A stretch of 64,000 bases of DNA from Clostridiales bacterium (GTDB taxonomy: Bacteria; Bacillota; Clostridia; Saccharofermentanales; Saccharofermentanaceae), in contig JAFWDK010000022.1 of the NCBI GenBank assembly GCA_017513085.1, positions 32,001 to 96,000 of the forward strand. The letters are read 5' to 3'. Both the position numbers and the translations under genes were made by a program. The notes beneath the pieces are model-generated. The model was given only the letters and a program-made list of their open reading frames with translations. It was not told the DNA's origin and ran no database searches. Positions 1 through 64,000 of this stretch are shown one piece after another (the first letter of the stretch is position 1; every line of letters begins with the position of its first letter).

Positions 1-2
1 AT

Positions 3-323
3 GTCCCGATCGAATACAGAAACCGTAAAGCAATCTCTTTTTTCCAGGATGTGTTGCGTTCCCATGAAGCTTTTTCTATAGACGAAGCAATAGAACTTTA
101 TGAATCTGAGCTCAGACTCAATCCGGCTTTGGCAGACCGTCAAAGTCCTGAGCAGCTTCAACAACAGCTTGCCCAGACTGCCCTTCTGCCACAGGGAGAT
201 GACGATCTTATGTCGCGTGCCCGCAATGCCATCGAATACATGGGCGGCATAAAGATATTCGCATTTATAACTGCACTTGTATTTCTTTCCTTTATTGTCA
301 CCGGTGTGATTGCAGGTATCTGA
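3..323 (+). CDS. hypothetical membrane protein, 5'-truncated at window edge
   Basis: Frame is open from position 3 (VPIEYRNRKAISFFQDVLRSHEAF...) to TGA 321-323. C-terminal hydrophobic helix. Stop lies 2 nt before the nrdG ATG. Confidence 0.7.
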   Translation, partial: VPIEYRNRKAISFFQDVLRSHEAFSIDEAIELYESELRLNPALADRQSPEQLQQQLAQTALLPQGDDDLMSRARNAIEYMGGIKIFAFITALVFLSFIVTGVIAGI

Positions 324-325
324 TC

Positions 326-1015
326 ATGAAGATTCACGGCTTGATGAAAATGACATTGTTGGACTTTCCCGGTAAAGTCGCCTGTACCGTATTTCTCGGA
401 GGGTGTGATTTCCGTTGCCCGTTCTGCCATAACTGGGAGCTTCTGGATCCGGAGGCGCCGGCTTTTATGGAAGATACGGAATTATTGCGCTTCCTGGATA
501 CAAGACACGGCTTACTGGATGGTGTTGTATTTACAGGAGGAGAGCCACTCCTTCGACGGGAGCTTCCTGATCTGATCAGATCGATCCGTGGAATGGGCTT
601 TCAAGTGAAACTGGATACTAACGGGAATCATCCGGACCGCTTGATCGAACTTGTAGAGGAAGGCCTTGTGGATTATGTTGCGATGGATATCAAGAATTGC
701 AGAGAACGTTATGGAGAGACCATAGGAATCCCGAATTTCAATGTGTCAAAAATTAATCAAAGTGTAGAATACCTTCTTGGCGGAAAAGTAGATTATGAGT
801 TCCGTACGACGGTCGTTTCGCAGTTCCATGACGAAGAATCCATGAAGAAGATCGGGGAATGGATCCATGGTGCGGACCGATACTTCCTGCAAGGTTTTGT
901 GAGCCGGGAGACTGTGCCGGACAAAGAGTTGAAGGCCTGTTCCAAAGAGCAGATGAATGCCTTTCTGGACATTGTTTCACCTTGTGTAAAAGAGGCTGCC
1001 CTGCGAGGAATTTGA
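326..1015 (+). CDS. nrdG: anaerobic ribonucleoside-triphosphate reductase activating protein (radical SAM)
   Basis: GCDFRCPFCHN CX3CX2C motif, TGGEP, DTNG, YEFRTT; adjacent to nrdD. Confidence 0.93.
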   Translation: MKIHGLMKMTLLDFPGKVACTVFLGGCDFRCPFCHNWELLDPEAPAFMEDTELLRFLDTRHGLLDGVVFTGGEPLLRRELPDLIRSIRGMGFQVKLDTNGNHPDRLIELVEEGLVDYVAMDIKNCRERYGETIGIPNFNVSKINQSVEYLLGGKVDYEFRTTVVSQFHDEESMKKIGEWIHGADRYFLQGFVSRETVPDKELKACSKEQMNAFLDIVSPCVKEAALRGI

Positions 1016-1047
1016 AATAAAAATCAAATACGTAATGAGATTGTAAG

Positions 1048-1094
1048 ATACAATATCTTGTGTTTTGCATTTTTTCGCTCACAAGATATTGACT
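1048..1094 (+). promoter_or_regulatory. tandem NrdR boxes overlapping the nrdD promoter
   Basis: ATACAATATCTTGTGT (1048-1063) and TCACAAGATATTGACT (1079-1094) match the NrdR consensus and are 31 bp apart. The second box overlaps -35 TTGACT (1089-1094); a TGnTATCTT -10 lies at about 1108-1116. Confidence 0.85.
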
Positions 1095-1200
1095 TTTTTG
1101 CCCGTAATGATATCTTTGTATATAACAGCCGTTAAGGGTAGCGAGCGATGGTTAAGAAGGGTGCCCATCGTGAAGTAATAAATCGGGAGGAAGGCTATTT

Positions 1201-3654
1201 ATGTATCGAGTATCAAAGAGAGACGGGGTAATCGTTGATTTTAATGTATCCAAGATCAGTGCAGCGATTGAGAAAGCGTTTATAGGATGTGACAAGCAGT
1301 ATCATCCGAGCGTGATCGATATGCTGGCGCTTCGCGTTACCAGTGATTTTGAAGATAAGATCAAAGACGAAGTGATTTCGGTGGAGGATATTCAGGATAG
1401 TGTAGAGAAGATCCTGTCCGAAGCAGGTTACTCTGATGTCGCGAAGGCATATATCCTTTACAGAAAACAGCGTGAGAAGATCCGTAATGTTAGAAATACG
1501 ATGTTGAACTATAGAGACATCGTGGACAATTATCTGAAGATCAACGACTGGCGTGTTAAAGAGAACTCTACCGTTACCTACAGCGTAGGCGGACTCATTC
1601 TCTCCAACTCCGGTGCCATTACGGCGAACTACTGGCTCTCTGAGATCTATGATGAAGAAATCGCAGAAGCGCACAGAAGCGCGGCGATCCATATCCACGA
1701 CCTGAGCATGCTGACAGGTTATTGTGCGGGATGGTCTCTCAAGCAACTGATCCAGGAAGGTCTTGGCGGCGTAGTCGGAAAGATCACTTCTTCTCCGGCA
1801 GGACACCTGTCCACATTGTGCAACCAGATGGTCAACTTCCTCGGCATCATGCAGAACGAGTGGGCCGGCGCACAGGCTTTCTCCTCTTTCGATACTTATC
1901 TGGCTCCTTTCGTTAAGATCGATAATCTTTCCCAGAAAGAAGTTAAGCAGTGCATCCAGTCTTTTATCTTTGGTGTTAACACACCTTCAAGATGGGGTAC
2001 ACAGTCTCCGTTTACCAATATTACCCTTGACTGGGTCGTTCCGAGAGATATGAAGGATGAGCAGTGCTGGGTAGGCGGCAAACAGGTCGATTTCACCTAT
2101 GGTGAATGCCAGAAAGAAATGGATATGGTCAACAAGGCATTTATCGAGATCATGATCGAAGGTGATGCCAATGGCCGTGGTTTCCAGTATCCTATCCCGA
2201 CATACTCTATTACCAGAGATTTCAACTGGGATGAAACAGAAAACAACAAACTTCTCTTTGAAATGACAGCTAAGTACGGTACTCCATACTTCTCCAACTA
2301 CATCAATTCCGACATGGAACCGAGTGATGTTCGAAGCATGTGCTGCCGTCTGAGACTGGATCTTCGCGAACTTCGCAAGAAGTCCGGTGGTTTCTTCGGT
2401 TCCGGCGAATCTACGGGTTCTGTTGGTGTAGTTACCATTAACCTGCCGCGTATCGCTTATCTGGCGGCAGATGAGACAGATTTCTTTAAGAGACTCGACA
2501 GACTCATGGATCTGGCAGCAAGATCTCTGAAGACAAAGAGAACGGTTATTACGAAACTTCTTGATACAGGTCTGTATCCGTATACGAAGAGATACCTCGG
2601 CACTTTCGATAATCACTTCTCAACGATCGGTCTTATCGGCATGAATGAAGTCGGACTGAATGCGAAGTGGCTCCGTAAGGATCTTACTCACAAGGAGACT
2701 CAGGATTTCGCTGCAAAAGTACTCAATCACATGAGAGACAAGCTCAGTGACTATCAGGAGAAGTATGGTGACCTTTATAACCTCGAAGCAACTCCGGCTG
2801 AGTCCACAACATACAGATTTGCCAAGCACGACAAGGAGCAGTTCCCGGATATTATTACAGCTAATGAGAAGGGCACACCTTATTACACCAACTCTTCTCA
2901 CTTGCCGGTAGGCTATACTGAGGATATCTTCTCTGCTTTGGATGTACAGGATAACTTGCAGACACTGTACACATCCGGTACTGTATTCCACGCTTTCCTT
3001 GGCGAGAAGCTTCCGGATTGGAAGGCTGCAGCTACTCTGGTACGTAAGATTGCCGAAAATTACAGATTGCCATACTATACCATGTCTCCGACATATTCTG
3101 TATGCAAGAACCATGGTTATATCACCGGCGAAGTTTTCGAGTGCCCGGATTGCGGAGGACGTACTGAGGTATATAGCCGAATCACCGGTTACTATCGTCC
3201 GATTCAGAACTGGAACGATGGCAAAGCACAGGAATATCAGGATCGTAGAGAATATGATATTGAGCATAGCTGCCTTTGCCACAGTGGTCCGATTACCTGT
3301 GTAAACAGCAATGAAGTGGAAGAAGCAGAACGCAAGGCATCCTCCGGTGCAGAAGAAGTGATCAACGTAACCGAGGCTCCGAAGCCGGCGGTTTCCGAAA
3401 ACGAGGGAACGGTTTTCCCGATCATGTACGTGAAAGATCACTGCCCGAAGTGCAAGGGTGCTGAGCAGAAGTTCAAGCTTGCCAAGGTACAGTACACAAT
3501 GGTGAATTGTTCCCAGAATATGGATGTGGCAAGAGAGATGAATATCCTGCAGACACCTACCATCATTGATGCAGACGGAACGAGATATGTTGGCGATAAC
3601 GCTGCATCCGAGTGGCTCAAGGCTCATTCTGAGAAAGTATCTACGGGAGTATAA
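1201..3654 (+). CDS. nrdD: class III (anaerobic) ribonucleoside-triphosphate reductase with N-terminal ATP cone and C-terminal glutaredoxin-like domain
   Basis: ATP cone (VSKRDG...AYILYR), YCAGW, SMCCRL, EATPAES, zinc site CKNH...CPDC, glycyl-radical loop YSRITGYYRP, then a CPKC...QTPT redoxin domain. Confidence 0.96.
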   Translation: MYRVSKRDGVIVDFNVSKISAAIEKAFIGCDKQYHPSVIDMLALRVTSDFEDKIKDEVISVEDIQDSVEKILSEAGYSDVAKAYILYRKQREKIRNVRNTMLNYRDIVDNYLKINDWRVKENSTVTYSVGGLILSNSGAITANYWLSEIYDEEIAEAHRSAAIHIHDLSMLTGYCAGWSLKQLIQEGLGGVVGKITSSPAGHLSTLCNQMVNFLGIMQNEWAGAQAFSSFDTYLAPFVKIDNLSQKEVKQCIQSFIFGVNTPSRWGTQSPFTNITLDWVVPRDMKDEQCWVGGKQVDFTYGECQKEMDMVNKAFIEIMIEGDANGRGFQYPIPTYSITRDFNWDETENNKLLFEMTAKYGTPYFSNYINSDMEPSDVRSMCCRLRLDLRELRKKSGGFFGSGESTGSVGVVTINLPRIAYLAADETDFFKRLDRLMDLAARSLKTKRTVITKLLDTGLYPYTKRYLGTFDNHFSTIGLIGMNEVGLNAKWLRKDLTHKETQDFAAKVLNHMRDKLSDYQEKYGDLYNLEATPAESTTYRFAKHDKEQFPDIITANEKGTPYYTNSSHLPVGYTEDIFSALDVQDNLQTLYTSGTVFHAFLGEKLPDWKAAATLVRKIAENYRLPYYTMSPTYSVCKNHGYITGEVFECPDCGGRTEVYSRITGYYRPIQNWNDGKAQEYQDRREYDIEHSCLCHSGPITCVNSNEVEEAERKASSGAEEVINVTEAPKPAVSENEGTVFPIMYVKDHCPKCKGAEQKFKLAKVQYTMVNCSQNMDVAREMNILQTPTIIDADGTRYVGDNAASEWLKAHSEKVSTGV

Positions 3655-3655
3655 T

Positions 3656-4567
3656 ATGTACGATATTATTGTAGTCGGCGGTGGACCTGCGGGTCTCACC
3701 GCCGCTATCTATGGACGGCGAAATGCAAAAACAGTCCTGGTGATTGAGAAATCTGTCTTTGGAGGACAGATCGTGAATTCTCCTAAGGTGGAGAATATTC
3801 CGGGTTTTGATTCTATTAGTGGAGATGAGTTCGGCGATAAGCTTCTGGAACAGGCAATGGGACAGGGCGCGGAAGCTACGATCGAGGATGTGACCGGCAT
3901 TGAAAAGAAAGAATCCGGCTTTATCGTATCTACAGCTGACGGGTCTTCTTATGAAGGAAAAACCGTTATTCTTGCAACGGGTACTACACATAGAACGCTT
4001 GGGCTTCCGGGTGAAGATGACCTGATTGGGAACGGAATCAGTTTTTGTGCAGTTTGCGATGGAGATTTTTACCGGGATAAGACCGTGGTCATGGTAGGTG
4101 GCGGAAACTCCGCTTTTGTTGAATCGGCTCTGCTGGTAGGTATAGTGAAGAAACTGATCATTCTGCAGGATCTTCCGAAGTTTACGGCTGATCAGAAACT
4201 TCAGGATCAGGTTCTATCTAAGGGAGACGTGGAAACACATGTCGGAACCAAGGTACTTGCTTATGAGGTTTCCGAAGATGGTGTGCTTACCGGCGTTACT
4301 TACGAAGAAGCAGGCCAGAGAAGAACAGTTGCCTGTGACGGAGTATTCCTTGCGGTCGGACTGGTACCTGAGAATACTGCTTTCGGTGAATGGGCACAGT
4401 TGGATGAGAGAGGATACTTCATACCGGAAAATATCTGTCATACTAAAACTCCCGGCATATATGTAGCCGGAGACTGCTGCCAAAAGACTTTGCGCCAGGT
4501 AACAACGGCCTGTTCCGATGGTGCATATGCAGCGATCAGCGCTTGTGATTACCTGAACGATCACTGA
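3656..4567 (+). CDS. trxB: thioredoxin-reductase-family FAD-dependent disulfide reductase
   Basis: MYDIIVVGGGPAGLTAA, ATG motif, active-site FCAVCDG, GGGNSA, YVAGD. Start moved to ATG 3656, 1 nt after the nrdD stop. Confidence 0.88.
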   Translation: MYDIIVVGGGPAGLTAAIYGRRNAKTVLVIEKSVFGGQIVNSPKVENIPGFDSISGDEFGDKLLEQAMGQGAEATIEDVTGIEKKESGFIVSTADGSSYEGKTVILATGTTHRTLGLPGEDDLIGNGISFCAVCDGDFYRDKTVVMVGGGNSAFVESALLVGIVKKLIILQDLPKFTADQKLQDQVLSKGDVETHVGTKVLAYEVSEDGVLTGVTYEEAGQRRTVACDGVFLAVGLVPENTAFGEWAQLDERGYFIPENICHTKTPGIYVAGDCCQKTLRQVTTACSDGAYAAISACDYLNDH

Positions 4568-4653
4568 CAGACAAACGCCTTTACCTTAGTCAATTACATG
4601 CTTCCATGGAATGTAGTATAATATACGATGGGTTTGACTGAGGAGGGCGGAAA

Positions 4654-7032
4654 ATGAAGCCGGGATATAGACGTGCAGCAGCGGCCTTACTGGTTATTTC
4701 CATACTGTTTTCGCTGACTGCATGTAAAAAGACGAAGAAGACCTTTTCAAAAGTCGTAAAAGAAGACGACCCGTATTTTGATGTGCAGGAAATAGAATTA
4801 AAACCACGTCTTAATACGGATGATTATACATGCGATTTACATGATGCAACAATTATCGGAGATTATATTGTAACCAATGGTAATATTTTTCAACGCAATC
4901 TGACGTCGGATGAGATCGTATCCCCTTTTTTTCAAAACTTTGTGGCAGTATTTGACTGCAATGGTGAGATGATCTCAATGGTTCCGAACGACCTCAATAC
5001 AGAAGTTGAGAATATCTTATGTGGTGCCAATAATGAAATCATGATCTTGTATTGTGATTATGCGCCGACAGCGAACGGGATAGATGAATTAAACGAAGTT
5101 TCCCGGCATCTTTGCGAGATTACACCTACTGGCGAAGTAGTCAGAGATATTCCATTGATGCTTGATGATATGAAGACTTGGTCGATAGGGTTCGGGTTTA
5201 TGGAGGACGGAAATATCCTTGTAAAAGGAATAGACATGTTGTACTGCATAAACAAGTCCGGAGAAATACTGTGGTCGACGGAGTGTATAAATCAGGATTT
5301 TACCAGTTACGACAATGGTCTATATTATGATGGAAAAGAATGGTATATCGGGGGACTGTCATTCGATTCAGATTATGAGATCTCGGAATGCTTTTTCCAA
5401 AAGATCGATATTCAGAATCAGACTATAAGCAAGGAACATATTCCAAATACTGATGTGTTCTCAGAAAGGATACATCTTTCGGACGGTTATTATTCTAAAG
5501 ACATGAGTGGTCTTTACAGGGTGGATCTGTTGAGCGATAAGAAAGAGGAAGTGATCAGTTGGAACAGTATTGACTATAACTACCTCAAGTTTTCGGATAA
5601 CGCAATCAAGGTCATATCTGATAATGAGATTTATGCATGTGTTTCCGAGAACGTGGAGTTGCCTAACGAATCCTATTTTGAAAAGAATTACTATGGGCAG
5701 ATCAAACTTGTAAAAATGACACGCGCGGCTAAAAATCCGCATGCCGGAAAAGCACTGATCACTATTGGTCTTTTTGAGAATAGTTACCAGTCTTTTTTTG
5801 ACTATATAGTCCGATACAATACTGTGCCGGATGGTCTTGCCAGAATTGCTATCCGATTTTATGACAATCACTATATGGATGTCATGTACAAAGGAGAAAA
5901 GAATAGTGTTTCCACTATTGATCAGGTATATAACGAAATGCTTTCCGGAACAGGACCGGATATCCTAATGGATTTTTCCGAGTACGGTAGATTTAATTCG
6001 GACAAGATCCTTCTGGATCTCAATTCTTTTATCGATGGGGAAAACGGATTAAATAGAAGCGAATACTTCAACAATGTATTCCGGGCATTTGAAGTAAAAG
6101 GGAAAATGTACCAGATCCCGGTCTGCATAGATATAGCCGGATATGTGGCAAATGGTGATTTGATCGGAACCAGGACCGGTTGGACTTGTTCCGAGTTCGA
6201 TCAGGTAGTCGGAAAACTTCCGGAAAGTGTGGAGGTTTTTGAATATACTACGCATGAGAACCTTCTTTCGATAATCGTCTCCAATTCTATGAATAGTTTC
6301 ATCGATTACGAGAAAAAAGAAGTCTTCTTCGATGGAGAAGAATTCAAGCAAGTTCTGGAAATCGCAAAAAAATACGGATGTGATAATGATTCTGGTGGTG
6401 AATCGTTCATGCCGGACCTTAGTGGAGATCACCCGGCTGATGAAACCGAAAGGAAAAAGATCGAAGATGGAAAACTGGCGCTGGTAAGTACATACATCTA
6501 CAACCTGACACAGTTTATTGTCAACAGAAGATTATGTAATCAGAAAGCTATCTTTGTCGGATATCCGTCTGAAGACGGAAGCGGCATGTCTGCCCGAGCG
6601 AGAATGACTTTTGGAATTTCTGCATATAGTGATTATTCAAAAGAAGCATGGGACTTTATCCGTTTTATGTTTAATGATGAGGAACAAGTGACTCATTCCC
6701 AGTTTTTTTCATCTATTCCGTTGTCAAGAACGGCATTTGAAAAGTGTATTGATGACGAGATCAAATCCAATCTTCAGTTAAAAAAATTTCTTGAAGAAGT
6801 GAATTTGGAGATTCCGGAGATGGTAATGGTGGAATATACGGAAGAAGATAAGACAGCCTATAGAAAACTGGTCGAAAATGTCAGTACGATCTACTTAACA
6901 GATTTAGAGATCATGAGTGTGATCATGGAGGAGTCAAAAGCATATTTCTATGACGATAAAGACATAGAAGATGTGGTAACCAAAATTCAGACGTCTGCCA
7001 CAAATATCGTACAAGGACGAGATAAGGGATAG
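4654..7032 (+). CDS. extracellular solute-binding lipoprotein (large N-terminal beta-rich region plus sugar-binding-type SBP domain)
   Basis: Lipobox LTAC; GPDIL, LLDL, GKMYQIP, EAWDFIRF motifs of family-1 SBPs; RBS GAGGAGG. Confidence 0.8.
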   Translation: MKPGYRRAAAALLVISILFSLTACKKTKKTFSKVVKEDDPYFDVQEIELKPRLNTDDYTCDLHDATIIGDYIVTNGNIFQRNLTSDEIVSPFFQNFVAVFDCNGEMISMVPNDLNTEVENILCGANNEIMILYCDYAPTANGIDELNEVSRHLCEITPTGEVVRDIPLMLDDMKTWSIGFGFMEDGNILVKGIDMLYCINKSGEILWSTECINQDFTSYDNGLYYDGKEWYIGGLSFDSDYEISECFFQKIDIQNQTISKEHIPNTDVFSERIHLSDGYYSKDMSGLYRVDLLSDKKEEVISWNSIDYNYLKFSDNAIKVISDNEIYACVSENVELPNESYFEKNYYGQIKLVKMTRAAKNPHAGKALITIGLFENSYQSFFDYIVRYNTVPDGLARIAIRFYDNHYMDVMYKGEKNSVSTIDQVYNEMLSGTGPDILMDFSEYGRFNSDKILLDLNSFIDGENGLNRSEYFNNVFRAFEVKGKMYQIPVCIDIAGYVANGDLIGTRTGWTCSEFDQVVGKLPESVEVFEYTTHENLLSIIVSNSMNSFIDYEKKEVFFDGEEFKQVLEIAKKYGCDNDSGGESFMPDLSGDHPADETERKKIEDGKLALVSTYIYNLTQFIVNRRLCNQKAIFVGYPSEDGSGMSARARMTFGISAYSDYSKEAWDFIRFMFNDEEQVTHSQFFSSIPLSRTAFEKCIDDEIKSNLQLKKFLEEVNLEIPEMVMVEYTEEDKTAYRKLVENVSTIYLTDLEIMSVIMEESKAYFYDDKDIEDVVTKIQTSATNIVQGRDKG

Positions 7033-7064
7033 AAAAAAAGAGCGGCTCAGGTCGCTCTTTTTTT
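7033..7064. terminator. bidirectional intrinsic terminator between convergent genes
   Basis: A7-GAGCG...CGCTC-T7 hairpin overlapping the GGDEF gene stop. Confidence 0.75.
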
Positions 7065-8876
7065 AGTCTTTTTCTCAATATACATGATTTTGTCGGCTTT
7101 GTGCATGCATTCCATAAGATTTTCCCAGCTTGAAACATTGCAACTGCCGATACTGGCACCGATGGAGTATTCTGTTTTTTGTTCCTCGTTGGCTTTCTTG
7201 ATAGCACTTCTGAAAGCTCTGGTAAACTGCCCCAGCCGGCCCGGATTGTCAAGAATCAATACAGCTTCAAATTCGTCCCCTCCCATTCTGGCAGCAATTT
7301 CTCTTTCGTTTACAGAAGAATTCAGACAGTAGGCTATAGATTTCAATGCTTCATCTCCTGCGGAATGACCAAAAGTATCGTTAATGTATTTCAGACCATC
7401 CATATCTATGCTGACTACTGCAATGGAGTATTTTTCCGATGTGCCATCGTGGAAAAGCTCCGAGATCATCTTCTCAAAACCGCGCCGGTTATATAGCCCT
7501 GTCAGAGCATCTTTGATATACAGATCCATGATGTTGTTGGCTTCCGTGAGTCTCTCGTAAAGGCGGAGACGGTTGATCGTTTGTCCCATAAGCACCATGA
7601 TGAATTCCAGTTTTTCATCGATGAAAAAGTTGGCATTATCATCGACAGAGAGCATCGCGTAGCCATACACTTCACTTTTATAGAAGATCGGAAGGAAAAT
7701 GTGGATGCCCGGAACCTGATCGTCCAGTTCTTCCGGGAGAAGAAGCGAAGACGGGAAGTGGATGTCTGCAGTGACTCCTTTTCCATCGGTAAGATATCCG
7801 GTAACTCTTCTGTCGTTTTCACAGAACTCTACAAAACAACATTCATCAAAAATGCCGTATTCCTGGAGATTCAAAAGCGTAAGCTTTACGTTATCCGGAA
7901 AGGTCATCAGATCTTCATATTCGGATTCCATAAGTACGAAAGCCCGGGTCTTGTCATAATAGTTTCTCTGTGCTGCTTCAAGAAGACGATGCATCTCGTC
8001 CGCATCCTGCTTCTCCATGATCTCGTTGGTACTTTCGCGAAGAAGCAGGCGACCGGGAACCGTGATGGTCATATCAATGGTTTCACCTCTGTTTACTCTT
8101 TCCAGACAATCAATAGCTGCACTGACCAAAGTTGATTCTGGAATATCCGATGTGGTCAATGACGGAGAGTATAGAGCAGATGCTGCCAGATTATCGACTC
8201 CTGTGATAAAGGTGTCCTTCGGGATGGAATATCCTCTCGCGATCAGTTCATCCATCAGAGCAAGAGCCATGTAGTCATTCGAGCAGATGATAGCCTTGGG
8301 AAGAGTGCCATCTTTCTTGGTAAAAAAATCAGCAGTTTGCGGGCCCTGGGTAGTCCAGTAATTCCCGTGAAAAATCATGTCCTCCCGGACTTCGTATCCT
8401 GCTTCATGCATGGCATCTTCAAACCCTGCTCTTCGTTCGGCAGAGTCTTTCAGTTCATCACGTCCGGTGACAAATCCGATATCGTCGGTGCCACACTTCT
8501 TGATCACATATTCAGCTATATCATGCATGATGATCCGGTTATCCGGAACGATACTGTAAAAACCTTGCTCGTCTACTCGGATGCTTACTGTCGGAGGGAG
8601 ATCCGCAACTGCTATCAACCTGTCCAGGAGTTCTTTATCCAGACCGGCATGACTAAGAGTATCTGAACATAATATGATTCCGTCGTACATAGTAAGAGGG
8701 GGCAAAGAAAGAATTCCCCGTAGTCCCTGGGCATGAAGAGGGTTCTCACTGGGAACGGAGCAATTTCCGAAAATATCGATCCGATGCCCGTTTTCCAGTG
8801 CTTTTTTCTTAAGGTTCGATATGATCAAAGATGAATAATCCCGATACATATCCCCGATAAATGCACAAATCCTCAT
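7047..8876 (-). CDS. diguanylate cyclase with N-terminal LacI-type sugar-binding domain
   Basis: ERRAGF, AIICSNDYMA, ITGVDN, PSLTT (LacI/PBP1 fold); DALTGLYNRRG, NDTFGHSAGD, RMGGDEF. Confidence 0.88.
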   Translation of the reverse strand: MRICAFIGDMYRDYSSLIISNLKKKALENGHRIDIFGNCSVPSENPLHAQGLRGILSLPPLTMYDGIILCSDTLSHAGLDKELLDRLIAVADLPPTVSIRVDEQGFYSIVPDNRIIMHDIAEYVIKKCGTDDIGFVTGRDELKDSAERRAGFEDAMHEAGYEVREDMIFHGNYWTTQGPQTADFFTKKDGTLPKAIICSNDYMALALMDELIARGYSIPKDTFITGVDNLAASALYSPSLTTSDIPESTLVSAAIDCLERVNRGETIDMTITVPGRLLLRESTNEIMEKQDADEMHRLLEAAQRNYYDKTRAFVLMESEYEDLMTFPDNVKLTLLNLQEYGIFDECCFVEFCENDRRVTGYLTDGKGVTADIHFPSSLLLPEELDDQVPGIHIFLPIFYKSEVYGYAMLSVDDNANFFIDEKLEFIMVLMGQTINRLRLYERLTEANNIMDLYIKDALTGLYNRRGFEKMISELFHDGTSEKYSIAVVSIDMDGLKYINDTFGHSAGDEALKSIAYCLNSSVNEREIAARMGGDEFEAVLILDNPGRLGQFTRAFRSAIKKANEEQKTEYSIGASIGSCNVSSWENLMECMHKADKIMYIEKKTKKRAT

Positions 8877-9069
8877 ACAGAATACCTCGCAAACAAATAA
8901 TCAATTTAATTATACGATGTAGCAGCCTATTTCAAATGTCTAAAAAACCGAAAAAAAGTTACCATTCTGAAAACAACTTGAACGCGTTGTCAAAAAGACT
9001 ATACTGGACTAATAAGATGTCCCGGGACCTGAATGCCGGACAAGAAGGTCTCTGGCAAGGAGCATGGTA

Positions 9070-9738
9070 ATGAGATTAAGAAAACTGACAAAGGAAGAGA
9101 TCGATAAGAGAAACGAACCCCCGGTACTGACGACTCTTGAAGAAGTCGGCAATGCGATAACGCATGGTATTGGCGCAGCGCTCTCCATTGCCGGATTTGT
9201 TCTTCTGCTCCTGAAGTCGGATACAGGACTTAAGATCATGGCGTCCTGTTTCTACGGGATCTGCCTGATCCTTCTGTTTCTGATGAGTTGTCTTTACCAT
9301 TCCTGGAAAACAGGACTTTTTGTCAAGAAACTATGGAGACGGTTTGACTATTCTTCCATATATCTTCTGATCGGCGGTACTTTTGCTCCTCTTTGTCTTG
9401 TATACTGGGGCAATACTCCTGGCCTGGTGATGTTTTGTATCCAATGGGCACTGATCATTATGGGAATTACATTCATTGGAGTATTCGGTCCGGCCCGTCT
9501 GATGTCATTACATTTCACATTATATTTTCTTATCGGATGGAGCGGTCTTTTGTTTGTTCCCGGCATGATCAAAAACGATCTTTGGCTGTTTTTCATGATC
9601 CTTGGTGGCGGATTGCTCTATACTTTTGGCATGATCCCTTTTGTGAAAGATAAGAAAGGCGATCACTTTATCTGGCATATCTTTGTACTTCTCGGAGCAA
9701 CTGCGCATTGGTTCGGTATATACCTTTTCGTATACTGA
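9070..9738 (+). CDS. hemolysin III / PAQR family membrane protein
   Basis: EEVGNAITHG, SCLYH, RRFDYSSIYLLIGGT, HFIWHIFV; about 7 TM helices; RBS AAGGAG 7 nt before ATG 9070. Confidence 0.9.
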   Translation: MRLRKLTKEEIDKRNEPPVLTTLEEVGNAITHGIGAALSIAGFVLLLLKSDTGLKIMASCFYGICLILLFLMSCLYHSWKTGLFVKKLWRRFDYSSIYLLIGGTFAPLCLVYWGNTPGLVMFCIQWALIIMGITFIGVFGPARLMSLHFTLYFLIGWSGLLFVPGMIKNDLWLFFMILGGGLLYTFGMIPFVKDKKGDHFIWHIFVLLGATAHWFGIYLFVY

Positions 9739-9893
9739 GCATAGGACCGGATGCTTTTTCACTGTTTGCAGACCCGAAAATGGGACTTCATTTTTTAGAT
9801 ACTTTAGGAGATGAATACACTAATTTTTCGTTTCGAGTTCTCTGCCGTGACGTTTTATAGTCCGAGCGAATGGGATCTTGAGAAGGAGGAAGT

Positions 9894-11264
9894 ATGGATA
9901 TTGCAGTTCTGATCTTAAGTATCGTTGTTTTGGCCATTGTACTGATCATGGCAATTCTTCTTTTGCGAACATACGCAGGAGTACATATTTTGGCCTCCCG
10001 TCAGGGAGAGGATCCGGCGAGATTATCAGATTCCCTTAGTAAAGTGATCGATCAGAGGATTTCTTCGATGGAGGAGACACTGACTCGTGTGGAGAAGGAA
10101 CAGCAGGAAAATACCCGAAAGCATAATGAAGATCTGAGTAATCTGGCATCAGAACTCCAGATGCAGAAACTGGAGAACATGAACAAACAGATCATGGCGG
10201 TCCTTAAACAAGATAAAGAGGGCAACAGGGAAATGCTGGAGGGTAATGGCAAGGTTTTAGGGAGTGGTCTGGAGACACTGAACAAGTCTATGGAGACGCG
10301 TCTTACAGAACTTACGAAGGTACTTTCCGAGGATTTTCTGAAGATGCGTACAGAGAATAATCAGCAGATCGAGAAGATCAGAGAGACTGTTAACGAGAAA
10401 CTGGATAAGACATTGAATGAGCAGTTTGAGAAGAGTTTCAAGGGTGTTCTGAATCAGATGACGGAACTTCAGAAAACCATGGGAGAACTTAAGGGGATCT
10501 CCAGTCAGGTTGGAAGCCTGGAGAAGACACTCAATGGTGTCAAGACAAGAGGCATTCTTGGTGAGGTCCAGCTAAAACAGATCATTGCTGATGTGCTGCC
10601 TCCCCAGCAGTATGATGTCGAGGTGGCGACCAAGCCGGGATCTATGGAACATGTCGAAATTGCTATTAAGATGCCATTACGTAACGGAGAAGGTTTTTCC
10701 TATCTTCCCATTGACTCGAAATGTCATTTGGACAGATATGAAACATTGTTACAGGCTTACGACCTTGGGGATAAAGAGGCAATTTTGCGAGCAAAGAAAG
10801 AGTTTGCAGTAGCCATACGTGAAGATGCCCGATCGATTTCTGAGAAGTATATCAGTGTACCGGATACGACAGCATATGCGATCCTTTTCGTACCGTTTGA
10901 GGGTATGTATTCAGAGATCGTAAACTTAAACCTTCTGGAAGAGCTGAATCAGTTCCGCGTTACAGTAGCAGGTCCGTATACACTCATGGCTATATTAAGC
11001 ACAGTTACGAACTATTTCCAGGCTTTGGCGATTGAGAAGAAGTCTCACGAGATCGAGCGTACTCTTGGTGCTGTAAAGAAGGAGTTCGGAAATTACGAAA
11101 AAGCCTTAGATAAAGTCAAGAAGAGCCTTGATGCGGCGTCGAATAACCTTGAGACGCTTCGGACAACACGCACAAACGCCGTGAATCGGGCACTTAGAAG
11201 CATCACAGAAATGGAGGATGTCCCGGCTCTGACGGATGTGGTTTCTGATATGGACTCGGACTGA
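9894..11264 (+). CDS. rmuC: DNA recombination protein RmuC
   Basis: N-terminal TM, coiled coil, KTRGILGEVQL, PIDSK, KYI..P.TT..AILFVP.EG.Y.E, GP.TL. Confidence 0.9.
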   Translation: MDIAVLILSIVVLAIVLIMAILLLRTYAGVHILASRQGEDPARLSDSLSKVIDQRISSMEETLTRVEKEQQENTRKHNEDLSNLASELQMQKLENMNKQIMAVLKQDKEGNREMLEGNGKVLGSGLETLNKSMETRLTELTKVLSEDFLKMRTENNQQIEKIRETVNEKLDKTLNEQFEKSFKGVLNQMTELQKTMGELKGISSQVGSLEKTLNGVKTRGILGEVQLKQIIADVLPPQQYDVEVATKPGSMEHVEIAIKMPLRNGEGFSYLPIDSKCHLDRYETLLQAYDLGDKEAILRAKKEFAVAIREDARSISEKYISVPDTTAYAILFVPFEGMYSEIVNLNLLEELNQFRVTVAGPYTLMAILSTVTNYFQALAIEKKSHEIERTLGAVKKEFGNYEKALDKVKKSLDAASNNLETLRTTRTNAVNRALRSITEMEDVPALTDVVSDMDSD

Positions 11265-11265
11265 A

Positions 11266-11745
11266 TCAATCCATTCCAAGCAGGTCGAAATCATCCTTCA
11301 TGACGGCGATGATCACAGGTGCACCAGGTGCTCTTTCTGCATCAGAATCGGTTTTATCAATGAAAGAGAGATCAGAAACTGCAATTCCGCTGACCATATA
11401 ACCTTTTTCATTCTTTCCAAGGATTTTGCCGGTATAGAAGGAATAATTCTTTTTGCCAATATTCTTTAAGGTAGAAAAGATATTAAAAACCGCATAAAGA
11501 GGCAGACACAATACGAGTAAAAGAAAGATAATGATCTTGACACTATATACAATGATGTGGAAAACGTGAATAAAGAGGAGGATCAGCGCAATCACAGCGA
11601 CCAGTAAGATGAGCGATCCGAAAAGAAAGGTACAAGCAGATTTGATTTTGCAAGAGGTATACTTTTTGATCTGCGCTTCGGTTGGCGTATATGGTTGTAC
11701 GATAGAAAGATCGATCTTAGATGGATTGGATTGTGCTTCAGACAT
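11266..11745 (-). CDS. hypothetical membrane protein (2 TM)
   Basis: 159-aa ORF with GGAGGA RBS and two hydrophobic segments. Confidence 0.7.
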   Translation of the reverse strand: MSEAQSNPSKIDLSIVQPYTPTEAQIKKYTSCKIKSACTFLFGSLILLVAVIALILLFIHVFHIIVYSVKIIIFLLLVLCLPLYAVFNIFSTLKNIGKKNYSFYTGKILGKNEKGYMVSGIAVSDLSFIDKTDSDAERAPGAPVIIAVMKDDFDLLGMD

Positions 11746-11966
11746 AGTTTGTTCCTCCGATGTAATAACGTATTAATGTAGCACCTAAATATCTGTGTAC
11801 TGAAATTTCAAAGGATATTATACCATTTTTGCGAGATCAAGGAGACGACTGCAAATACCTGTTGGTGAGGAAGAGTTTTTGAAAAATTGAATTAATAGTG
11901 GAAATGTTTTGGTTTCTATGTTAGAATATCACATGTCGCTTCGATAGAAGCATACGACTTCGGCAT

Positions 11967-12059
11967 GGAGAAGTACCCAAGAGGCCGAAGGGGAGGCTTT
12001 GCTAAAGCTTTAGGTGGTGTAACAGCCGCGCGAGGGTTCGACTCCCTCCTTCTCCGCCA
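11967..12059 (+). tRNA. tRNA-Ser (anticodon GCT)
   Basis: GGAGAAG acceptor pairs with CTTCTCC-G-CCA; anticodon arm AGGCT-TTGCTAA-AGCTT; long variable arm; T-arm GAGGG-TTCGACT-CCCTC. Confidence 0.96.
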
Positions 12060-12068
12060 AACATGACG

Positions 12069-12107
12069 AATCCCGAAAGTCCGAAATATAAGGCTTTCGG
12101 GATTTTT
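12069..12107 (+). terminator. hairpin after tRNA-Ser (terminator and/or att-associated palindrome)
   Basis: AATCCCGAAAGTC...GGCTTTCGGGATT followed by a T-run. Confidence 0.75.
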
Positions 12108-12126
12108 GTTTTCCTGGAATACTGAT

Positions 12127-12151
12127 TTGACGACAGTTTTTGACCACAGTT
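12127..12151 (+). repeat. tandem 12-bp direct repeat TTGAC(G/C)ACAGTT
   Basis: Copies at 12127-12138 and 12140-12151, one mismatch. Confidence 0.7.
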
Positions 12152-12483
12152 TATTCTAAATCGTCGGTTTGAGTTTTGATGCCAAACAAAATGTTCAGGA
12201 AATCGCGCCTTGCATCAAGGACTCGGATGATCTTAATCTGGTCATCCTCTATACGATAAAAAACATAGTTTTTGTTGGCATAGATGTAGCGATAGTCGGA
12301 CTCGATCCCATACCTTTCCCATATACCTGATCCAGACATTGGAAACTGTTCTAGTAATTTGATGTCATGAATAATCAGAGCGATATTCTTAGTAGCCGCT
12401 TTTTCGCCGAACTGGCTCTGTATGTAATCTTTTATCTCTTCTACATCGATGAGCGCTTGTGGAGAAAAAACTATGTGTTTCAT
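12151..12483 (-). CDS. type II toxin, RelE/ParE family
   Basis: IVFSPQALIDVEEIKDYI...LEQFP.SG...NYVFYRI...IIRVLDARRD; 4-nt overlap with the antitoxin stop. Confidence 0.9.
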   Translation of the reverse strand: MKHIVFSPQALIDVEEIKDYIQSQFGEKAATKNIALIIHDIKLLEQFPMSGSGIWERYGIESDYRYIYANKNYVFYRIEDDQIKIIRVLDARRDFLNILFGIKTQTDDLE

Positions 12484-12722
12484 AAGCCAAGCCTTTTCTC
12501 AACATCTTCAAGAGAGATCCAGCCATCTTTAGCGGAAGCCTCACCCTTTCCCAGTTCCCAGATAAGAGCTTTCATGGCATTTAGTTCGTCAAGTTCCTTC
12601 ATGTTTACAATAGCATAGTCACCCCTACCGTTTTTTGTAAGATAAACCGGAGAACCATAGGACACCTCATCCAAAACACTTTTATAGTTTCTCAAATCAG
12701 ATACGGGTCTAATATTTGGCAT
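12480..12722 (-). CDS. type II antitoxin, Phd/YefM family
   Basis: MPNIRPVSDLRN...PVYLTKNGRG; start moved to ATG 12722, behind a GGAGG RBS. Confidence 0.9.
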   Translation of the reverse strand: MPNIRPVSDLRNYKSVLDEVSYGSPVYLTKNGRGDYAIVNMKELDELNAMKALIWELGKGEASAKDGWISLEDVEKRLGL

Positions 12723-12734
12723 GTGATAACCTCC

Positions 12735-12791
12735 ATAATAATGTGCATAATTCACATCATTATTATACATAAAATATACAGCAAAATCAAA
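12735..12791 (-). promoter_or_regulatory. TA promoter with palindromic operator
   Basis: Minus-strand TTGATT-17-TATAAT; palindrome ATAATAATGTG-N7-CACATCATTAT at 12735-12763. Confidence 0.7.
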
Positions 12792-12882
12792 TCGAGCTTT
12801 CAGAACAAAAGGAGTTTGAAATTCCAAAATGGAATCTCAAGATAATGGCCCGTAAACATATCGTTTACAGGCCACGGTCACG

Positions 12883-14178
12883 TTATTCTATTCTCATCTT
12901 TTCGATATTATCAATAATGCATCTCGTCATTTTCTTGTTTGTTTCATAGAGTTCTTTGTATCGATCTTTGTCAGCGAAGTAAGCAGTAGAGATAAACTGA
13001 TTTGCAAGGATGATATATGGCACCGCCAGTTTTTCCTCTTCGGTTAGCCTTACGACGGAATCGTATCCTGCGAGCATCTCTTTCATAACGCTTAACCATT
13101 TCATGAACTTGTCGCTGTTTCCGTCCTCGAAAGTCTCGGAAAGTATGGCTGTTGTTGCATAACATGGATCGAAGATCCTGACGTTCCTCTCGCTCAATTC
13201 GAAGTCGATGAATCCCCATTTATCATCAGCTACGATGATGTTGCTCGGATTCGGATCTCTGTGGATCACCTGTCTCGGAAGTGACTTGTAGAGCTCCTCA
13301 AATTCAGAAAGAAACTTCTTTGTGAAGTCATCGTCTAACCCTAGTTCCGATGAAACCTTTGGCAATGCCCATGACTTGACCGCATCGTAAGTATCAACTT
13401 CGTCTGTTGCCGTATCTACCGTAGAGAGTGCTTTATCGAGCCAACCGATGATCTCACCAGTATACCTTGCCTTTTTCTCATAATCATCCAGATACAGCTT
13501 GCCTGCCATTACTCTTTCTCCGTCGATCTTCCGGCTGAGGGTAAAGTAGAGTTCGCCTTCCTGTACGTATTCTCTTCCATCCTTAGTCGGAATGATCGTC
13601 GGTGCGGATAATCCGACGTTGTTAAGCGCTCCGGCTATCTCGATCGCTTTCTTCGTATTGCCAAGATTTGCAGTGTACTTGATCACATATTCATCACCGA
13701 CAAACTTGGATGTATCGCTTATTTCTCCAGTCTCGGGAAATACGATATCAGAGACTTTCTGATCCTGAAGGTCCCAGTTAGAGAGAACTTCCGTGATCAA
13801 CTTATGATTTATCATAATGTGTTCCTCCTGTAAGATATTGATCTTGTAAGGCTTTTTGGCCTTGAACTTACGAAGGTACTCTGACGGTGTATAGCCGGTC
13901 TCCCGAACGAAGGATCTGTAGAAACCCGAATACGTGTCAAACCCGTACTCGAATGCAACGTCACCTTTCCTGCGTCCAGTTCCGATCTCGTATATCGCAT
14001 TAAGAAGCTTTCTTCTCAGGATATACTGCATTACAGGAAAACCTACGGCATCCTGAAATATTCTGTAGAAATGGAACAGTGAATAACCCGCTTCCTGAGA
14101 GAGCATCTCTGCGTTAATCTCGTCCTTAAGATTCGCTTCGATCTTATCCAATGTTTTCTGGATACAGTCCTTATACAC
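12883..14178 (-). CDS. AraC-family HTH fused to APH/choline-kinase-like phosphotransferase
   Basis: AGYSLFHFYRIF...YILRRKL...VAFEYGFDTYSGFYRSF..ETGYTPSEY; kinase motifs IHRDPNPSNI and FIDFE. GTG start 14178 behind a GGAGGT RBS. Confidence 0.88.
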   Translation of the reverse strand: MYKDCIQKTLDKIEANLKDEINAEMLSQEAGYSLFHFYRIFQDAVGFPVMQYILRRKLLNAIYEIGTGRRKGDVAFEYGFDTYSGFYRSFVRETGYTPSEYLRKFKAKKPYKINILQEEHIMINHKLITEVLSNWDLQDQKVSDIVFPETGEISDTSKFVGDEYVIKYTANLGNTKKAIEIAGALNNVGLSAPTIIPTKDGREYVQEGELYFTLSRKIDGERVMAGKLYLDDYEKKARYTGEIIGWLDKALSTVDTATDEVDTYDAVKSWALPKVSSELGLDDDFTKKFLSEFEELYKSLPRQVIHRDPNPSNIIVADDKWGFIDFELSERNVRIFDPCYATTAILSETFEDGNSDKFMKWLSVMKEMLAGYDSVVRLTEEEKLAVPYIILANQFISTAYFADKDRYKELYETNKKMTRCIIDNIEKMRIE

Positions 14179-14282
14179 TTTGGTACCTCCTTTCTCAATT
14201 TCTTGCAGCTGCAACAAGTTTATGATAGCGCATATGTTGCTCGAAAACATTTCCTGTTTTGCTGTATTGGCGAAGTGGTGGA

Positions 14283-14313
14283 GTCTTGAGGTCAAAAATC
14301 TTGACCTCAAGAC
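14283..14313. repeat. perfect 13-bp inverted repeat (REP-like hairpin)
   Basis: GTCTTGAGGTCAA-AAATC-TTGACCTCAAGAC. Confidence 0.8.
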
Positions 14314-14578
14314 AGCGCGAGATCGTTCGACTGTCTTCTCAAAGATCGGTATCTTTTGTGGATAGACGAGACAAATCCTGAATGTCTCCCAGTGGATGTT
14401 CAGGATTTTTCTATTAGTGGAAAAATGTAAAGCCGGTGCGACATGATTTTCTTGAATTGCACGTTCTGATTGGTGTACTTGTAAATCTCCGTATGACATA
14501 ATGACATTACGGATCGGGAAGATCCGGATACACTGTTTCGGCCGACAGGAGAATCTATAAAGCTGAGGAGATTACACC

Positions 14579-15283
14579 ATGAGTTTAGGTAAGAATATTC
14601 AATATCTGCGTAAGATCAATAAGCTGAAACAGGACCAGTTTGCAGAGAAGATGGGTGTCAGCAGACAGACCATTTCCCGGTGGGAGTCGGACGAAGTGAC
14701 TCCGGAACTTTCCAAGCTGGTGGAGATGTGTTCCCTGTTTTCCTGTAGTATGGATGAACTGGTCAGAGGCGATCTGACTTCTAAAGGGGAGATCTACTCT
14801 GATGTCACGATCCGAAAAGTGCCTGCTTTCCGGATGGCGAAATATGCCATTATCTCCCAGGAGCCGGAAGATGACGTGCTGACTCATATGAAAAACTGGG
14901 CGGAGAAGAGCGGCCTTATTGCCGCGGATCCGAAGGCGAAGCGGATCGGATGGGATTTCCCGTTTGTGTCCCAGGAACAGAGCATGCGTTTCGGCATGCA
15001 CGGATATGCGGCTGCATATGTTCTTCCTGATGGTTTCCGGACAAATTGCGAAGGCGTGGAATATTGCGATAACAAGGAAGCCAGCTATGCGGTGATCACG
15101 GTAAAAGATCCGATGGTACAGCCGTTCGAGCGTATCCCGGTCGGGTATAAGCACATCATGGAATACCTGGAAGCAAATAGCATCAAGGGCAGACAGGACG
15201 ATAACGTTCTTGGCTGTTTCGAGTACGAATATGAGAAAGACGGTACAGAGTACATGGATATTTATATCTGTGTAGACATATAA
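14579..15283 (+). CDS. XRE-family HTH regulator with GyrI-like effector-binding domain
   Basis: LGKNIQYLRK...QDQFAEKMGVSRQTISRWES; C-terminal GWDF...HGY...CFEYEY...DIYI. Confidence 0.85.
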   Translation: MSLGKNIQYLRKINKLKQDQFAEKMGVSRQTISRWESDEVTPELSKLVEMCSLFSCSMDELVRGDLTSKGEIYSDVTIRKVPAFRMAKYAIISQEPEDDVLTHMKNWAEKSGLIAADPKAKRIGWDFPFVSQEQSMRFGMHGYAAAYVLPDGFRTNCEGVEYCDNKEASYAVITVKDPMVQPFERIPVGYKHIMEYLEANSIKGRQDDNVLGCFEYEYEKDGTEYMDIYICVDI

Positions 15284-15346
15284 ACTGAATGCTTGTGAGT
15301 TCATCAGTCTTTTTAAGTCTGGTATTTTGTGGATCGTGGATACATG

Positions 15347-15378
15347 ACCCGTGATGGTTATCTCATCGCGGGTTTTTT
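15347..15378 (+). terminator. intrinsic terminator
   Basis: ACCCGTGATG-loop-CATCGCGGGT then a T-run. Confidence 0.7.
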
Positions 15379-15483
15379 GTTGAAGTTTTCTTTTCCCTGA
15401 GCGGAGGCATCTACGTGGCAAAGATGTACGAATCGTGGTTGTGTGATACAATCGAAGTATTATAGGCGTTGGGGGATAGTTTC

Positions 15484-17466
15484 ATGGAAAAGCCATTCAA
15501 ACCATATATACCTGCTGATAAAGTCACGACGGAGATGACACCGGCCTCGATCATTCTGGGCATCGTGCTTGCTGTCGTATTCGGTGCGGCAAATGCTTAT
15601 CTTGGACTGAAAGTCGGACTGACTGTTTCGGCTTCGATTCCGGCGGCCGTCATCTCGATGACGATCATAAGGATCATCATGCGTAAAGATTCCATCCTGG
15701 AGAGTAATATGGTCCAGACCATCGGTTCTGCCGGTGAGTCACTGGCGGCGGGTGCGATCTTCACGATGCCTGCACTGTTTATCTGGGCGAAGGAAGGTGT
15801 GATGGACAAACCTTCGCTGATCTCGATCACGATCATTGCTCTGGTGGGCGGACTTCTGGGTGTGTTTTTCATGGTACCTCTCCGCAGTGCCCTGATCGTA
15901 AAAGAACACGGTGTGCTGCCGTATCCGGAAGGCACTGCCTGTGCAGAAGTACTGCTTGCCGGTGAGGAAGGCGGATCTTCTGCTAAGTCTGTTTTTATAG
16001 GTATGGCACTTGGTGCTGTCGTCAAGTTTTTTGCTGACGGACTTTGTGCGGTGAAGTCGGTGGTCACATTTAAGATCTCCGCGTTGAAGACGGAATTCTC
16101 TTCGGAAATCTATCCTGCGCTGATCTCGGTCGGATATATTTGCGGACCGAAGATCTCAGCGTACATGTTTGCAGGCGGTCTTCTGGGCTGGTTCGTTCTG
16201 ATCCCGGCGATCGTGAATTTCGGCACGGATATAGTTATGTATCCGGCGAGCGTTTCCGTTGCGGAACTTTACGCGGAGGGCGGTGCGTCCGCCATCTGGG
16301 CGAGCTATATCAAATATATCGGTGCCGGTGCAGTTGCGGCGGCTGGTATTATCAGTCTGATCAAGACATTCCCGACGATCGTGAAGGCGTTCAAGGGCTC
16401 CATGCAGGGTCTCTCGAAAAAAGCAAAGGGCAAGGGTGCTTTGGATCGTACGAGTCAGGATCTGGACATGCGGTTCGTGCTCCTGTCGATTGCCGTTTTG
16501 ATCATTCTGATCTGGGTACTCCCGTCGATTCCGGTTACGATTTTCGGCGCACTTCTGGTCGTGTTCTTCGGATTCTTCTTCAGTGCAGTCAGCTCGAGAA
16601 TGGTTGGCCTTGTAGGAAGTTCAAACAATCCGGTTTCCGGTATGACGATCGCGACTGTACTGATTGCGACTTTCTGTCTGAAACTCACCGGCGATGTCGG
16701 TGTGCATGGTATGCACGGTGCCATCGCAATCGGTTCGATCATCTGTATTGCGGCATGTATGGCCGGTGATACTTCGCAAGACCTGAAGACAGGTTATATT
16801 CTGGGTGCAACTCCGAAGAAACAGCAGATCGGTGAGATCATGGGTACGATCGCCGCGGCGTTGGCCATCGGCGGTGTTATGATCCTTCTGGATTCTGCAT
16901 TCAGTTTCGGAACGGATAAGCTTGCAGCGCCGCAGGCCACGATGATGAAGATGATCATCGAGGGTGTCATGGATGGAAATCTTCCATGGGCATTGATCTT
17001 TATCGGTGTCTTTATCGCTATTGTCATCGAGTTCCTCGGTGTTTCAGCGCTGCCGGTTGCAATCGGCCTTTATCTCCCGCTGGAGCTGTCTGCTCCGATC
17101 ATGTTCGGTGGTCTTATTAAGTGGATCGTGGATAAGAGAAATGGTAAGCAGAAGGATGAGTCTGGTAAAGGAATTCTCTTCTGTTCCGGCTTGATTGCCG
17201 GCGAAGGTATATTGGGCGTGCTTCTTGCAATCCTGACGGTTACGAATGTGGCCGGGAAGATCGATATCAGTTCACATATACCTTCCGGAAATGTTACATC
17301 GCTGATCGTGTTGATCGGTATCGGTGTGCTGGTACTTCTCATGGCAGGGAAGAAGCCGGTGAAAGCTGTAGTTAAGGAAGGTGCGGATGCGCAGACTGTA
17401 AAGGATGCTTCTGCTGATGCAGCAAAGGATGAACCCAAAGCGGCATCGAAAGAGACTAAGAAGTAA
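15484..17466 (+). CDS. oligopeptide transporter, OPT family
   Basis: AANAYLGLKVGLTVSASIPAAVI, ESNMVQT, PYPEG, SNNPVSGM, QDLKTG, APQA; many TM helices. Confidence 0.93.
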   Translation: MEKPFKPYIPADKVTTEMTPASIILGIVLAVVFGAANAYLGLKVGLTVSASIPAAVISMTIIRIIMRKDSILESNMVQTIGSAGESLAAGAIFTMPALFIWAKEGVMDKPSLISITIIALVGGLLGVFFMVPLRSALIVKEHGVLPYPEGTACAEVLLAGEEGGSSAKSVFIGMALGAVVKFFADGLCAVKSVVTFKISALKTEFSSEIYPALISVGYICGPKISAYMFAGGLLGWFVLIPAIVNFGTDIVMYPASVSVAELYAEGGASAIWASYIKYIGAGAVAAAGIISLIKTFPTIVKAFKGSMQGLSKKAKGKGALDRTSQDLDMRFVLLSIAVLIILIWVLPSIPVTIFGALLVVFFGFFFSAVSSRMVGLVGSSNNPVSGMTIATVLIATFCLKLTGDVGVHGMHGAIAIGSIICIAACMAGDTSQDLKTGYILGATPKKQQIGEIMGTIAAALAIGGVMILLDSAFSFGTDKLAAPQATMMKMIIEGVMDGNLPWALIFIGVFIAIVIEFLGVSALPVAIGLYLPLELSAPIMFGGLIKWIVDKRNGKQKDESGKGILFCSGLIAGEGILGVLLAILTVTNVAGKIDISSHIPSGNVTSLIVLIGIGVLVLLMAGKKPVKAVVKEGADAQTVKDASADAAKDEPKAASKETKK

Positions 17467-17486
17467 GATGTAGAGGTAGGTGCTAC

Positions 17487-17825
17487 ATGCCGAAGAAAGA
17501 GAATTTCCTGGATCGTGTTTACGAGAAAATGCCCGGCGTTGCTTTTTCCACATCGGAAGAAGGCGAAGTAACGGTGGATATGGAGAATAAAGGCTTTACG
17601 AACAGGATCGCGCAGCGGTTCTTCAAGCAGCCTTCTGTGTCGCACATCAAGCTCGAGGGCATGGGGAGTTTCATTTTCTTATCCATCGACGGCAAAAGCA
17701 CTGTCTACGATATCGGACAGCTTGTTTCGGGAAAGTTCGGTGACGAAGCGGAGCCGCTTTATGAGAGGTTGTGTGTGTATGTGCGGCAACTCGAAGAAGT
17801 CGGATTTGTGAGGATCGTAGAATGA
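17487..17825 (+). CDS. PqqD-family (RiPP recognition element-like) protein
   Basis: IKLEGMGSFIFLSIDGKSTVYDIGQLVSGKFG...YERL..YVRQLEEVGFV, a winged-helix PqqD pattern; RBS GAGGT/AGGTG. Confidence 0.8.
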   Translation: MPKKENFLDRVYEKMPGVAFSTSEEGEVTVDMENKGFTNRIAQRFFKQPSVSHIKLEGMGSFIFLSIDGKSTVYDIGQLVSGKFGDEAEPLYERLCVYVRQLEEVGFVRIVE

Positions 17826-18152
17826 AGTACGGAGAATCCACATTCGATGCGCCGGTGCTACCGATCCTTGGTATGCTGATGCTTCCGAAAACGATCTGAT
17901 ATATCCTGATTTTGATTTCGTTTTTCCGGAAAAACTGTGATAACAGTCGGGTTTAAGCACATACAATCTGGGGGTGCGATGCTACTGATCTTGATGGGAT
18001 CGCATTACAGATGTGCGTGGATGAGAGCAAAAAAATCCATCAAATTGACAAAACATGTGTGAAAAAATAGCAAAAAATGAGTAGATTCCAATTCTCTCGT
18101 ATATTAATATTGCGATTCGGAAATGACGATTTTGAATGATAAAGGCTGGCAA

Positions 18153-19529
18153 ATGGGCAAGAAAAAGACAATCAACATAGATGAAAAGACATCGCTTTTG
18201 TTTTTGGCAGGACCGATGTTTATCGAACTATTTTTGAATACTATGCTCAATAACGTGGATACGATCATGTTGAGCCACTACAATGATTATGCCGTTGGTG
18301 CAATTGGAAATGCTAACACCATCATGTTCATGATGAACATTCTTTTCAATGTTATCGCCACGGCGACCAGTGTAGTTGTTGCCCAGTATCTTGGGGCAAA
18401 ACGCCATGACAAAATGAACATGATCTATACGCTGGCCATCGTTGTAAACTTTGTTGTCGGTCTTGTACTCAGCGGAACTTTCTGTGCGGCGAATCCATTG
18501 ATCATGAAATTCCTTCAAGTGTCACCTGAGATGCGTCCCTATTCAATGATATATATTTATATCGTCGGTGGCGGCGGATTCCTGATAGCAGTGTTCAATG
18601 TAATGGTTCAGATCATGAGGTGCAATGGATATACCAAGATCGGTATGTGGATCACGTTCGGAATCAATATCATTAATATTCTCGTGAACTATCTTTTCCT
18701 TTACGGCCCCTTGGCTTTCCTGGATATGGGTGTTCAGGGAGTAGCCATCGCGACGGTATTCTCAAGATTCATAGCGGTGATCGCCATCTTTGTATTCTTC
18801 TTCGCTACGAAAACAGGAAAGATATCCTTGCGCTATCTCAGACCGTTTCCGCGTAAGTTGCTGGTCAAGATGATCAAGATCGGTCTTCCGACTGCCGGCG
18901 AGAACCTTACTTATAATCTGTACCAGACCACGCTTCTGTCTTTCGTAAACGGAATGGGTAATGATGCCGTGAACGCCAGAGCATATTGCAATACGCTCAT
19001 CTCTTTTGCGATGATCTTCTCAAATGCATGTGCGATGTCTACGCAGATCATTACCGGTCATCTTGTAGGTGCAGGAAAATCAGAAGAAGCATATAAGAGA
19101 GTATTTAGGACACTTCGAACTTCCATGCCGATTACAATTGCCATGGCATCGATCAATGCCGTCCTTTGCAGGTTTACCTTGCAACTGTTTACGAGCAATT
19201 CGAATATCATAGCACTCGGACAGATGATCATGCTTGTGGATATATTTGTTGAAGCGGGTCGTTGTCTGAATATGACTTTCGTCAGCAGTTTGAAAGCTGC
19301 CGGAGCATATGTATTCCCGCTGATCATGGGAATCTTGTGCAACTGGGGATTAGGTCTTGTGACAGGATATACGGTCGGAGTGGTCCTGAGTGTCGGAGTA
19401 GCAGGCATTTATGCCGGAACAGCTACGGACGAATGCATCCGCGGTCTCATCGTTATGTACTATTGGTATAAGAAAAAATGGTTTGGAAAGTCTGTTGTTG
19501 AAAAAAAGGACGCATTGGAATCTTTGTAA
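18153..19529 (+). CDS. MATE family efflux transporter
   Basis: LAGPMFIE...VDTIML, AQYLGA, GVQGVAIATVFSR, IGLPTAGE; about 12 TM. Start could be 18123. Confidence 0.9.
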   Translation: MGKKKTINIDEKTSLLFLAGPMFIELFLNTMLNNVDTIMLSHYNDYAVGAIGNANTIMFMMNILFNVIATATSVVVAQYLGAKRHDKMNMIYTLAIVVNFVVGLVLSGTFCAANPLIMKFLQVSPEMRPYSMIYIYIVGGGGFLIAVFNVMVQIMRCNGYTKIGMWITFGINIINILVNYLFLYGPLAFLDMGVQGVAIATVFSRFIAVIAIFVFFFATKTGKISLRYLRPFPRKLLVKMIKIGLPTAGENLTYNLYQTTLLSFVNGMGNDAVNARAYCNTLISFAMIFSNACAMSTQIITGHLVGAGKSEEAYKRVFRTLRTSMPITIAMASINAVLCRFTLQLFTSNSNIIALGQMIMLVDIFVEAGRCLNMTFVSSLKAAGAYVFPLIMGILCNWGLGLVTGYTVGVVLSVGVAGIYAGTATDECIRGLIVMYYWYKKKWFGKSVVEKKDALESL

Positions 19530-19688
19530 AGCTTGAATCACGGTGCTTTTTTTCGTCATAACGGTTTGTTTTCAATTAGTTAATATTATTGCCCTTTCTG
19601 CATTTTATAATTTACTTGGTTTTATAAATCGAATTTTACTATCATGCGATAAAATAGTAACAGATTGTAAATGTGCGAGGGAAAGGTT

Positions 19689-20996
19689 ATGACAGATAAG
19701 AAATTGACTGATTTTTCTATTAATGATGTTTCTGAATTGTTCCTGAAAAACATTGATGCAGTAATTCTGGTAGATGCTACGATCGACCAGTACAGAGCAG
19801 TTATCCGCCGTGGTTTTTTTGAGGGATTTCTTAAGGAAACAGGTAGTTATCATGATCTGATCCTGGATCTTTGGTTCCATTTCAATGATTCCAATGAAAA
19901 GGTTTCTGAAGATTATCAGATCTTCGCAGATAATACCGGTGTATTTACAAAAAAATACAGCCGCAGATTGAAATTGGTTCTTGAGAACGAAGAAAAACCC
20001 CATCTTGTGCAGATGACGGTTTATCCGTTGGTGGCAACAGAGAAGTATCTTTTTGTCTTGGATGAATTTGATGATAATGAGTCTATGCAGGAGTCGCTTA
20101 CCACCAAGAAGATCAACACGATCCAGAGTTCTTATCTGTTCTCGATGTATATTGATCTGGTTCAGGATACGACGAGCAGTATAAATGTTACGGAGATATC
20201 CGAGGATGTTGTAAATTACAACCTCAAGTATTCTGATTGGAGAATGATGATCGTTAATATGATCTGGCCGGAGGATCAGGAACAGTTCCTGCGCCGTACG
20301 GATCCTGAATATCTGAAGAAGAACTTCACTCCCGGACGAACCTCTTCTTATGACTGTATGATGCGAAACCTGGAAGGAAAGTTTATCTGGGTAAAGCTTA
20401 TCTTCAGTCGTGCGCAAACGAATAATGATGAAGATTACAGATTCGTATTCATGGTTCAGGATATTCATGAGAACTCTATGGAGATTCTTTCCACCCTGAA
20501 AAAATACGAAGAAATGGCGATCACGGATCCGCTTACGGGCGTGTTTAATCACGGCGAGATCGAGACACAACTGCATAATGCATTATCGATCCGGCAGAAT
20601 AATGATGAACCGATTTCCGTTATGTTGCTTGACCTTGATATGTTTAAGAAGGTTAACGATAACTTCGGCCATTCTGCCGGAGACACGACACTGAAGCATT
20701 TTGCCAAGATCATGAAGGAATTTGCCATCAAGGAAAATGCGGCGGTAGGACGTTGGGGTGGTGAGGAATTCGTCATTGTCTGCTATAACAAAAATGCGGA
20801 CGGAGTGAAGGAGATCGCTGAAAAGCTCAGAAAAGAAGTGGAAGAGTATGTATTCCCTGAAATCGAACATATTACATGCTCTGTCGGTGTAACGGAACTG
20901 AAAGCAGAAGACGGATTTGAAGATGTTTTTAACAGGATCGACAAAGCAATGTATGCTTCGAAGCATAACGGAAGGAATATGGTTACGCTTATGTAA
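19689..20996 (+). CDS. PAS-domain diguanylate cyclase
   Basis: IWPEDQE...GKFIWV...VQDIHE PAS-like segment; TDPLTGVFN, NDNFGHSAGD, RWGGEEF. Confidence 0.88.
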   Translation: MTDKKLTDFSINDVSELFLKNIDAVILVDATIDQYRAVIRRGFFEGFLKETGSYHDLILDLWFHFNDSNEKVSEDYQIFADNTGVFTKKYSRRLKLVLENEEKPHLVQMTVYPLVATEKYLFVLDEFDDNESMQESLTTKKINTIQSSYLFSMYIDLVQDTTSSINVTEISEDVVNYNLKYSDWRMMIVNMIWPEDQEQFLRRTDPEYLKKNFTPGRTSSYDCMMRNLEGKFIWVKLIFSRAQTNNDEDYRFVFMVQDIHENSMEILSTLKKYEEMAITDPLTGVFNHGEIETQLHNALSIRQNNDEPISVMLLDLDMFKKVNDNFGHSAGDTTLKHFAKIMKEFAIKENAAVGRWGGEEFVIVCYNKNADGVKEIAEKLRKEVEEYVFPEIEHITCSVGVTELKAEDGFEDVFNRIDKAMYASKHNGRNMVTLM

Positions 20997-21213
20997 GCAG
21001 CTGTATGACAGGAGTTCTGATATTATACAAATCAATCGAAGGTGCTTCATGATATTGAGGCACCTTCCTTTTTGCAACAAAACGAAAGGTTCTCTCGTCA
21101 TTTATATGAGAAAGCTTGAATAGAAGAAATCTAATATTCATGAATCCTTTAGTTGAAACGTTTTCGCATTTGAATGGTTTTATCTGTAGAGGATCAAAGG
21201 ATGGGGGAAAGAT

Positions 21214-22524
21214 ATGAAAAGAATGAAATCCTGCTATTTTGTTTTGGCTGCAATGCTTGCGTTTTCCGGATGCTCGCCGAAGAATGAAGACTCCAAAGTT
21301 TCACAGGCATCCGTAAGTGAAACGACGGAGACGGTAGAAAAATCTGCTTCCGAAGAGTTCTCAACGGAAGCAGAGGAAACAGTTATGACAATGGATACGA
21401 CTTCTTCTTCGGCGTCAGAAGCAGAGGATGATTCCGGTATGATCGACAAAAAAGAAATAGATCAGACCGGTGAGAAAAGAGCATATCTGAAGAATGCGTG
21501 TACTGATGAGATCATTGAAATTGATGACTTTACCAGTTCGACAAATAGTTATTTTGTCATGAATAACTTTCAATACGATAACAACGCGTGGAGCGAAGCT
21601 TTTGACATTGGACGGGATTATCCGAAATATGCAGAAGGTGATGACTTGTTGAATATTACGAAGGATCTGGATATGCCGGCCAAGGTCGATGATTTTACGG
21701 TCATTTGGGAAAGTTCCGATGAAACGATTATTCAACCGGACGGTACTGTGACGTGTCCACATGACCATAGCCGATATGTGCTTTTGACGGCGATCATTAC
21801 AAAAGAAAACCGAACGGTGATATCCCGCAAAGTTGTACGTGTGGCCAGAGATACGTATGCCGACGTTACGACGGATAAAATACTGAGAGCAGATATGTAC
21901 CATGATCCGGCAGCTTTTCAATACGAAGGGATCGATGAGAGCTTCATTGGGCATTGGTTCTATGAACTGGAGGATCCGGAGCAGTTTTATCTTTTCGACA
22001 ACGCGGCAGGGCGTATTTACTTTACGGATGAGATGCGTGGCAAAACAAGACAGATTCAGCTCGATGGCATTCTTTCAGAAGTACATATTGAAACGATCAA
22101 CGAGGCATGTCTGCAAGTGTATGCTTCACGAAAAGCACTTGGCCTTCAGGATTGGTGTGAACTCAGATATGATCGGGTTAGTTCGGGGCTGGGAGATATC
22201 GCGTACGATTTCGCGCAGTATTATCAGGATGTCCCGGTACATGGAGGTGTGCGACTGATGATCTATGACGAGAACCCCAATCAGTTCATGAATAGTTGGC
22301 TTCTGCAGATACCTGAAGGATTCGATGCGAACCCGAAGTTTTCCAAAGATGAGGCCATGCAAAAATACGATCTTTATGAAGATAAGATCACATTGGAGAT
22401 CCTGGAATTGAATAACGAGATCCATCTGATTTGGAACGGATATGTAAAAAATAAGATGGAATATGTGTATATTGACGCGCAAACGGGTGAAGAATTGCAG
22501 CGTGATTCCACGTTTGTAACCTGA
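21214..22524 (+). CDS. lipoprotein with Ig-like, FTP-like and PepSY-like segments
   Basis: Lipobox FSGC; S/T/E linker; WESSDETII.PDGTV Ig-like repeat; FAQYYQDVPVHG; YVYIDAQTGE. Confidence 0.7.
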   Translation: MKRMKSCYFVLAAMLAFSGCSPKNEDSKVSQASVSETTETVEKSASEEFSTEAEETVMTMDTTSSSASEAEDDSGMIDKKEIDQTGEKRAYLKNACTDEIIEIDDFTSSTNSYFVMNNFQYDNNAWSEAFDIGRDYPKYAEGDDLLNITKDLDMPAKVDDFTVIWESSDETIIQPDGTVTCPHDHSRYVLLTAIITKENRTVISRKVVRVARDTYADVTTDKILRADMYHDPAAFQYEGIDESFIGHWFYELEDPEQFYLFDNAAGRIYFTDEMRGKTRQIQLDGILSEVHIETINEACLQVYASRKALGLQDWCELRYDRVSSGLGDIAYDFAQYYQDVPVHGGVRLMIYDENPNQFMNSWLLQIPEGFDANPKFSKDEAMQKYDLYEDKITLEILELNNEIHLIWNGYVKNKMEYVYIDAQTGEELQRDSTFVT

Positions 22525-22638
22525 TATAGGTTTATCATAACATGACCCTATTTTGCGGAAATGTTTCTTTCATTCTTTGCCAAAATCACTATAATGAATT
22601 ATAGGCTTTTGAATAGGTAAGAAGGAAGGAAATGAGAG

Positions 22639-23304
22639 ATGTTTACCGGTGGTTATTTAATTCGCAGTCTTTTAGGAGCTTCAAGGGATTATCAAAGGGA
22701 TGTCCGTACGCCTGTAAGTTATGATGTCGGTTTTAGATACGGGGAGAAGAAATATACTCGTGATGATGAGGATTGTGTGATCCGCCCGTCACTTGCTCCG
22801 ATCAAAGATCCTTCGTATATTGAGCTTGTTCGAATTGCCCTTTGCTACTACATTGCCAAGTCTGACGGGGTATCTGAAGATGAACAGGCGATCATCGATG
22901 AGATGTGCAACAAACTTCTCGACGATCCGGACACGAATCCGGATTACCGTGCAGAGCTTCGGATGATACTTGCCGATAAGGGCACGAACTTTGCAAATGT
23001 CAGGAGATATTTGAATCGTGTCCCGAAAGAGGAACTGGAACAGTTCCGGACAGATGTCATGCGTATTGCCGAGGCAACGGATGGTATCTCGGAGAATGAG
23101 CGGAAAGCCATTAACATCTTCCAGAAATATCTCTCCAATATAAAGAACACCGAGGAAGATGATGCGGACGGTGCCGGAACCGCAAAGACGCGCTTAGTGA
23201 CTATGAAGTGCGGAAGCTGCGGAGCAAACCTTGAGTTGTCCGGAGACCGGGATACAGCATACTGTCCGTATTGTGGATCGAATCATCTGATTGAAAAACA
23301 ATAA
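22639..23304 (+). CDS. TerB-like domain protein with C-terminal zinc ribbon
   Basis: IAKSDGVSEDEQ and IAEATDGISENER duplicated TerB motifs; CGSCGA...CPYCGS. Confidence 0.75.
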   Translation: MFTGGYLIRSLLGASRDYQRDVRTPVSYDVGFRYGEKKYTRDDEDCVIRPSLAPIKDPSYIELVRIALCYYIAKSDGVSEDEQAIIDEMCNKLLDDPDTNPDYRAELRMILADKGTNFANVRRYLNRVPKEELEQFRTDVMRIAEATDGISENERKAINIFQKYLSNIKNTEEDDADGAGTAKTRLVTMKCGSCGANLELSGDRDTAYCPYCGSNHLIEKQ

Positions 23305-23324
23305 CAGAATTTTGGAAATATGGA

Positions 23325-26054
23325 TCATTCGGATCGAAGAGCAGCGACAGGATCTTTCTTCGCTGCTTTTTTCGACGGAATAAATCCTCCGATCAAAGTT
23401 AAGACGACGCTCAAAACGATGAGTATGATTGCGCCGGTGACAGGAAGCTGAGCCTTCACATCCGAAGAATCGACCAGCGATTTGATGATCATGTTTCCGG
23501 GAATCAGAAGGAGCAGGGAGATCCCGATGCCGAACAGTCCTGACAAAAGTCCTATTATAAAAGTTTCCGCATTGAATACCTGTGAGATATTTCTCTTCGA
23601 TGCACCAATGGCCCGGAGGATACCGATCTCTTTTGTCCTTTCAAGGACGGAGATGTAGGTAATAATGCCGATCATGATCGAGGAGACGATCAGTGACACT
23701 GCGACAAAGGCGATCAGGACGTAAGAGATCACATTCACCATGGATGTGACAGAGGACAGAAGAAGTCCGATATAGTCTGTGTAAACGATGTCATCTCCCT
23801 CTGAGGCCGCTTCGTTATACTTTTCGATGCAGTCCGTAATGCCTTCTTTTCCCTCAAAACTATCGGCGTAGATATTGATCGAACTCGGGGTTTGAATATC
23901 CACATAGCCGAATTTTGTCATGTTTTCTTCAAAAGTACCGACCGAGATATAGGTGTTATAGATGGCAAGCAATTGCTGATCGGATTCCTGAGAGGAATTG
24001 GACAGGAATTCATCAAGCATAGCTGCCAGATCATTGTCTGTCATGTTGTTCATCTGTGAATCGTTTTCCGGTACTCCGGACGTGTAGCTTGCCATAAGCT
24101 CGCGCAGCAAGTCAGCCTTCTCGTTTACAGAAAGCCTGGTGAGCCAGTTTTTGGCGTCTTCGATTTTTGCTGCATCATCAGAAGGTGAAAACTTCGCGCC
24201 ATTGATGACGCTGTTATTCGGAGAAGCCATCTGCTCGATGACCAGTTCGCTTTCCTCCGCGTAATGGATCAGGTATTCCGTAAGTCCGCGTGTATAGCCG
24301 ATCGCGTTATCCAGCGGCTCAAAATCCGCATCCTCTTTCAGTCTCACGACACCCGTGATATGGAGAGGAATCGCCTTTTCCAATACCGAAGAGAACTCCT
24401 TATCCTCTTCGTAAATCTCTTTGTAAAGACCACTTTCCTGCTTCGTATAGGAAGCGCTGGCCGGGATAAGATAGAAGGTATGCGCGAGGACGTCATCGTA
24501 ATTCAGTTTCTGCGCTTCGAAGTCGATCGATTCCGAATTGAGGACTTTTTTTACAATTTCCCTGAATTCTTCTCTGGGAAGGAGACCCAGCTCATAGAGC
24601 GCTCTGGCGTTGATCTCGTTATTCGGATCCATGACCAGAATTATCTCGTCATACTTATTCGGCCAGTTACCGTGAATCAACTCATACTGTTCTTTAACAG
24701 TCGGGCTGATAAGTGAGCCATCCGCGCCGGTCATGATCTCGGTCATGTTTTTAATGGAGGGCACTTCCATAAGACCGGAAGCTATGCCTCTGTTTCCTGA
24801 ACGACGACTCTTATCTTCATGCAAGTTGCTTCCGTCAAGATTGATCAGCTCACCTTTCGGATCGTAGGAAAAAACGGAAAACGGAACATAGTAAGAGTAG
24901 CTGATACCGTTTTCTCCGACATATTTGTGGATCTCGCTGGCCGGATCGTCAAGGTATTTCTTAAACTCGGTGAGGTTGTTATGTTTAATATTCAGCGAGA
25001 TGGAAGACGCCATCTCAAATGATGAGTTATCGACATAAAGCCCGTCCAGGCTGTGGTCGAGGTCCTCCCGACGTCCGTCTCCGCCTCTTCTTAATTCCAT
25101 AAGCGAAGAAAGATCCATGGCCTGCGCCTCGATCTGAATCGGATATGACGTCATAGTTTCTTTCTGCTTTTGTTCTATATAGTTGTTCACACCATTGCTC
25201 AGTGACAAGATCAGAGCGATACCGATAATGCCGATGGAACCGGCAAAAGCGGTCAGAAAGGTTCTTGCTTTTTTGGTGCGGAGATTATTGAAACTCAGAG
25301 ACAACGCGGTCAGAAATGACATGGATGCCTTTCCCATCCTCTTATGCTGAGGATCATCCAGTGCCTGCTCATCGACTTCAAAAGCATCCGAATCCGATAC
25401 GATCCTGCCGTCTCTAAGCTTGACGATGCGTGTGGCATAAGTCTCTGCCAATTCAGGGTTGTGCGTAACCATGACGACAAGTCGGTCTTTGGCAACTTCT
25501 TTCAGAAGTTCCATGACCTGCACGCTTGTTTCAGTGTCCAGTGCGCCTGTCGGCTCATCCGCCAGAAGGATGCTCGGGTTATTAACAAGTGCACGTGCAA
25601 TCGCCACACGCTGCATCTGACCACCGGACATCTGGTTGGGGCGCTTATGTAATTGATCGCCCAAGCCGACACGGGTCAGGGCATCCTTGGCTCTCTTTTT
25701 TCTTTCACTGCGTGATACGCCCGAGATCGTCAAAGCGAGCTCGACATTGGAAAGGATCGATTGATGCGGAATGAGGTTGTAGTTTTGAAACACGAACCCG
25801 ATGGTATGATTTCTATAGGAATCCCAGTCTCTGTGTTTATACTTCTTTGTGGATATGCCGTTAATGATCAGATCTCCGCTGTCATAGCGGTCCAGTCCGC
25901 CGATAACATTCAGAAGAGTCGTCTTGCCTGATCCACTGGGTCCTAAAATCGCAACAAACTCGTTGTCGCGAAGATTTAAACTGACCTTGTCCAGTGCTTT
26001 TTGATGGAGATCGCCTGTGATGTATTCTTTTGAAATGTCTTTGATCTGTAGCAT
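23325..26054 (-). CDS. MacB-like ABC transporter, ATPase-permease fusion
   Basis: GPSGSGKT, MSGGQMQRVAIARAL, LADEPTGALD; FtsX-type SVLERTKEIGILRAIGA...DPVAALRSE. Confidence 0.92.
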   Translation of the reverse strand: MLQIKDISKEYITGDLHQKALDKVSLNLRDNEFVAILGPSGSGKTTLLNVIGGLDRYDSGDLIINGISTKKYKHRDWDSYRNHTIGFVFQNYNLIPHQSILSNVELALTISGVSRSERKKRAKDALTRVGLGDQLHKRPNQMSGGQMQRVAIARALVNNPSILLADEPTGALDTETSVQVMELLKEVAKDRLVVMVTHNPELAETYATRIVKLRDGRIVSDSDAFEVDEQALDDPQHKRMGKASMSFLTALSLSFNNLRTKKARTFLTAFAGSIGIIGIALILSLSNGVNNYIEQKQKETMTSYPIQIEAQAMDLSSLMELRRGGDGRREDLDHSLDGLYVDNSSFEMASSISLNIKHNNLTEFKKYLDDPASEIHKYVGENGISYSYYVPFSVFSYDPKGELINLDGSNLHEDKSRRSGNRGIASGLMEVPSIKNMTEIMTGADGSLISPTVKEQYELIHGNWPNKYDEIILVMDPNNEINARALYELGLLPREEFREIVKKVLNSESIDFEAQKLNYDDVLAHTFYLIPASASYTKQESGLYKEIYEEDKEFSSVLEKAIPLHITGVVRLKEDADFEPLDNAIGYTRGLTEYLIHYAEESELVIEQMASPNNSVINGAKFSPSDDAAKIEDAKNWLTRLSVNEKADLLRELMASYTSGVPENDSQMNNMTDNDLAAMLDEFLSNSSQESDQQLLAIYNTYISVGTFEENMTKFGYVDIQTPSSINIYADSFEGKEGITDCIEKYNEAASEGDDIVYTDYIGLLLSSVTSMVNVISYVLIAFVAVSLIVSSIMIGIITYISVLERTKEIGILRAIGASKRNISQVFNAETFIIGLLSGLFGIGISLLLLIPGNMIIKSLVDSSDVKAQLPVTGAIILIVLSVVLTLIGGFIPSKKAAKKDPVAALRSE

Positions 26055-26214
26055 AATCGTCGTCCTCGGATCCTAATGCGCATGAATTGTGAAAGATACA
26101 AGATGCATAGTACAAGAGTCTTCTTCCGAGCGTCAATACCAGAAAATAAACCTTAACTAAAACTTTATACTCACCCGGCCTGGCGGCGATCTGAGAAAAA
26201 AAGACGGGCGAGGC

Positions 26215-26273
26215 TTGACATATTGATTGCTCTGATGATAGAATGATTTTGCACAAGTAAATTGTGCAAAATC
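26215..26273 (+). promoter_or_regulatory. sigma-A promoter and OhrR-type operator
   Basis: TTGACA (26215) and TAGAAT (26239); perfect palindrome GATTTTGCACAA-N5-TTGTGCAAAATC at 26245-26273. Confidence 0.8.
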
Positions 26274-26294
26274 AAAACGAAAGTAGATGCTGAC

Positions 26295-26741
26295 ATGAAG
26301 AAGGATGGATACGAGCTTTTGAAACTGAATAACCAGGTATGTTTTCCGCTTTATGCCTGTTCAAAAGAATTGGTCCGTCAATACGGTCCTTTTCTAAAAG
26401 AACTGGATCTGACCTATACCCAGTACATTACCATGATGGTCTTGTGGGAAAGGGAAGTGACTTCTTCAAGAGAGCTGGCTTCCTGTCTGCATCTTGATTA
26501 CGGGACATTGACCCCGGTCCTGAAACGGTTGGAACAGGCCGGTTATCTGAAAAAAGAGCGGGCTTCCGATGATGAGCGGACACTTACATTGACGCTCACG
26601 AAAGAAGGGAAGAAGCTGAAAGAAAAAGCCGTCAATATTCCGCCGGCCATTGCCAAGCGGATGGGGCTGACTAAAGAAGAGTTTGAGACGCTTTATATGC
26701 TGACATATAAAGCTCTGAAACATATGGAATCTGAAGAATGA
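26295..26741 (+). CDS. ohrR: MarR-family organic-peroxide sensor (OhrR-like)
   Basis: LKLNNQVCFPLYA sensing-Cys motif, LTYTQY, TLTPVLKRLE, DER. Confidence 0.85.
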   Translation: MKKDGYELLKLNNQVCFPLYACSKELVRQYGPFLKELDLTYTQYITMMVLWEREVTSSRELASCLHLDYGTLTPVLKRLEQAGYLKKERASDDERTLTLTLTKEGKKLKEKAVNIPPAIAKRMGLTKEEFETLYMLTYKALKHMESEE

Positions 26742-26777
26742 GATGCAAAGAGAGCACCTGGTAAGGAGGAAATGACC

Positions 26778-27323
26778 ATGGCAACAGTTTATGATTTTAC
26801 AGTGAAGGACATGAAGGGAAATGATGTGAGTCTGAGCGAATATAAAGGGAAAGTACTTCTCATCGTGAATACGGCAACCGGCTGTGGTTTTACTCCGCAT
26901 TATGATCCGCTTGAGGCGATGTATAAGGACCTTAAAGATAAGGGATTGGAGATCCTCGATTTTCCTTGCAACCAGTTTGCAAATCAGGCGCCGGGTAACG
27001 AGGAGGAGATCCATAATTTCTGCACCATGAAGTTTGGAACCGAATTCCCGCAGTTCGCAAAGATCGACGTGAACGGGGAGAATGCAGATCCGCTCTTTGC
27101 TTTCCTCGCTACGGAAAAACCATTTACCGGATTCGGAAAAGGCTTGAAGAACGCTGCGCTGAAGAAGTTTTCCGACATGAACAATAAGGCTTTCGGTGAC
27201 AAAGCATACATCAAGTGGAACTTTACTAAATTCCTGGTAGACCGCGAAGGAAATGTGATTGCCCGCTTTGAACCTACCGAAGAAATGGACAAAGTCCGAA
27301 AAGAAGTGGAAGCAAGCCTCTGA
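26778..27323 (+). CDS. glutathione peroxidase family (Cys-type)
   Basis: LIVNTATGCGFT, DFPCNQF, IKWNFTKFLVD; RBS AAGGAGGA. Confidence 0.93.
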   Translation: MATVYDFTVKDMKGNDVSLSEYKGKVLLIVNTATGCGFTPHYDPLEAMYKDLKDKGLEILDFPCNQFANQAPGNEEEIHNFCTMKFGTEFPQFAKIDVNGENADPLFAFLATEKPFTGFGKGLKNAALKKFSDMNNKAFGDKAYIKWNFTKFLVDREGNVIARFEPTEEMDKVRKEVEASL

Positions 27324-27497
27324 ACAGGAGCTTACTTTATACAACCCTCACAAACAACCTATGGATCGCCGGATCGAGTCAACACTTGATCCGGTGATTC
27401 ATTTTGTTTTCCGGCTGTCTCCGAGGAAAAAGAAATCCTGCCGATGCAAAATGCCCGACAGGATTTCCGGAAAGCTCAATATTGAGTTGTTATCTTG

Positions 27498-28712
27498 TTA
27501 TACGGCTTCGGACTCGGAAGATTCCTCTTCAGGTTCCGTAGCAGAAGCGGCAACGAGTTTTTCTTTCTCTTTGGCAAGTTCCTCAGCCTTACGGGCTTCT
27601 TCCGCAGCCATCTCCGCAGCAGCCTTAGCTTCTTCTTCTGCCTTACGGGCAGCAGCGAGAGCTTCCTCAGCACGTCTCTTAGCCGCCTCAGCCTTTTCCT
27701 TCGCCTTGGCAGCTGCAAGTTTAGCGGTTTCCTCCGCTTTCTCGGCAGCAATACGGGTATCTTCCTCGTTCTTCTTCTTGTTCGCACTCTCGTAGATCTC
27801 TTCGGCGCGACGGGTCATCATCTTGGCCTCTTCCGCCTTCTTCTCGGTGCTACGGACAAGTTCCTCGGCCATTACAGCTGCGGCCTTTGCTTCTTCTTCA
27901 GCTTTCTCGGCTACCTTGCGGGCATCCTCGCGAGCTCTCTTGGCATTAAACTTCGCATCCTGCTCGGTCTTCTTCAACTGAGCGATACGAACAGCTTCGG
28001 CAGCCTTCTTAGCCGCGGCTTTAGCAGCAGCTTCTGCTTCGCTAGCCTCTTTCTGCGCATCCTTGGCTTCTTCCATCGCAGCATTGTAATCCTGCTCAGC
28101 CTTACTCATCGCTTCGGTGGCTTCCGCTTCTGCCTTTACAGCAGCCTCACGAGCCTCTTGAGCCTTTGCAACGTTCTTCTTCGCTTCTTCAGACTTGGAT
28201 ACGGCATCAACTGCTTCTTTAACCGCTTTCTCTTCGCGAGTCTTCGCCTGTACGAACTCTGCCTGAGCTCTCTCAGCTGCGATCGTAGCCGGAGACTTAT
28301 TCTTGTTGCTGACAAATGCGGATCTTCTGTTGAGCTGATCGGAATTCTCTACCTCGGTATTCTTTGCCGAAGTAGACCATACCGGTTTGGCAACGGGTTC
28401 CGAAGAACGCTCCGCTGTTGTATCTGCAACCGGTTTTGCCGGCTTAAATGCCGGAGTGGTTGCAGGTGCGGGAGTACTGCCCGCGAAAGGAGTAGGCTTA
28501 CGTACATCTGCACGAGCCTTACGAGCTTCTTCCATTGCTTTACGCGTTTCGATCTGTGCTTTCGCAGCAAGAGCACGCTCTTTTGCGGGATTGACCGGTG
28601 TCTTTGAAGCTGCATCCCCCGCAACATTACCGGAATTCGCTCCGGACATCTCGACTGCCGGATTGAATTTCCCATCAGACCTGCCCTTTAAAACATCTAA
28701 AAAACCTGCCAT
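27498..28712 (-). CDS. Ala/Glu/Lys-rich coiled-coil protein (TolA-like composition, no TM)
   Basis: About 400-aa ORF with long AEEA/KAAE helical runs and a Pro-rich linker. Confidence 0.75.
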   Translation of the reverse strand: MAGFLDVLKGRSDGKFNPAVEMSGANSGNVAGDAASKTPVNPAKERALAAKAQIETRKAMEEARKARADVRKPTPFAGSTPAPATTPAFKPAKPVADTTAERSSEPVAKPVWSTSAKNTEVENSDQLNRRSAFVSNKNKSPATIAAERAQAEFVQAKTREEKAVKEAVDAVSKSEEAKKNVAKAQEAREAAVKAEAEATEAMSKAEQDYNAAMEEAKDAQKEASEAEAAAKAAAKKAAEAVRIAQLKKTEQDAKFNAKRAREDARKVAEKAEEEAKAAAVMAEELVRSTEKKAEEAKMMTRRAEEIYESANKKKNEEDTRIAAEKAEETAKLAAAKAKEKAEAAKRRAEEALAAARKAEEEAKAAAEMAAEEARKAEELAKEKEKLVAASATEPEEESSESEAV

Positions 28713-28976
28713 GACTATCACCCTGCTATTACCCTAGAATATTAACCATTTACACCCTACATTATACTATGTTACAGAAGTATTTCAAGGTGGAGGGGAG
28801 GGAAGATGTGGACAAATGTAAAAAAATCTCGAAACAAAAGATACAGTGGTATTATTGCCGGTTTCCGATCCAAGAGAACGAAATATATCAAGGAATAAGT
28901 GCGATTTTTGAGAAGGAAACGACCTTTGGATATGTTATCATCAAGGTATTCCGATTATGAGAAGGAGTGAAAAAGC

Positions 28977-29807
28977 ATGATCTTAGGCGGTACAGTGACA
29001 GGGAACTTTTCCGGTCCCGAAGAGTGGGAAGCGCTTCTGCAACGGTCCGGATTTAAAGCCATTACGGCTCCTTTTACATGTGAGGATGACGAAGCGACGA
29101 TCGATACATACATGAGGATCATTGAGAGAAATAAGGTCAAGATCAGTGAGATCGGCGTGTGGCGGAATATTCTGGGCGGAGACGAGAAGAATATGGCATA
29201 TGCTGTCGGACAGCTGAAACTTGCTGACAAACTGGGGATCGAGTGTTGCGTGAATATTGCCGGCACGAAGAGTACCCTTGCCTGGGATGCTGCGGATCCC
29301 GGGAATTATACCGAAGAAAACTATCGCGACATAGTCCGGAGTATCCGCCGGGTGATCGACCAGGCATCCCCGAAGAGTGCTTTTTACACGATCGAACCGA
29401 TGCCGTGGATGATACCGGACGGCCCGGACAGTTATCTCAAGCTTATCGAGGACGTGGACCGGGAGCATTTTGCCGCACATATGGATTTTGTAAACATGAT
29501 CTCGTCGCCACGGAGGTTCCTCTGCGCGGAAGAATTTATACAGGAGTGCTTCTCCAAGCTTTCACCTTTTATCAAAAGCACCCACATCAAAGACAGCAGA
29601 ATGGATCTTTCGGGATATACGACTCATATTGATGAATGCCCGCCAGGCAAGGGAACCCTCAATTATCCGGCGATCCTTCGCATCATTGACCGGTATCTTC
29701 CGGAAGATGGCGCGATCCTTTTGGAGCATATGCATAGTTTTGAAGAATACGATCAGGCATTCTGTTTCGTGAAAGAAGCGGCAAAGCAAGCACAAGTGGA
29801 GGTATAA
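28977..29807 (+). CDS. sugar phosphate isomerase/epimerase (xylose-isomerase-like TIM barrel)
   Basis: TIEPMP, HMDFVN, STHIKD, PGKG.LNY, LLEH metal ligands. Confidence 0.85.
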   Translation: MILGGTVTGNFSGPEEWEALLQRSGFKAITAPFTCEDDEATIDTYMRIIERNKVKISEIGVWRNILGGDEKNMAYAVGQLKLADKLGIECCVNIAGTKSTLAWDAADPGNYTEENYRDIVRSIRRVIDQASPKSAFYTIEPMPWMIPDGPDSYLKLIEDVDREHFAAHMDFVNMISSPRRFLCAEEFIQECFSKLSPFIKSTHIKDSRMDLSGYTTHIDECPPGKGTLNYPAILRIIDRYLPEDGAILLEHMHSFEEYDQAFCFVKEAAKQAQVEV

Positions 29808-29811
29808 GAAC

Positions 29812-30672
29812 ATGAATGAGGATTCGATCAAGATCGCAAGAGAATACATGGATCAATTGTTGGTGGAAAGCCGGATCATCGGTGCCACCCGTCCGTCGAC
29901 CAAAGTGGAGTTCTGCGGATTCGAGTTTGATACGCCGATCATGACGGCCGCGCTGAGCCATATAGATCTGGTGGGCATGGCGCAGGGAGCCGCTATGCTG
30001 CATGCTCCGGTCAGCATCGGCATGGGTGACAACGAGGAAATGAAGAAAGTCCTGGCAACAGATGCACACGTCATGAAGATCATAAAGCCTTATAAAGATA
30101 AGGATGAGATCCTGTCCCGTCTGGACTGCGCACGGGAGAACGGCGCTATGGCCGTGGGCATGGATGTCGAGCATTCCGTTAATGTGGAAGATGCCGAGGA
30201 CTCGATCGTGGTGGGCAAGGAGATGAAACTTCCGACGCTGGAAGAACTTCGAGAGTATGTGGAATATGCGAAACTGCCGTTTTTCATCAAGGGCGCGCTG
30301 AGCGTGCATGATGCGCAAAGCGCACTGGATCTGGGATGTAAGGGCATCATACTGAGCCACCATAACGGATTGATGCGGTGTGCGGTGCCGCCTGTTATGC
30401 TTCTTCCGGAGATCCGCGATGCCGTGGGCGATTCATTGATCTTGATCGTGGATGGCGGGATCGAGAGTGGTTTTGATGCGTTCAAAGCACTGGCTCTGGG
30501 CGCAGATCTGGTAACTGTGGGAAAGTGCCTCATGGATCCGCTGAAAAATGAGGGCGCGCAAGGTGTCTTCGGCGTTCTGAAGAAAATGACCGGCGAACTT
30601 TCTGCCATGATGCTCCGCACGGCATCCAAAGATGTCAAGAGCATCGACCCGAGTGTGATCTGGAGAATGTAA
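29812..30672 (+). CDS. FMN-dependent alpha-hydroxy-acid oxidase/dehydrogenase family protein
   Basis: TPIMTAALS, GMDVEH, PFFIKG, ILSHHNG, VDGGIESG.DAFKALALGAD.V. Confidence 0.85.
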   Translation: MNEDSIKIAREYMDQLLVESRIIGATRPSTKVEFCGFEFDTPIMTAALSHIDLVGMAQGAAMLHAPVSIGMGDNEEMKKVLATDAHVMKIIKPYKDKDEILSRLDCARENGAMAVGMDVEHSVNVEDAEDSIVVGKEMKLPTLEELREYVEYAKLPFFIKGALSVHDAQSALDLGCKGIILSHHNGLMRCAVPPVMLLPEIRDAVGDSLILIVDGGIESGFDAFKALALGADLVTVGKCLMDPLKNEGAQGVFGVLKKMTGELSAMMLRTASKDVKSIDPSVIWRM

Positions 30673-30755
30673 AACTTCGCATAGACACGAACGAAACTTT
30701 TCACATATAATAAAAGAAGTTTTGTCAGCATGAAAATGCGGAAAGGGTGTGTGAT

Positions 30756-31868
30756 ATGAAGATCGGATGTGTAAAAGAGATCAAGAACAATGAGTTTCGA
30801 GTTGGTTTGACACCGGATAACGTAAAAGCATACGTTTCTGCCGGCCACCACGTTTATGTGGAAAAGGGCGCAGGCGTTGGTTCCGGTTTTACGGACAATG
30901 AGTACGTAGACGCAGGCGCGTCTTTGATCGACAATGCCGCAGATGTTTGGAATCTTGTGGACATGATGATCAAGGTCAAAGAGCCGCTTCCGGAAGAATA
31001 TCCGTTGTTCCGTGAGGGTTTGATCCTTTATACATATCTGCATCTTGCTGCGGATAAGGAGCAGGCGGAGGCTCTTCTGGCCGGAAAGGTCAAGGCGGTT
31101 GCCTACGAGACGATCCAGGAAAAAGACCGTTCTCTTCCGTGTCTGGCGCCGATGTCCCAGATTGCCGGACGTCTCTCCATTCAGGAAGGCGCGAAATATC
31201 TTGAGAAGAAATTCGGCGGCGAAGGTATCCTTCTTGCCGGTGTTCCGGGAACCCCGAAGGCGAACGTGGTTATCCTCGGAGGCGGTACAGTAGGTATGAA
31301 TGCCTGCAAGATCGCTGTGGGTATGGGTGCTAACGTTACGATCCTTGATGTCAACCTGAAGCGTCTGGAAGAACTGGACAACATGTTCGGTGCTCATATC
31401 CAGACTCTCGTAAGTAACGATTCCAATGTGGAACGCGTCGTGAAGGACGCTGATCTGGTCATCGGTTCCGTACTGATCCCGGGTGGTTCCACACCGAAGC
31501 TCTTTAAGAAGAAATATCTGCCGGAAATGAAAGATGGCGCTGTATTTGTAGACGTAGCGATCGACCAGGGCGGTTGCGGTGAATCTTCTCACGTCACGAC
31601 ACATGATGATCCGGTCTTTATCGAAGATGGTGTCGTACACTACTGCGTAGGCAATATGCCCGGTGCCGTTCCGAGAACGAGCACGATCGCGCTGACCAAT
31701 GCTACATTGCGTTATGGCATGCAGATCGCGTCTTTGGGACTTGAAGAAGCATGTAAGCAGAGCGAAGTAATTGCTTCCGGCGTAAACTGCTACGATGGAA
31801 AGGTCACCAATAAGAATGTTGCGAAGGCACTCGGCATGGAGTGCGCGGATCTGGCACAGTTGATCTAA
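30756..31868 (+). CDS. ald: alanine dehydrogenase
   Basis: MKIGCVKEIKNNEFRVGLTP, KVKEP, YLHLAA, PMSQIAGR, VDVAIDQGG, NMPGAVPRTST. Confidence 0.97.
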   Translation: MKIGCVKEIKNNEFRVGLTPDNVKAYVSAGHHVYVEKGAGVGSGFTDNEYVDAGASLIDNAADVWNLVDMMIKVKEPLPEEYPLFREGLILYTYLHLAADKEQAEALLAGKVKAVAYETIQEKDRSLPCLAPMSQIAGRLSIQEGAKYLEKKFGGEGILLAGVPGTPKANVVILGGGTVGMNACKIAVGMGANVTILDVNLKRLEELDNMFGAHIQTLVSNDSNVERVVKDADLVIGSVLIPGGSTPKLFKKKYLPEMKDGAVFVDVAIDQGGCGESSHVTTHDDPVFIEDGVVHYCVGNMPGAVPRTSTIALTNATLRYGMQIASLGLEEACKQSEVIASGVNCYDGKVTNKNVAKALGMECADLAQLI

Positions 31869-31904
31869 GCGATCCGGTTTCCTTTCGTTTTTGATTTGAA
31901 ATAC

Positions 31905-31950
31905 AATAGCCCGTCATATCAGCTGAAAGGCTTGGTATGCCGGGCTATTT
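31905..31950. terminator. bidirectional terminator between ald and MATE
   Basis: AATAGCCCG...CGGGCTATT inverted repeat. Confidence 0.65.
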
Positions 31951-33327
31951 AACAATGTTCCGGATCCAGATCCCGCTTCTTACCAGAATAAAGCCGATGA
32001 GGCACTTGACGATCTCGAGTGAGCGGACGATGGCCACGAGCCATACAACATATATTGAGGTATAACGGCTTAATATAAAAGCAACCGGCACAGCGATGAC
32101 CCAGGTGTAGCAACTGTCGAAAAGCACTGTCACGAATGTGTTGCCGCCGGCGCGAAGTATAAAATACGACGCGTGGGTATACGAACAGAAGGGCATCATG
32201 ATGCCGGCAATGATGATGAAATAAGTAGCTGTGGTACGTATCGCGCCGGAAGTATTATAAAGATACGGAAATACCGGAGAGATCACGACCATGAGGACGC
32301 CGAAGATCAACCCGCAAAGAACAGTGAAGAGACGCATCTTGTACGCGTCTTTTTTTGCCCGATCCAATTGCCCGCTTCCTAGGATATGACCCATTACGAT
32401 ACCCACGGCTTCACCCATGGCGATAAAAGCAACGCCCATGAGATTCCAGATGGTGGATTCAATGTTCAGAGACGCCACAGCATCCAGACTCCGATAAGAG
32501 TAGCACTGGTTCATGGTCGTGGTGCCCAGCGCCCAGAGCGACTCGTTAGCCATAAGAGGCAGTGCTTTGAACGTAAACTTTCTGACCATTTCACGTGGAA
32601 CGGTCAACCTGGCAAAAGCGCCACGGATAAACGGGAAGGTGTCGGCGTGAAGACCGGTATAGACGATGAGGATCGCAAGTTCTACGAAACGGGAAATAAC
32701 AGTGGCGATAGCGGCTCCGGTCGCGCCCAGTGCCGGAAGACCGAGATATCCGTAGATCAGGAGCGTGTTGCCGATAAGGTTTACGAAGATCGCGAATAAA
32801 GAAGCAAACATGGGCACTTTGGTCTGTCCCTGATCTTTAAGGGTACCGGAGTATGCCTGCGTAAGTCCGATCGGGATGAGGCTGATGAGGATGATACGGA
32901 TGTAGTCGATACCGATCTTCAGGATCTCTTCCGCATCGGCCGGATCACCTTCGCCTTGAAGGAAAAGACGGATCAGGTAAGGGGAAAAGAGCGCGAAGAT
33001 CAGGACACAGAGCGCGGAAAGAAGCGTATTGGCTACGATCTTGAAACGGAAAGAATAACGGATTCCATCTGTATCGCCTTTGCCGTGGTATTGCGCGGTA
33101 AAAATGCCGACCCCCGCCGTAGCACCGAAAATGACAAGGTAGAAGATAAAGATCAGCTGGTTAGCGATGGCCACGCCGGAAAGCGCGTTCGTACCCACCC
33201 GTCCGATCATGAGATTGTCCAGCAGGTTTACGAAATTGGAAATACCGTTTTGCACCATCATCGGGATGGCGATCAGCAGAAGCCTCGAGTAGAAGCCCTT
33301 ATTCTCTTTGGTCAGATCCGTTGTCAT
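31945..33327 (-). CDS. MATE family efflux transporter
   Basis: IAIPMMVQN..SNFVNLLDNLMIG, AQYHG, GATGAAIATVISR; ATG 33327 behind AAGGAGA. Confidence 0.9.
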   Translation of the reverse strand: MTTDLTKENKGFYSRLLLIAIPMMVQNGISNFVNLLDNLMIGRVGTNALSGVAIANQLIFIFYLVIFGATAGVGIFTAQYHGKGDTDGIRYSFRFKIVANTLLSALCVLIFALFSPYLIRLFLQGEGDPADAEEILKIGIDYIRIILISLIPIGLTQAYSGTLKDQGQTKVPMFASLFAIFVNLIGNTLLIYGYLGLPALGATGAAIATVISRFVELAILIVYTGLHADTFPFIRGAFARLTVPREMVRKFTFKALPLMANESLWALGTTTMNQCYSYRSLDAVASLNIESTIWNLMGVAFIAMGEAVGIVMGHILGSGQLDRAKKDAYKMRLFTVLCGLIFGVLMVVISPVFPYLYNTSGAIRTTATYFIIIAGIMMPFCSYTHASYFILRAGGNTFVTVLFDSCYTWVIAVPVAFILSRYTSIYVVWLVAIVRSLEIVKCLIGFILVRSGIWIRNIVK

Positions 33328-33461
33328 GTTAGTCTCCTTCAGCAAGTCTATGTATTCTATCAAAAAGCACTTTCGCCTACAATATGCGCGTGCGTATTTA
33401 TACGAACAGGCTAGGTTGATTCGCGGGAGCGGACGTGGTATCTTTCAAAAGGAGGCAAAAC

Positions 33462-34439
33462 ATGAGTACAAAAGACGAATTACTGAAACTTTTTGAGAGC
33501 AATAAAGGAAAGTTCCTGTCGGGTGGTGAGATCGCGGAAAAACTGCAGATCTCCAGGACGGCCATATGGAAGGCTGTCGAGTCGTTGCGCGCGGAGGGCT
33601 ATTCCATCGAGGCGGTGAAATCGCAAGGTTACAGTCTTTCTCCTGATACTGACATAGTGTCTTCGCAAGGTGTGAAGAAATACTTGAAAAAGGACCTCGA
33701 CATCACAGTAATGGAAGAGGTTGCCTCCACAAATACGGTTGTAAAAGAACTGGCCATGGCCGGTGAACGGGAGGGAAAGACAGTGATCGCCAACTCCCAG
33801 ACCGGAGGAAAAGGAAGAATGGGCAGGAAGTTCTTCTCGCCCAGAAATTCCGGTGTATATATCAGCGTCCTGTTGCGACCGGATGCGATGCTTCCGGAGC
33901 GTGCACTGAAGATCACGACGATGGCTGCCGTTGCGGCAAGCCGGGCAATCGAGGAAGTGACCGGTAAAGAAGCGCTGATCAAGTGGGTCAATGATATTTT
34001 CGTGGAAGACAGGAAGGTGGTCGGGATACTGACCGAGGCGTCGATGAGCATGGAGAGCGGCCATCTGGAGTTTGCCGTACTTGGCATCGGGTTTAATGTG
34101 TATGAGCCGGAAGGCGGTTTCCCGGAGGAACTGAAGACGATCGCCGGCGCGCTTCTTTCCGAGAAGATGCCGGACGCGAAGAACCGGATCGCAGCGGCGT
34201 TTCTGAATCACTTCTTTGAGATCTACGATGATGTGGAGCATCTGCATTACGAAGAATACTATAAGGAAAAGAGCCTGGTGCTCGGCAAGGATGTGGACGT
34301 GCTGGCCGCTTCCGGCACGCGTCGCGCCAAGGTCCTGGATATCACAGAAGATTGCAATCTGGTCGTGTGTTATGACGATGGCAGTAAGACGGTCCTGTCT
34401 TCCGGAGAGGTACGCATCAGGCCGATCCTGAAAAAATAA
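33462..34439 (+). CDS. birA: bifunctional biotin protein ligase / repressor
   Basis: N-terminal HTH (SGGEIAEKLQISRTAIWK), STN, QTGGKGRMGR, IKWVND, KVVGILTE, SGEV. Confidence 0.95.
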   Translation: MSTKDELLKLFESNKGKFLSGGEIAEKLQISRTAIWKAVESLRAEGYSIEAVKSQGYSLSPDTDIVSSQGVKKYLKKDLDITVMEEVASTNTVVKELAMAGEREGKTVIANSQTGGKGRMGRKFFSPRNSGVYISVLLRPDAMLPERALKITTMAAVAASRAIEEVTGKEALIKWVNDIFVEDRKVVGILTEASMSMESGHLEFAVLGIGFNVYEPEGGFPEELKTIAGALLSEKMPDAKNRIAAAFLNHFFEIYDDVEHLHYEEYYKEKSLVLGKDVDVLAASGTRRAKVLDITEDCNLVVCYDDGSKTVLSSGEVRIRPILKK

Positions 34440-34514
34440 GGCGCGAAACAAAGCTTGATGGATCTTCCCGTTTCTCAATCTGTTTGATTTATATATGAAA
34501 GTTCATCTCTGTGC

Positions 34515-34575
34515 TTGACTTATACCCCCTGGGGGTATAGAATGTCAGGTAGAAATATACCCTGTGGGGGTATAT
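34515..34575 (+). promoter_or_regulatory. csoR-copA promoter with two CsoR operators
   Basis: TTGACT (34515)-17-TAGAAT (34538); TATACCCCCTGGGGGTATA in the spacer and ATATACCCTGTGGGGGTATAT at 34555-34575. Confidence 0.88.
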
Positions 34576-34603
34576 GAACCAAACTGCAAGGAGTGACCGG
34601 AAA

Positions 34604-34915
34604 ATGAGCGAAACCAAGAAATGCCCGCACTGTGCAAGCAGAAAGAAATTACGGACCGAGGAAGAGAAGAAGATACTTCTGACGAGATTGAAAAAGGCAG
34701 AAGGACAGATCCGCGGGATAGAGAAAATGATCACGGAAGATGCGTATTGTCCGGATATTCTTGTGCAGGTCTCGGCGGTGACCTCCGCACTGAACAGTTT
34801 TAACAAAGAGCTTATGGCGTGCCATATGCGTTCTTGCGTGACAGAGGATATCCGGGCGGGCAAGGATGAGGCAATCGATGAATTCGTGAAGATCATGCAG
34901 AAATTGATGAAATAA
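34604..34915 (+). CDS. csoR: copper-sensing repressor CsoR
   Basis: RLKKAEGQIRGIEKMI..DAYCPDIL.Q...HMRSCV (C-H-C ligands). Confidence 0.92.
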   Translation: MSETKKCPHCASRKKLRTEEEKKILLTRLKKAEGQIRGIEKMITEDAYCPDILVQVSAVTSALNSFNKELMACHMRSCVTEDIRAGKDEAIDEFVKIMQKLMK

Positions 34916-34998
34916 AAACTGTGCGGGAGTCGCGCTGTCACGATTAGCGGCTCAGGTACAGATATTCGTCACGAAAGTGGCTGGAAATGGAAGATTGA

Positions 34999-37614
34999 AT
35001 GATACAGTTTCAGGTAACAGGAATGAGTTGCGCGGCTTGCTCCGCGCGCGTGGAAAAAGCAGTATCGAAGGTCCCGGGCGTGTCGTCCGTTTCGGTGAGT
35101 CTTTTGACTAACTCTATGGGCGTGGAGGGAAGTTTCGATCCCGCTGCGGTCATTGCAGCAGTCCAGGCTGCCGGTTACGGGGCGCAAATGAAATCTTCGG
35201 ATGGAGAGGGATCCGGGTCACAGGTTTCATCCGGAGGCTCATCTTCATGGAACCGGGAAGCGGAAGCGCTTCGTGATACAGAAACGCCCATCCTGGTCAG
35301 AAGACTGATCCGGTCGATCATCTTTCTACTGCTTCTCATGTATGTATCGATGGGCCACAATATGCTTGGCTTGCCTTTGCCATCCTATTTCCACGGGAAT
35401 TATCTGGCTTTGACGCTTACCCAGATGATCCTGGCCACCATTGTCATGCTTATCAACAAGAAGTTTTTCGTCAACGGATTCGGAGCGATCCGCCATGGTT
35501 CACCGAATATGGACACGCTTGTCGCGCTGGGTTCCTCCGTGTCATTCCTTTGGAGCACTTATGTTTTCTTTGCCATGTGCGGAAAGATCACGGATGGCGC
35601 AGCCAATTCAACCCTGATGAACATGTACCATGGGCAACTGTATTTCGAATCCGCCGCCATGATCCCTGCACTCATTACTGTGGGGAAGACTCTTGAATCT
35701 TTATCCAAGGGCCGCACAACAAGTGCGCTGAAGAGCCTTTTGGACCTGGCACCGAAGACGGCCAAAGTCATCCGCCCGCAAGCCTGTGCAGCGGGGACGG
35801 AGCGTGCCGCGTCCTGTGCCATGGAAACCGAGGTTGAAGTTCCGATCGAAGACGTCCGGGTGGGAGACATTTTTGTAGTACGTCCCGGTGACAATATTCC
35901 GGTAGACGGCCTTGTGATCGAGGGTATGAGTGCGGTAAACGAGTCAGCGCTGACCGGCGAGTCGATACCGGTCGATAAAGAGCCGGGCGATAAAGTCAGC
36001 GCAGCGACGAGTAATGTTTCCGGATTTCTCAAGTGCCGTGCAACAAGGATCGGTGAAGACACGACCTGGTCACAGATCGTGCGCCTGGTTTCCGATGCTG
36101 CCGCTACAAAAGCACCGGTCGCGCGAATTGCCGATAAGGTTTCGGGGATCTTCGTTCCTACGGTTATCGGAATTGCTATCTTTGTCTGCATAGGTTGGCT
36201 GATATACGGCGAGACCCTGAGTTTCGCGCTGGCACGGGCGATATCCGTCCTCGTGATCTCATGTCCATGCGCACTCGGACTTGCCACTCCGGTTGCCATC
36301 ATGGTGGGAAATGGACTTGGCGCGAAGAACGGAGTGCTTGTTAAGACCGGCGAGGCTCTGGAAAAAGCGGGGAAAGCGCAGATCGTACTATTAGACAAGA
36401 CGGGCACCATCACGTCCGGCCAGCCGGAGGTAACCGATATTTTCCCGGCAAAGGGAGTTTCGGAAGAAGATCTGCTTACAAAAGCCTGTGCTCTGGAAAA
36501 ACTCAGCGAGCATCCATTAGCACGCGCGGTCGTAGCGGAGTATGACAAGCGCAATCTGACACAAAAGCTTCCGGAGGTAAGTGCTTTTGAAGTACATGCC
36601 GGACACGGTCTGGAAGGACGGATCAATGGTAAGCATATTCACGGCGGAAACGGCAGATATATACGTGCATTGACTACGGTCGACGATCATTTTTCCAAGG
36701 TTGAAGAGGATCTCACCAGGGGCGGAAAGACGCCGCTTTTCTTTGAGGAGAACGGATCGCTTCTGGGCATTGTTTCCGTAGCGGATACGATCAAAGAGGA
36801 TTCAGAAGAAGGTATCCGCCAGCTGAAAAAACTCGGGCTGCATGTTCTGATGCTGACCGGTGACAATGCCCGTACGGCGGCTTCTATCGGAGAAAAAGCC
36901 GGCGTCGACGATGTGATCTCGGATGTCCTTCCGGACGGAAAAGCGGAGATCGTGACGGAACTTCAGAAGCAGGGCAGTGTCATCATGGTCGGAGACGGCA
37001 TTAATGATGCGCCGGCGCTGACGACGGCCGATGTCGGGATCGCCATCGGAGCCGGCACGGATGTCGCCATAGAGAGTGCGGACATTGTACTCATGAACAG
37101 TTCTTTGACCGATGTTCCGGCCGCGATACGCCTTAGCAGAAAGACTCTCCGAAACATCCATGAGAACCTTTTCTGGGCTTTTTTCTACAATCTGATCTGC
37201 ATACCGGTTGCTGCCGGTATCCTGTCCTGGAAGATGAATCCGATGCTGGGCGCCGCCGCCATGAGTATCTCCAGTTTTACAGTCTGCATGAATGCGCTCA
37301 GGCTCAATCTCTTTAAGATGCGGGATCCATCCCGCGACAAGCCTCTTCACAGGGGAACCCTGAAACAGATAACGATCCCGAAAAGGAAGAAAGGAAGTGT
37401 AACCATGAAAAAAACATTGAAGATCGAAGGCATGATGTGTGAGCATTGTGAGGCTTCCGTGAAAAAAGCACTGGAGGCTCTGCCTTTTATCACCAGCGCG
37501 ATTCCGAACCATTCTGAGAACATCGCGACAGTAGAGGTCGAGGGTGATTTTGATGAGGAAAAAGTCCGCGAAGTGATCGAGGGAAAAGACTATAAGTACC
37601 TGGGCGCGGAGTGA
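34999..37614 (+). CDS. copA: Cu(I)-translocating P1B-type ATPase with N- and C-terminal HMA domains
   Basis: GMSCAAC, TGES, CPCALGLATP, DKTGT, SEHP, GDGINDAP, YN and MSISS; C-terminal GMMCEHC. Confidence 0.95.
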   Translation: MIQFQVTGMSCAACSARVEKAVSKVPGVSSVSVSLLTNSMGVEGSFDPAAVIAAVQAAGYGAQMKSSDGEGSGSQVSSGGSSSWNREAEALRDTETPILVRRLIRSIIFLLLLMYVSMGHNMLGLPLPSYFHGNYLALTLTQMILATIVMLINKKFFVNGFGAIRHGSPNMDTLVALGSSVSFLWSTYVFFAMCGKITDGAANSTLMNMYHGQLYFESAAMIPALITVGKTLESLSKGRTTSALKSLLDLAPKTAKVIRPQACAAGTERAASCAMETEVEVPIEDVRVGDIFVVRPGDNIPVDGLVIEGMSAVNESALTGESIPVDKEPGDKVSAATSNVSGFLKCRATRIGEDTTWSQIVRLVSDAAATKAPVARIADKVSGIFVPTVIGIAIFVCIGWLIYGETLSFALARAISVLVISCPCALGLATPVAIMVGNGLGAKNGVLVKTGEALEKAGKAQIVLLDKTGTITSGQPEVTDIFPAKGVSEEDLLTKACALEKLSEHPLARAVVAEYDKRNLTQKLPEVSAFEVHAGHGLEGRINGKHIHGGNGRYIRALTTVDDHFSKVEEDLTRGGKTPLFFEENGSLLGIVSVADTIKEDSEEGIRQLKKLGLHVLMLTGDNARTAASIGEKAGVDDVISDVLPDGKAEIVTELQKQGSVIMVGDGINDAPALTTADVGIAIGAGTDVAIESADIVLMNSSLTDVPAAIRLSRKTLRNIHENLFWAFFYNLICIPVAAGILSWKMNPMLGAAAMSISSFTVCMNALRLNLFKMRDPSRDKPLHRGTLKQITIPKRKKGSVTMKKTLKIEGMMCEHCEASVKKALEALPFITSAIPNHSENIATVEVEGDFDEEKVREVIEGKDYKYLGAE

Positions 37615-37631
37615 GCGGAAAAGCCGATCTT

Positions 37632-37669
37632 CAGCACAGAGGATGAGTGGATCCTCTGTGCTGTTTTTT
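37632..37669 (+). terminator. copA terminator
   Basis: CAGCACAGAGGAT-loop-ATCCTCTGTGCTG-T6. Confidence 0.85.
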
Positions 37670-37786
37670 GTAGCCGAAACTTAATAATACGTCATAAAAG
37701 GCGGTGCTTTTTGTGATAGAATCAAATTATCGATAAATATGTCTCCGATGGGGTGAATCTCGGACGAGGGTAAGGAAGGTGATTTT

Positions 37787-38386
37787 ATGGATCTTGTAAA
37801 AATGCTTCTCAGCAATATGACTTCGGAGTCTTCGCTTTCTGCGTTGACAGGAAAGACCGGCGGTTCGGCAGATCAGGTCGAGAGTGCCATTACTTCGGCG
37901 ATTCCGTCTTTGATCGGTTCGATGACAAAGAATGCTTCCTCGTCGGATGGTGCAAAATCACTGTTGGGTGCTCTGTCTCAGCATAAAGATACGAATTCGA
38001 TCTCTTCTCAGATCGAGAATGCCGACGAAGAGGACGGCGGCAAGATCATCGGCAAGATCATGGGTGGCGATAAGGACGATTTCATTTCCAAGATCGCTTC
38101 TAAGTCCGGCCTGAACCTGGGTCAGACAAATTCTGTATTGAGCTCTATCGCTCCGGCGATCCTCAGCTTTATTTCCGATATGGCGAAGCCGGATACGCCT
38201 GAATCCCAGGCGAAAGAAGCGGCAGAGAGAGCGGAGAAGGCAGCGAGCGATGATTCTTCTTTCCTCGGCGGTTTTTTCAAGAGCTTCTTGAAGAGCGGTG
38301 ACGATAAAGAAGACGATGGCAAGTCCGATTCTGATTCAGGATTTGACGGCGGCGATCTTCTTGGCATGCTGAAGAAGTTTATGTAA
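37787..38386 (+). CDS. DUF937-like protein
   Basis: AIPSLIGSM..NAS...GA.SL..AL.QH...DGGKI...APAIL pattern. Confidence 0.75.
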   Translation: MDLVKMLLSNMTSESSLSALTGKTGGSADQVESAITSAIPSLIGSMTKNASSSDGAKSLLGALSQHKDTNSISSQIENADEEDGGKIIGKIMGGDKDDFISKIASKSGLNLGQTNSVLSSIAPAILSFISDMAKPDTPESQAKEAAERAEKAASDDSSFLGGFFKSFLKSGDDKEDDGKSDSDSGFDGGDLLGMLKKFM

Positions 38387-38500
38387 TCTCACATTGTTTT
38401 CATTTCTGTCCCGGGATCGAAGATTCGGTTCCGGGCAGATATATATTATTGCAAAGAGCGTGTTTTCGGGGAACAAAGAAAAATAAGGAAGGTTGATTTT

Positions 38501-40126
38501 ATGAAACTTAGAAGTAAATTGACTACTGTTTTTGCAGTTGTCCTTTCTGTTGTGCTGGTACCGATTGCGGCGTCGAAGATACATCTTGAAGATGTATCGG
38601 AAGTGTCAGGCGTTCTTTCTGTCCGTCAGCAGGCTTGTTCCCGCGCTGTCGAGCAGAACCTGGGCCGGGAACCGGAGGCGACAGTCACACCGCCTGTATC
38701 TCCTACACCGACACCGGAAGGAATGCCGATCAACGACAGTAATTTCCCGGACGCCATGTTCCGCGAATATGTTTTCCGGTACGATGCGAACCGGAATGGT
38801 TATCTTACAGAAGACGAGATCGCAACCATTACGGATATCCTTTGTCCTAAGAAGGGGATCACGAATCTGTCCGGCATCCAGTACTTCTCGAACCTCAGGA
38901 ATCTTGTCGTAAATGATAATGCGATCACTTCTGTGGAGCTTCGATACAATACTAATCTTGAGATCCTTTATATCAACAACAACAACCTCCAGTCTCTGGA
39001 CATCAGTCACAATCCGAAACTGAGGATGCTGGTGTGCTTTAATAATCAGCTTCCCAGTCTTGATGTTTGTCAGAATACCAAACTGGAGAGTCTGGATTGT
39101 TCCACAAACAGGATCAAATACATTGATGTCAGTAAATGCGCAAACCTTTGTAATTTGAAGGTGGAAGGCAATCAGCTTACCTATCTTGATATTTCCCGCG
39201 TGCCTTTGATCAAACAGACGTATGAGACCGGTACCCGAAGTGAAGCAAACGGAAAAGTCTATTACCATATGTCGGCAAACAACAAGATCTACATGTTCAA
39301 TGTGGATGCAAGCGTGCGCGTCAGTTCCGATGGAACCGGTTCCCCGTTCCCGACCCCGTCTGACCCGACTCCTTCTCCGAACGACCCGTCTTTCGGCGAT
39401 TTCGTAGAACGTCTCTACAAGGTCGCGCTTGGCCGTGATTCTGAACCGGAGGGAAAAGCTTTCTGGATCAATAAAGTAGTTAAAGAAGGTGCGACCGGTG
39501 CGGAGTGCGCCCGCTACTTCCTGCTGACGGCTCCTGAGTTTATGAACCGCAAGCTCCCTAACGAAGAGTTCCTGGAGACTTTGTATCACACGTTCTTTGA
39601 CCGTGAATCAGATGAGGTAGGTAAGGCTTTCTGGCTGGATCAGATGACTAAGGGCACACCCAAAAAAGATGTGGTGAATGCTTTTATCGAGTCTGAGGAG
39701 TGGTGTGATATCTGCGCAACATACGGAGTTAAGTCCGGCGCAGTAGCGCATAAGGCAAAGATCGTTTCCAAGAATGCAAAAGCATTCGCGACCCGTCTTT
39801 ATACTTGTTGCCTGGGCCGTGCGCCTGAGGAAGGCGGCTTGCAATACTGGGGCCTGGCATTAACGAATCTGGAAAAATCCGGATTTGCAGCTGCCTACCA
39901 GTTCTTCCATTCTGAAGAATTCAACAATTACCGTTTCTCGGATGGCGAATACATTCGACGTCTCTATACCACTTTCATGGGCAGAGAACCGGAAGTAAAC
40001 GGATTTAACTTCTGGCTGAATGCTCTGGCTAACGGAACTGATCGCGATACCGTACTGGTTGAGTTTGCCAAGTCTACGGAGTTCGGTAATATCTGTCTCA
40101 CATATGGTATCGACCGAGGTGTGTAA
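38501..40126 (+). CDS. secreted leucine-rich-repeat protein with C-terminal DUF4214 repeats
   Basis: Signal peptide; NFPD..FR.Y...D.N.NG.L cap; internalin-like LRRs; FVERLY..ALGR..E..G..FW repeats. Confidence 0.85.
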   Translation: MKLRSKLTTVFAVVLSVVLVPIAASKIHLEDVSEVSGVLSVRQQACSRAVEQNLGREPEATVTPPVSPTPTPEGMPINDSNFPDAMFREYVFRYDANRNGYLTEDEIATITDILCPKKGITNLSGIQYFSNLRNLVVNDNAITSVELRYNTNLEILYINNNNLQSLDISHNPKLRMLVCFNNQLPSLDVCQNTKLESLDCSTNRIKYIDVSKCANLCNLKVEGNQLTYLDISRVPLIKQTYETGTRSEANGKVYYHMSANNKIYMFNVDASVRVSSDGTGSPFPTPSDPTPSPNDPSFGDFVERLYKVALGRDSEPEGKAFWINKVVKEGATGAECARYFLLTAPEFMNRKLPNEEFLETLYHTFFDRESDEVGKAFWLDQMTKGTPKKDVVNAFIESEEWCDICATYGVKSGAVAHKAKIVSKNAKAFATRLYTCCLGRAPEEGGLQYWGLALTNLEKSGFAAAYQFFHSEEFNNYRFSDGEYIRRLYTTFMGREPEVNGFNFWLNALANGTDRDTVLVEFAKSTEFGNICLTYGIDRGV

Positions 40127-40179
40127 TACGCGGGCAGATCTATAAAGAACACCAGATAGATCAATAAACAGAAAAAGAT

Positions 40180-40226
40180 ATACCCTGCCGGTTAAAAGAG
40201 GAAGCAATGACAAACCGGCAGGGTAT
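40180..40226. terminator. hairpin between convergent genes
   Basis: ATACCCTGCCGGTT...AACCGGCAGGGTAT, 14-bp inverted repeat. Confidence 0.65.
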
Positions 40227-40266
40227 TCTGTTGAAGGGTATCGCTTTCGAAAAGTGTCAGATCTGA

Positions 40267-41025
40267 TCACCAGCCCAGATCCATGAGCCAGTTGTTTATT
40301 GCGCGCTCGCGGTCACGGGCGGACAAACCTTCGGGTGTTTTATATTCGCTTCTGATATTGCCGTCAGCGATATAAAGAACACGGGAGCAGCGGGAAGCAA
40401 CTTTTGCATCGTGAGTAACCATCAGGATGGTGGTACCGTCTGCATTCAGTTTTTCGATCTCTTCCATGACTTCTGAAGAAGACTGGCGGTTCAGTGCACC
40501 GGTCGGCTCATCGGCGAAAAGGATCTTCGGGTTATTCACCATGCTTCTGGCGATGCATGCACGCTGGAGCTGACCTCCGGAAACTTCGTTAATATCGTTA
40601 TCCGCAATCTCAATGATGCCAAGCTTGCGCATCAACGCCTCGCAGCGGGCGACTTTCTCCTTACGGCTTTCTTCGCTTTTGTCGCACTCGATCGCCGGAA
40701 GGAGAATGTTATCCATGATCGTCAGATTTTTCATCATGAACATTTGCTGGAAAATGAAGCCCATGTCGTTGAGACGTACGGACGCAAGTTCTTTTTCCGA
40801 CAGAGTCGAGATATCTTTTCCATCAAGAATGACTTTCCCGGAAGTGGCCTTATCCATACCGGACACAGCGTAGAGAAGAGTGCTTTTGCCTGAGCCGGAC
40901 GGGCCCATGATGCCTACCATCTCTCCTTCTTCAATGCTGAAGTTGACATTTTTAAGGACATTGTTCTGGCGCTTCTCGATAACATAGGTTTTGCAGAGAT
41001 CTCTGATTTCCATTAACTTTTTCAT
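40267..41025 (-). CDS. ABC transporter ATP-binding protein (LolD/MacB family)
   Basis: GPSGSGKS, VSGGQLQR, FADEPTGAL, VTHD. Confidence 0.92.
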   Translation of the reverse strand: MKKLMEIRDLCKTYVIEKRQNNVLKNVNFSIEEGEMVGIMGPSGSGKSTLLYAVSGMDKATSGKVILDGKDISTLSEKELASVRLNDMGFIFQQMFMMKNLTIMDNILLPAIECDKSEESRKEKVARCEALMRKLGIIEIADNDINEVSGGQLQRACIARSMVNNPKILFADEPTGALNRQSSSEVMEEIEKLNADGTTILMVTHDAKVASRCSRVLYIADGNIRSEYKTPEGLSARDRERAINNWLMDLGW

Positions 41026-41062
41026 ATTTTTATTCCTCCGTATTGTTAGCCTTGGTGGCAGA

Positions 41063-43426
41063 TCATTCGATATTTGCGGTGTCGCTGGACTTGATGGTTT
41101 TGCTCGAGAGCGAGGTGAAGAACGCGACGATCAGGGTTGTCAGGATGATGATCCCGGGGTAGATCAGGAAGATCTGAAGCGGGTCGATGGCGTAGTCGAT
41201 CTTTTGCACGCCCATCATGCCGAAGATCGGGCTGATGCACAGCTTCGTCATAGGGATGGAGAGCGCGATGGAAAGAAGCATGGAGAAGAGTGTGACGATG
41301 CCGAATCTCAATACATGCCAGCGGCAGATGGTACTATTCTTAAATCCGATGGCTTTAAGAAGCGCGATCTGGCTCTTCTCGTCGGCGATGAAGGAAACTT
41401 CCATCATGATGGTCACCAGGATCACGATCAGGATCGTGACTGCGAAAAGCAGATACTGTACGGCAACCATGGTAGGTACGACACTAATACAGGATGCGAC
41501 ATACTCTGCGCAATTTTCTACATTATCGTGTATGAAATTCTGTTTAATGATCTCTTTTCTTTCTTCGATGACTTTACTGTTTGGATGGTCGTCAAAATCG
41601 ATCTGGAAAGCCATTGTTGAGGTCATGTATTTCGGATCGACCGGTGCATCCGGATGCAAGCGCAGGATCTCGCCCATCTGGTTAAAGGACTGGTAATATC
41701 CGGTAATAATACAGTCGATCTTTTCTGTAACGAAATCGATCGTGATGATGTCGCCGATCTTAAGATTCAGCTTATCGCTTAAAATCTTCGTGATCGCCAC
41801 TTCGTTTCTGTTCTGCGGACGGCTTCCTTCGAGAAAAACAAGGTCTTCGAATTTGGTACGGAAGCCATGTTCACAGACCACACGGTTGCTTTTGCCATTG
41901 AATTCTATGCTGTAAGTGAACTGTCCTTCCTGAGAGAAGTGTCCGGGAATACCGAGTTCGGCGAGCTTCTTGTCTTTCTCGTCAAAGTAGTTTTCCATGT
42001 ATTCCTTATCATTTCCCATGAGCTTCATTGATTCGGAAACACTATCTATATAGAGATCACTTCTGGTGCCAAAAGAACCGATCAGGTTTTCGCTTTGCAT
42101 GGTGTTGGTGGTGTTGACCAGCATCAGTACGAAGAGCATGCACAATGTGAATGCAAGGATGATGGAGAAATAGCGCTTCGGACCGCTGACGGTATCGTTG
42201 ATGGATAGAAAAGAACTTACGCTGCATCTCTTTGTGCGGTTCAGGTGAAGCTTGCTCTTCTTATGATAGCGCTCACCGCTTTGACCTGCGCGAATGGCAT
42301 CAACCGGTGTTGCTTTCTTAACGATCTTAGTTGCCAGGTAAGCAAGCAATACGATGGTGATCACAACGAGCAAAGCACCTATTGCGTTGATCAGGATTCC
42401 GAAGTTGTTGCCGAGGACCATGTTATCGGTTACCGAGGAAAGCAACAGCTTTGTCAACGGGATGCTGAGGAAGAAGCCCAGAATAGAACCGATGATGGCT
42501 AGTCCAAGATATTTTGTCAGATACAAGGAACGGATCTTTCTGTTATTGATGCCGATGGCTTTCATGACGCCGATCTCTCTGTATTCTTTGGAGATCGTGA
42601 AGGAAAGCGAGACTTTCAAAACCACGAAGGAAAGAATGATCAGGCATATGGAAAGAAGCAGCACGATGAATGCTACGATCATGTCCATGACATAACACAT
42701 GGCTATGAGGGAGGCGGGTTTGGCAAGGGAAAAATTGCAATCGGAGATCGCTTCTGTAACTGCATCAGTATCGGTGGTGTCGAGACAGCAGATCTGACCG
42801 GAATACATTGTGGCGATTTCTTCATTAGTGGCAAGCTTCTCATAGTCTTCCGTGTGCATCAGGATACGGGTATTGCCCATAAAATCAGATCCCAGAAGGG
42901 CGTCCTTGACTTTTCCGTCTATGATGAGCCTCAAAGAAATACCGCTCTGACCGATTTCGATGATGTCGCCCGGCTTGAGATTATTTTTGCTCATAAAGCT
43001 ACCGGTTACATAACAGTGCCCAGGTTCCAGTGCTTTTGGCGTCTCATTATTCTTATCGAAAAAGTGGAAGGTTGTCTTTGAATAATCCTGCATGATCAGC
43101 ACGTTCCGTGTATCGATACTGCTTCCGTCGACTGCTTTCAAGGAATCCTGTGAAGCATAGATCACTGTATCCATACGATACGAGGTGATAGACGGTTCCG
43201 TGGCAAGAATATCATCCAGCGCGCCAACTGAATCCTTACCCATTGTGATAATGATGAAGTCTCCGACTCCGGCTTTCTCCAGATAATAGCCGGTCCCGTT
43301 CATGATCGTGATTACGTTATTCAGGCCTGCGCCCACGAACATGGCTGCCAGAGTGATAAAGAGCAGTACGATCAGGTTCATGGTCTTTTTCTTTTTCAGT
43401 TCCTTTTTTAATATACGTAGAAACAT
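41063..43426 (-). CDS. ABC transporter permease, double FtsX domain
   Basis: REIGVMKAIG and QIALLKAIG motifs; two groups of 4 TM. Confidence 0.88.
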   Translation of the reverse strand: MFLRILKKELKKKKTMNLIVLLFITLAAMFVGAGLNNVITIMNGTGYYLEKAGVGDFIIITMGKDSVGALDDILATEPSITSYRMDTVIYASQDSLKAVDGSSIDTRNVLIMQDYSKTTFHFFDKNNETPKALEPGHCYVTGSFMSKNNLKPGDIIEIGQSGISLRLIIDGKVKDALLGSDFMGNTRILMHTEDYEKLATNEEIATMYSGQICCLDTTDTDAVTEAISDCNFSLAKPASLIAMCYVMDMIVAFIVLLLSICLIILSFVVLKVSLSFTISKEYREIGVMKAIGINNRKIRSLYLTKYLGLAIIGSILGFFLSIPLTKLLLSSVTDNMVLGNNFGILINAIGALLVVITIVLLAYLATKIVKKATPVDAIRAGQSGERYHKKSKLHLNRTKRCSVSSFLSINDTVSGPKRYFSIILAFTLCMLFVLMLVNTTNTMQSENLIGSFGTRSDLYIDSVSESMKLMGNDKEYMENYFDEKDKKLAELGIPGHFSQEGQFTYSIEFNGKSNRVVCEHGFRTKFEDLVFLEGSRPQNRNEVAITKILSDKLNLKIGDIITIDFVTEKIDCIITGYYQSFNQMGEILRLHPDAPVDPKYMTSTMAFQIDFDDHPNSKVIEERKEIIKQNFIHDNVENCAEYVASCISVVPTMVAVQYLLFAVTILIVILVTIMMEVSFIADEKSQIALLKAIGFKNSTICRWHVLRFGIVTLFSMLLSIALSIPMTKLCISPIFGMMGVQKIDYAIDPLQIFLIYPGIIILTTLIVAFFTSLSSKTIKSSDTANIE

Positions 43427-43626
43427 CTTTCATCCACCTTATTGTGTTTTTTTGCTCCATGATCGGCCCTTTGTTCCCGTGATGGTTTGTTTGCGTTGGC
43501 TATTATGAACGCAGGGCCTCTCATGTTGTGGCTCTATCATACTGCTTGAAATATTAAACAATCATTAAATGGTTTTTGGTATGAACGAAGGCCGGTGAGT
43601 GACCACGAAAAAAGTTTTGAAAAAAA

Positions 43627-43657
43627 TGCAACGTTTTACATACTTCATTCGTCTAAT
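43627..43657 (+). promoter_or_regulatory. ECF-sigma-type promoter upstream of the DUF4349 gene
   Basis: TGCAAC-N17-CGTCTAAT, matching the AAC...CGT pattern of Firmicute ECF promoters. Confidence 0.6.
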
Positions 43658-43743
43658 AATCAGATGAGACAATTCGATCGGCCGAAAAGAGAAAAATCGC
43701 GCGGGAAATCGGCCGGAATCGAAATCAAGGAGGAAGATAGAAT

Positions 43744-45105
43744 ATGAAAAAGAAATTAGTATCAAGTATATTGGCTGCTTTCATGATCACGGCCATGCTA
43801 TCTGGCTGTTCATCAAAAGCCGCAGATACCACAAGAGCTAACAAGTCCGTCAGTATGGCAAATGCAGTAGCCGGAGACAGATCATATCTTGCAGAACAGA
43901 CAACATTTGCTGCCGATAAGGAATATTTTTACGAAGAGGAAAATGCGGACGACATTGATTTTGCCTACGAAACCACAGCAGCAATGCCTGCCGGCAATAC
44001 GCCGACAGAATCGGATAGCTCTGCACCGGTGTCCGAAACGGCCGGAAACGCAGATACCAAAGTGGATATTTCGAAAGAAATGCTGGTATATCGTTGCAGC
44101 ATGGCAATGGATACGACCGACTTTGAAAAAGCTCTTTCTCTATTGAAGGCAAAGATCAGCGAATACCACGGATTTATTGAAAAAGAAAACCAGACGGACG
44201 GAAGCTTTTCAAGTGGCCGGTATCTGATTGAAGAAGATGAGAAAGATTATTACTACTATGCCACGATCCGTATTCCTTCCGCGTATTACGAATCTTTTGT
44301 TTCTTCAACAGAAGGCATCGGTATCCTTCGTTCGAAAAACTCCAGCGTGGACAACGTGTCCACCCGTTACGGTACGTTGAAGAATGAACTGGAGATCTAC
44401 GAAGCGGAGTATCAGCGCTACCTGAAGCAGTATGAAGAGACCCAAGATGAGAAGATTGCCTTGCAGGTCCAGAGTGAACTGCGGAGAATGGCACTGACGA
44501 TCTCTGACCTCAAGACGGAGATGAGCATGCTCGAGAGCGATGTTGCCTATTCCTATGTTTCTGTGACGATCCATAAAGTGACGCAGAGACAATTGGATGA
44601 GGAGAAAAAGAGAAAAGAAGAAGAGCAGAAGAGACTCGAAGAAGAACAAAAGAGACTCGAAGAAGAACAAAAGAAGAAAGAAGAAGAGGAGAAATTCAGC
44701 AACCGTGTTTCCAATGCGGCGAAAGAATCCTGGGAAGAATTCCTGGCATTTATGGAAGGTATCCTGCTTTTCTTCATCCTCAACTGGTGGACGCTTCTGA
44801 TCCTGTTGATCGTTGCGGCAGTAATCTTCTTTATCATCCGTCATCAAGTGAAAAAGGCAAAGAAAAAAGCAGCTGTCCGTAATGAAGAGCAGCAGAAAAG
44901 ACAGGAAGCATATCTGGCGGCGAAGTACGGATCGGCCGTAAATCCGGGAAAAACTGAAAACGCAAATGGCGAGAAGCCGGACGCGATCAAGACTCCTGAG
45001 AAAGTAAAAGCCTCTGTTTCGGAAGCACATAATGCCGACGGGAAAGCAGTTGAAAAGGCAGAAGAGAAGAAAGCCGATGACAAGAACGAGGAACAGAAGA
45101 AATAA
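43744..45105 (+). CDS. DUF4349-domain lipoprotein
   Basis: Lipobox LSGC; GFIEKE, TIRIPS, VDNVSTRY, VAYS.VSV; C-terminal TM; EEEQKRL tandem repeat. Confidence 0.82.
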   Translation: MKKKLVSSILAAFMITAMLSGCSSKAADTTRANKSVSMANAVAGDRSYLAEQTTFAADKEYFYEEENADDIDFAYETTAAMPAGNTPTESDSSAPVSETAGNADTKVDISKEMLVYRCSMAMDTTDFEKALSLLKAKISEYHGFIEKENQTDGSFSSGRYLIEEDEKDYYYYATIRIPSAYYESFVSSTEGIGILRSKNSSVDNVSTRYGTLKNELEIYEAEYQRYLKQYEETQDEKIALQVQSELRRMALTISDLKTEMSMLESDVAYSYVSVTIHKVTQRQLDEEKKRKEEEQKRLEEEQKRLEEEQKKKEEEEKFSNRVSNAAKESWEEFLAFMEGILLFFILNWWTLLILLIVAAVIFFIIRHQVKKAKKKAAVRNEEQQKRQEAYLAAKYGSAVNPGKTENANGEKPDAIKTPEKVKASVSEAHNADGKAVEKAEEKKADDKNEEQKK

Positions 45106-45322
45106 GCATCTTTCCGACGGGAAGGAATTCCCGTAAATCATAGAATGCAGCTTCCAACGAGGGAGGCGATTCCAAAGAAGTACTACCCTCCTCTGGCAAA
45201 AAAGCAGAAAAAGAAACGAAAAAGAAACTGAAAAACTTCTTTGGAAGCATGAAGAACACCGGAACACCTGACCACAATCACCCAATGTGGCCGAAAGGGT
45301 TCCGGTGTTTTTTATGTAGAGA

Positions 45323-46684
45323 TCATGCTTTTTTCACAACGACGGTAACTGCGAAAGTCTGGTCATTTTCCCGGTTTTTATTCTCCACCCCGATCTTGGC
45401 AAAGATGTCTCCGTTCATCATGCGCATAAGGCTTCGGGCGATGTAAAGACCCAGACCGGAACCGTTGACCTTGTCGGCATTGCTTCCACGATAGAAGGAC
45501 TCGAACAGGTGAGGCACTTCATCTTCCTGGATAGAGCATCCGCTGTTGGTTACCGTGATCAGACGGCAGTCTTCTTCGTCCGAAAAAGAAATCTTGACCC
45601 AGCGTCCATCACCATATTTGATCGCGTTTTCCAAAATGTTCTGCAGCACCTCCTCCAGGCGGGCCGAATCTCCGAAAAGAAGAACATCCGAGTATTCTTC
45701 CATGGAAAATGAAGTGTGCAGAGAAGAGAATTTTTCACGATATAACACATCAATGCGCGACATAACTTCATCCAGATAGAACTCATTGATCACTACTTCC
45801 AGATTCAGAAAATCTTCTTTGGAAGCTGTGACGATATCCGCTACATACTTTTCGATCTGTGATGCATTGTGGGCAATGCCGGAAACAGCTTCGCGGCGCT
45901 TCTCCTCAGTGTCGTAGAGGTTCTCATCCAGCGCTCGCGCATAAAGCTTGATGGCGGAAAGCGGAGTCTTTATGTCGTGTGACAGAGAAAGGATCAATGT
46001 CTTCTTGTCCTTTTGCAAAGCGAGCTCGCGCTCTTTGTTGGATTCAAGATTATCACGGAGCATGTTGATCCCCCACAGGAATTTACCGAAAAATTTATTC
46101 TGATCTGCCTTGACCGGCACGCTCAGATTTCCACGGGCCAGCTCGATGGAAAGATTGCTCATCTTGTGGAAGGGGCGCAGGACCTTCTGATTCACATAGA
46201 TCAGGATGATCACAGTAAATATGAAGCAGGAGAGCATACCCAGATCCATGTAAAGAAGCGGGCGGATATCCGGTTTGATCTCATATTCAAAACAGATGAT
46301 CTTTCCGAGAACTTCCCGCACCTCGTAATTGTTATTGATCACTTCATTGGCCTGGAACAAGGATACGCGGATCAGAGATGGGTATTTTTTTATATCAAAA
46401 TTCCCGGTTGACGAGATATGAGAAGTAAAGGACTGCTCCTCGTCACGACGGTAATCGAAAATGAAATCGCCGCTATCCTTGTATTGATCTGCAAGTTCGA
46501 TCGCTGCACGGGAAATATCGACACGATACTGCCGGTTGGCGTCCTGACGAAGGCTTCCAAGGACCAGGAAATTGCAAACGCCGAAAAAAAACAGTTCCAT
46601 CACCACGATCACGATGGCGATGCCCCGGAATTTTCTCAAGCCGGAGCTTTGTTTATAATTCTCGGCTTGATGTCGTTTACTCAT
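45323..46684 (-). CDS. sensor histidine kinase (HAMP-HisKA-HATPase)
   Basis: SHDIKTPL, NILENAIKY, FYRG, GSGLGL; start ATG 46684 overlaps the response-regulator stop. Confidence 0.92.
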   Translation of the reverse strand: MSKRHQAENYKQSSGLRKFRGIAIVIVVMELFFFGVCNFLVLGSLRQDANRQYRVDISRAAIELADQYKDSGDFIFDYRRDEEQSFTSHISSTGNFDIKKYPSLIRVSLFQANEVINNNYEVREVLGKIICFEYEIKPDIRPLLYMDLGMLSCFIFTVIILIYVNQKVLRPFHKMSNLSIELARGNLSVPVKADQNKFFGKFLWGINMLRDNLESNKERELALQKDKKTLILSLSHDIKTPLSAIKLYARALDENLYDTEEKRREAVSGIAHNASQIEKYVADIVTASKEDFLNLEVVINEFYLDEVMSRIDVLYREKFSSLHTSFSMEEYSDVLLFGDSARLEEVLQNILENAIKYGDGRWVKISFSDEEDCRLITVTNSGCSIQEDEVPHLFESFYRGSNADKVNGSGLGLYIARSLMRMMNGDIFAKIGVENKNRENDQTFAVTVVVKKA

Positions 46685-47339
46685 AGCGGTATCCTGTTCC
46701 CCACACGGTGATGATGTGCACCGGCTTTTTCGGATCCTCTTCGATCTTCTCACGGAGCCACTTAATATGGACCGTCAGTGTCTGAATTTCCGATTCGCTG
46801 TCCGCACCCCAGATCGTATTAAAAAGATATTCTTTCCGCAAGGTAGTGTTCTTGTTTTCGATGAGCAGACGAAGAAGAGAAAACTCCTTTTCTGTCACGA
46901 CGATCGGTCGGTCATTCACAAAAAGCGTCCTTTGTACGGTGTTTAATCTCAAAGGTCCATCAACGATTTCCTCTACTGCATATTTGCGCTTGAAAATGCC
47001 ACGGATCTTGGCAAGCAGGATATCAATGTCGTACGGCTTCTCGATATAGTCATCCGCACCCAGCGCCAGCCCCTCGAGCTTGCTGTCCTTGTCGCTCTTG
47101 GCACTTGCAATAATGATGTGCGTATTGGAGGACTCACGGATCTTGCTGCACACGGCAAACCCATCGATCCCCGGCAACATGATATCCAGTACCATAAGTT
47201 TGGCTCCGTACTTCTCAAAAAGCTCTAGCGCCCGTTCTCCTGTCGGTGCGATGGCTACAGTGTAGTTTTCTTTTTTCAGAAAGTCGGAAAGAAGATTCCC
47301 GATCTCCTGATTGTCTTCACAGATAATGATGTCCGGCAT
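46677..47339 (-). CDS. OmpR-family response regulator
   Basis: ICEDN, LDIMLPGIDG, GADDYIEKP, VHIKWLREKIE, TVWGTGY. Confidence 0.93.
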   Translation of the reverse strand: MPDIIICEDNQEIGNLLSDFLKKENYTVAIAPTGERALELFEKYGAKLMVLDIMLPGIDGFAVCSKIRESSNTHIIIASAKSDKDSKLEGLALGADDYIEKPYDIDILLAKIRGIFKRKYAVEEIVDGPLRLNTVQRTLFVNDRPIVVTEKEFSLLRLLIENKNTTLRKEYLFNTIWGADSESEIQTLTVHIKWLREKIEEDPKKPVHIITVWGTGYRYE

Positions 47340-47518
47340 TGAGTATCTCCAGTTTCTATCTCGCAAAATTATCGGATTATACGTTTATTATATCATGCAA
47401 CAAATTTGCTCATGAAATGCTAATCGGAAATAGGAATATGTTTCGATATTTCAGACCGGCAGCTCTTGTTGGAAAGAGGCGCAGATATTAGAATAGTCGA
47501 AGAAGGAGGAACTAAAAC

Positions 47519-48649
47519 ATGACACAGCTGAATCAGAGCGTCAAGAAGCATTCCTGTCCGACATGCGGAGGTCAGCTCACAGTTGACATCGCCAGTCAGA
47601 TGTATGTATGTCCTTTCTGTGGTGTGAATTTCGACTACGAGTATTTCCGTGAAGACGATGTACTGGCACGTGCCTCCCGCGCATTGCAGGCCAAAGAATA
47701 TAAATCGGCCGGAGAAGCTTACGATTTTATGCTGACTAAGGATCCTCACAATTTCGAAGCATTGCGTGGAAAAATACTTGTTTCCGCCGGCATTCCGACG
47801 ATTCAGGCTCTTCGTCAGCCGGAGACGCTTCGTGGCATGAACTATAAAGTGGTACAGGATAATGTACTTCATGCGGTCGAGGTGTCCCAACCGGAACATA
47901 CAGGCTATTTTTCCAAGATGCAAGAGCTTCTCAAGACGGGAAAAGCGTATCAAAGCGAGGTCGGGAAGACCAGTTTGTCCCGTAATGAGCGGAAAGAGCA
48001 ATATGCACGCATCCGCAGATACGAACACAAGATCGATGAAGAGTACCTCAACTTTCCCGATCGGTGGGATCATGACGAAGTTACATCGGTTCATCCGAAG
48101 ACCACGATCTTCGGCGCTCTGGCCATCTACGGTGTGTGGGTCCTGCTGATGGTGATCCTCCTGGGTACAGTAGGCGGGAAATCCTATTCATCCGATACTT
48201 CCCGGAAAGCTTCAATAAGCATCGTTACTTCGATCGTTCAGCCCGGGGCTAAAACAAGCGATCAAAGTTCGAAGAGCAAGGAAAACAATACGATCTCGAG
48301 ATATTTGAAAGATTACGATAGGCTAATCGCTCAGCCTTCCAGAGAAGCGAAAGAGAAGGAAGAAAAGGAGACGACGCGTTTTCTCTGGGGCTTGATCATT
48401 CTTCCCGGCCTGGCAGTGGCTGCATTTGTGGCATATTCAGCTTGGAAGTGGAATAACATCAAGCAATTTGAGGAGAAGATCCGACAGGAAGAAAAGATTG
48501 CAGGAGAGATCACTTCGCAGGTCAATCAGCATGAAAGTGAAGCGAACCGCCTTCGTGCGCAGATCAATAAACTATATTCAGAAATGATGAAGCTGGATCC
48601 CATGCCGGAGGCCATGCTGCCTTGGCCGAAGTCGAAAGAAAATAAATAA
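47519..48649 (+). CDS. zinc-ribbon / TPR-like membrane protein
   Basis: CPTCGG...CPFCG; TPR-like helix pair (AGEAYDFMLTKDPHNFEALRGK); 2 TM; coiled coils. Confidence 0.7.
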   Translation: MTQLNQSVKKHSCPTCGGQLTVDIASQMYVCPFCGVNFDYEYFREDDVLARASRALQAKEYKSAGEAYDFMLTKDPHNFEALRGKILVSAGIPTIQALRQPETLRGMNYKVVQDNVLHAVEVSQPEHTGYFSKMQELLKTGKAYQSEVGKTSLSRNERKEQYARIRRYEHKIDEEYLNFPDRWDHDEVTSVHPKTTIFGALAIYGVWVLLMVILLGTVGGKSYSSDTSRKASISIVTSIVQPGAKTSDQSSKSKENNTISRYLKDYDRLIAQPSREAKEKEEKETTRFLWGLIILPGLAVAAFVAYSAWKWNNIKQFEEKIRQEEKIAGEITSQVNQHESEANRLRAQINKLYSEMMKLDPMPEAMLPWPKSKENK

Positions 48650-48731
48650 GTACAGCCGCTATAGAAAAAGAAACATCTTCACATATATGTGGTATACTTG
48701 TATGTAAGTTAAATGAAAGTGGGTATTTCTT

Positions 48732-51662
48732 ATGGGTTTTACATTGTCGAAGAAGAGTATTATGGCCGGAGAAGTAGCATTCATTTATGACTCGGAGATA
48801 CCGAGTGGCGTAAAAAAGATCACGGAGAAAGTCATAAGCGATCTGAAGGCAGTGTTCGGCGAGGGCCCGGAAGCCTATGATGCGAAGAAGCTTACCAAGG
48901 CGGTATCCGCCCGTATAAAATACCCGATCCTGGTAGGGATCTGCGGCTGTAACATACTTACAAAGCTTGAGAAATCAGGCCGGATCGACTTATCTGATGT
49001 GACAGGCAAGAGAGAGGTCTACCAGCACAAAGTCGTGGAAGATTTCCCACAGGAAGTATTAAATGGAAATAAAACGAGTGCACTCGTGATAGCAGGTTCT
49101 GATAAGCGGGGAGTCATCTACGGACTTTTCGCTCTGTCTGAGAAACTGGGAGTATCTCCTTTCATCGATTGGCTGGATGTGCAACCGGCGAAGAAGAAAG
49201 AATTTGAGTTCCCGGCTAAGTATATGTTTACATCCCGTGAGCCGTCTGTACGGTTCCGTGGCTTCTTCATCAACGACGAGTGGCCGGCTTTCGGCAACTG
49301 GTGCAACAAGCGTTTCGGCGGTTTCAATGCCAAGTGCTATGAGCATGTTTTCGAACTGCTTCTGCGCTTGAAAGGTAACTATATGTGGCCGGCTATGTGG
49401 TCAGCGATCTTCCCGAACGATGGACCGGGACTGGCAAGTGCGGAACTGGCCGATGAGTTGGGTGTAGTCATGGGAATGTCCCACCATGAGCCATGCCTGC
49501 GTCAAGGCGAGGAATATAAATATCTTCGCGGACCGGGCTCCATTTACGGAGATGCCTGGAATTTCCTTTCCAACGAGAAAGGCATCACGAAGTTCTGGGA
49601 AGATGGACTTAAGCGTAGCGGCAAGTTCGAAAATGTCATCACCGTAGGCATGCGCGGCGAGGCAGATACTGCCATTATGGGCAAGGACGCGACCTTGAAG
49701 GATAATATCGATCTTTTGCGAAAAGTACTGAAGACACAGAATAAGCTGATCCGTAAATACGTTAATCCGGATCTGGACGAAGTGCCTCGTATGCTGGCGC
49801 TTTATAAAGAAGTGGAGCCATATTTCTATGGCGATGAGAAGACCCCCGGCCTCATGGGCGATCCGGAACTTGACGGCGTGACCTTGATGCTGTGCGACGA
49901 TAACTACGGAAATCTCCGTACCGTTCCGACTCCTGAGATGCGGGAACATAAGGGCGGGTATGGTATGTACTATCACTTTGATTATCACGGATTCCCGATC
50001 TCTTTTGAGTGGTACAATACGACGCACCTTTCCAAGGTCTGGGAGCAGATGACCATGGCGTATGATTTCGGCATCCGGGATCTCTGGATCGTCAACGTCG
50101 GTGACATTTTCAGCAATGAATATCCGTTGGCTTTCTTCCTTGATCTGGCGTATGACTTTGACCGTTGGGGAACATCTAATAAAGACGCAGCTCGAGAGTA
50201 CACGAAGCATTTTGTCGACAAAAACTTCGGACAGGAGCTTGCGCCTTCGCAAAAGAGAAAGACGTCTGAACTTCTTCTCGGCTATACCCGTATCACGCAT
50301 GCACGCCGTACGGAAGCTATGAATGATTCGGTCTATGCGCCGTTCGCGTATGGCGAGACGGAGGCACTGCTTTCCAAGATCGATTCACTTATGAAAGATA
50401 CGAAGAAACTGTACGGAAATCTTTCCGGAAACGCCGCATATCGTTTTTATGAGATCGTATATCTCCCGCTGATGGCGAATCTGAATGTTCATAAGATGTG
50501 GCTGCTCACGACACTGAACCACGCATATGCCAAGCGGGGCAGTACATATGCCATGACTTTGGCGGATGAGATCGATGCGTGCATGACGGAAGACCGCGAG
50601 ATGGTTTCCGAACTTCATAAGATCCATAAAGGTATGTGGTACGGAATGGGTCTGTCTGAGCATATCGGCTTTAAAAACTGGTGCGAAGAGGGATGCCAGT
50701 ATCCTGTGATCCATACTTTTGAGCCTGCAAATAAATCGCGTCTGATCGTGGCGGTCCCTGGCACAGAGCAGTATTCCGAGGGTGGATTCTGGACACGCCG
50801 CACGCTGTTGTTCCCGTACTTTATGGATCCTCGTTGCGACCGAGGAGTCATCGAACTGACCACGGCTTGTGCCACGAATGTGGCTTTTGAAGCAGAGTGT
50901 GACGAATCCTGTATCTTGCTATCCGAGACGAAAGGCGTGGCACGTGCTTTTGAGAGAAAGACACTGGTAGTCAGACTGAATCGTGAAAAGCTTGCGAAGA
51001 CACAAAAGGAAGCTACGATCACCGTGAAGAGCGGAGACGGATTTGTCAGGATCCTGGTTCCGCTTCCGGCTAAGACCAAGGTAGCTTCTTCACGCATGGC
51101 AGATCCGGCGGAAGCCAATACGTTCCCGCTTTGTGAAGAGATCGGATTTGTTTCTATCGAAGCAGATCACTATAATGCCAAGACTTCCGGTGCCAAAGGT
51201 GATTTCGAGATGATCCCGGATTATAACCGTGGCTTTGCCGGCATGAAGGCCTACCCGCAGGATCGTACTTTCACGGCAAAGAAAGACGCTCCGACATTAA
51301 CATATCGTGTGATCGTTCAGGAGGCGGGAAGTTATACACTTCGCCTGATGACCAATCCCGGCAACCCGCCGAGCAAGATTCCGGAACTGTTCTGCGGAGT
51401 CGCTGCCAATGGCGGCCGGATGAAGAAGATCAATACGATCCGGGACGGCTTTGCAGTCGGCGACGGTAACGATATATGGAGCAAGGGCGTGCTGGATAAT
51501 CTTCGCACAACAGAAGTATCGCTGGATCTGCAAAAAGGACCGAACACGATCGACATCACGGCAATCAGCCCGAATTTTGTCCTTGAGAAACTAGTGCTTT
51601 TCAAAGAGGGAAGGGCACCGATGGATTCCTATCTCGGACCTACGGAGACATGGCACTCCTGA
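48732..51662 (+). CDS. glycoside hydrolase family 115 (xylan alpha-1,2-glucuronidase)
   Basis: GSDKRG..YG.F.LS..LGVSP, RGFFINDE, LRLKGNYMWPAMW, SHHEP, GMRG, DDNYG, YYHFDY, WIVNVGD. Confidence 0.92.
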   Translation: MGFTLSKKSIMAGEVAFIYDSEIPSGVKKITEKVISDLKAVFGEGPEAYDAKKLTKAVSARIKYPILVGICGCNILTKLEKSGRIDLSDVTGKREVYQHKVVEDFPQEVLNGNKTSALVIAGSDKRGVIYGLFALSEKLGVSPFIDWLDVQPAKKKEFEFPAKYMFTSREPSVRFRGFFINDEWPAFGNWCNKRFGGFNAKCYEHVFELLLRLKGNYMWPAMWSAIFPNDGPGLASAELADELGVVMGMSHHEPCLRQGEEYKYLRGPGSIYGDAWNFLSNEKGITKFWEDGLKRSGKFENVITVGMRGEADTAIMGKDATLKDNIDLLRKVLKTQNKLIRKYVNPDLDEVPRMLALYKEVEPYFYGDEKTPGLMGDPELDGVTLMLCDDNYGNLRTVPTPEMREHKGGYGMYYHFDYHGFPISFEWYNTTHLSKVWEQMTMAYDFGIRDLWIVNVGDIFSNEYPLAFFLDLAYDFDRWGTSNKDAAREYTKHFVDKNFGQELAPSQKRKTSELLLGYTRITHARRTEAMNDSVYAPFAYGETEALLSKIDSLMKDTKKLYGNLSGNAAYRFYEIVYLPLMANLNVHKMWLLTTLNHAYAKRGSTYAMTLADEIDACMTEDREMVSELHKIHKGMWYGMGLSEHIGFKNWCEEGCQYPVIHTFEPANKSRLIVAVPGTEQYSEGGFWTRRTLLFPYFMDPRCDRGVIELTTACATNVAFEAECDESCILLSETKGVARAFERKTLVVRLNREKLAKTQKEATITVKSGDGFVRILVPLPAKTKVASSRMADPAEANTFPLCEEIGFVSIEADHYNAKTSGAKGDFEMIPDYNRGFAGMKAYPQDRTFTAKKDAPTLTYRVIVQEAGSYTLRLMTNPGNPPSKIPELFCGVAANGGRMKKINTIRDGFAVGDGNDIWSKGVLDNLRTTEVSLDLQKGPNTIDITAISPNFVLEKLVLFKEGRAPMDSYLGPTETWHS

Positions 51663-51663
51663 G

Positions 51664-52680
51664 TTAAGGAGTGTATATTGCCAGTCTGTTGTAGAGGCTG
51701 TTATACGGGTTCTCTACATCTTCGAAATACATGGCAAGAAAGTCCGGATCAAGGCCTTGTGGGTTCATGATGGTGCCGTCCGGTGTCATGATGATCTCGA
51801 CAGACCGTGCATAGAAGAACAGGAGATCTTCTCCACGGTGTTCTTTCAGGAACAGGTCTAATTCCGCAAAGCTGTCTTTACTCTTTCCAAGCGTAAAGTG
51901 GATCTGTCCATCTTCGCCATCCACCCGGAAGAGAGTGATCCTGGCAATAAGATCTTCTCCGTTATAGATGAAGTAGTCCCGGACGCTTTGATCAATGGTC
52001 AAGGATTCACCGGACACTCCCTCGTAGGAGATATGACAAAAACCGTCTGTTTTGAATTGGAGATTATCTGTCGGCGATTTGTCTGAACTTAGGATCTCTT
52101 TCAAAAATCCATGGTTTTCCGTGAAAAAGGCTTCTGCCTCTTCGTTGGTGATAGGTTCTCCGACAAGAACGATGCTGAGATCTGAAGGGAATTGCGGTTT
52201 GGTCAGGACCACTCCGCTTGTTTCATCGCCGGAAAGACCCGGATGATCCGTGCTTTCTCTTCTGGTATCTTCTATGGTTTCTTCTATGGTTTCTTCTGTG
52301 ACTGCGGTATTGGATTCCTCATATGTCAACTGAGCCTGGTTAAGTTCAGTTTGATCAGCCAGAGTGGGATCCGATACTTGCGAGTTATGCTCTATTATTT
52401 TGTGGTCATCCCGGTCATTTCCCGTAATGCCGCCAGCAGTTGTGGGTACAGTGTTTTGGGTTCTTTTTCCGAAGAATCCTCCGTACCAGAGGCCGATGCC
52501 GACAAGTGCCACGGCAGCAATGTTTCCGGCAATGATCATGAATGTCCGCAGGTTTTTTCTGCGTCGTGAAGCGTCAACGGAAGTCACGCTTGTGATTTGA
52601 GGCTTCGTTTCTTCATGGGCTTCCAGGATGTATTTCTCGTCGATGTCGCCAAGGATCTCAAATAAAGAATCATTCTTCAT
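51664..52680 (-). CDS. putative anti-sigma factor
   Basis: LFEILGDIDEKYILEA N-terminus, single TM; 4-nt overlap with the ECF sigma gene. Confidence 0.75.
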   Translation of the reverse strand: MKNDSLFEILGDIDEKYILEAHEETKPQITSVTSVDASRRRKNLRTFMIIAGNIAAVALVGIGLWYGGFFGKRTQNTVPTTAGGITGNDRDDHKIIEHNSQVSDPTLADQTELNQAQLTYEESNTAVTEETIEETIEDTRRESTDHPGLSGDETSGVVLTKPQFPSDLSIVLVGEPITNEEAEAFFTENHGFLKEILSSDKSPTDNLQFKTDGFCHISYEGVSGESLTIDQSVRDYFIYNGEDLIARITLFRVDGEDGQIHFTLGKSKDSFAELDLFLKEHRGEDLLFFYARSVEIIMTPDGTIMNPQGLDPDFLAMYFEDVENPYNSLYNRLAIYTP

Positions 52681-53237
52681 GAAAGCAGACCTCCTTCCAG
52701 TAAAAGAGTGCGTAATTGTTTCTTAAGTCGGTTTAGGGTTACGGATACAGAGTTTTCTGTCATATTCATTCGATCGGCGATGTCTTTGATGCTGTCTACG
52801 TACCAGAAACGGCAAACGAAGATCTTTCTTTTTTCAGGTGTAAGGGAGGATAAAAAAGTATTCACCACATCCAGTAATTCACGCTTTAAGAGTTCTCCGT
52901 CGGCTGTCTCGCTTCCCTCGATCACTTCACTGAGTTCATCCAGTACAAGAGGAAAATCTCCACCTCCGCGCTTGGCGGCGTGGTTTTTCTTATAGAGGTT
53001 GAGCGCCAGATTTCGAGTGATCCGGCCGAGAAAGGGTGCGATTACGTCGGGCTTTTTCGGTGGGATCGAGTTCCACAAGGACAGATATGCGTCATTTACA
53101 CATTCTTCCGTGTCTTCGGTATTGTTTAAAATATTGTGTGCAATAGAATGGCAGAAACGACCGTACTTTTTCGATACAGCTTCAAGAGCCTGTTCGCTCC
53201 TTTCAAAAAATAATTGTACGATCGAAGCATCGTCCAT
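52677..53237 (-). CDS. ECF-family RNA polymerase sigma factor
   Basis: DTEECVNDAYL.LWNSIPP, ITRNLALN, RKIFVCRFWY..SIKDIA, V.L.R.KKQL. Confidence 0.92.
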   Translation of the reverse strand: MDDASIVQLFFERSEQALEAVSKKYGRFCHSIAHNILNNTEDTEECVNDAYLSLWNSIPPKKPDVIAPFLGRITRNLALNLYKKNHAAKRGGGDFPLVLDELSEVIEGSETADGELLKRELLDVVNTFLSSLTPEKRKIFVCRFWYVDSIKDIADRMNMTENSVSVTLNRLKKQLRTLLLEGGLLS

Positions 53238-53259
53238 CCAAACTCACCTCCCTTCGTAA

Positions 53260-53290
53260 ATATTAACATATTTGAACTGCAAATCTTACA
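53260..53290 (-). promoter_or_regulatory. putative autoregulatory ECF promoter
   Basis: Minus-strand TGTAAG-N16-TGTTAATAT, just upstream of the sigma RBS GGGAGGTGA. Confidence 0.5.
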
Positions 53291-53395
53291 ACTAGTTTTA
53301 CGCGATTGTTACTGTTTTGTGGAGAGTTGCCGAGAAGTCTTATGAATGGCTTTTTTTCAGTATAATGAAGATACTACCGGAAAAGGGAGAATAGT

Positions 53396-55645
53396 ATGAG
53401 AAGAAAGCGACAGATACTTACTGCCTGGTGTACGATGGCGATCGTCTTTTCGATGATCGGAGGCAGCGGATGCACAAAAACGAATCCGTCTTCGACCATT
53501 TCCGAACACCATTCGGCTATTTCGACAGACATATCGGTGAATACGCCGACTCCGACGGATACACCTACACCCACACCGACTCCGGATCCGGCTACGCTGA
53601 TCAAGAATGAAGCGTTAGCGCTTGCCGAAGAGGTCGGCATGCCGGAAGAAGCACTTCGGGAGAAATACGAGTTTTTCCTGGAATATATGGATTGTGTCAA
53701 GAATAACCCGAATCTCAATGGCTACAGGGGATATGCGGCACAGATCTTTCCCGTGGTCGCGGACCATCTGAAAGACGAAAACAAAGACCTGTTTTTAGGA
53801 AAACTTCGCGAACTGGTCATGGAGACACAACAACTGTCTTCTACACAGGCAGGGGTGTGCTACCAGGATGATTGTTATATAAAAGTGTCCGATTCGGAAA
53901 TGGCACAAAGCGAAAATTACTGCATTGCCACGATATTTCACGAGTTGATGCATTTCGTGGATTATTACATTGACGGGGAGCACATGGACGAAGCAGTCTA
54001 TGTCGGAGATAAATACATCCGGTACGAAGATATGACAGATGAAGACTGGAATAATATGTCGGACATGCTTGTCGCGCATTTTATCATCGAAGGTGGCGCA
54101 GAGCTTTATTCGGCTAAGTACTTCATCAGGAGCATATTGTCTTATAAAGTGAGCGTCAATTTTCTGACGGGCCTTGAAATGATATTCGGAAGTGATGTTG
54201 TAGGATCGCTGTTTTTCTCCGGCGAAAGCACTATGGAATTCGTAAAACTTATGCAAGCGAGCGGTTTTACTAACGAAGAGATCAACAGAGCGGTCCTGAC
54301 CCTGAATTATTATACATATCCTGAACGGTTCGATAAGCCATACAAGCCGCTTTTTCCGGAAGAGATACTCATACGGTTGTACCGGAACAGGAAAGGGGAC
54401 ACTTGGAAAGAAGACAAGGAATTCTGTCATGTTCTTGCTTGTGTCCGATCCAATTATGAACGAACAGAAGAAAGCGAGTATGATGATTTCCTGGAGACTC
54501 TGAAGATCGATTATACAGGATGGGAAGATTGGAAAACGGAGTTACTCGAACAGATCGATCCTTCGATTTATGCAGTTTTCTGGAGCCACACAACGGATGG
54601 AATCTATCTTGACGGGAAATTCTGCATCTCTGCCAGGATCTATACCGATAAGGATGATAACGATTATTATCAGCAAACACTTACCTTCGACTATGATTTT
54701 GAAAAAGAAAAAGTCAATTCGTATGTGATTTCGGAACTGCCCTGCCCGAAGAAGATCCCGGATCCTGTTCCGTCAGGCGCGGAACTGGATAAAAGATTGG
54801 ATTCTTTTGAGCACGATCATGCACCCATGCATGCGCAAAAAGTGCAGGAAGGGGCGTTTTCCGATCTCCACGATCTTTATGCCCATTCGACGGAGATCGG
54901 AAATAAATATGGAGTAACGATCCGGATCTGCGATCTGGTTCCCGATGACTACAAGTGGATGCAGAGGGAGACCTATGGTTCGGAAGAACGCAAAAACATT
55001 CAAAACTGTCTGGATAAGATCGATGAAACGCTTGCGCAGTTCCCGGAAGGATACTTCGACCAGTTGAATTACGGATACTGGAGAGGTCTTGTGATCAGCC
55101 TGATCGATAATGACGACATAGAGTATTATACCCGCAAATCATTCTATGACGGTGAATACCATATGGGAGTTTTTCTTACCGGTACGGAGAAAGGTCTGGA
55201 AACACTGGAAGAAGAATTGATCAAGAGTGTCTTCTACTATACGGAGATGCGTCTTCGCTTGATCTCGGAGAATATGCAGGAACCGTATTTCTCCGATATA
55301 ACCTGGCGGGAAACCTATAACCCGATGTACTTCCGGTATCGCGGAGAGAATACCGAACAATGGATCCAGCCATACTACGAGGAGTACAAAGATTATGTCG
55401 TTTCCAAAGAAGCGATGGAGACAGACTACAGCGACCGTTTCTGTCTGATGACGTATCTGATGAAGGCCGCATCTGATCCGGAAGCGAAGGTCATTACTCA
55501 GCCTTGCGTGGACAAAGCAGAGTACTACTGCGATTGTATAAGAAAATGTTTCGATACTTCCGGATGGCCGGAGACCTTGCCCTGGGAAAAAGCACTGGCA
55601 GACATGAAAGCAAAGCTTTCCCTGGAAGAGGAGGAGTCAGCATGA
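53396..55645 (+). CDS. lipoprotein, putative gluzincin metallopeptidase
   Basis: Lipobox GSGC; PT linker; HELMH plus downstream EGGAE. Confidence 0.72.
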   Translation: MRRKRQILTAWCTMAIVFSMIGGSGCTKTNPSSTISEHHSAISTDISVNTPTPTDTPTPTPTPDPATLIKNEALALAEEVGMPEEALREKYEFFLEYMDCVKNNPNLNGYRGYAAQIFPVVADHLKDENKDLFLGKLRELVMETQQLSSTQAGVCYQDDCYIKVSDSEMAQSENYCIATIFHELMHFVDYYIDGEHMDEAVYVGDKYIRYEDMTDEDWNNMSDMLVAHFIIEGGAELYSAKYFIRSILSYKVSVNFLTGLEMIFGSDVVGSLFFSGESTMEFVKLMQASGFTNEEINRAVLTLNYYTYPERFDKPYKPLFPEEILIRLYRNRKGDTWKEDKEFCHVLACVRSNYERTEESEYDDFLETLKIDYTGWEDWKTELLEQIDPSIYAVFWSHTTDGIYLDGKFCISARIYTDKDDNDYYQQTLTFDYDFEKEKVNSYVISELPCPKKIPDPVPSGAELDKRLDSFEHDHAPMHAQKVQEGAFSDLHDLYAHSTEIGNKYGVTIRICDLVPDDYKWMQRETYGSEERKNIQNCLDKIDETLAQFPEGYFDQLNYGYWRGLVISLIDNDDIEYYTRKSFYDGEYHMGVFLTGTEKGLETLEEELIKSVFYYTEMRLRLISENMQEPYFSDITWRETYNPMYFRYRGENTEQWIQPYYEEYKDYVVSKEAMETDYSDRFCLMTYLMKAASDPEAKVITQPCVDKAEYYCDCIRKCFDTSGWPETLPWEKALADMKAKLSLEEEESA

Positions 55646-55760
55646 AGAATTCAGTGCTTTTGAAGTTGAAATGCTGAAAAGATGTGTTATACTTGCATAT
55701 GCTGTGTATTTATAACCTATTATAAGACTATTATAAGAAACCCGAGAGTCGGAAGATCTG

Positions 55761-57107
55761 ATGAGAAGTTGGCTGCTAAGTAATAAAAATATAGAGAAAA
55801 ACAGTTATATCTGGAATATGGCCGGAAGCATGCTCAATGCTTTCCAGACTGTGATCATGTATATGATCCTGGCCCGTACCGTGGGAAACACGCAGACCAG
55901 CGTTTTCTCCATCGCATATGCTCACGCAAGTTTGTATTTGAATTTAGGAAACTACGGAATGCGTAATTTCCAGGTTTCCGATATCAAGAAGAAGTATTCT
56001 TTTAACGAGTACTTCGTATCCCGTTTGATCTCTACGGCGATGATGATCGCCTTTGCACTCGTGCACCTCTTTTTCATCGTTCGCTCAAACAGTTACACCA
56101 ATGAGAAGATCTGGATCATGATCTGGATGATCCTTCAGAAATCCGTGGATGCGATCGAGAATGTCTACCACGGACAATATCAGCAGAATAACCGTCTGGA
56201 TGTCGGCGGACGCTGCATGACGGTCCGTATGATCCTTCTGTATATCTGCTTTGGCACGGCGCTGATCGTAACGAAGGATCTTCTTGTATCCCTTGTTTTT
56301 TCCACGATCACGACGTTCCTGTTCTTCGTGATCCTGACCGCCTGGACGCGTCATCTGGCGACCAAACCGGTGGAGAAGGAAATGCCGGAGGGCGCTGCAG
56401 AACCGAAGAGACTGATCTGGCAAAAGGTCGGAGCTCTTTTGTGGCACTGCTTCCCGCTGTGCGCCGGTCTGTTCCTCTCGTTCTATATCGGCAATGCGCC
56501 GAAGTATGCGATCGATGCTATCTTCCCGGATCTTCAGGCCAGGTATAACTATATCTCCATGCCGGTGTTCGTAGTCGGTATGCTGAATAATTTTATCTTC
56601 ATGCCGCAGATGACATCTTTATCCAAACTCTGGCAGAACAGGGATATGAAGAAGTTTACCAGAAAGATCCTCATGCAGGTATTGATCCTCGCGGGTATCA
56701 CGGCAGTTTGCCTTGCCGGTGCATTCCTTCTCGGTATTCCGGTGCTGTCCTTCCTTTACAGCACAGATCTTGCCGAGTATAAATCCGCGCTTCTTATCCT
56801 GATCATCGGAGGAGGATTCCTGGGATTGACCGGTTTCCTGAATGCCGTGATCACGATCATCCGTTGCCAGAAATTCACGATGTTCGGCTATGCGGCAGTC
56901 GCTTTGGCAGCATTACTGCTTTCCAACAAAGTGGTGGAAAAATATGAAGTGAATGGTGCTTCCGTGCTGTACCTTGCGCTAATGGCAGTACTGAGCCTGA
57001 TTTTTGTTATCATGCTGGTGATCGGGATCCAGGTTAAAAAGAACAAGCCTGATCTCAAAACAGTATCCGAGGATGAGCGGGCAGCAGCAGGAGATTCGAA
57101 CTCTTAA
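55761..57107 (+). CDS. Wzx-like polysaccharide flippase
   Basis: KNSYIWNMAGS, YGMRNFQVSD, NAPKYAID, F.PQMT.L; about 12 TM. Confidence 0.82.
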   Translation: MRSWLLSNKNIEKNSYIWNMAGSMLNAFQTVIMYMILARTVGNTQTSVFSIAYAHASLYLNLGNYGMRNFQVSDIKKKYSFNEYFVSRLISTAMMIAFALVHLFFIVRSNSYTNEKIWIMIWMILQKSVDAIENVYHGQYQQNNRLDVGGRCMTVRMILLYICFGTALIVTKDLLVSLVFSTITTFLFFVILTAWTRHLATKPVEKEMPEGAAEPKRLIWQKVGALLWHCFPLCAGLFLSFYIGNAPKYAIDAIFPDLQARYNYISMPVFVVGMLNNFIFMPQMTSLSKLWQNRDMKKFTRKILMQVLILAGITAVCLAGAFLLGIPVLSFLYSTDLAEYKSALLILIIGGGFLGLTGFLNAVITIIRCQKFTMFGYAAVALAALLLSNKVVEKYEVNGASVLYLALMAVLSLIFVIMLVIGIQVKKNKPDLKTVSEDERAAAGDSNS

Positions 57108-57205
57108 AAATCTACCGGGGGGAATACGGAAAACCCTTGCAGGCAAGGGTTTTTGGAATTTGACAATAATGAACGATAGCGTTACGATAAATAAAAAACG
57201 GTGGC

Positions 57206-58903
57206 ATGGGTGTGAGTACGCGTAAGTATTTTTTAATCTCATTATCGACGGTTTTTGTTTTGACACTTATATTATTGATCACTCGCGGGATAGTGTATGA
57301 AACGGTCGATGATTTTAATGTCATGTACTCTATTGCCGGGTACAAATCAGGCGCGCCTTTTTGGCAGTTAACTTTCTATAACTGCATTTATGCAGGATTT
57401 ATCAGCATTTTCTATCGTATAACGGGATATATCCAGTGGTATACCGTATTCCAGATCATATGTATTTTTTCCAGTCTGGTCGTGATCATGTTCGCCTATC
57501 TGCGCATTGCCAAATGCACAAAGAAGAACATTTGGATCGCAATCGCTATTTTCTCAGGCCTTTATATTTCAGCATATATGTATATCCTGCAACGTATGCA
57601 GTTTACGACCACTGCCGCCATTATGGGCGCAGCAGGCGTCAGCATGATGTATCTTTTCCTGGAGGAAGGGAAGAAGAGAGAGCTTTTGATCTCCTGCGCT
57701 TTTATTCTCGGTGCATATCTCAACCGACGCTTGGCCGGTCTTTTCGTTATCGCTCTTTGGGGTGGACTTTTTGTTGTACATGAGATCATCGAGTGGAAGA
57801 AGAGAGACAAGAAAGAGCTTGTGAAGCGTTGCGCGATCCTTGCAGGCTGTATGCTGATCGTTCTGGGCATCCGTATTGCCGACCAGTATGTGAAGCGGAC
57901 CAAGCTGAACAAGGACTATATGGTCTACGATGAGTACCGTGGCAAATTCCAGGATTACCAGAAACCCAGCTATGTGGATAACCGCGAACTCTATAACAGT
58001 GTGGGCTGGGACGATAAGGTCTATTCTCTGGTCAATGCACTGATCTATATCGACCCTCGGATCAATGAGGAGAGCTTCCGGACACTTGTGGAATCGGATG
58101 CTTTCCAGTCGCATCTGCCGTTTAAGGATGCGGTCAAGATGTTTACCGAACTGTGTCAGACAGAACCTGCAGCGGAGATCAGCGTGATATTGCTGATCAC
58201 ATTTGCCGCTTTTGCAATCATGTTTGCCCATATCACCAAGAATAAAAAGACGCTTTTGCTGGCGATCTATTCTGTCTGTGCCTGGCTGGCGTTTGTCGTA
58301 TATCTGTCATATTCAGGACGTCTGCCATTACGCGTCGGCCTTTTGGTCACACTTCCGCCGATGACCTTGCTTTTGATGATCGCTACTGCTGAAGTTATAA
58401 GACGTAACAAGAAGATCGATCTTCTCCGTGTCTGTCTGCTTCCGCTTCTGATCGCACTGAGCTTCTCCTCGGTCAACAACATTTATGTCCGCCTGAGCAG
58501 TAAGGACTCCTATTCCCAGAAGATCATGTTCGACTTTGAAAACTACGCGCTCAGCCATCCGGATAAAGTCTTCCTTCACGACTACACGATCTGTAATGTA
58601 TATAATGCTTATTCGGCGACACATGTTTATGTCAAGAAAAAGCCTACAAATATTATCCTGTCCGGCGGAAGTTATACTTACAGCGCCTGTTACTATGCGC
58701 AGCTGGCCGCCAATCATCTCAGCAAGTTTGATGGTGAAACCTTGTTGCAGGATGGTGTGTTCTTCGTATGTGATAACAACCGGAGAGGCATGCCGACATT
58801 TATAACGCAGTATTTGCAGTCTCTTTACGGGAAAGGAGTTAAGTGTGATCTGGTGGAACTGATTTCAGATGGGGATGTGGCCATCTACAAGTTTCACACT
58901 TGA
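57206..58903 (+). CDS. polytopic membrane protein, GT-C-like glycosyltransferase (putative)
   Basis: YETVDD acidic motif after TM1, QFTTTAA, GRLP.RV; about 11 TM. Own promoter TTGACA (57160)-17-TACGAT. Confidence 0.65.
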   Translation: MGVSTRKYFLISLSTVFVLTLILLITRGIVYETVDDFNVMYSIAGYKSGAPFWQLTFYNCIYAGFISIFYRITGYIQWYTVFQIICIFSSLVVIMFAYLRIAKCTKKNIWIAIAIFSGLYISAYMYILQRMQFTTTAAIMGAAGVSMMYLFLEEGKKRELLISCAFILGAYLNRRLAGLFVIALWGGLFVVHEIIEWKKRDKKELVKRCAILAGCMLIVLGIRIADQYVKRTKLNKDYMVYDEYRGKFQDYQKPSYVDNRELYNSVGWDDKVYSLVNALIYIDPRINEESFRTLVESDAFQSHLPFKDAVKMFTELCQTEPAAEISVILLITFAAFAIMFAHITKNKKTLLLAIYSVCAWLAFVVYLSYSGRLPLRVGLLVTLPPMTLLLMIATAEVIRRNKKIDLLRVCLLPLLIALSFSSVNNIYVRLSSKDSYSQKIMFDFENYALSHPDKVFLHDYTICNVYNAYSATHVYVKKKPTNIILSGGSYTYSACYYAQLAANHLSKFDGETLLQDGVFFVCDNNRRGMPTFITQYLQSLYGKGVKCDLVELISDGDVAIYKFHT

Positions 58904-58929
58904 AAATATAGAATAGAGGTTCGTTTATT

Positions 58930-59886
58930 ATGGAATTTGTAAAAGATCTTGTCAGCATAGTTATTCCTTGCTATGGAAGTGAGAAAACTCTCAAGGGGGT
59001 TATTGATGAGCTTGTCTCACTTTTTGCGCAGCAAAGCCGTTTCGATTATGAAATCATTGCCGTAAACGATGCGTCTCCGGACAAAGTGTATGACGTCATT
59101 CAGGAATGCGCGAAGCAGAATCCGAAAGTTAAGGGTATCGATCTGGCGATCAACCGTGGCAAGCACTGTGCGATCCTGGTCGGATATGCGCATGTTTCCG
59201 GTGAGTTTGTCGTGAACCTGGATGATGACGGACAGTGCCCGGCAGACCGTATCTGGGATCTTCTTAAACCTTTGGATGAGGGCTATGATATGGCCATGGC
59301 AAAATATGCGCAGAAGAAAGAAAGCTTCATGAAGAAATTCGGAAGCTCTGTAAATGACCGCATTTCCCGTAGTCTTCTGAATAAGCCGAAGGGAATGCGT
59401 TTTACGAATTTCATTGCCAGGAAGCGCTTCGTGACAGATGCGATGAAGAACTATAAGATGCCTTATGCCTATCTGGAAGGCCTGTCCCTTTGCACGACCA
59501 GAAACGTGAAGATGGTGGACATGGAAGAAAGATCCCGTGCTGCAGGCCGTTCCGGCTATACTTTTGCCAAATCCTTCAAGCTCTGGATGAACGGATACAC
59601 GTCTTTTTCTGCCAAACCGCTCCGTGTATCCACATTTGCAGGTCTTTTCCTGGTTCTGGCGGGAGTCGGCATCATGATCCTTGATCTGATCTTCTGCCTC
59701 GCCAAGTACTCGACTGACCTTCAGTTCCTCCTTCTTTTGGGAGTGATCTTCTTCCTGTTCGGCATCGTGCTTCTGGCGCTGGGTATGCTGGGCGAATATG
59801 TCGGAAGAATATTTGTTGCGCAGAATACAGCGAATCAGTATATAATAAGAGATAAGTGCAATCTTGAAGATGATTCGCACTGTTAA
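58930..59886 (+). CDS. GT2 polyprenol-phosphate glycosyltransferase (GtrB/ArnC-like)
   Basis: SIVIPCY, VNDASPD, NRGKH.A, LDDDGQ, R.AG.SGYT, two C-terminal TM with LGEYVGR. Confidence 0.9.
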   Translation: MEFVKDLVSIVIPCYGSEKTLKGVIDELVSLFAQQSRFDYEIIAVNDASPDKVYDVIQECAKQNPKVKGIDLAINRGKHCAILVGYAHVSGEFVVNLDDDGQCPADRIWDLLKPLDEGYDMAMAKYAQKKESFMKKFGSSVNDRISRSLLNKPKGMRFTNFIARKRFVTDAMKNYKMPYAYLEGLSLCTTRNVKMVDMEERSRAAGRSGYTFAKSFKLWMNGYTSFSAKPLRVSTFAGLFLVLAGVGIMILDLIFCLAKYSTDLQFLLLLGVIFFLFGIVLLALGMLGEYVGRIFVAQNTANQYIIRDKCNLEDDSHC

Positions 59887-59905
59887 GATTTAACGGAGGT
59901 CTGAT

Positions 59906-61102
59906 ATGAGTAAGGTATTGATGGTGCTTGGCGCCAGCTTTCCTCAAGCAAAACTGATTGAGGCAGCAAAACGATTGGGGTATAAAACGATTGTTGCAAG
60001 TATTCCGGGTGAATATCCGGGTCTTCAGGTAGCGGATCAGGTGGAATATGTGGACATTAGTGATCCGGAGGCGGTATTGGAAGCCGCGAAAAAGAATAAT
60101 GTGGATGGCGTGGCGACATGCTGTCTGGATACAGGCATCCGTGCTTTGGGCTATGTATGTGAGAAGATGGGCCTCCCGGGTCTTTCTGCCGTTTCCGCGC
60201 AAAGATGCAATGACAAGCTGATGATGAAGAAGGCTTTTAAAGAATATGGCGTTACATCTGCCCGTTACGAAGAAGTCACGAATCTGGAGGAACTGCTTTC
60301 CGCAGCCGGCGATCTTGGTTATCCGATCGTGTTGAAGGCACTGAACCAGCAGGGCAGTAAGGGTGTTTACATTTGTCATGATGAAGCAGAACTCCGTGAC
60401 AGTTATGCGAATCTTCAGAGCATCGTTGAGGCACCGCTATGTATCGTTGAAGAATATATTTCCGGTTATGAGCTGGGTGCTCAGGCATTCGTATATCAGG
60501 GGGAGATCCTCTATATCCTGCCGCACGGAGACAATACGTACATGAGCCGTACAGCAGTTCCGATCGGACACTATGTGCCGCTTGGAATTTCCCAGGAGCT
60601 TTACGATACAGCGGTCGTTGAGTGCGAAAAGGCGATCCGTTCCATGGGTCTGGATAACTGTGCAGTCAACATCGACCTGATTGCCAAGGATGGCAAGATC
60701 TACCTGATCGAGCTGACCGGTAGAGCCGGCGCGACATGCCTGCCGGAGATCATGAGTCTGTACTTTGATTTCGACTACTACGAGATGATCGCGTATACGG
60801 CAGTTGGCGGAAATGCCAAGGAGTTCTTCGCTAAGAAGAGCGATAAGAAGCCGGGTGTGGCTGCCCGTATGATGCTTTCCGAGGTTTCCGGTGTAGTCAA
60901 GAGCGTCTCCTATGATGAGGACCTGGTCAAAGATCCACGTGTCAAAGACTTCTCCCTTATCATTCATAAGGGAAGTCAGGTCAATGCTTTTACCAATGCG
61001 AAAGACAGGATCGGTCAGATCGTAACGGTAGGCGATACCTACGAGGAGTGCGATAAGCTGATCAACGATATCGAGAAGAGTCTGGTCATTGAGTTTGAGT
61101 GA
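59906..61102 (+). CDS. ATP-grasp domain ligase
   Basis: DKLMMK, YPIVLK..QQGSKGV, IVEEYISG.E, NIDL, LIELTGRAG. Confidence 0.88.
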   Translation: MSKVLMVLGASFPQAKLIEAAKRLGYKTIVASIPGEYPGLQVADQVEYVDISDPEAVLEAAKKNNVDGVATCCLDTGIRALGYVCEKMGLPGLSAVSAQRCNDKLMMKKAFKEYGVTSARYEEVTNLEELLSAAGDLGYPIVLKALNQQGSKGVYICHDEAELRDSYANLQSIVEAPLCIVEEYISGYELGAQAFVYQGEILYILPHGDNTYMSRTAVPIGHYVPLGISQELYDTAVVECEKAIRSMGLDNCAVNIDLIAKDGKIYLIELTGRAGATCLPEIMSLYFDFDYYEMIAYTAVGGNAKEFFAKKSDKKPGVAARMMLSEVSGVVKSVSYDEDLVKDPRVKDFSLIIHKGSQVNAFTNAKDRIGQIVTVGDTYEECDKLINDIEKSLVIEFE

Positions 61103-61146
61103 TATCGGAAGATATGCTTCTTGCTGATTATTGCGATTTACATAAT

Positions 61147-61183
61147 GAGGTGTCTCAAAAAAATTGAGGCACCTCTTTATTTT
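61147..61183 (+). terminator. intrinsic terminator
   Basis: GAGGTGTCTCAA...TTGAGGCACCTC then a T-rich run. Confidence 0.75.
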
Positions 61184-61311
61184 GCAACTGCCTTGCTTAA
61201 AATTTTCAAGGTAAATTTACAATATTGTCATTAAAGATGGTGGCGGCGAAAACGATCGCAAAGTAAAATATGATTGGGTAGTGATATACAAAAAGAATGG
61301 AGGAGCGGAAT

Positions 61312-64000
61312 ATGAAAAGAAAATTCATACTATCGCTAAGTGCGGCAATGGTCGCTTGTATATGTTTTGCAGGGGCCCCTGCTGTTTTGGCGGAAAACAA
61401 TGCAGCGGTGATCAGATACGATTATGAAGAACAGGATGCGGCAGTATTTTCGGATGAAGATAGTGCAGCAGCATATCTTCGGGATCAGATGGTTCAAAGA
61501 TACACGACCATCACAGTTCGTTATCACGTAGATAATGGTGTTTTGCCGAAAGGTACTGCTGAGAGTATCTACAGGAAAGTCTTTGACAGAGATGCGACGA
61601 GTGTGGCGGCAAATGCGAAGATCTCTGACTATCTGCGCTTTAGTGTCAGATCCCAGGCAAAGACGACGAATATCGTTGGAAACGGGGACTACGATCTGGT
61701 ATATACGATCGAATATATTCCCGGCTCTTCCAATGCGACCGAGTCATCAGTAGATGCATTTGTTGATAACTTCATTAGTACGAACGTGACCGGCAAAAAT
61801 CTCTCGGAATATGACAAGGTAAAGTTGGTCTACGATTACATAGCCAAGAATGTCTATTACGATCATGACTCGTATGACAACGAAACAGCAAACAACACCT
61901 GGACAGAAGCACATACTGCGTATTCGGCTCTGAAAAAAAACAAATCTGTCTGCCAGGGCTATGCTATGGCGACGTATCGTCTCCTGACACAGATGGGGAT
62001 CGAGACCCGTTTCCTTCGTGGAGAAGGCTGGAAAAACAACGATCCGACAAAGCGGGACGTGCATGACTTTAATATGGTCAAGGTAAACGGCAAGTGGTAC
62101 TACCTGGATTCGAACTGGGGTGCCATGTTCAAAGAACAAGTCGGCGGAAAAGTCGGTGACGTCGATTACACATGGTTCCTGAAGAGTAAACAGGATTTTG
62201 TGTATCATGCTGTAGATGAAGCCAATATCCAGCCGGATCTGGATACCAGTGTAGTGCAGCAGAACAATTCCTTTGCCGATTCTGATGCTATCAAGATCTC
62301 AGGCTATGCTCCGTCTTATACCTTATACAATATGGATGGACAGTATCAGAATGTCGACGGTAAGGTCGTTGTCCTGACATTTATCCGTACTTCTCAACAG
62401 ACAGGGTTGTATGCCAATACGGATTATTGGACAACACAGCTTATGGATAGCAAAAACAGCATCAATTACAGTGATGTGGTGTATTACATTGTGGATGTCA
62501 GCAAATCTCCGAATCGCAATGCTCTAGCGCAACTGGTAAATTTGGGAGCTAATCGTTCCCAAATTATCTGCATCAGCGATGCTTATAATACCCAGGCATA
62601 CTTGGAGAATGTCGTTTCGGAATTTGCCGCAAATGCCGGTTATACATCCTTCGATGAGAACTTCAGCTTTTCTTTCCCGTTCACTTGTGTAGTAGACCGT
62701 TCCGGAAGGATCGCCTATACATTCAACCCGGGAAGAAAAACAAATGGTTCATCTCTCCCTGTCTACCTTACTTCCGGTAATCTCAACAGAAAACTGGACT
62801 ATCTGCACCAGAATCCGACTTCCGATACCCGTGCAAACCGTGGACTTCCGGGCAAAGCCGCGACGATCGGCATGCAGAGACCGGATGGTACCGGAAGCTA
62901 TGCAGGTACCCTCACCGGAGTTTATGAGAATATGGAGTATAGAAAGCAGGGCACGTCCGTATACTACCCGGGCAATAGCACCGGAAACGTGACCGGACTT
63001 ACGGCGGGTACTTACTATGTCCGTTACAAGGGCACCAATACGTATAAGCCATCTCCTGATAAAGAACTGCTCGTTGCTGCGGCGGCTCCGAGATCCGGCA
63101 TTACGTCAGAAAGCCGCAAGGATGGTTCTATCTATGTGTCCTGGCCGGCAGTTCCTTATGCTATCGGCTATCAGGTCTATCGAAGCACGAAATCCGATGA
63201 CTTAAACAGCTATGCGCTGGTTGGCACAGTCCAGGCATCTGCGGCAGCCGGTCCGTCATTTACGGATACCAGTGCTTTGCAAGAAGGAACGACTTATTAC
63301 TATCGTATCAAATCGTTTATCAAGTCAAAATCCGGAAAGATCGTGCAGTACTCGGATCTGGCACTGTCAGGTTATACCGGTAGAACTTCCCGCAAGGCGG
63401 TCAAGATCATGAGCGCCGGTACGGCGATCACGAAGAAGCAGGGCCAGGTAGGACTGAACTATACCTTGAAATACGTGATCTCCAGTGCTTTTGCCAATGA
63501 GTCATTGAAGAGCGTCACGATCGAAGATCCGACGATCGCTACCATTACATCTTTGGGCTCGGATGGATCGATCAAGATCACGAACAAGAAAGTTGGTACA
63601 ACAAATCTGGTCGTTACATTAAATAGCGGATTCCAGGCAAAGTGCGTACTTGAAGTCATGAGTTCTGTATCGCTGAAGGAAAAGACGATCGATCTAAGTC
63701 TCATCCGAAGCTCGGATACGACGAAAGCCAACCAGTATAAGCTGGTTCCGACAGTATACCCGAGCACGGTGACGGTAACCTACCGTTCCGGTAACACGAG
63801 TGTCGCAACCGTCGATGCAAACGGCTTGATCACAGCAAAGGGCGTGGGCAATACGCGCGTATATGCCAAGAGTTCAAAGGGCGAAGAAGTGAGCGTGCTT
63901 GTCCGTGTTACCCAGAGAGTCTATGTTTCTTCTGTAAAGGCCGCGTACTCCGAGAAGACCATCTTTGCCGGAAATACGTTCTCTTTCTCGAATCTCACGA
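61312..64000 (+). CDS. large secreted transglutaminase-like protein with redoxin-like, FN3 and Ig-like (Big_2) domains; 3'-truncated
   Basis: Hand-translated from ATG 61312 (RBS GGAGGAG) with no stop seen to the window end. Signal peptide, VCQGYA, VHDFN, YYLDSNW, SWPAV..AIGYQVYRS...YYYRIKS, SVATVDANGLITAKGVG. Confidence 0.85.
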   Translation, partial: MKRKFILSLSAAMVACICFAGAPAVLAENNAAVIRYDYEEQDAAVFSDEDSAAAYLRDQMVQRYTTITVRYHVDNGVLPKGTAESIYRKVFDRDATSVAANAKISDYLRFSVRSQAKTTNIVGNGDYDLVYTIEYIPGSSNATESSVDAFVDNFISTNVTGKNLSEYDKVKLVYDYIAKNVYYDHDSYDNETANNTWTEAHTAYSALKKNKSVCQGYAMATYRLLTQMGIETRFLRGEGWKNNDPTKRDVHDFNMVKVNGKWYYLDSNWGAMFKEQVGGKVGDVDYTWFLKSKQDFVYHAVDEANIQPDLDTSVVQQNNSFADSDAIKISGYAPSYTLYNMDGQYQNVDGKVVVLTFIRTSQQTGLYANTDYWTTQLMDSKNSINYSDVVYYIVDVSKSPNRNALAQLVNLGANRSQIICISDAYNTQAYLENVVSEFAANAGYTSFDENFSFSFPFTCVVDRSGRIAYTFNPGRKTNGSSLPVYLTSGNLNRKLDYLHQNPTSDTRANRGLPGKAATIGMQRPDGTGSYAGTLTGVYENMEYRKQGTSVYYPGNSTGNVTGLTAGTYYVRYKGTNTYKPSPDKELLVAAAAPRSGITSESRKDGSIYVSWPAVPYAIGYQVYRSTKSDDLNSYALVGTVQASAAAGPSFTDTSALQEGTTYYYRIKSFIKSKSGKIVQYSDLALSGYTGRTSRKAVKIMSAGTAITKKQGQVGLNYTLKYVISSAFANESLKSVTIEDPTIATITSLGSDGSIKITNKKVGTTNLVVTLNSGFQAKCVLEVMSSVSLKEKTIDLSLIRSSDTTKANQYKLVPTVYPSTVTVTYRSGNTSVATVDANGLITAKGVGNTRVYAKSSKGEEVSVLVRVTQRVYVSSVKAAYSEKTIFAGNTFSFSNLT

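Follow-up and report, generated by a model that had tools for sequence, protein, structure and literature searches.

Layout of the locus and NrdR boxes

The window, a 64,000-nucleotide stretch of DNA from a gut bacterium, carries on its forward strand the genes for an NrdD activase, a predicted class III ribonucleotide reductase (RNR) with a C-terminal redoxin domain and a flavoprotein of the thioredoxin reductase type. The features on which the analysis rests are as follows.

326..1015, + strand: nrdG, radical-SAM activase of NrdD, 229 amino acids (TIGR02495 NrdG2 and Pfam Radical_SAM)
1048..1063, + strand: NrdR box 1, ATACAATATCTTGTGT, two mismatches to the assumed consensus
1079..1094, + strand: NrdR box 2, TCACAAGATATTGACT, four mismatches to the assumed consensus, 31 nt past box 1
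1201..3654, + strand: nrdD::redoxin, 817 amino acids (ATP-cone 3-92, class III RNR core 121-685, linker about 688-737, redoxin about 738-812)
2338..2349, + strand: finger loop M380-C381-C382-R383, within S379-M-C-C-R-L (alignment of fusions)
2785..2802, + strand: E529-A-T-P-A-E534, with E529 the putative extra active-site glutamate (alignment)
3187..3189, + strand: Gly663 of R-I-T-G-Y, the glycyl-radical site, invariant in 110/110 fusions
3262..3411, + strand: flexible linker, residues 688-737, rich in A/E/P/S/T and variable in length and sequence
3412..3636, + strand: thioredoxin-fold redoxin domain, 75 residues (AlphaFold2, Foldseek, PF00462)
3442..3453, + strand: C748-P-K-C751, CxxC of the redoxin
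3550..3558, + strand: cis-Pro-type Q784-T-P786 of the redoxin domain
3656..4567, + strand: trxB-type flavoprotein disulfide reductase, 303 amino acids (profiles, alignment, solved relatives)
Reductase residues 8-13, + strand: FAD motif G8-G-G-P-A-G13 (sequence)
4046..4057, + strand: C131-A-V-C134, redox-active CxxC of the reductase
4097..4114, + strand: G148-G-G-N-S-A153, NAD(P)H motif GxGxxA of the reductase, kept
4166..4186, + strand: Q171-D-L-P-K-F-T177, in place of H-R-R-x-x-x-R

The nrdG product matched NCBIfam TIGR02495 NrdG2 (218.6 bits; cut-off, 131) as well as Pfam Radical_SAM; among 65 related loci, 55 have nrdG upstream of nrdD in the same orientation. The first-pass annotation had proposed tandem NrdR boxes ahead of nrdD, and two were found on comparison with ACACWATATATWGTGT, which we take to be the NrdR box consensus. 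Across the 3.06-Mb genome, only four sites, box 1 among them, have no more than two mismatches. Box 2 overlaps the -35-like hexamer TTGACT (at 1089) of a promoter-like site, which continues through a 16-nt spacer to TATCTT, whose last base is 1116, with a TG ahead of it. A gene for NrdR is present in this genome (C14). Among 61 related loci, 55 have NrdR box-like sites 5' of nrdD and 33 have pairs spaced 30-33 nt; these counts exceed both those of 200 shuffles (mean 4.8 loci, largest 12, zero pairs) and those of a coding-sequence control (0/61). The boxes come after nrdG, so that this gene is not behind them. The nrdD stop codon (TAA, 3652-3654) is separated by one base from the reductase ATG at 3656, as the first reading had it for this CAVC-containing protein, and GGGAG lies 7-11 nt 5' of that ATG.

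The NrdD core and its redoxin tail

The nrdD product matched PF13597 with 646.8 bits (cut-off 26.2), NF006126 with 1145.8 (cut-off 548) and TIGR02487 with 528 (cut-off 326). With its catalytic domain, glycyl-radical site and accompanying activase gene, it is predicted to be a class III RNR. It is the sole RNR detected in the genome: tblastn recovered one NrdD, and a search of the genome with PF02867 gave 0 matches, leaving no class I RNR.

All of the NrdD motifs previously noted (SMCCRL with C381-C382, EATPAE and G663) were found in place. The M-C-C-R finger loop is invariant across all 110 full-length fusions that carry this type of tail, and of the 81 related loci in which the loop region was found, 77 have SMCCRL or TMCCRL. 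In the alignment, the loop reads M-G-C-R in 8p23, S-C-C-R in the Thermotoga maritima enzyme (4coi) and M-C-C-R in this NrdD, while E529, kept in 109/110 fusions, lies opposite a Glu in 4coi and a Leu in 8p23. Thus, the double finger-loop Cys and active-site Glu that mark thiol-dependent NrdD (NrdD2 of Wei et al. 2014) are both present (C381-C382 and E529). However, the thioredoxin-only subclades of Burnim et al. 2022 have no finger-loop Met, and here Met380 is present and invariant.

The first-pass annotation had also proposed that NrdD ends in a redoxin, a proposal that both profile and structure analysis upheld. C748-P-K-C751 and Q784-T-P786 are present and invariant in 110/110 full-length fusions of this tail type, and the CxxC and cis-Pro are kept in 29/29 tails across the GTDB family. 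Residues 742-783 matched Pfam Glutaredoxin PF00462 marginally, scoring 24.9 bits where the cut-off is 22.9. In the AlphaFold2 model, the domain runs strand-helix-strand-helix-strand-strand-helix at a pLDDT of about 92, and Foldseek matched the tail to glutaredoxins, thioredoxins, NrdH 4fiw (TM 0.73) and BC3987 3zij (TM 0.72). The linker has a pLDDT of <50, the CxxC mostly lies 67 to 106 residues past Gly663 among the fusions, and the three linker cysteines (691, 693 and 700) are all unconserved. The model and the conservation indicate that the tail is a genuine redoxin, with a conserved, minimal thioredoxin fold comparable in size to NrdH, Cp9 or BC3987. A sampling of 300 genomes across the class turned up the tail, within an NrdD-sized frame, in 56 of them.

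Two closer identities for the tail were considered and rejected. NrdH-redoxin, as defined in PMC3720550, has the motif C-[VMI]-Q-C and a place in an nrdHIEF operon; the tail has C-P-K-C, in a genome that lacks a class I RNR. The Cp9/YruB-type redoxin family TIGR02196 was the best NCBIfam match of the tail, at 23.1 bits against a cut-off of 88.55. A search of the 99.4%-complete genome for gshA (PF04262) and gshF (TIGR01435) yielded no homologue of either, which would count against a glutathione route for the tail.

The reductase and its linkage to nrdD

Reductase family TIGR01292 (TrxR) was matched with 285.5 bits over the whole length of the profile (positions 1-300), short of the equivalog cut-off of 343.45. 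The AhpF profile TIGR03140 gave 211.2 bits against a cut-off of 502.9, over its C-terminal 300 positions only. The best solved relatives are thioredoxin reductases, led by 7jyp (213 bits, 4.8e-62); AhpF scored 153 bits. As had been read from the sequence before, HRRxxxR is missing, with Q-D-L...T aligned in its place: L170-Q-D-L-P-K-F-T-A178 of the reductase corresponds to I-H-R-R-D-G-F-R-A in Escherichia coli TrxB and to L-E-F-A-P-E-M-K-A in E. coli AhpF, so that D, L and T stand opposite the three arginines of the 2'-phosphate site in E. coli TrxB. The string Q-D-[LM]-x-x-F-T-A was found in all 120 closest homologues among the matches listed (69-100% identity), and G-G-G-N-S-A is invariant. 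By sequence, the protein is a low-molecular-weight thioredoxin reductase without the NADPH 2'-phosphate site H-R-R-x-x-x-R.

The AhpF NADH-domain string quoted in the first-pass annotation agrees with E. coli K-12 AhpF. However, the label "AhpF-like" did not hold. The NADH-using AhpF (E. coli, 1hyu/4o5q) belongs to the same flavoprotein family and has 29% identity with the reductase, but the resemblance is confined to a local motif (G-I-V-x-x-[LV]-x-[IL]-L ... A-D-Q-x-L-Q-D), the N-terminal double-thioredoxin-fold domain of AhpF is absent, and the AhpF Glu faces Q171 rather than D172. The L-Q-D stretch occurs in ordinary thioredoxin reductases too.

A survey of gene neighborhoods supported the proposed coupling of fusion and reductase. 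An nrdD-redoxin fusion lies upstream in 75 of the 80 closest relatives of the reductase, the other 5 being cut by contig ends; in 67 of the 80, an NrdD with a CxxC tail ends -8 to 191 nt before trxB, and in 8 it lies 0.2-1.2 kb upstream. These relatives share ancestry, and hence the counts are not of independent events. Every one of the 76 relatives with a readable motif has Q-D or Q-N at the HRR position. A second TrxB is present in each of the 5 other genomes tested; in the cultured rumen Lachnospiraceae AC2031, NE2001 and LC2019, this second enzyme is of the HRR type and its gene adjoins that of a WCGPC thioredoxin, so that the Q-D lineage coexists there with a canonical trxA-trxB(HRR) pair. 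Within the GTDB family, tail and reductase covary: the genus of this genome combines an HCPKC tail with a Q-D reductase, and in the sister genera g5-g7, a TCPNC tail goes together with a TrxB of the NADPH type (HRR), encoded in the same place of the operon. In genus g8, the largest of the family, trxB is adjacent to the fusion in 0 cases, on the same contig 17-52 kb away in 24, on other contigs in 37 and without a match at the threshold used in 6. Adjacency of the reductase gene is thus not required for the fusion. The linked relatives and the second TrxB copies support the view that the HRR-less reductase lineage is tied to nrdD-redoxin in a coupled chain.

The first reading had called the reductase dedicated to NrdD, which is overstated: it is the only TrxB-like gene in this genome, which also encodes two free WCGPC thioredoxins. 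As the only TrxB, it is probably not exclusive to NrdD, and since a canonical NADPH TrxB is absent from the genome and the genus, it probably serves the two free thioredoxins as well. For the same reason, its adjacency to nrdD here could reflect a housekeeping role. We consider it rather unlikely that the enzyme is a housekeeping thioredoxin reductase that lies next to nrdD by chance, with nothing that links it specially to the tail. In favor of such a reading, a single TrxB is present in almost every genome of the family, and the g8 fusion goes with a nonadjacent one. It fits poorly with the second, nrdD-linked copy beside trxA-trxB in the three Lachnospiraceae, with the 75 linked relatives, none of the lineage having been seen elsewhere, and with the grouping of the nrdD-adjacent TrxBs of g1 and g5-g7 (support 0.98, one FastTree run) apart from those of g8. 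For this genome, a housekeeping role and coupling to nrdD are compatible.

A complex predicted between reductase and tail scored 0.48, against 0.01 for the best control. Among solved complexes, 116 of 157 passed the mark applied, as against 2 of 215 mismatched pairs; at scores of 0.60 or lower, just 18 of the 157 solved complexes passed, as did both passing mismatches. The runs share at least 67% of contacts, with a partner pLDDT of at least 81. A like complex (TrxR-Trx) is solved, which the predictor may simply be reproducing, and the prediction lends weak backing to contact between reductase and tail.

Proposed electron path and known systems

We think it probable that the locus forms an operon under NrdR control and encodes a thiol-reduced class III RNR with a built-in electron carrier. 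Electrons would pass from a reductant, most likely NADH, to the FAD of the TrxB-type enzyme, then to its C131/C134, and from there to C748/C751 of the redoxin domain. Attached to the C-terminal end of NrdD by the flexible linker (about 50 residues), this domain would reduce the active-site disulfide formed at each turnover, which would involve the extra finger-loop Cys (C381 or C382), with E529 as the putative proton-handling residue.

The first-pass annotation had described the reductase as NADH type. This is plausible, but the acidic residue is absent from 7 of the 76 motif-readable relatives, which read Q-N where the rest read Q-D; the best solved relative, 7jyp, reads V-Q-N-L-P-Y-L-T-A. 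We favor a pyridine-nucleotide donor because G-G-G-N-S-A is intact, the arginines have given way to D, L and T, and the enzyme is far nearer to the NTR-type 7jyp than to the FFTRs; NADH itself is a plausible source whose chances approach even. Less probably, though still to be reckoned with, the enzyme would draw electrons from reduced ferredoxin or flavodoxin as an FFTR does, from another donor, or still from NADPH. Anaerobes of this sort are rich in low-potential ferredoxin, and the Asp at the Arg176 position is replaced by Asn in the seven relatives and in 7jyp. HRR...R is likewise missing from FFTR, DvTRi, TaTrxR and DFTR (PMC5627308, PMC10880999), and PMC5627308 extends its loss to enzymes using ferredoxin, F420 or an unknown donor. 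FFTRs resemble the reductase in their TrxR fold, their occurrence in anaerobes and their lack of HRR, and are often a second TrxB copy in Clostridia (PMC10880999). Anjou et al. 2024 would also designate any TrxB without both motifs as "probably FFTR" (PMC10880999). However, the clostridial FFTRs described there lack both NAD(P)H motifs, GxGxxA included, which this reductase retains as an invariant G-G-G-N-S-A. The solved FFTRs are also far off (6gna-6gnd, 93-98 bits, with 6gnc at 1.3e-25; 5j60, 128 bits, 3.1e-36) compared with the 213 bits of 7jyp; passages of PMC8154056 identify 6gnc and 5j60 as ferredoxin dependent. FFTR membership was accordingly rejected. The reductase ends 6 residues past the last invariant alignment column and lacks the flavin-stacking C-terminal extension that PMC8154056 describes, in those passages, for the Gloeobacter enzyme. 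Finally, HRR-less reductases that prefer NADH are on record, namely those of T. maritima and Desulfovibrio vulgaris (TR3) in the excerpted account of PMC5627308, and Clostridium pasteurianum Cp34 (PMC3720550, in part).

An earlier claim of formate independence goes too far, as the loop reads M-C-C-R rather than S-C-C-R and the genome encodes pyruvate formate-lyase (1190 bits, over the cut-off) and its activase. Thioredoxin use by the double-Cys NrdD of Neisseria bacilliformis is established (Wei et al. 2014, as related in parts of PMC9669993 and PMC4390871), and both this enzyme and that of T. maritima have S-C-C-R without Met (PMC9669993, same parts). The M-C-C-R enzymes reportedly have what is needed to use either formate or thioredoxin (Burnim et al. 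2022, PMC9669993), and Met380, kept in all fusions, leaves room for formate use here. It is improbable, in our estimate, that formate stays the catalytic reductant while redoxin and reductase do another job, such as keeping active- or zinc-site cysteines reduced, reactivating the enzyme after oxygen or supporting activation, a role for which the thioredoxin activation of the E. coli enzyme reported in PMC4390871 (in part) could be cited. In that case, the enzyme may be dual, using thiols only when formate is scarce. Set against this are the second finger-loop Cys, which is invariant, and E529, which nearly is (109/110), both features tied to formate-independent chemistry. The reductase lineage has, moreover, kept its link to the fusion in several families, which belong to two phyla (taxa as labelled in the records), and so lasting a linkage fits stoichiometric electron supply better than occasional repair. 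In the thiol-reduced chain proposed above, formate would be dispensable.

The common design suggested by these loci is an RNR that carries its own redoxin and is accompanied by the gene for an HRR-less reductase. Literature searches found no biochemical test or reconstitution of this nrdD-redoxin and reductase arrangement, in agreement with the first-pass annotation, which knew of none. By description, as given in part of PMC3720550, the pair resembles C. pasteurianum Cp34/Cp9, in which an NADH-using TrxR-like flavoprotein is encoded next to a small Grx-like/YruB-type redoxin; there, the redoxin is free and the acceptor is a peroxiredoxin. T. maritima TrxR and D. vulgaris TR3 are, again by description, low-molecular-weight HRR-less NADH users, with no nrdD link in the portion of PMC5627308 that describes them. 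A fused redoxin has been shown to be the reductant of an RNR in Facklamia ignava Grx::ATP-cone::NrdB, and one Glutaredoxin:NrdD protein, from Lachnospiraceae bacterium TWA4, is listed in the same study (Rozman Grinberg et al. 2018, PMC6187632). The F. ignava fusion is class I, N-terminal on the radical subunit and glutathione dependent, whereas the RNR described here is class III, with a C-terminal tether, no gshA or gshF found and a TrxR-type partner. The N. bacilliformis and T. maritima NrdD enzymes (4coi/4u3e) share with it the double-Cys loop, the extra Glu and the proposed reduction by a protein dithiol; they combine S-C-C-R with a free thioredoxin and an NADPH-TrxR, in contrast to the M-C-C-R loop, fused redoxin and HRR-less reductase of this locus.

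The nrdG-nrdD-reductase locus

The genes and putative regulatory sites at the locus are arranged as follows, nrdG being the first gene of the window.

326-1015: nrdG, scored as an NrdG2-type activase
1048-1063: NrdR box 1
1079-1094: NrdR box 2, starting 31 nt further on and overlapping a -35-like hexamer
1201-3654: nrdD, 817 aa, behind an nrdG-nrdD intergenic region of 185 nt
3656-4567: flavoprotein reductase gene (trxB), 303 aa, beginning one base past the nrdD stop codon

All box scans used a consensus that we take to be that of the NrdR box. With it, at least one box was detected in 55 of 61 nrdD upstream regions from related loci and a pair in 33 of them; shuffled sequences averaged 4.8 loci with a box and yielded no pairs, and the count for a coding-sequence control was 0/61. 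nrdG lies upstream of the boxes at this locus, and no box with up to three mismatches to the assumed consensus was found before it. Elsewhere in the 3.06-Mb genome, the same consensus matched only three sites with at most two mismatches (contig and position C1:18716, C17:15652 and C23:39167). The possibility that nrdD is preceded by a riboswitch or another known RNA was rejected, as region 1-6000 had no Rfam match at E values up to 1.

Contigs of metatranscriptome runs X1 and X3, from one study, covered both nrdD and trxB with few differences, and none of the X1 and X3 pieces listed bridged the nrdD-trxB junction by at least 31 nt on each side. The sole bridging record came from run X2, which is only presumed to be RNA; assembled contigs cannot prove a transcript, and RNA libraries of this sort may contain DNA. 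Directly past the reductase gene, an open reading frame (ORF) of 792 aa at 4654-7032 on the forward strand has a lipoprotein-like start (a hydrophobic stretch, then L-T-A-C) and lies behind a promoter-like site of its own (4593-4622); it is probably transcribed separately. From its translation, the reverse-strand ORF at 7047-8876 (609 aa) has a C-terminal diguanylate cyclase region of the GGDEF type with R-M-G-G-D-E-F, and its long N-terminal part resembles a sugar-binding or LacI-type periplasmic-binding fold.

NrdD, formate and the redoxin tail

Many strict anaerobes, the source organism among them, depend on class III ribonucleotide reductase (RNR) alone for their deoxyribonucleotides. The source genome, a 99.4%-complete assembly, encodes one NrdD, and no class I or II RNR was found in it. 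NrdD comprises an ATP-cone and a complete class III core, the latter scoring above curated cut-offs, and its key residues read as the first-pass annotation had given them: finger loop S-M380-C381-C382-R-L, E529-A-T-P-A-E and glycyl-radical site R-I-T-G663-Y. When aligned to solved chains, Thermotoga maritima NrdD (4coi) has finger loop S-C-C-R and Glu at the E529 position, whereas the 8p23 chain has M-G-C-R and Leu. The source NrdD also retains a finger-loop Met that is absent from the Neisseria bacilliformis and T. maritima enzymes. SMCCRL or TMCCRL was present in 77 of the 81 related loci where the region was found. Passages of Burnim et al. 2022 (PMC9669993) state that the Met is kept in 83% of double-Cys class III sequences, which could therefore use either formate or thiols. 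The proposal that the enzyme works independently of formate was not borne out: because the loop is M-C-C-R and the genome encodes pyruvate formate-lyase, formate may be used by this NrdD. The fused redoxin and its accompanying reductase provide genomic evidence for protein-thiol use by M-C-C-R enzymes, and NrdG, NrdD-redoxin and the reductase would make a compact three-protein system for a direct test of their reductant.

Past the core, NrdD has a stretch (approximately residues 688 to 737) that varies in length and composition, followed by a conserved domain. At 3271-3300 (residues 691 to 700) the linker carries three Cys and one His, C-L-C-H-S-G-P-I-T-C. We considered whether the linker holds a metal site or shuttle cysteines that are conserved, and rejected both; a shuttle pair appears unlikely, because C691, C693 and C700 showed no conservation among 110 aligned fusions and are specific to this genome. 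In the domain itself, the blocks P-x-M-Y-V-K-D-H-C-P-K-C-K-G-A-E-Q and Q-T-P-T-I-I-D-x-D-G-T-R-Y were essentially invariant in 110/110 full-length fusions, drawn from a search with the tail alone (148 protein clusters among 215 candidates). In-frame TGA or TAA codons flagged in four tail matches of the 300-genome scan described below proved to be natural stop codons, not selenocysteine positions.

A model of the tail, built from an alignment of 29 tails, has the order strand-helix-strand-helix-strand-strand-helix (pLDDT approximately 92), and its Foldseek matches were glutaredoxins, thioredoxins, NrdH 4fiw (TM 0.73) and BC3987 3zij (TM 0.72). The tail passed the Pfam Glutaredoxin cut-off marginally and fell below those of the YruB, Uxx-star and mycoredoxin profiles. 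These data support the earlier assignment of a redoxin domain, the predicted fold being that of thioredoxin. A glutathione route to the tail appears unlikely, because searches of the source genome for gshA and gshF brought up no homologue.

Identity and electron donor of the reductase

The reductase matched TIGR01292 from end to end at 285 bits, which is under the equivalog cut-off, and scored 211 bits against the AhpF profile. Its closest solved relatives are thioredoxin reductases (TrxRs; 7jyp, 4.8e-62); AhpF followed at 6.6e-44, and 6gnc and 5j60, described in part of PMC8154056 as ferredoxin-dependent enzymes, at 1e-25 to 3e-36. As judged from its sequence, the reductase is by every measure a low-molecular-weight TrxR. 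The strings quoted for an "AhpF-like" enzyme were correct; the likeness to AhpF, however, is confined to a short local stretch, whose trailing L-Q-D also occurs in ordinary TrxRs, and over the whole protein TrxR scores higher.

In an alignment with Escherichia coli K-12 TrxB and AhpF, G-G-G-N-S-A is intact, and the TrxB residues H175, R176, R177 and R181, of the NADPH 2'-phosphate motif (HRR), correspond to Q171, D172, L173 and T177; the Glu of AhpF aligns with Q171. The variant Q-D-[LM]-x-x-F-T-A was present in 120/120 of the closest homologues listed (69 to 100% identity). Because the dinucleotide motif is kept while the three 2'-phosphate arginines are gone, one replaced by Asp, and because TrxRs that lack HRR and use NADH have been described, NADH is the most plausible single donor. 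Parts of PMC5627308 describe T. maritima TrxR and Desulfovibrio vulgaris TR3 as NADH preferring and lacking HRR, and a passage of PMC3720550 describes Clostridium pasteurianum Cp34 as NADH dependent. NADH remains a guess, since Asn replaces the Asp (Q-N) in seven relatives and in the solved chain 7jyp, HRR loss also marks ferredoxin-, F420- or unknown-donor enzymes (in the same parts of PMC5627308), and by the scheme of a recent Clostridia survey any TrxB without both motifs would count as a probable FFTR (PMC10880999).

Linkage, distribution and relation to known systems

A scan with one genome per species returned 80 reductase loci, from rumen and gut Clostridiales, Lachnospiraceae, Eubacterium, Erysipelotrichaceae, Oscillospiraceae, Acutalibacteraceae and Coriobacteriia metagenome-assembled genomes (MAGs) and three cultured Lachnospiraceae. 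NrdD with a CxxC tail ended -8 to 191 nt before the reductase in 67 loci and lay 0.2 to 1.2 kb upstream in a further 8, so that the reductase stands downstream of such a tail in 75/80; the other five end at contig edges, H-C-P-K-C still being visible in two. All five of these genomes that were searched whole contained one further TrxB. That of Lachnospiraceae AC2031, NE2001 and LC2019 is HRR type and adjoins a WCGPC thioredoxin gene, that of an Erysipelotrichaceae MAG reads I-R-R...R, and that of a Coriobacteriia MAG is not nrdD linked and is split over two overlapping frames (loci L147/L148, G146:C164:3170-4043), for which a frameshift, pseudogene formation or misassembly could be responsible. 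In general, the reductase is thus a second, nrdD-linked TrxB paralogue, in support of the coupled reductase-NrdD pair proposed earlier. Q-D reductase and nrdD-redoxin modules at 55 to 64% identity occur in MAGs labelled Erysipelotrichaceae or Coriobacteriia (loci L105-L107, L126 and L127); such a distribution over more than one phylum hints that the module as a whole was passed on horizontally.

The predicted reductase-tail complex scored 0.48 (best control, 0.01), with at least 67% of contacts agreeing between runs and partner pLDDT of at least 81. The mark used was reached by 116/157 solved complexes and 2/215 mismatches, but at scores up to 0.60 by only 18 of the 157 and by both passing mismatches. 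The model lends weak support to binding, and its pass may reflect only likeness, because a TrxR-Trx complex is already solved.

The source genome has one TrxB-like gene, that downstream of nrdD. Its other TIGR01292 matches are longer GltD/NfnB-like and DUF1667-like flavoproteins without C-x-x-C-D-G, and neither these matches nor tblastn hits included an ORF adjoining the two free thioredoxin genes as a trxB remnant. Besides those WCGPC thioredoxins (C4:112841 and C36:59187), the genome encodes a small CPYC redoxin and NrdR. Hence, of the earlier description of the reductase as dedicated, coupling to NrdD is supported and exclusivity in this genome is not. Across the GTDB family of the source organism (142 genomes), almost all genomes gave a single TrxB match, the fusion was widespread, and the nrdD-trxB arrangement varied by genus.

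Arrangement and motifs in genera of the source family (g1, own genus; motifs read in samples of 3 reductases for g1, 6 for g5-g7 and 12 for g8, and in 29 tails)
g1: nrdD-tail with trxB directly downstream in 22/24, other 2 at contig ends; reductase Q-D; tail H-C-P-K-C
g5: directly downstream in 2/2; reductase H-R-R-x-x-F-R-A; tail T-C-P-N-C
g6: directly downstream in 5/5; reductase H-R-R-x-x-F-R-A; tail T-C-P-N-C
g7: directly downstream in 5/6; reductase H-R-R-x-x-F-R-A; tail T-C-P-N-C
g8: directly downstream in none, 24 on the same contig 17-52 kb off, rest on other contigs or without match; reductase H-R-R-x-x-F-R-A; tail T-C-[PA]-[NK]-C or A-C-P-N-C

In the 24 g8 genomes (e.g., G100:C11, G025:C2 and G108:C8), trxB precedes nrdD-redoxin and shares its strand; the fairly constant distance (17 to 27 kb in 22) suggests a conserved larger synteny block. 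In one FastTree run, the Q-D/Q-N clade (19 tips, support 0.95) was sister to an HRR clade containing the nrdD-adjacent g5-g7 enzymes, and the joint clade (41 tips, support 0.98) excluded those of g8. Our reading is that the nrdD-linked TrxB lineage would be old and that one branch lost the NADPH site. In g1 only this branch appears to remain, and the reductase therefore probably also serves the free thioredoxins. The source genome thus sets a genus whose only TrxB is the special reductase against sister genera in which an HRR-type enzyme holds this operon position.

Using a profile of 29 tails against 300 evenly drawn genomes of the class, each at least 90% complete, we obtained matches in 95, of which 56 lay within an open frame of 595 to 868 aa, the size of NrdD plus tail; R-I-T-G-Y preceded the tail in all three frames inspected by eye. 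The only printed listing found was a Glutaredoxin:NrdD protein of Lachnospiraceae bacterium TWA4 (PMC6187632, text and supplementary table). Literature searches found no biochemical study of the fusion, in line with the earlier remark that no reconstitution was known, and, going by titles and abstract openings, no apparent study of an operon of nrdD with trxB and nrdG.

The observations of the first-pass annotation were thus confirmed, and its interpretation, a formate-independent chain from NADH through a dedicated reductase, was only partly supported. A broader reading, which we advance tentatively and consider rather doubtful as a whole, is that a TrxR lineage switched to NADH (or even ferredoxin or flavodoxin) and co-evolved with an NrdD-tethered redoxin, giving an insulated electron wire by which the M-C-C-R class III RNRs, a very common type, would run without formate; in g1 the canonical NADPH TrxB would have been displaced, leaving the cell's whole thioredoxin system dependent on this wire. 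As an NADPH-type enzyme still occupies the same operon position in sister genera, this would amount to an exchange of cofactor that occurred naturally inside a single conserved operon. The nrdD-redoxin and reductase module is common in gut anaerobes, and its coupled function is predicted. With this reductase, the TrxR family of gut and rumen bacteria would gain one more specialised branch, and the design joins known kinds: thiol-dependent class III RNRs, redoxins fused to RNRs and NADPH-independent TrxR paralogues.
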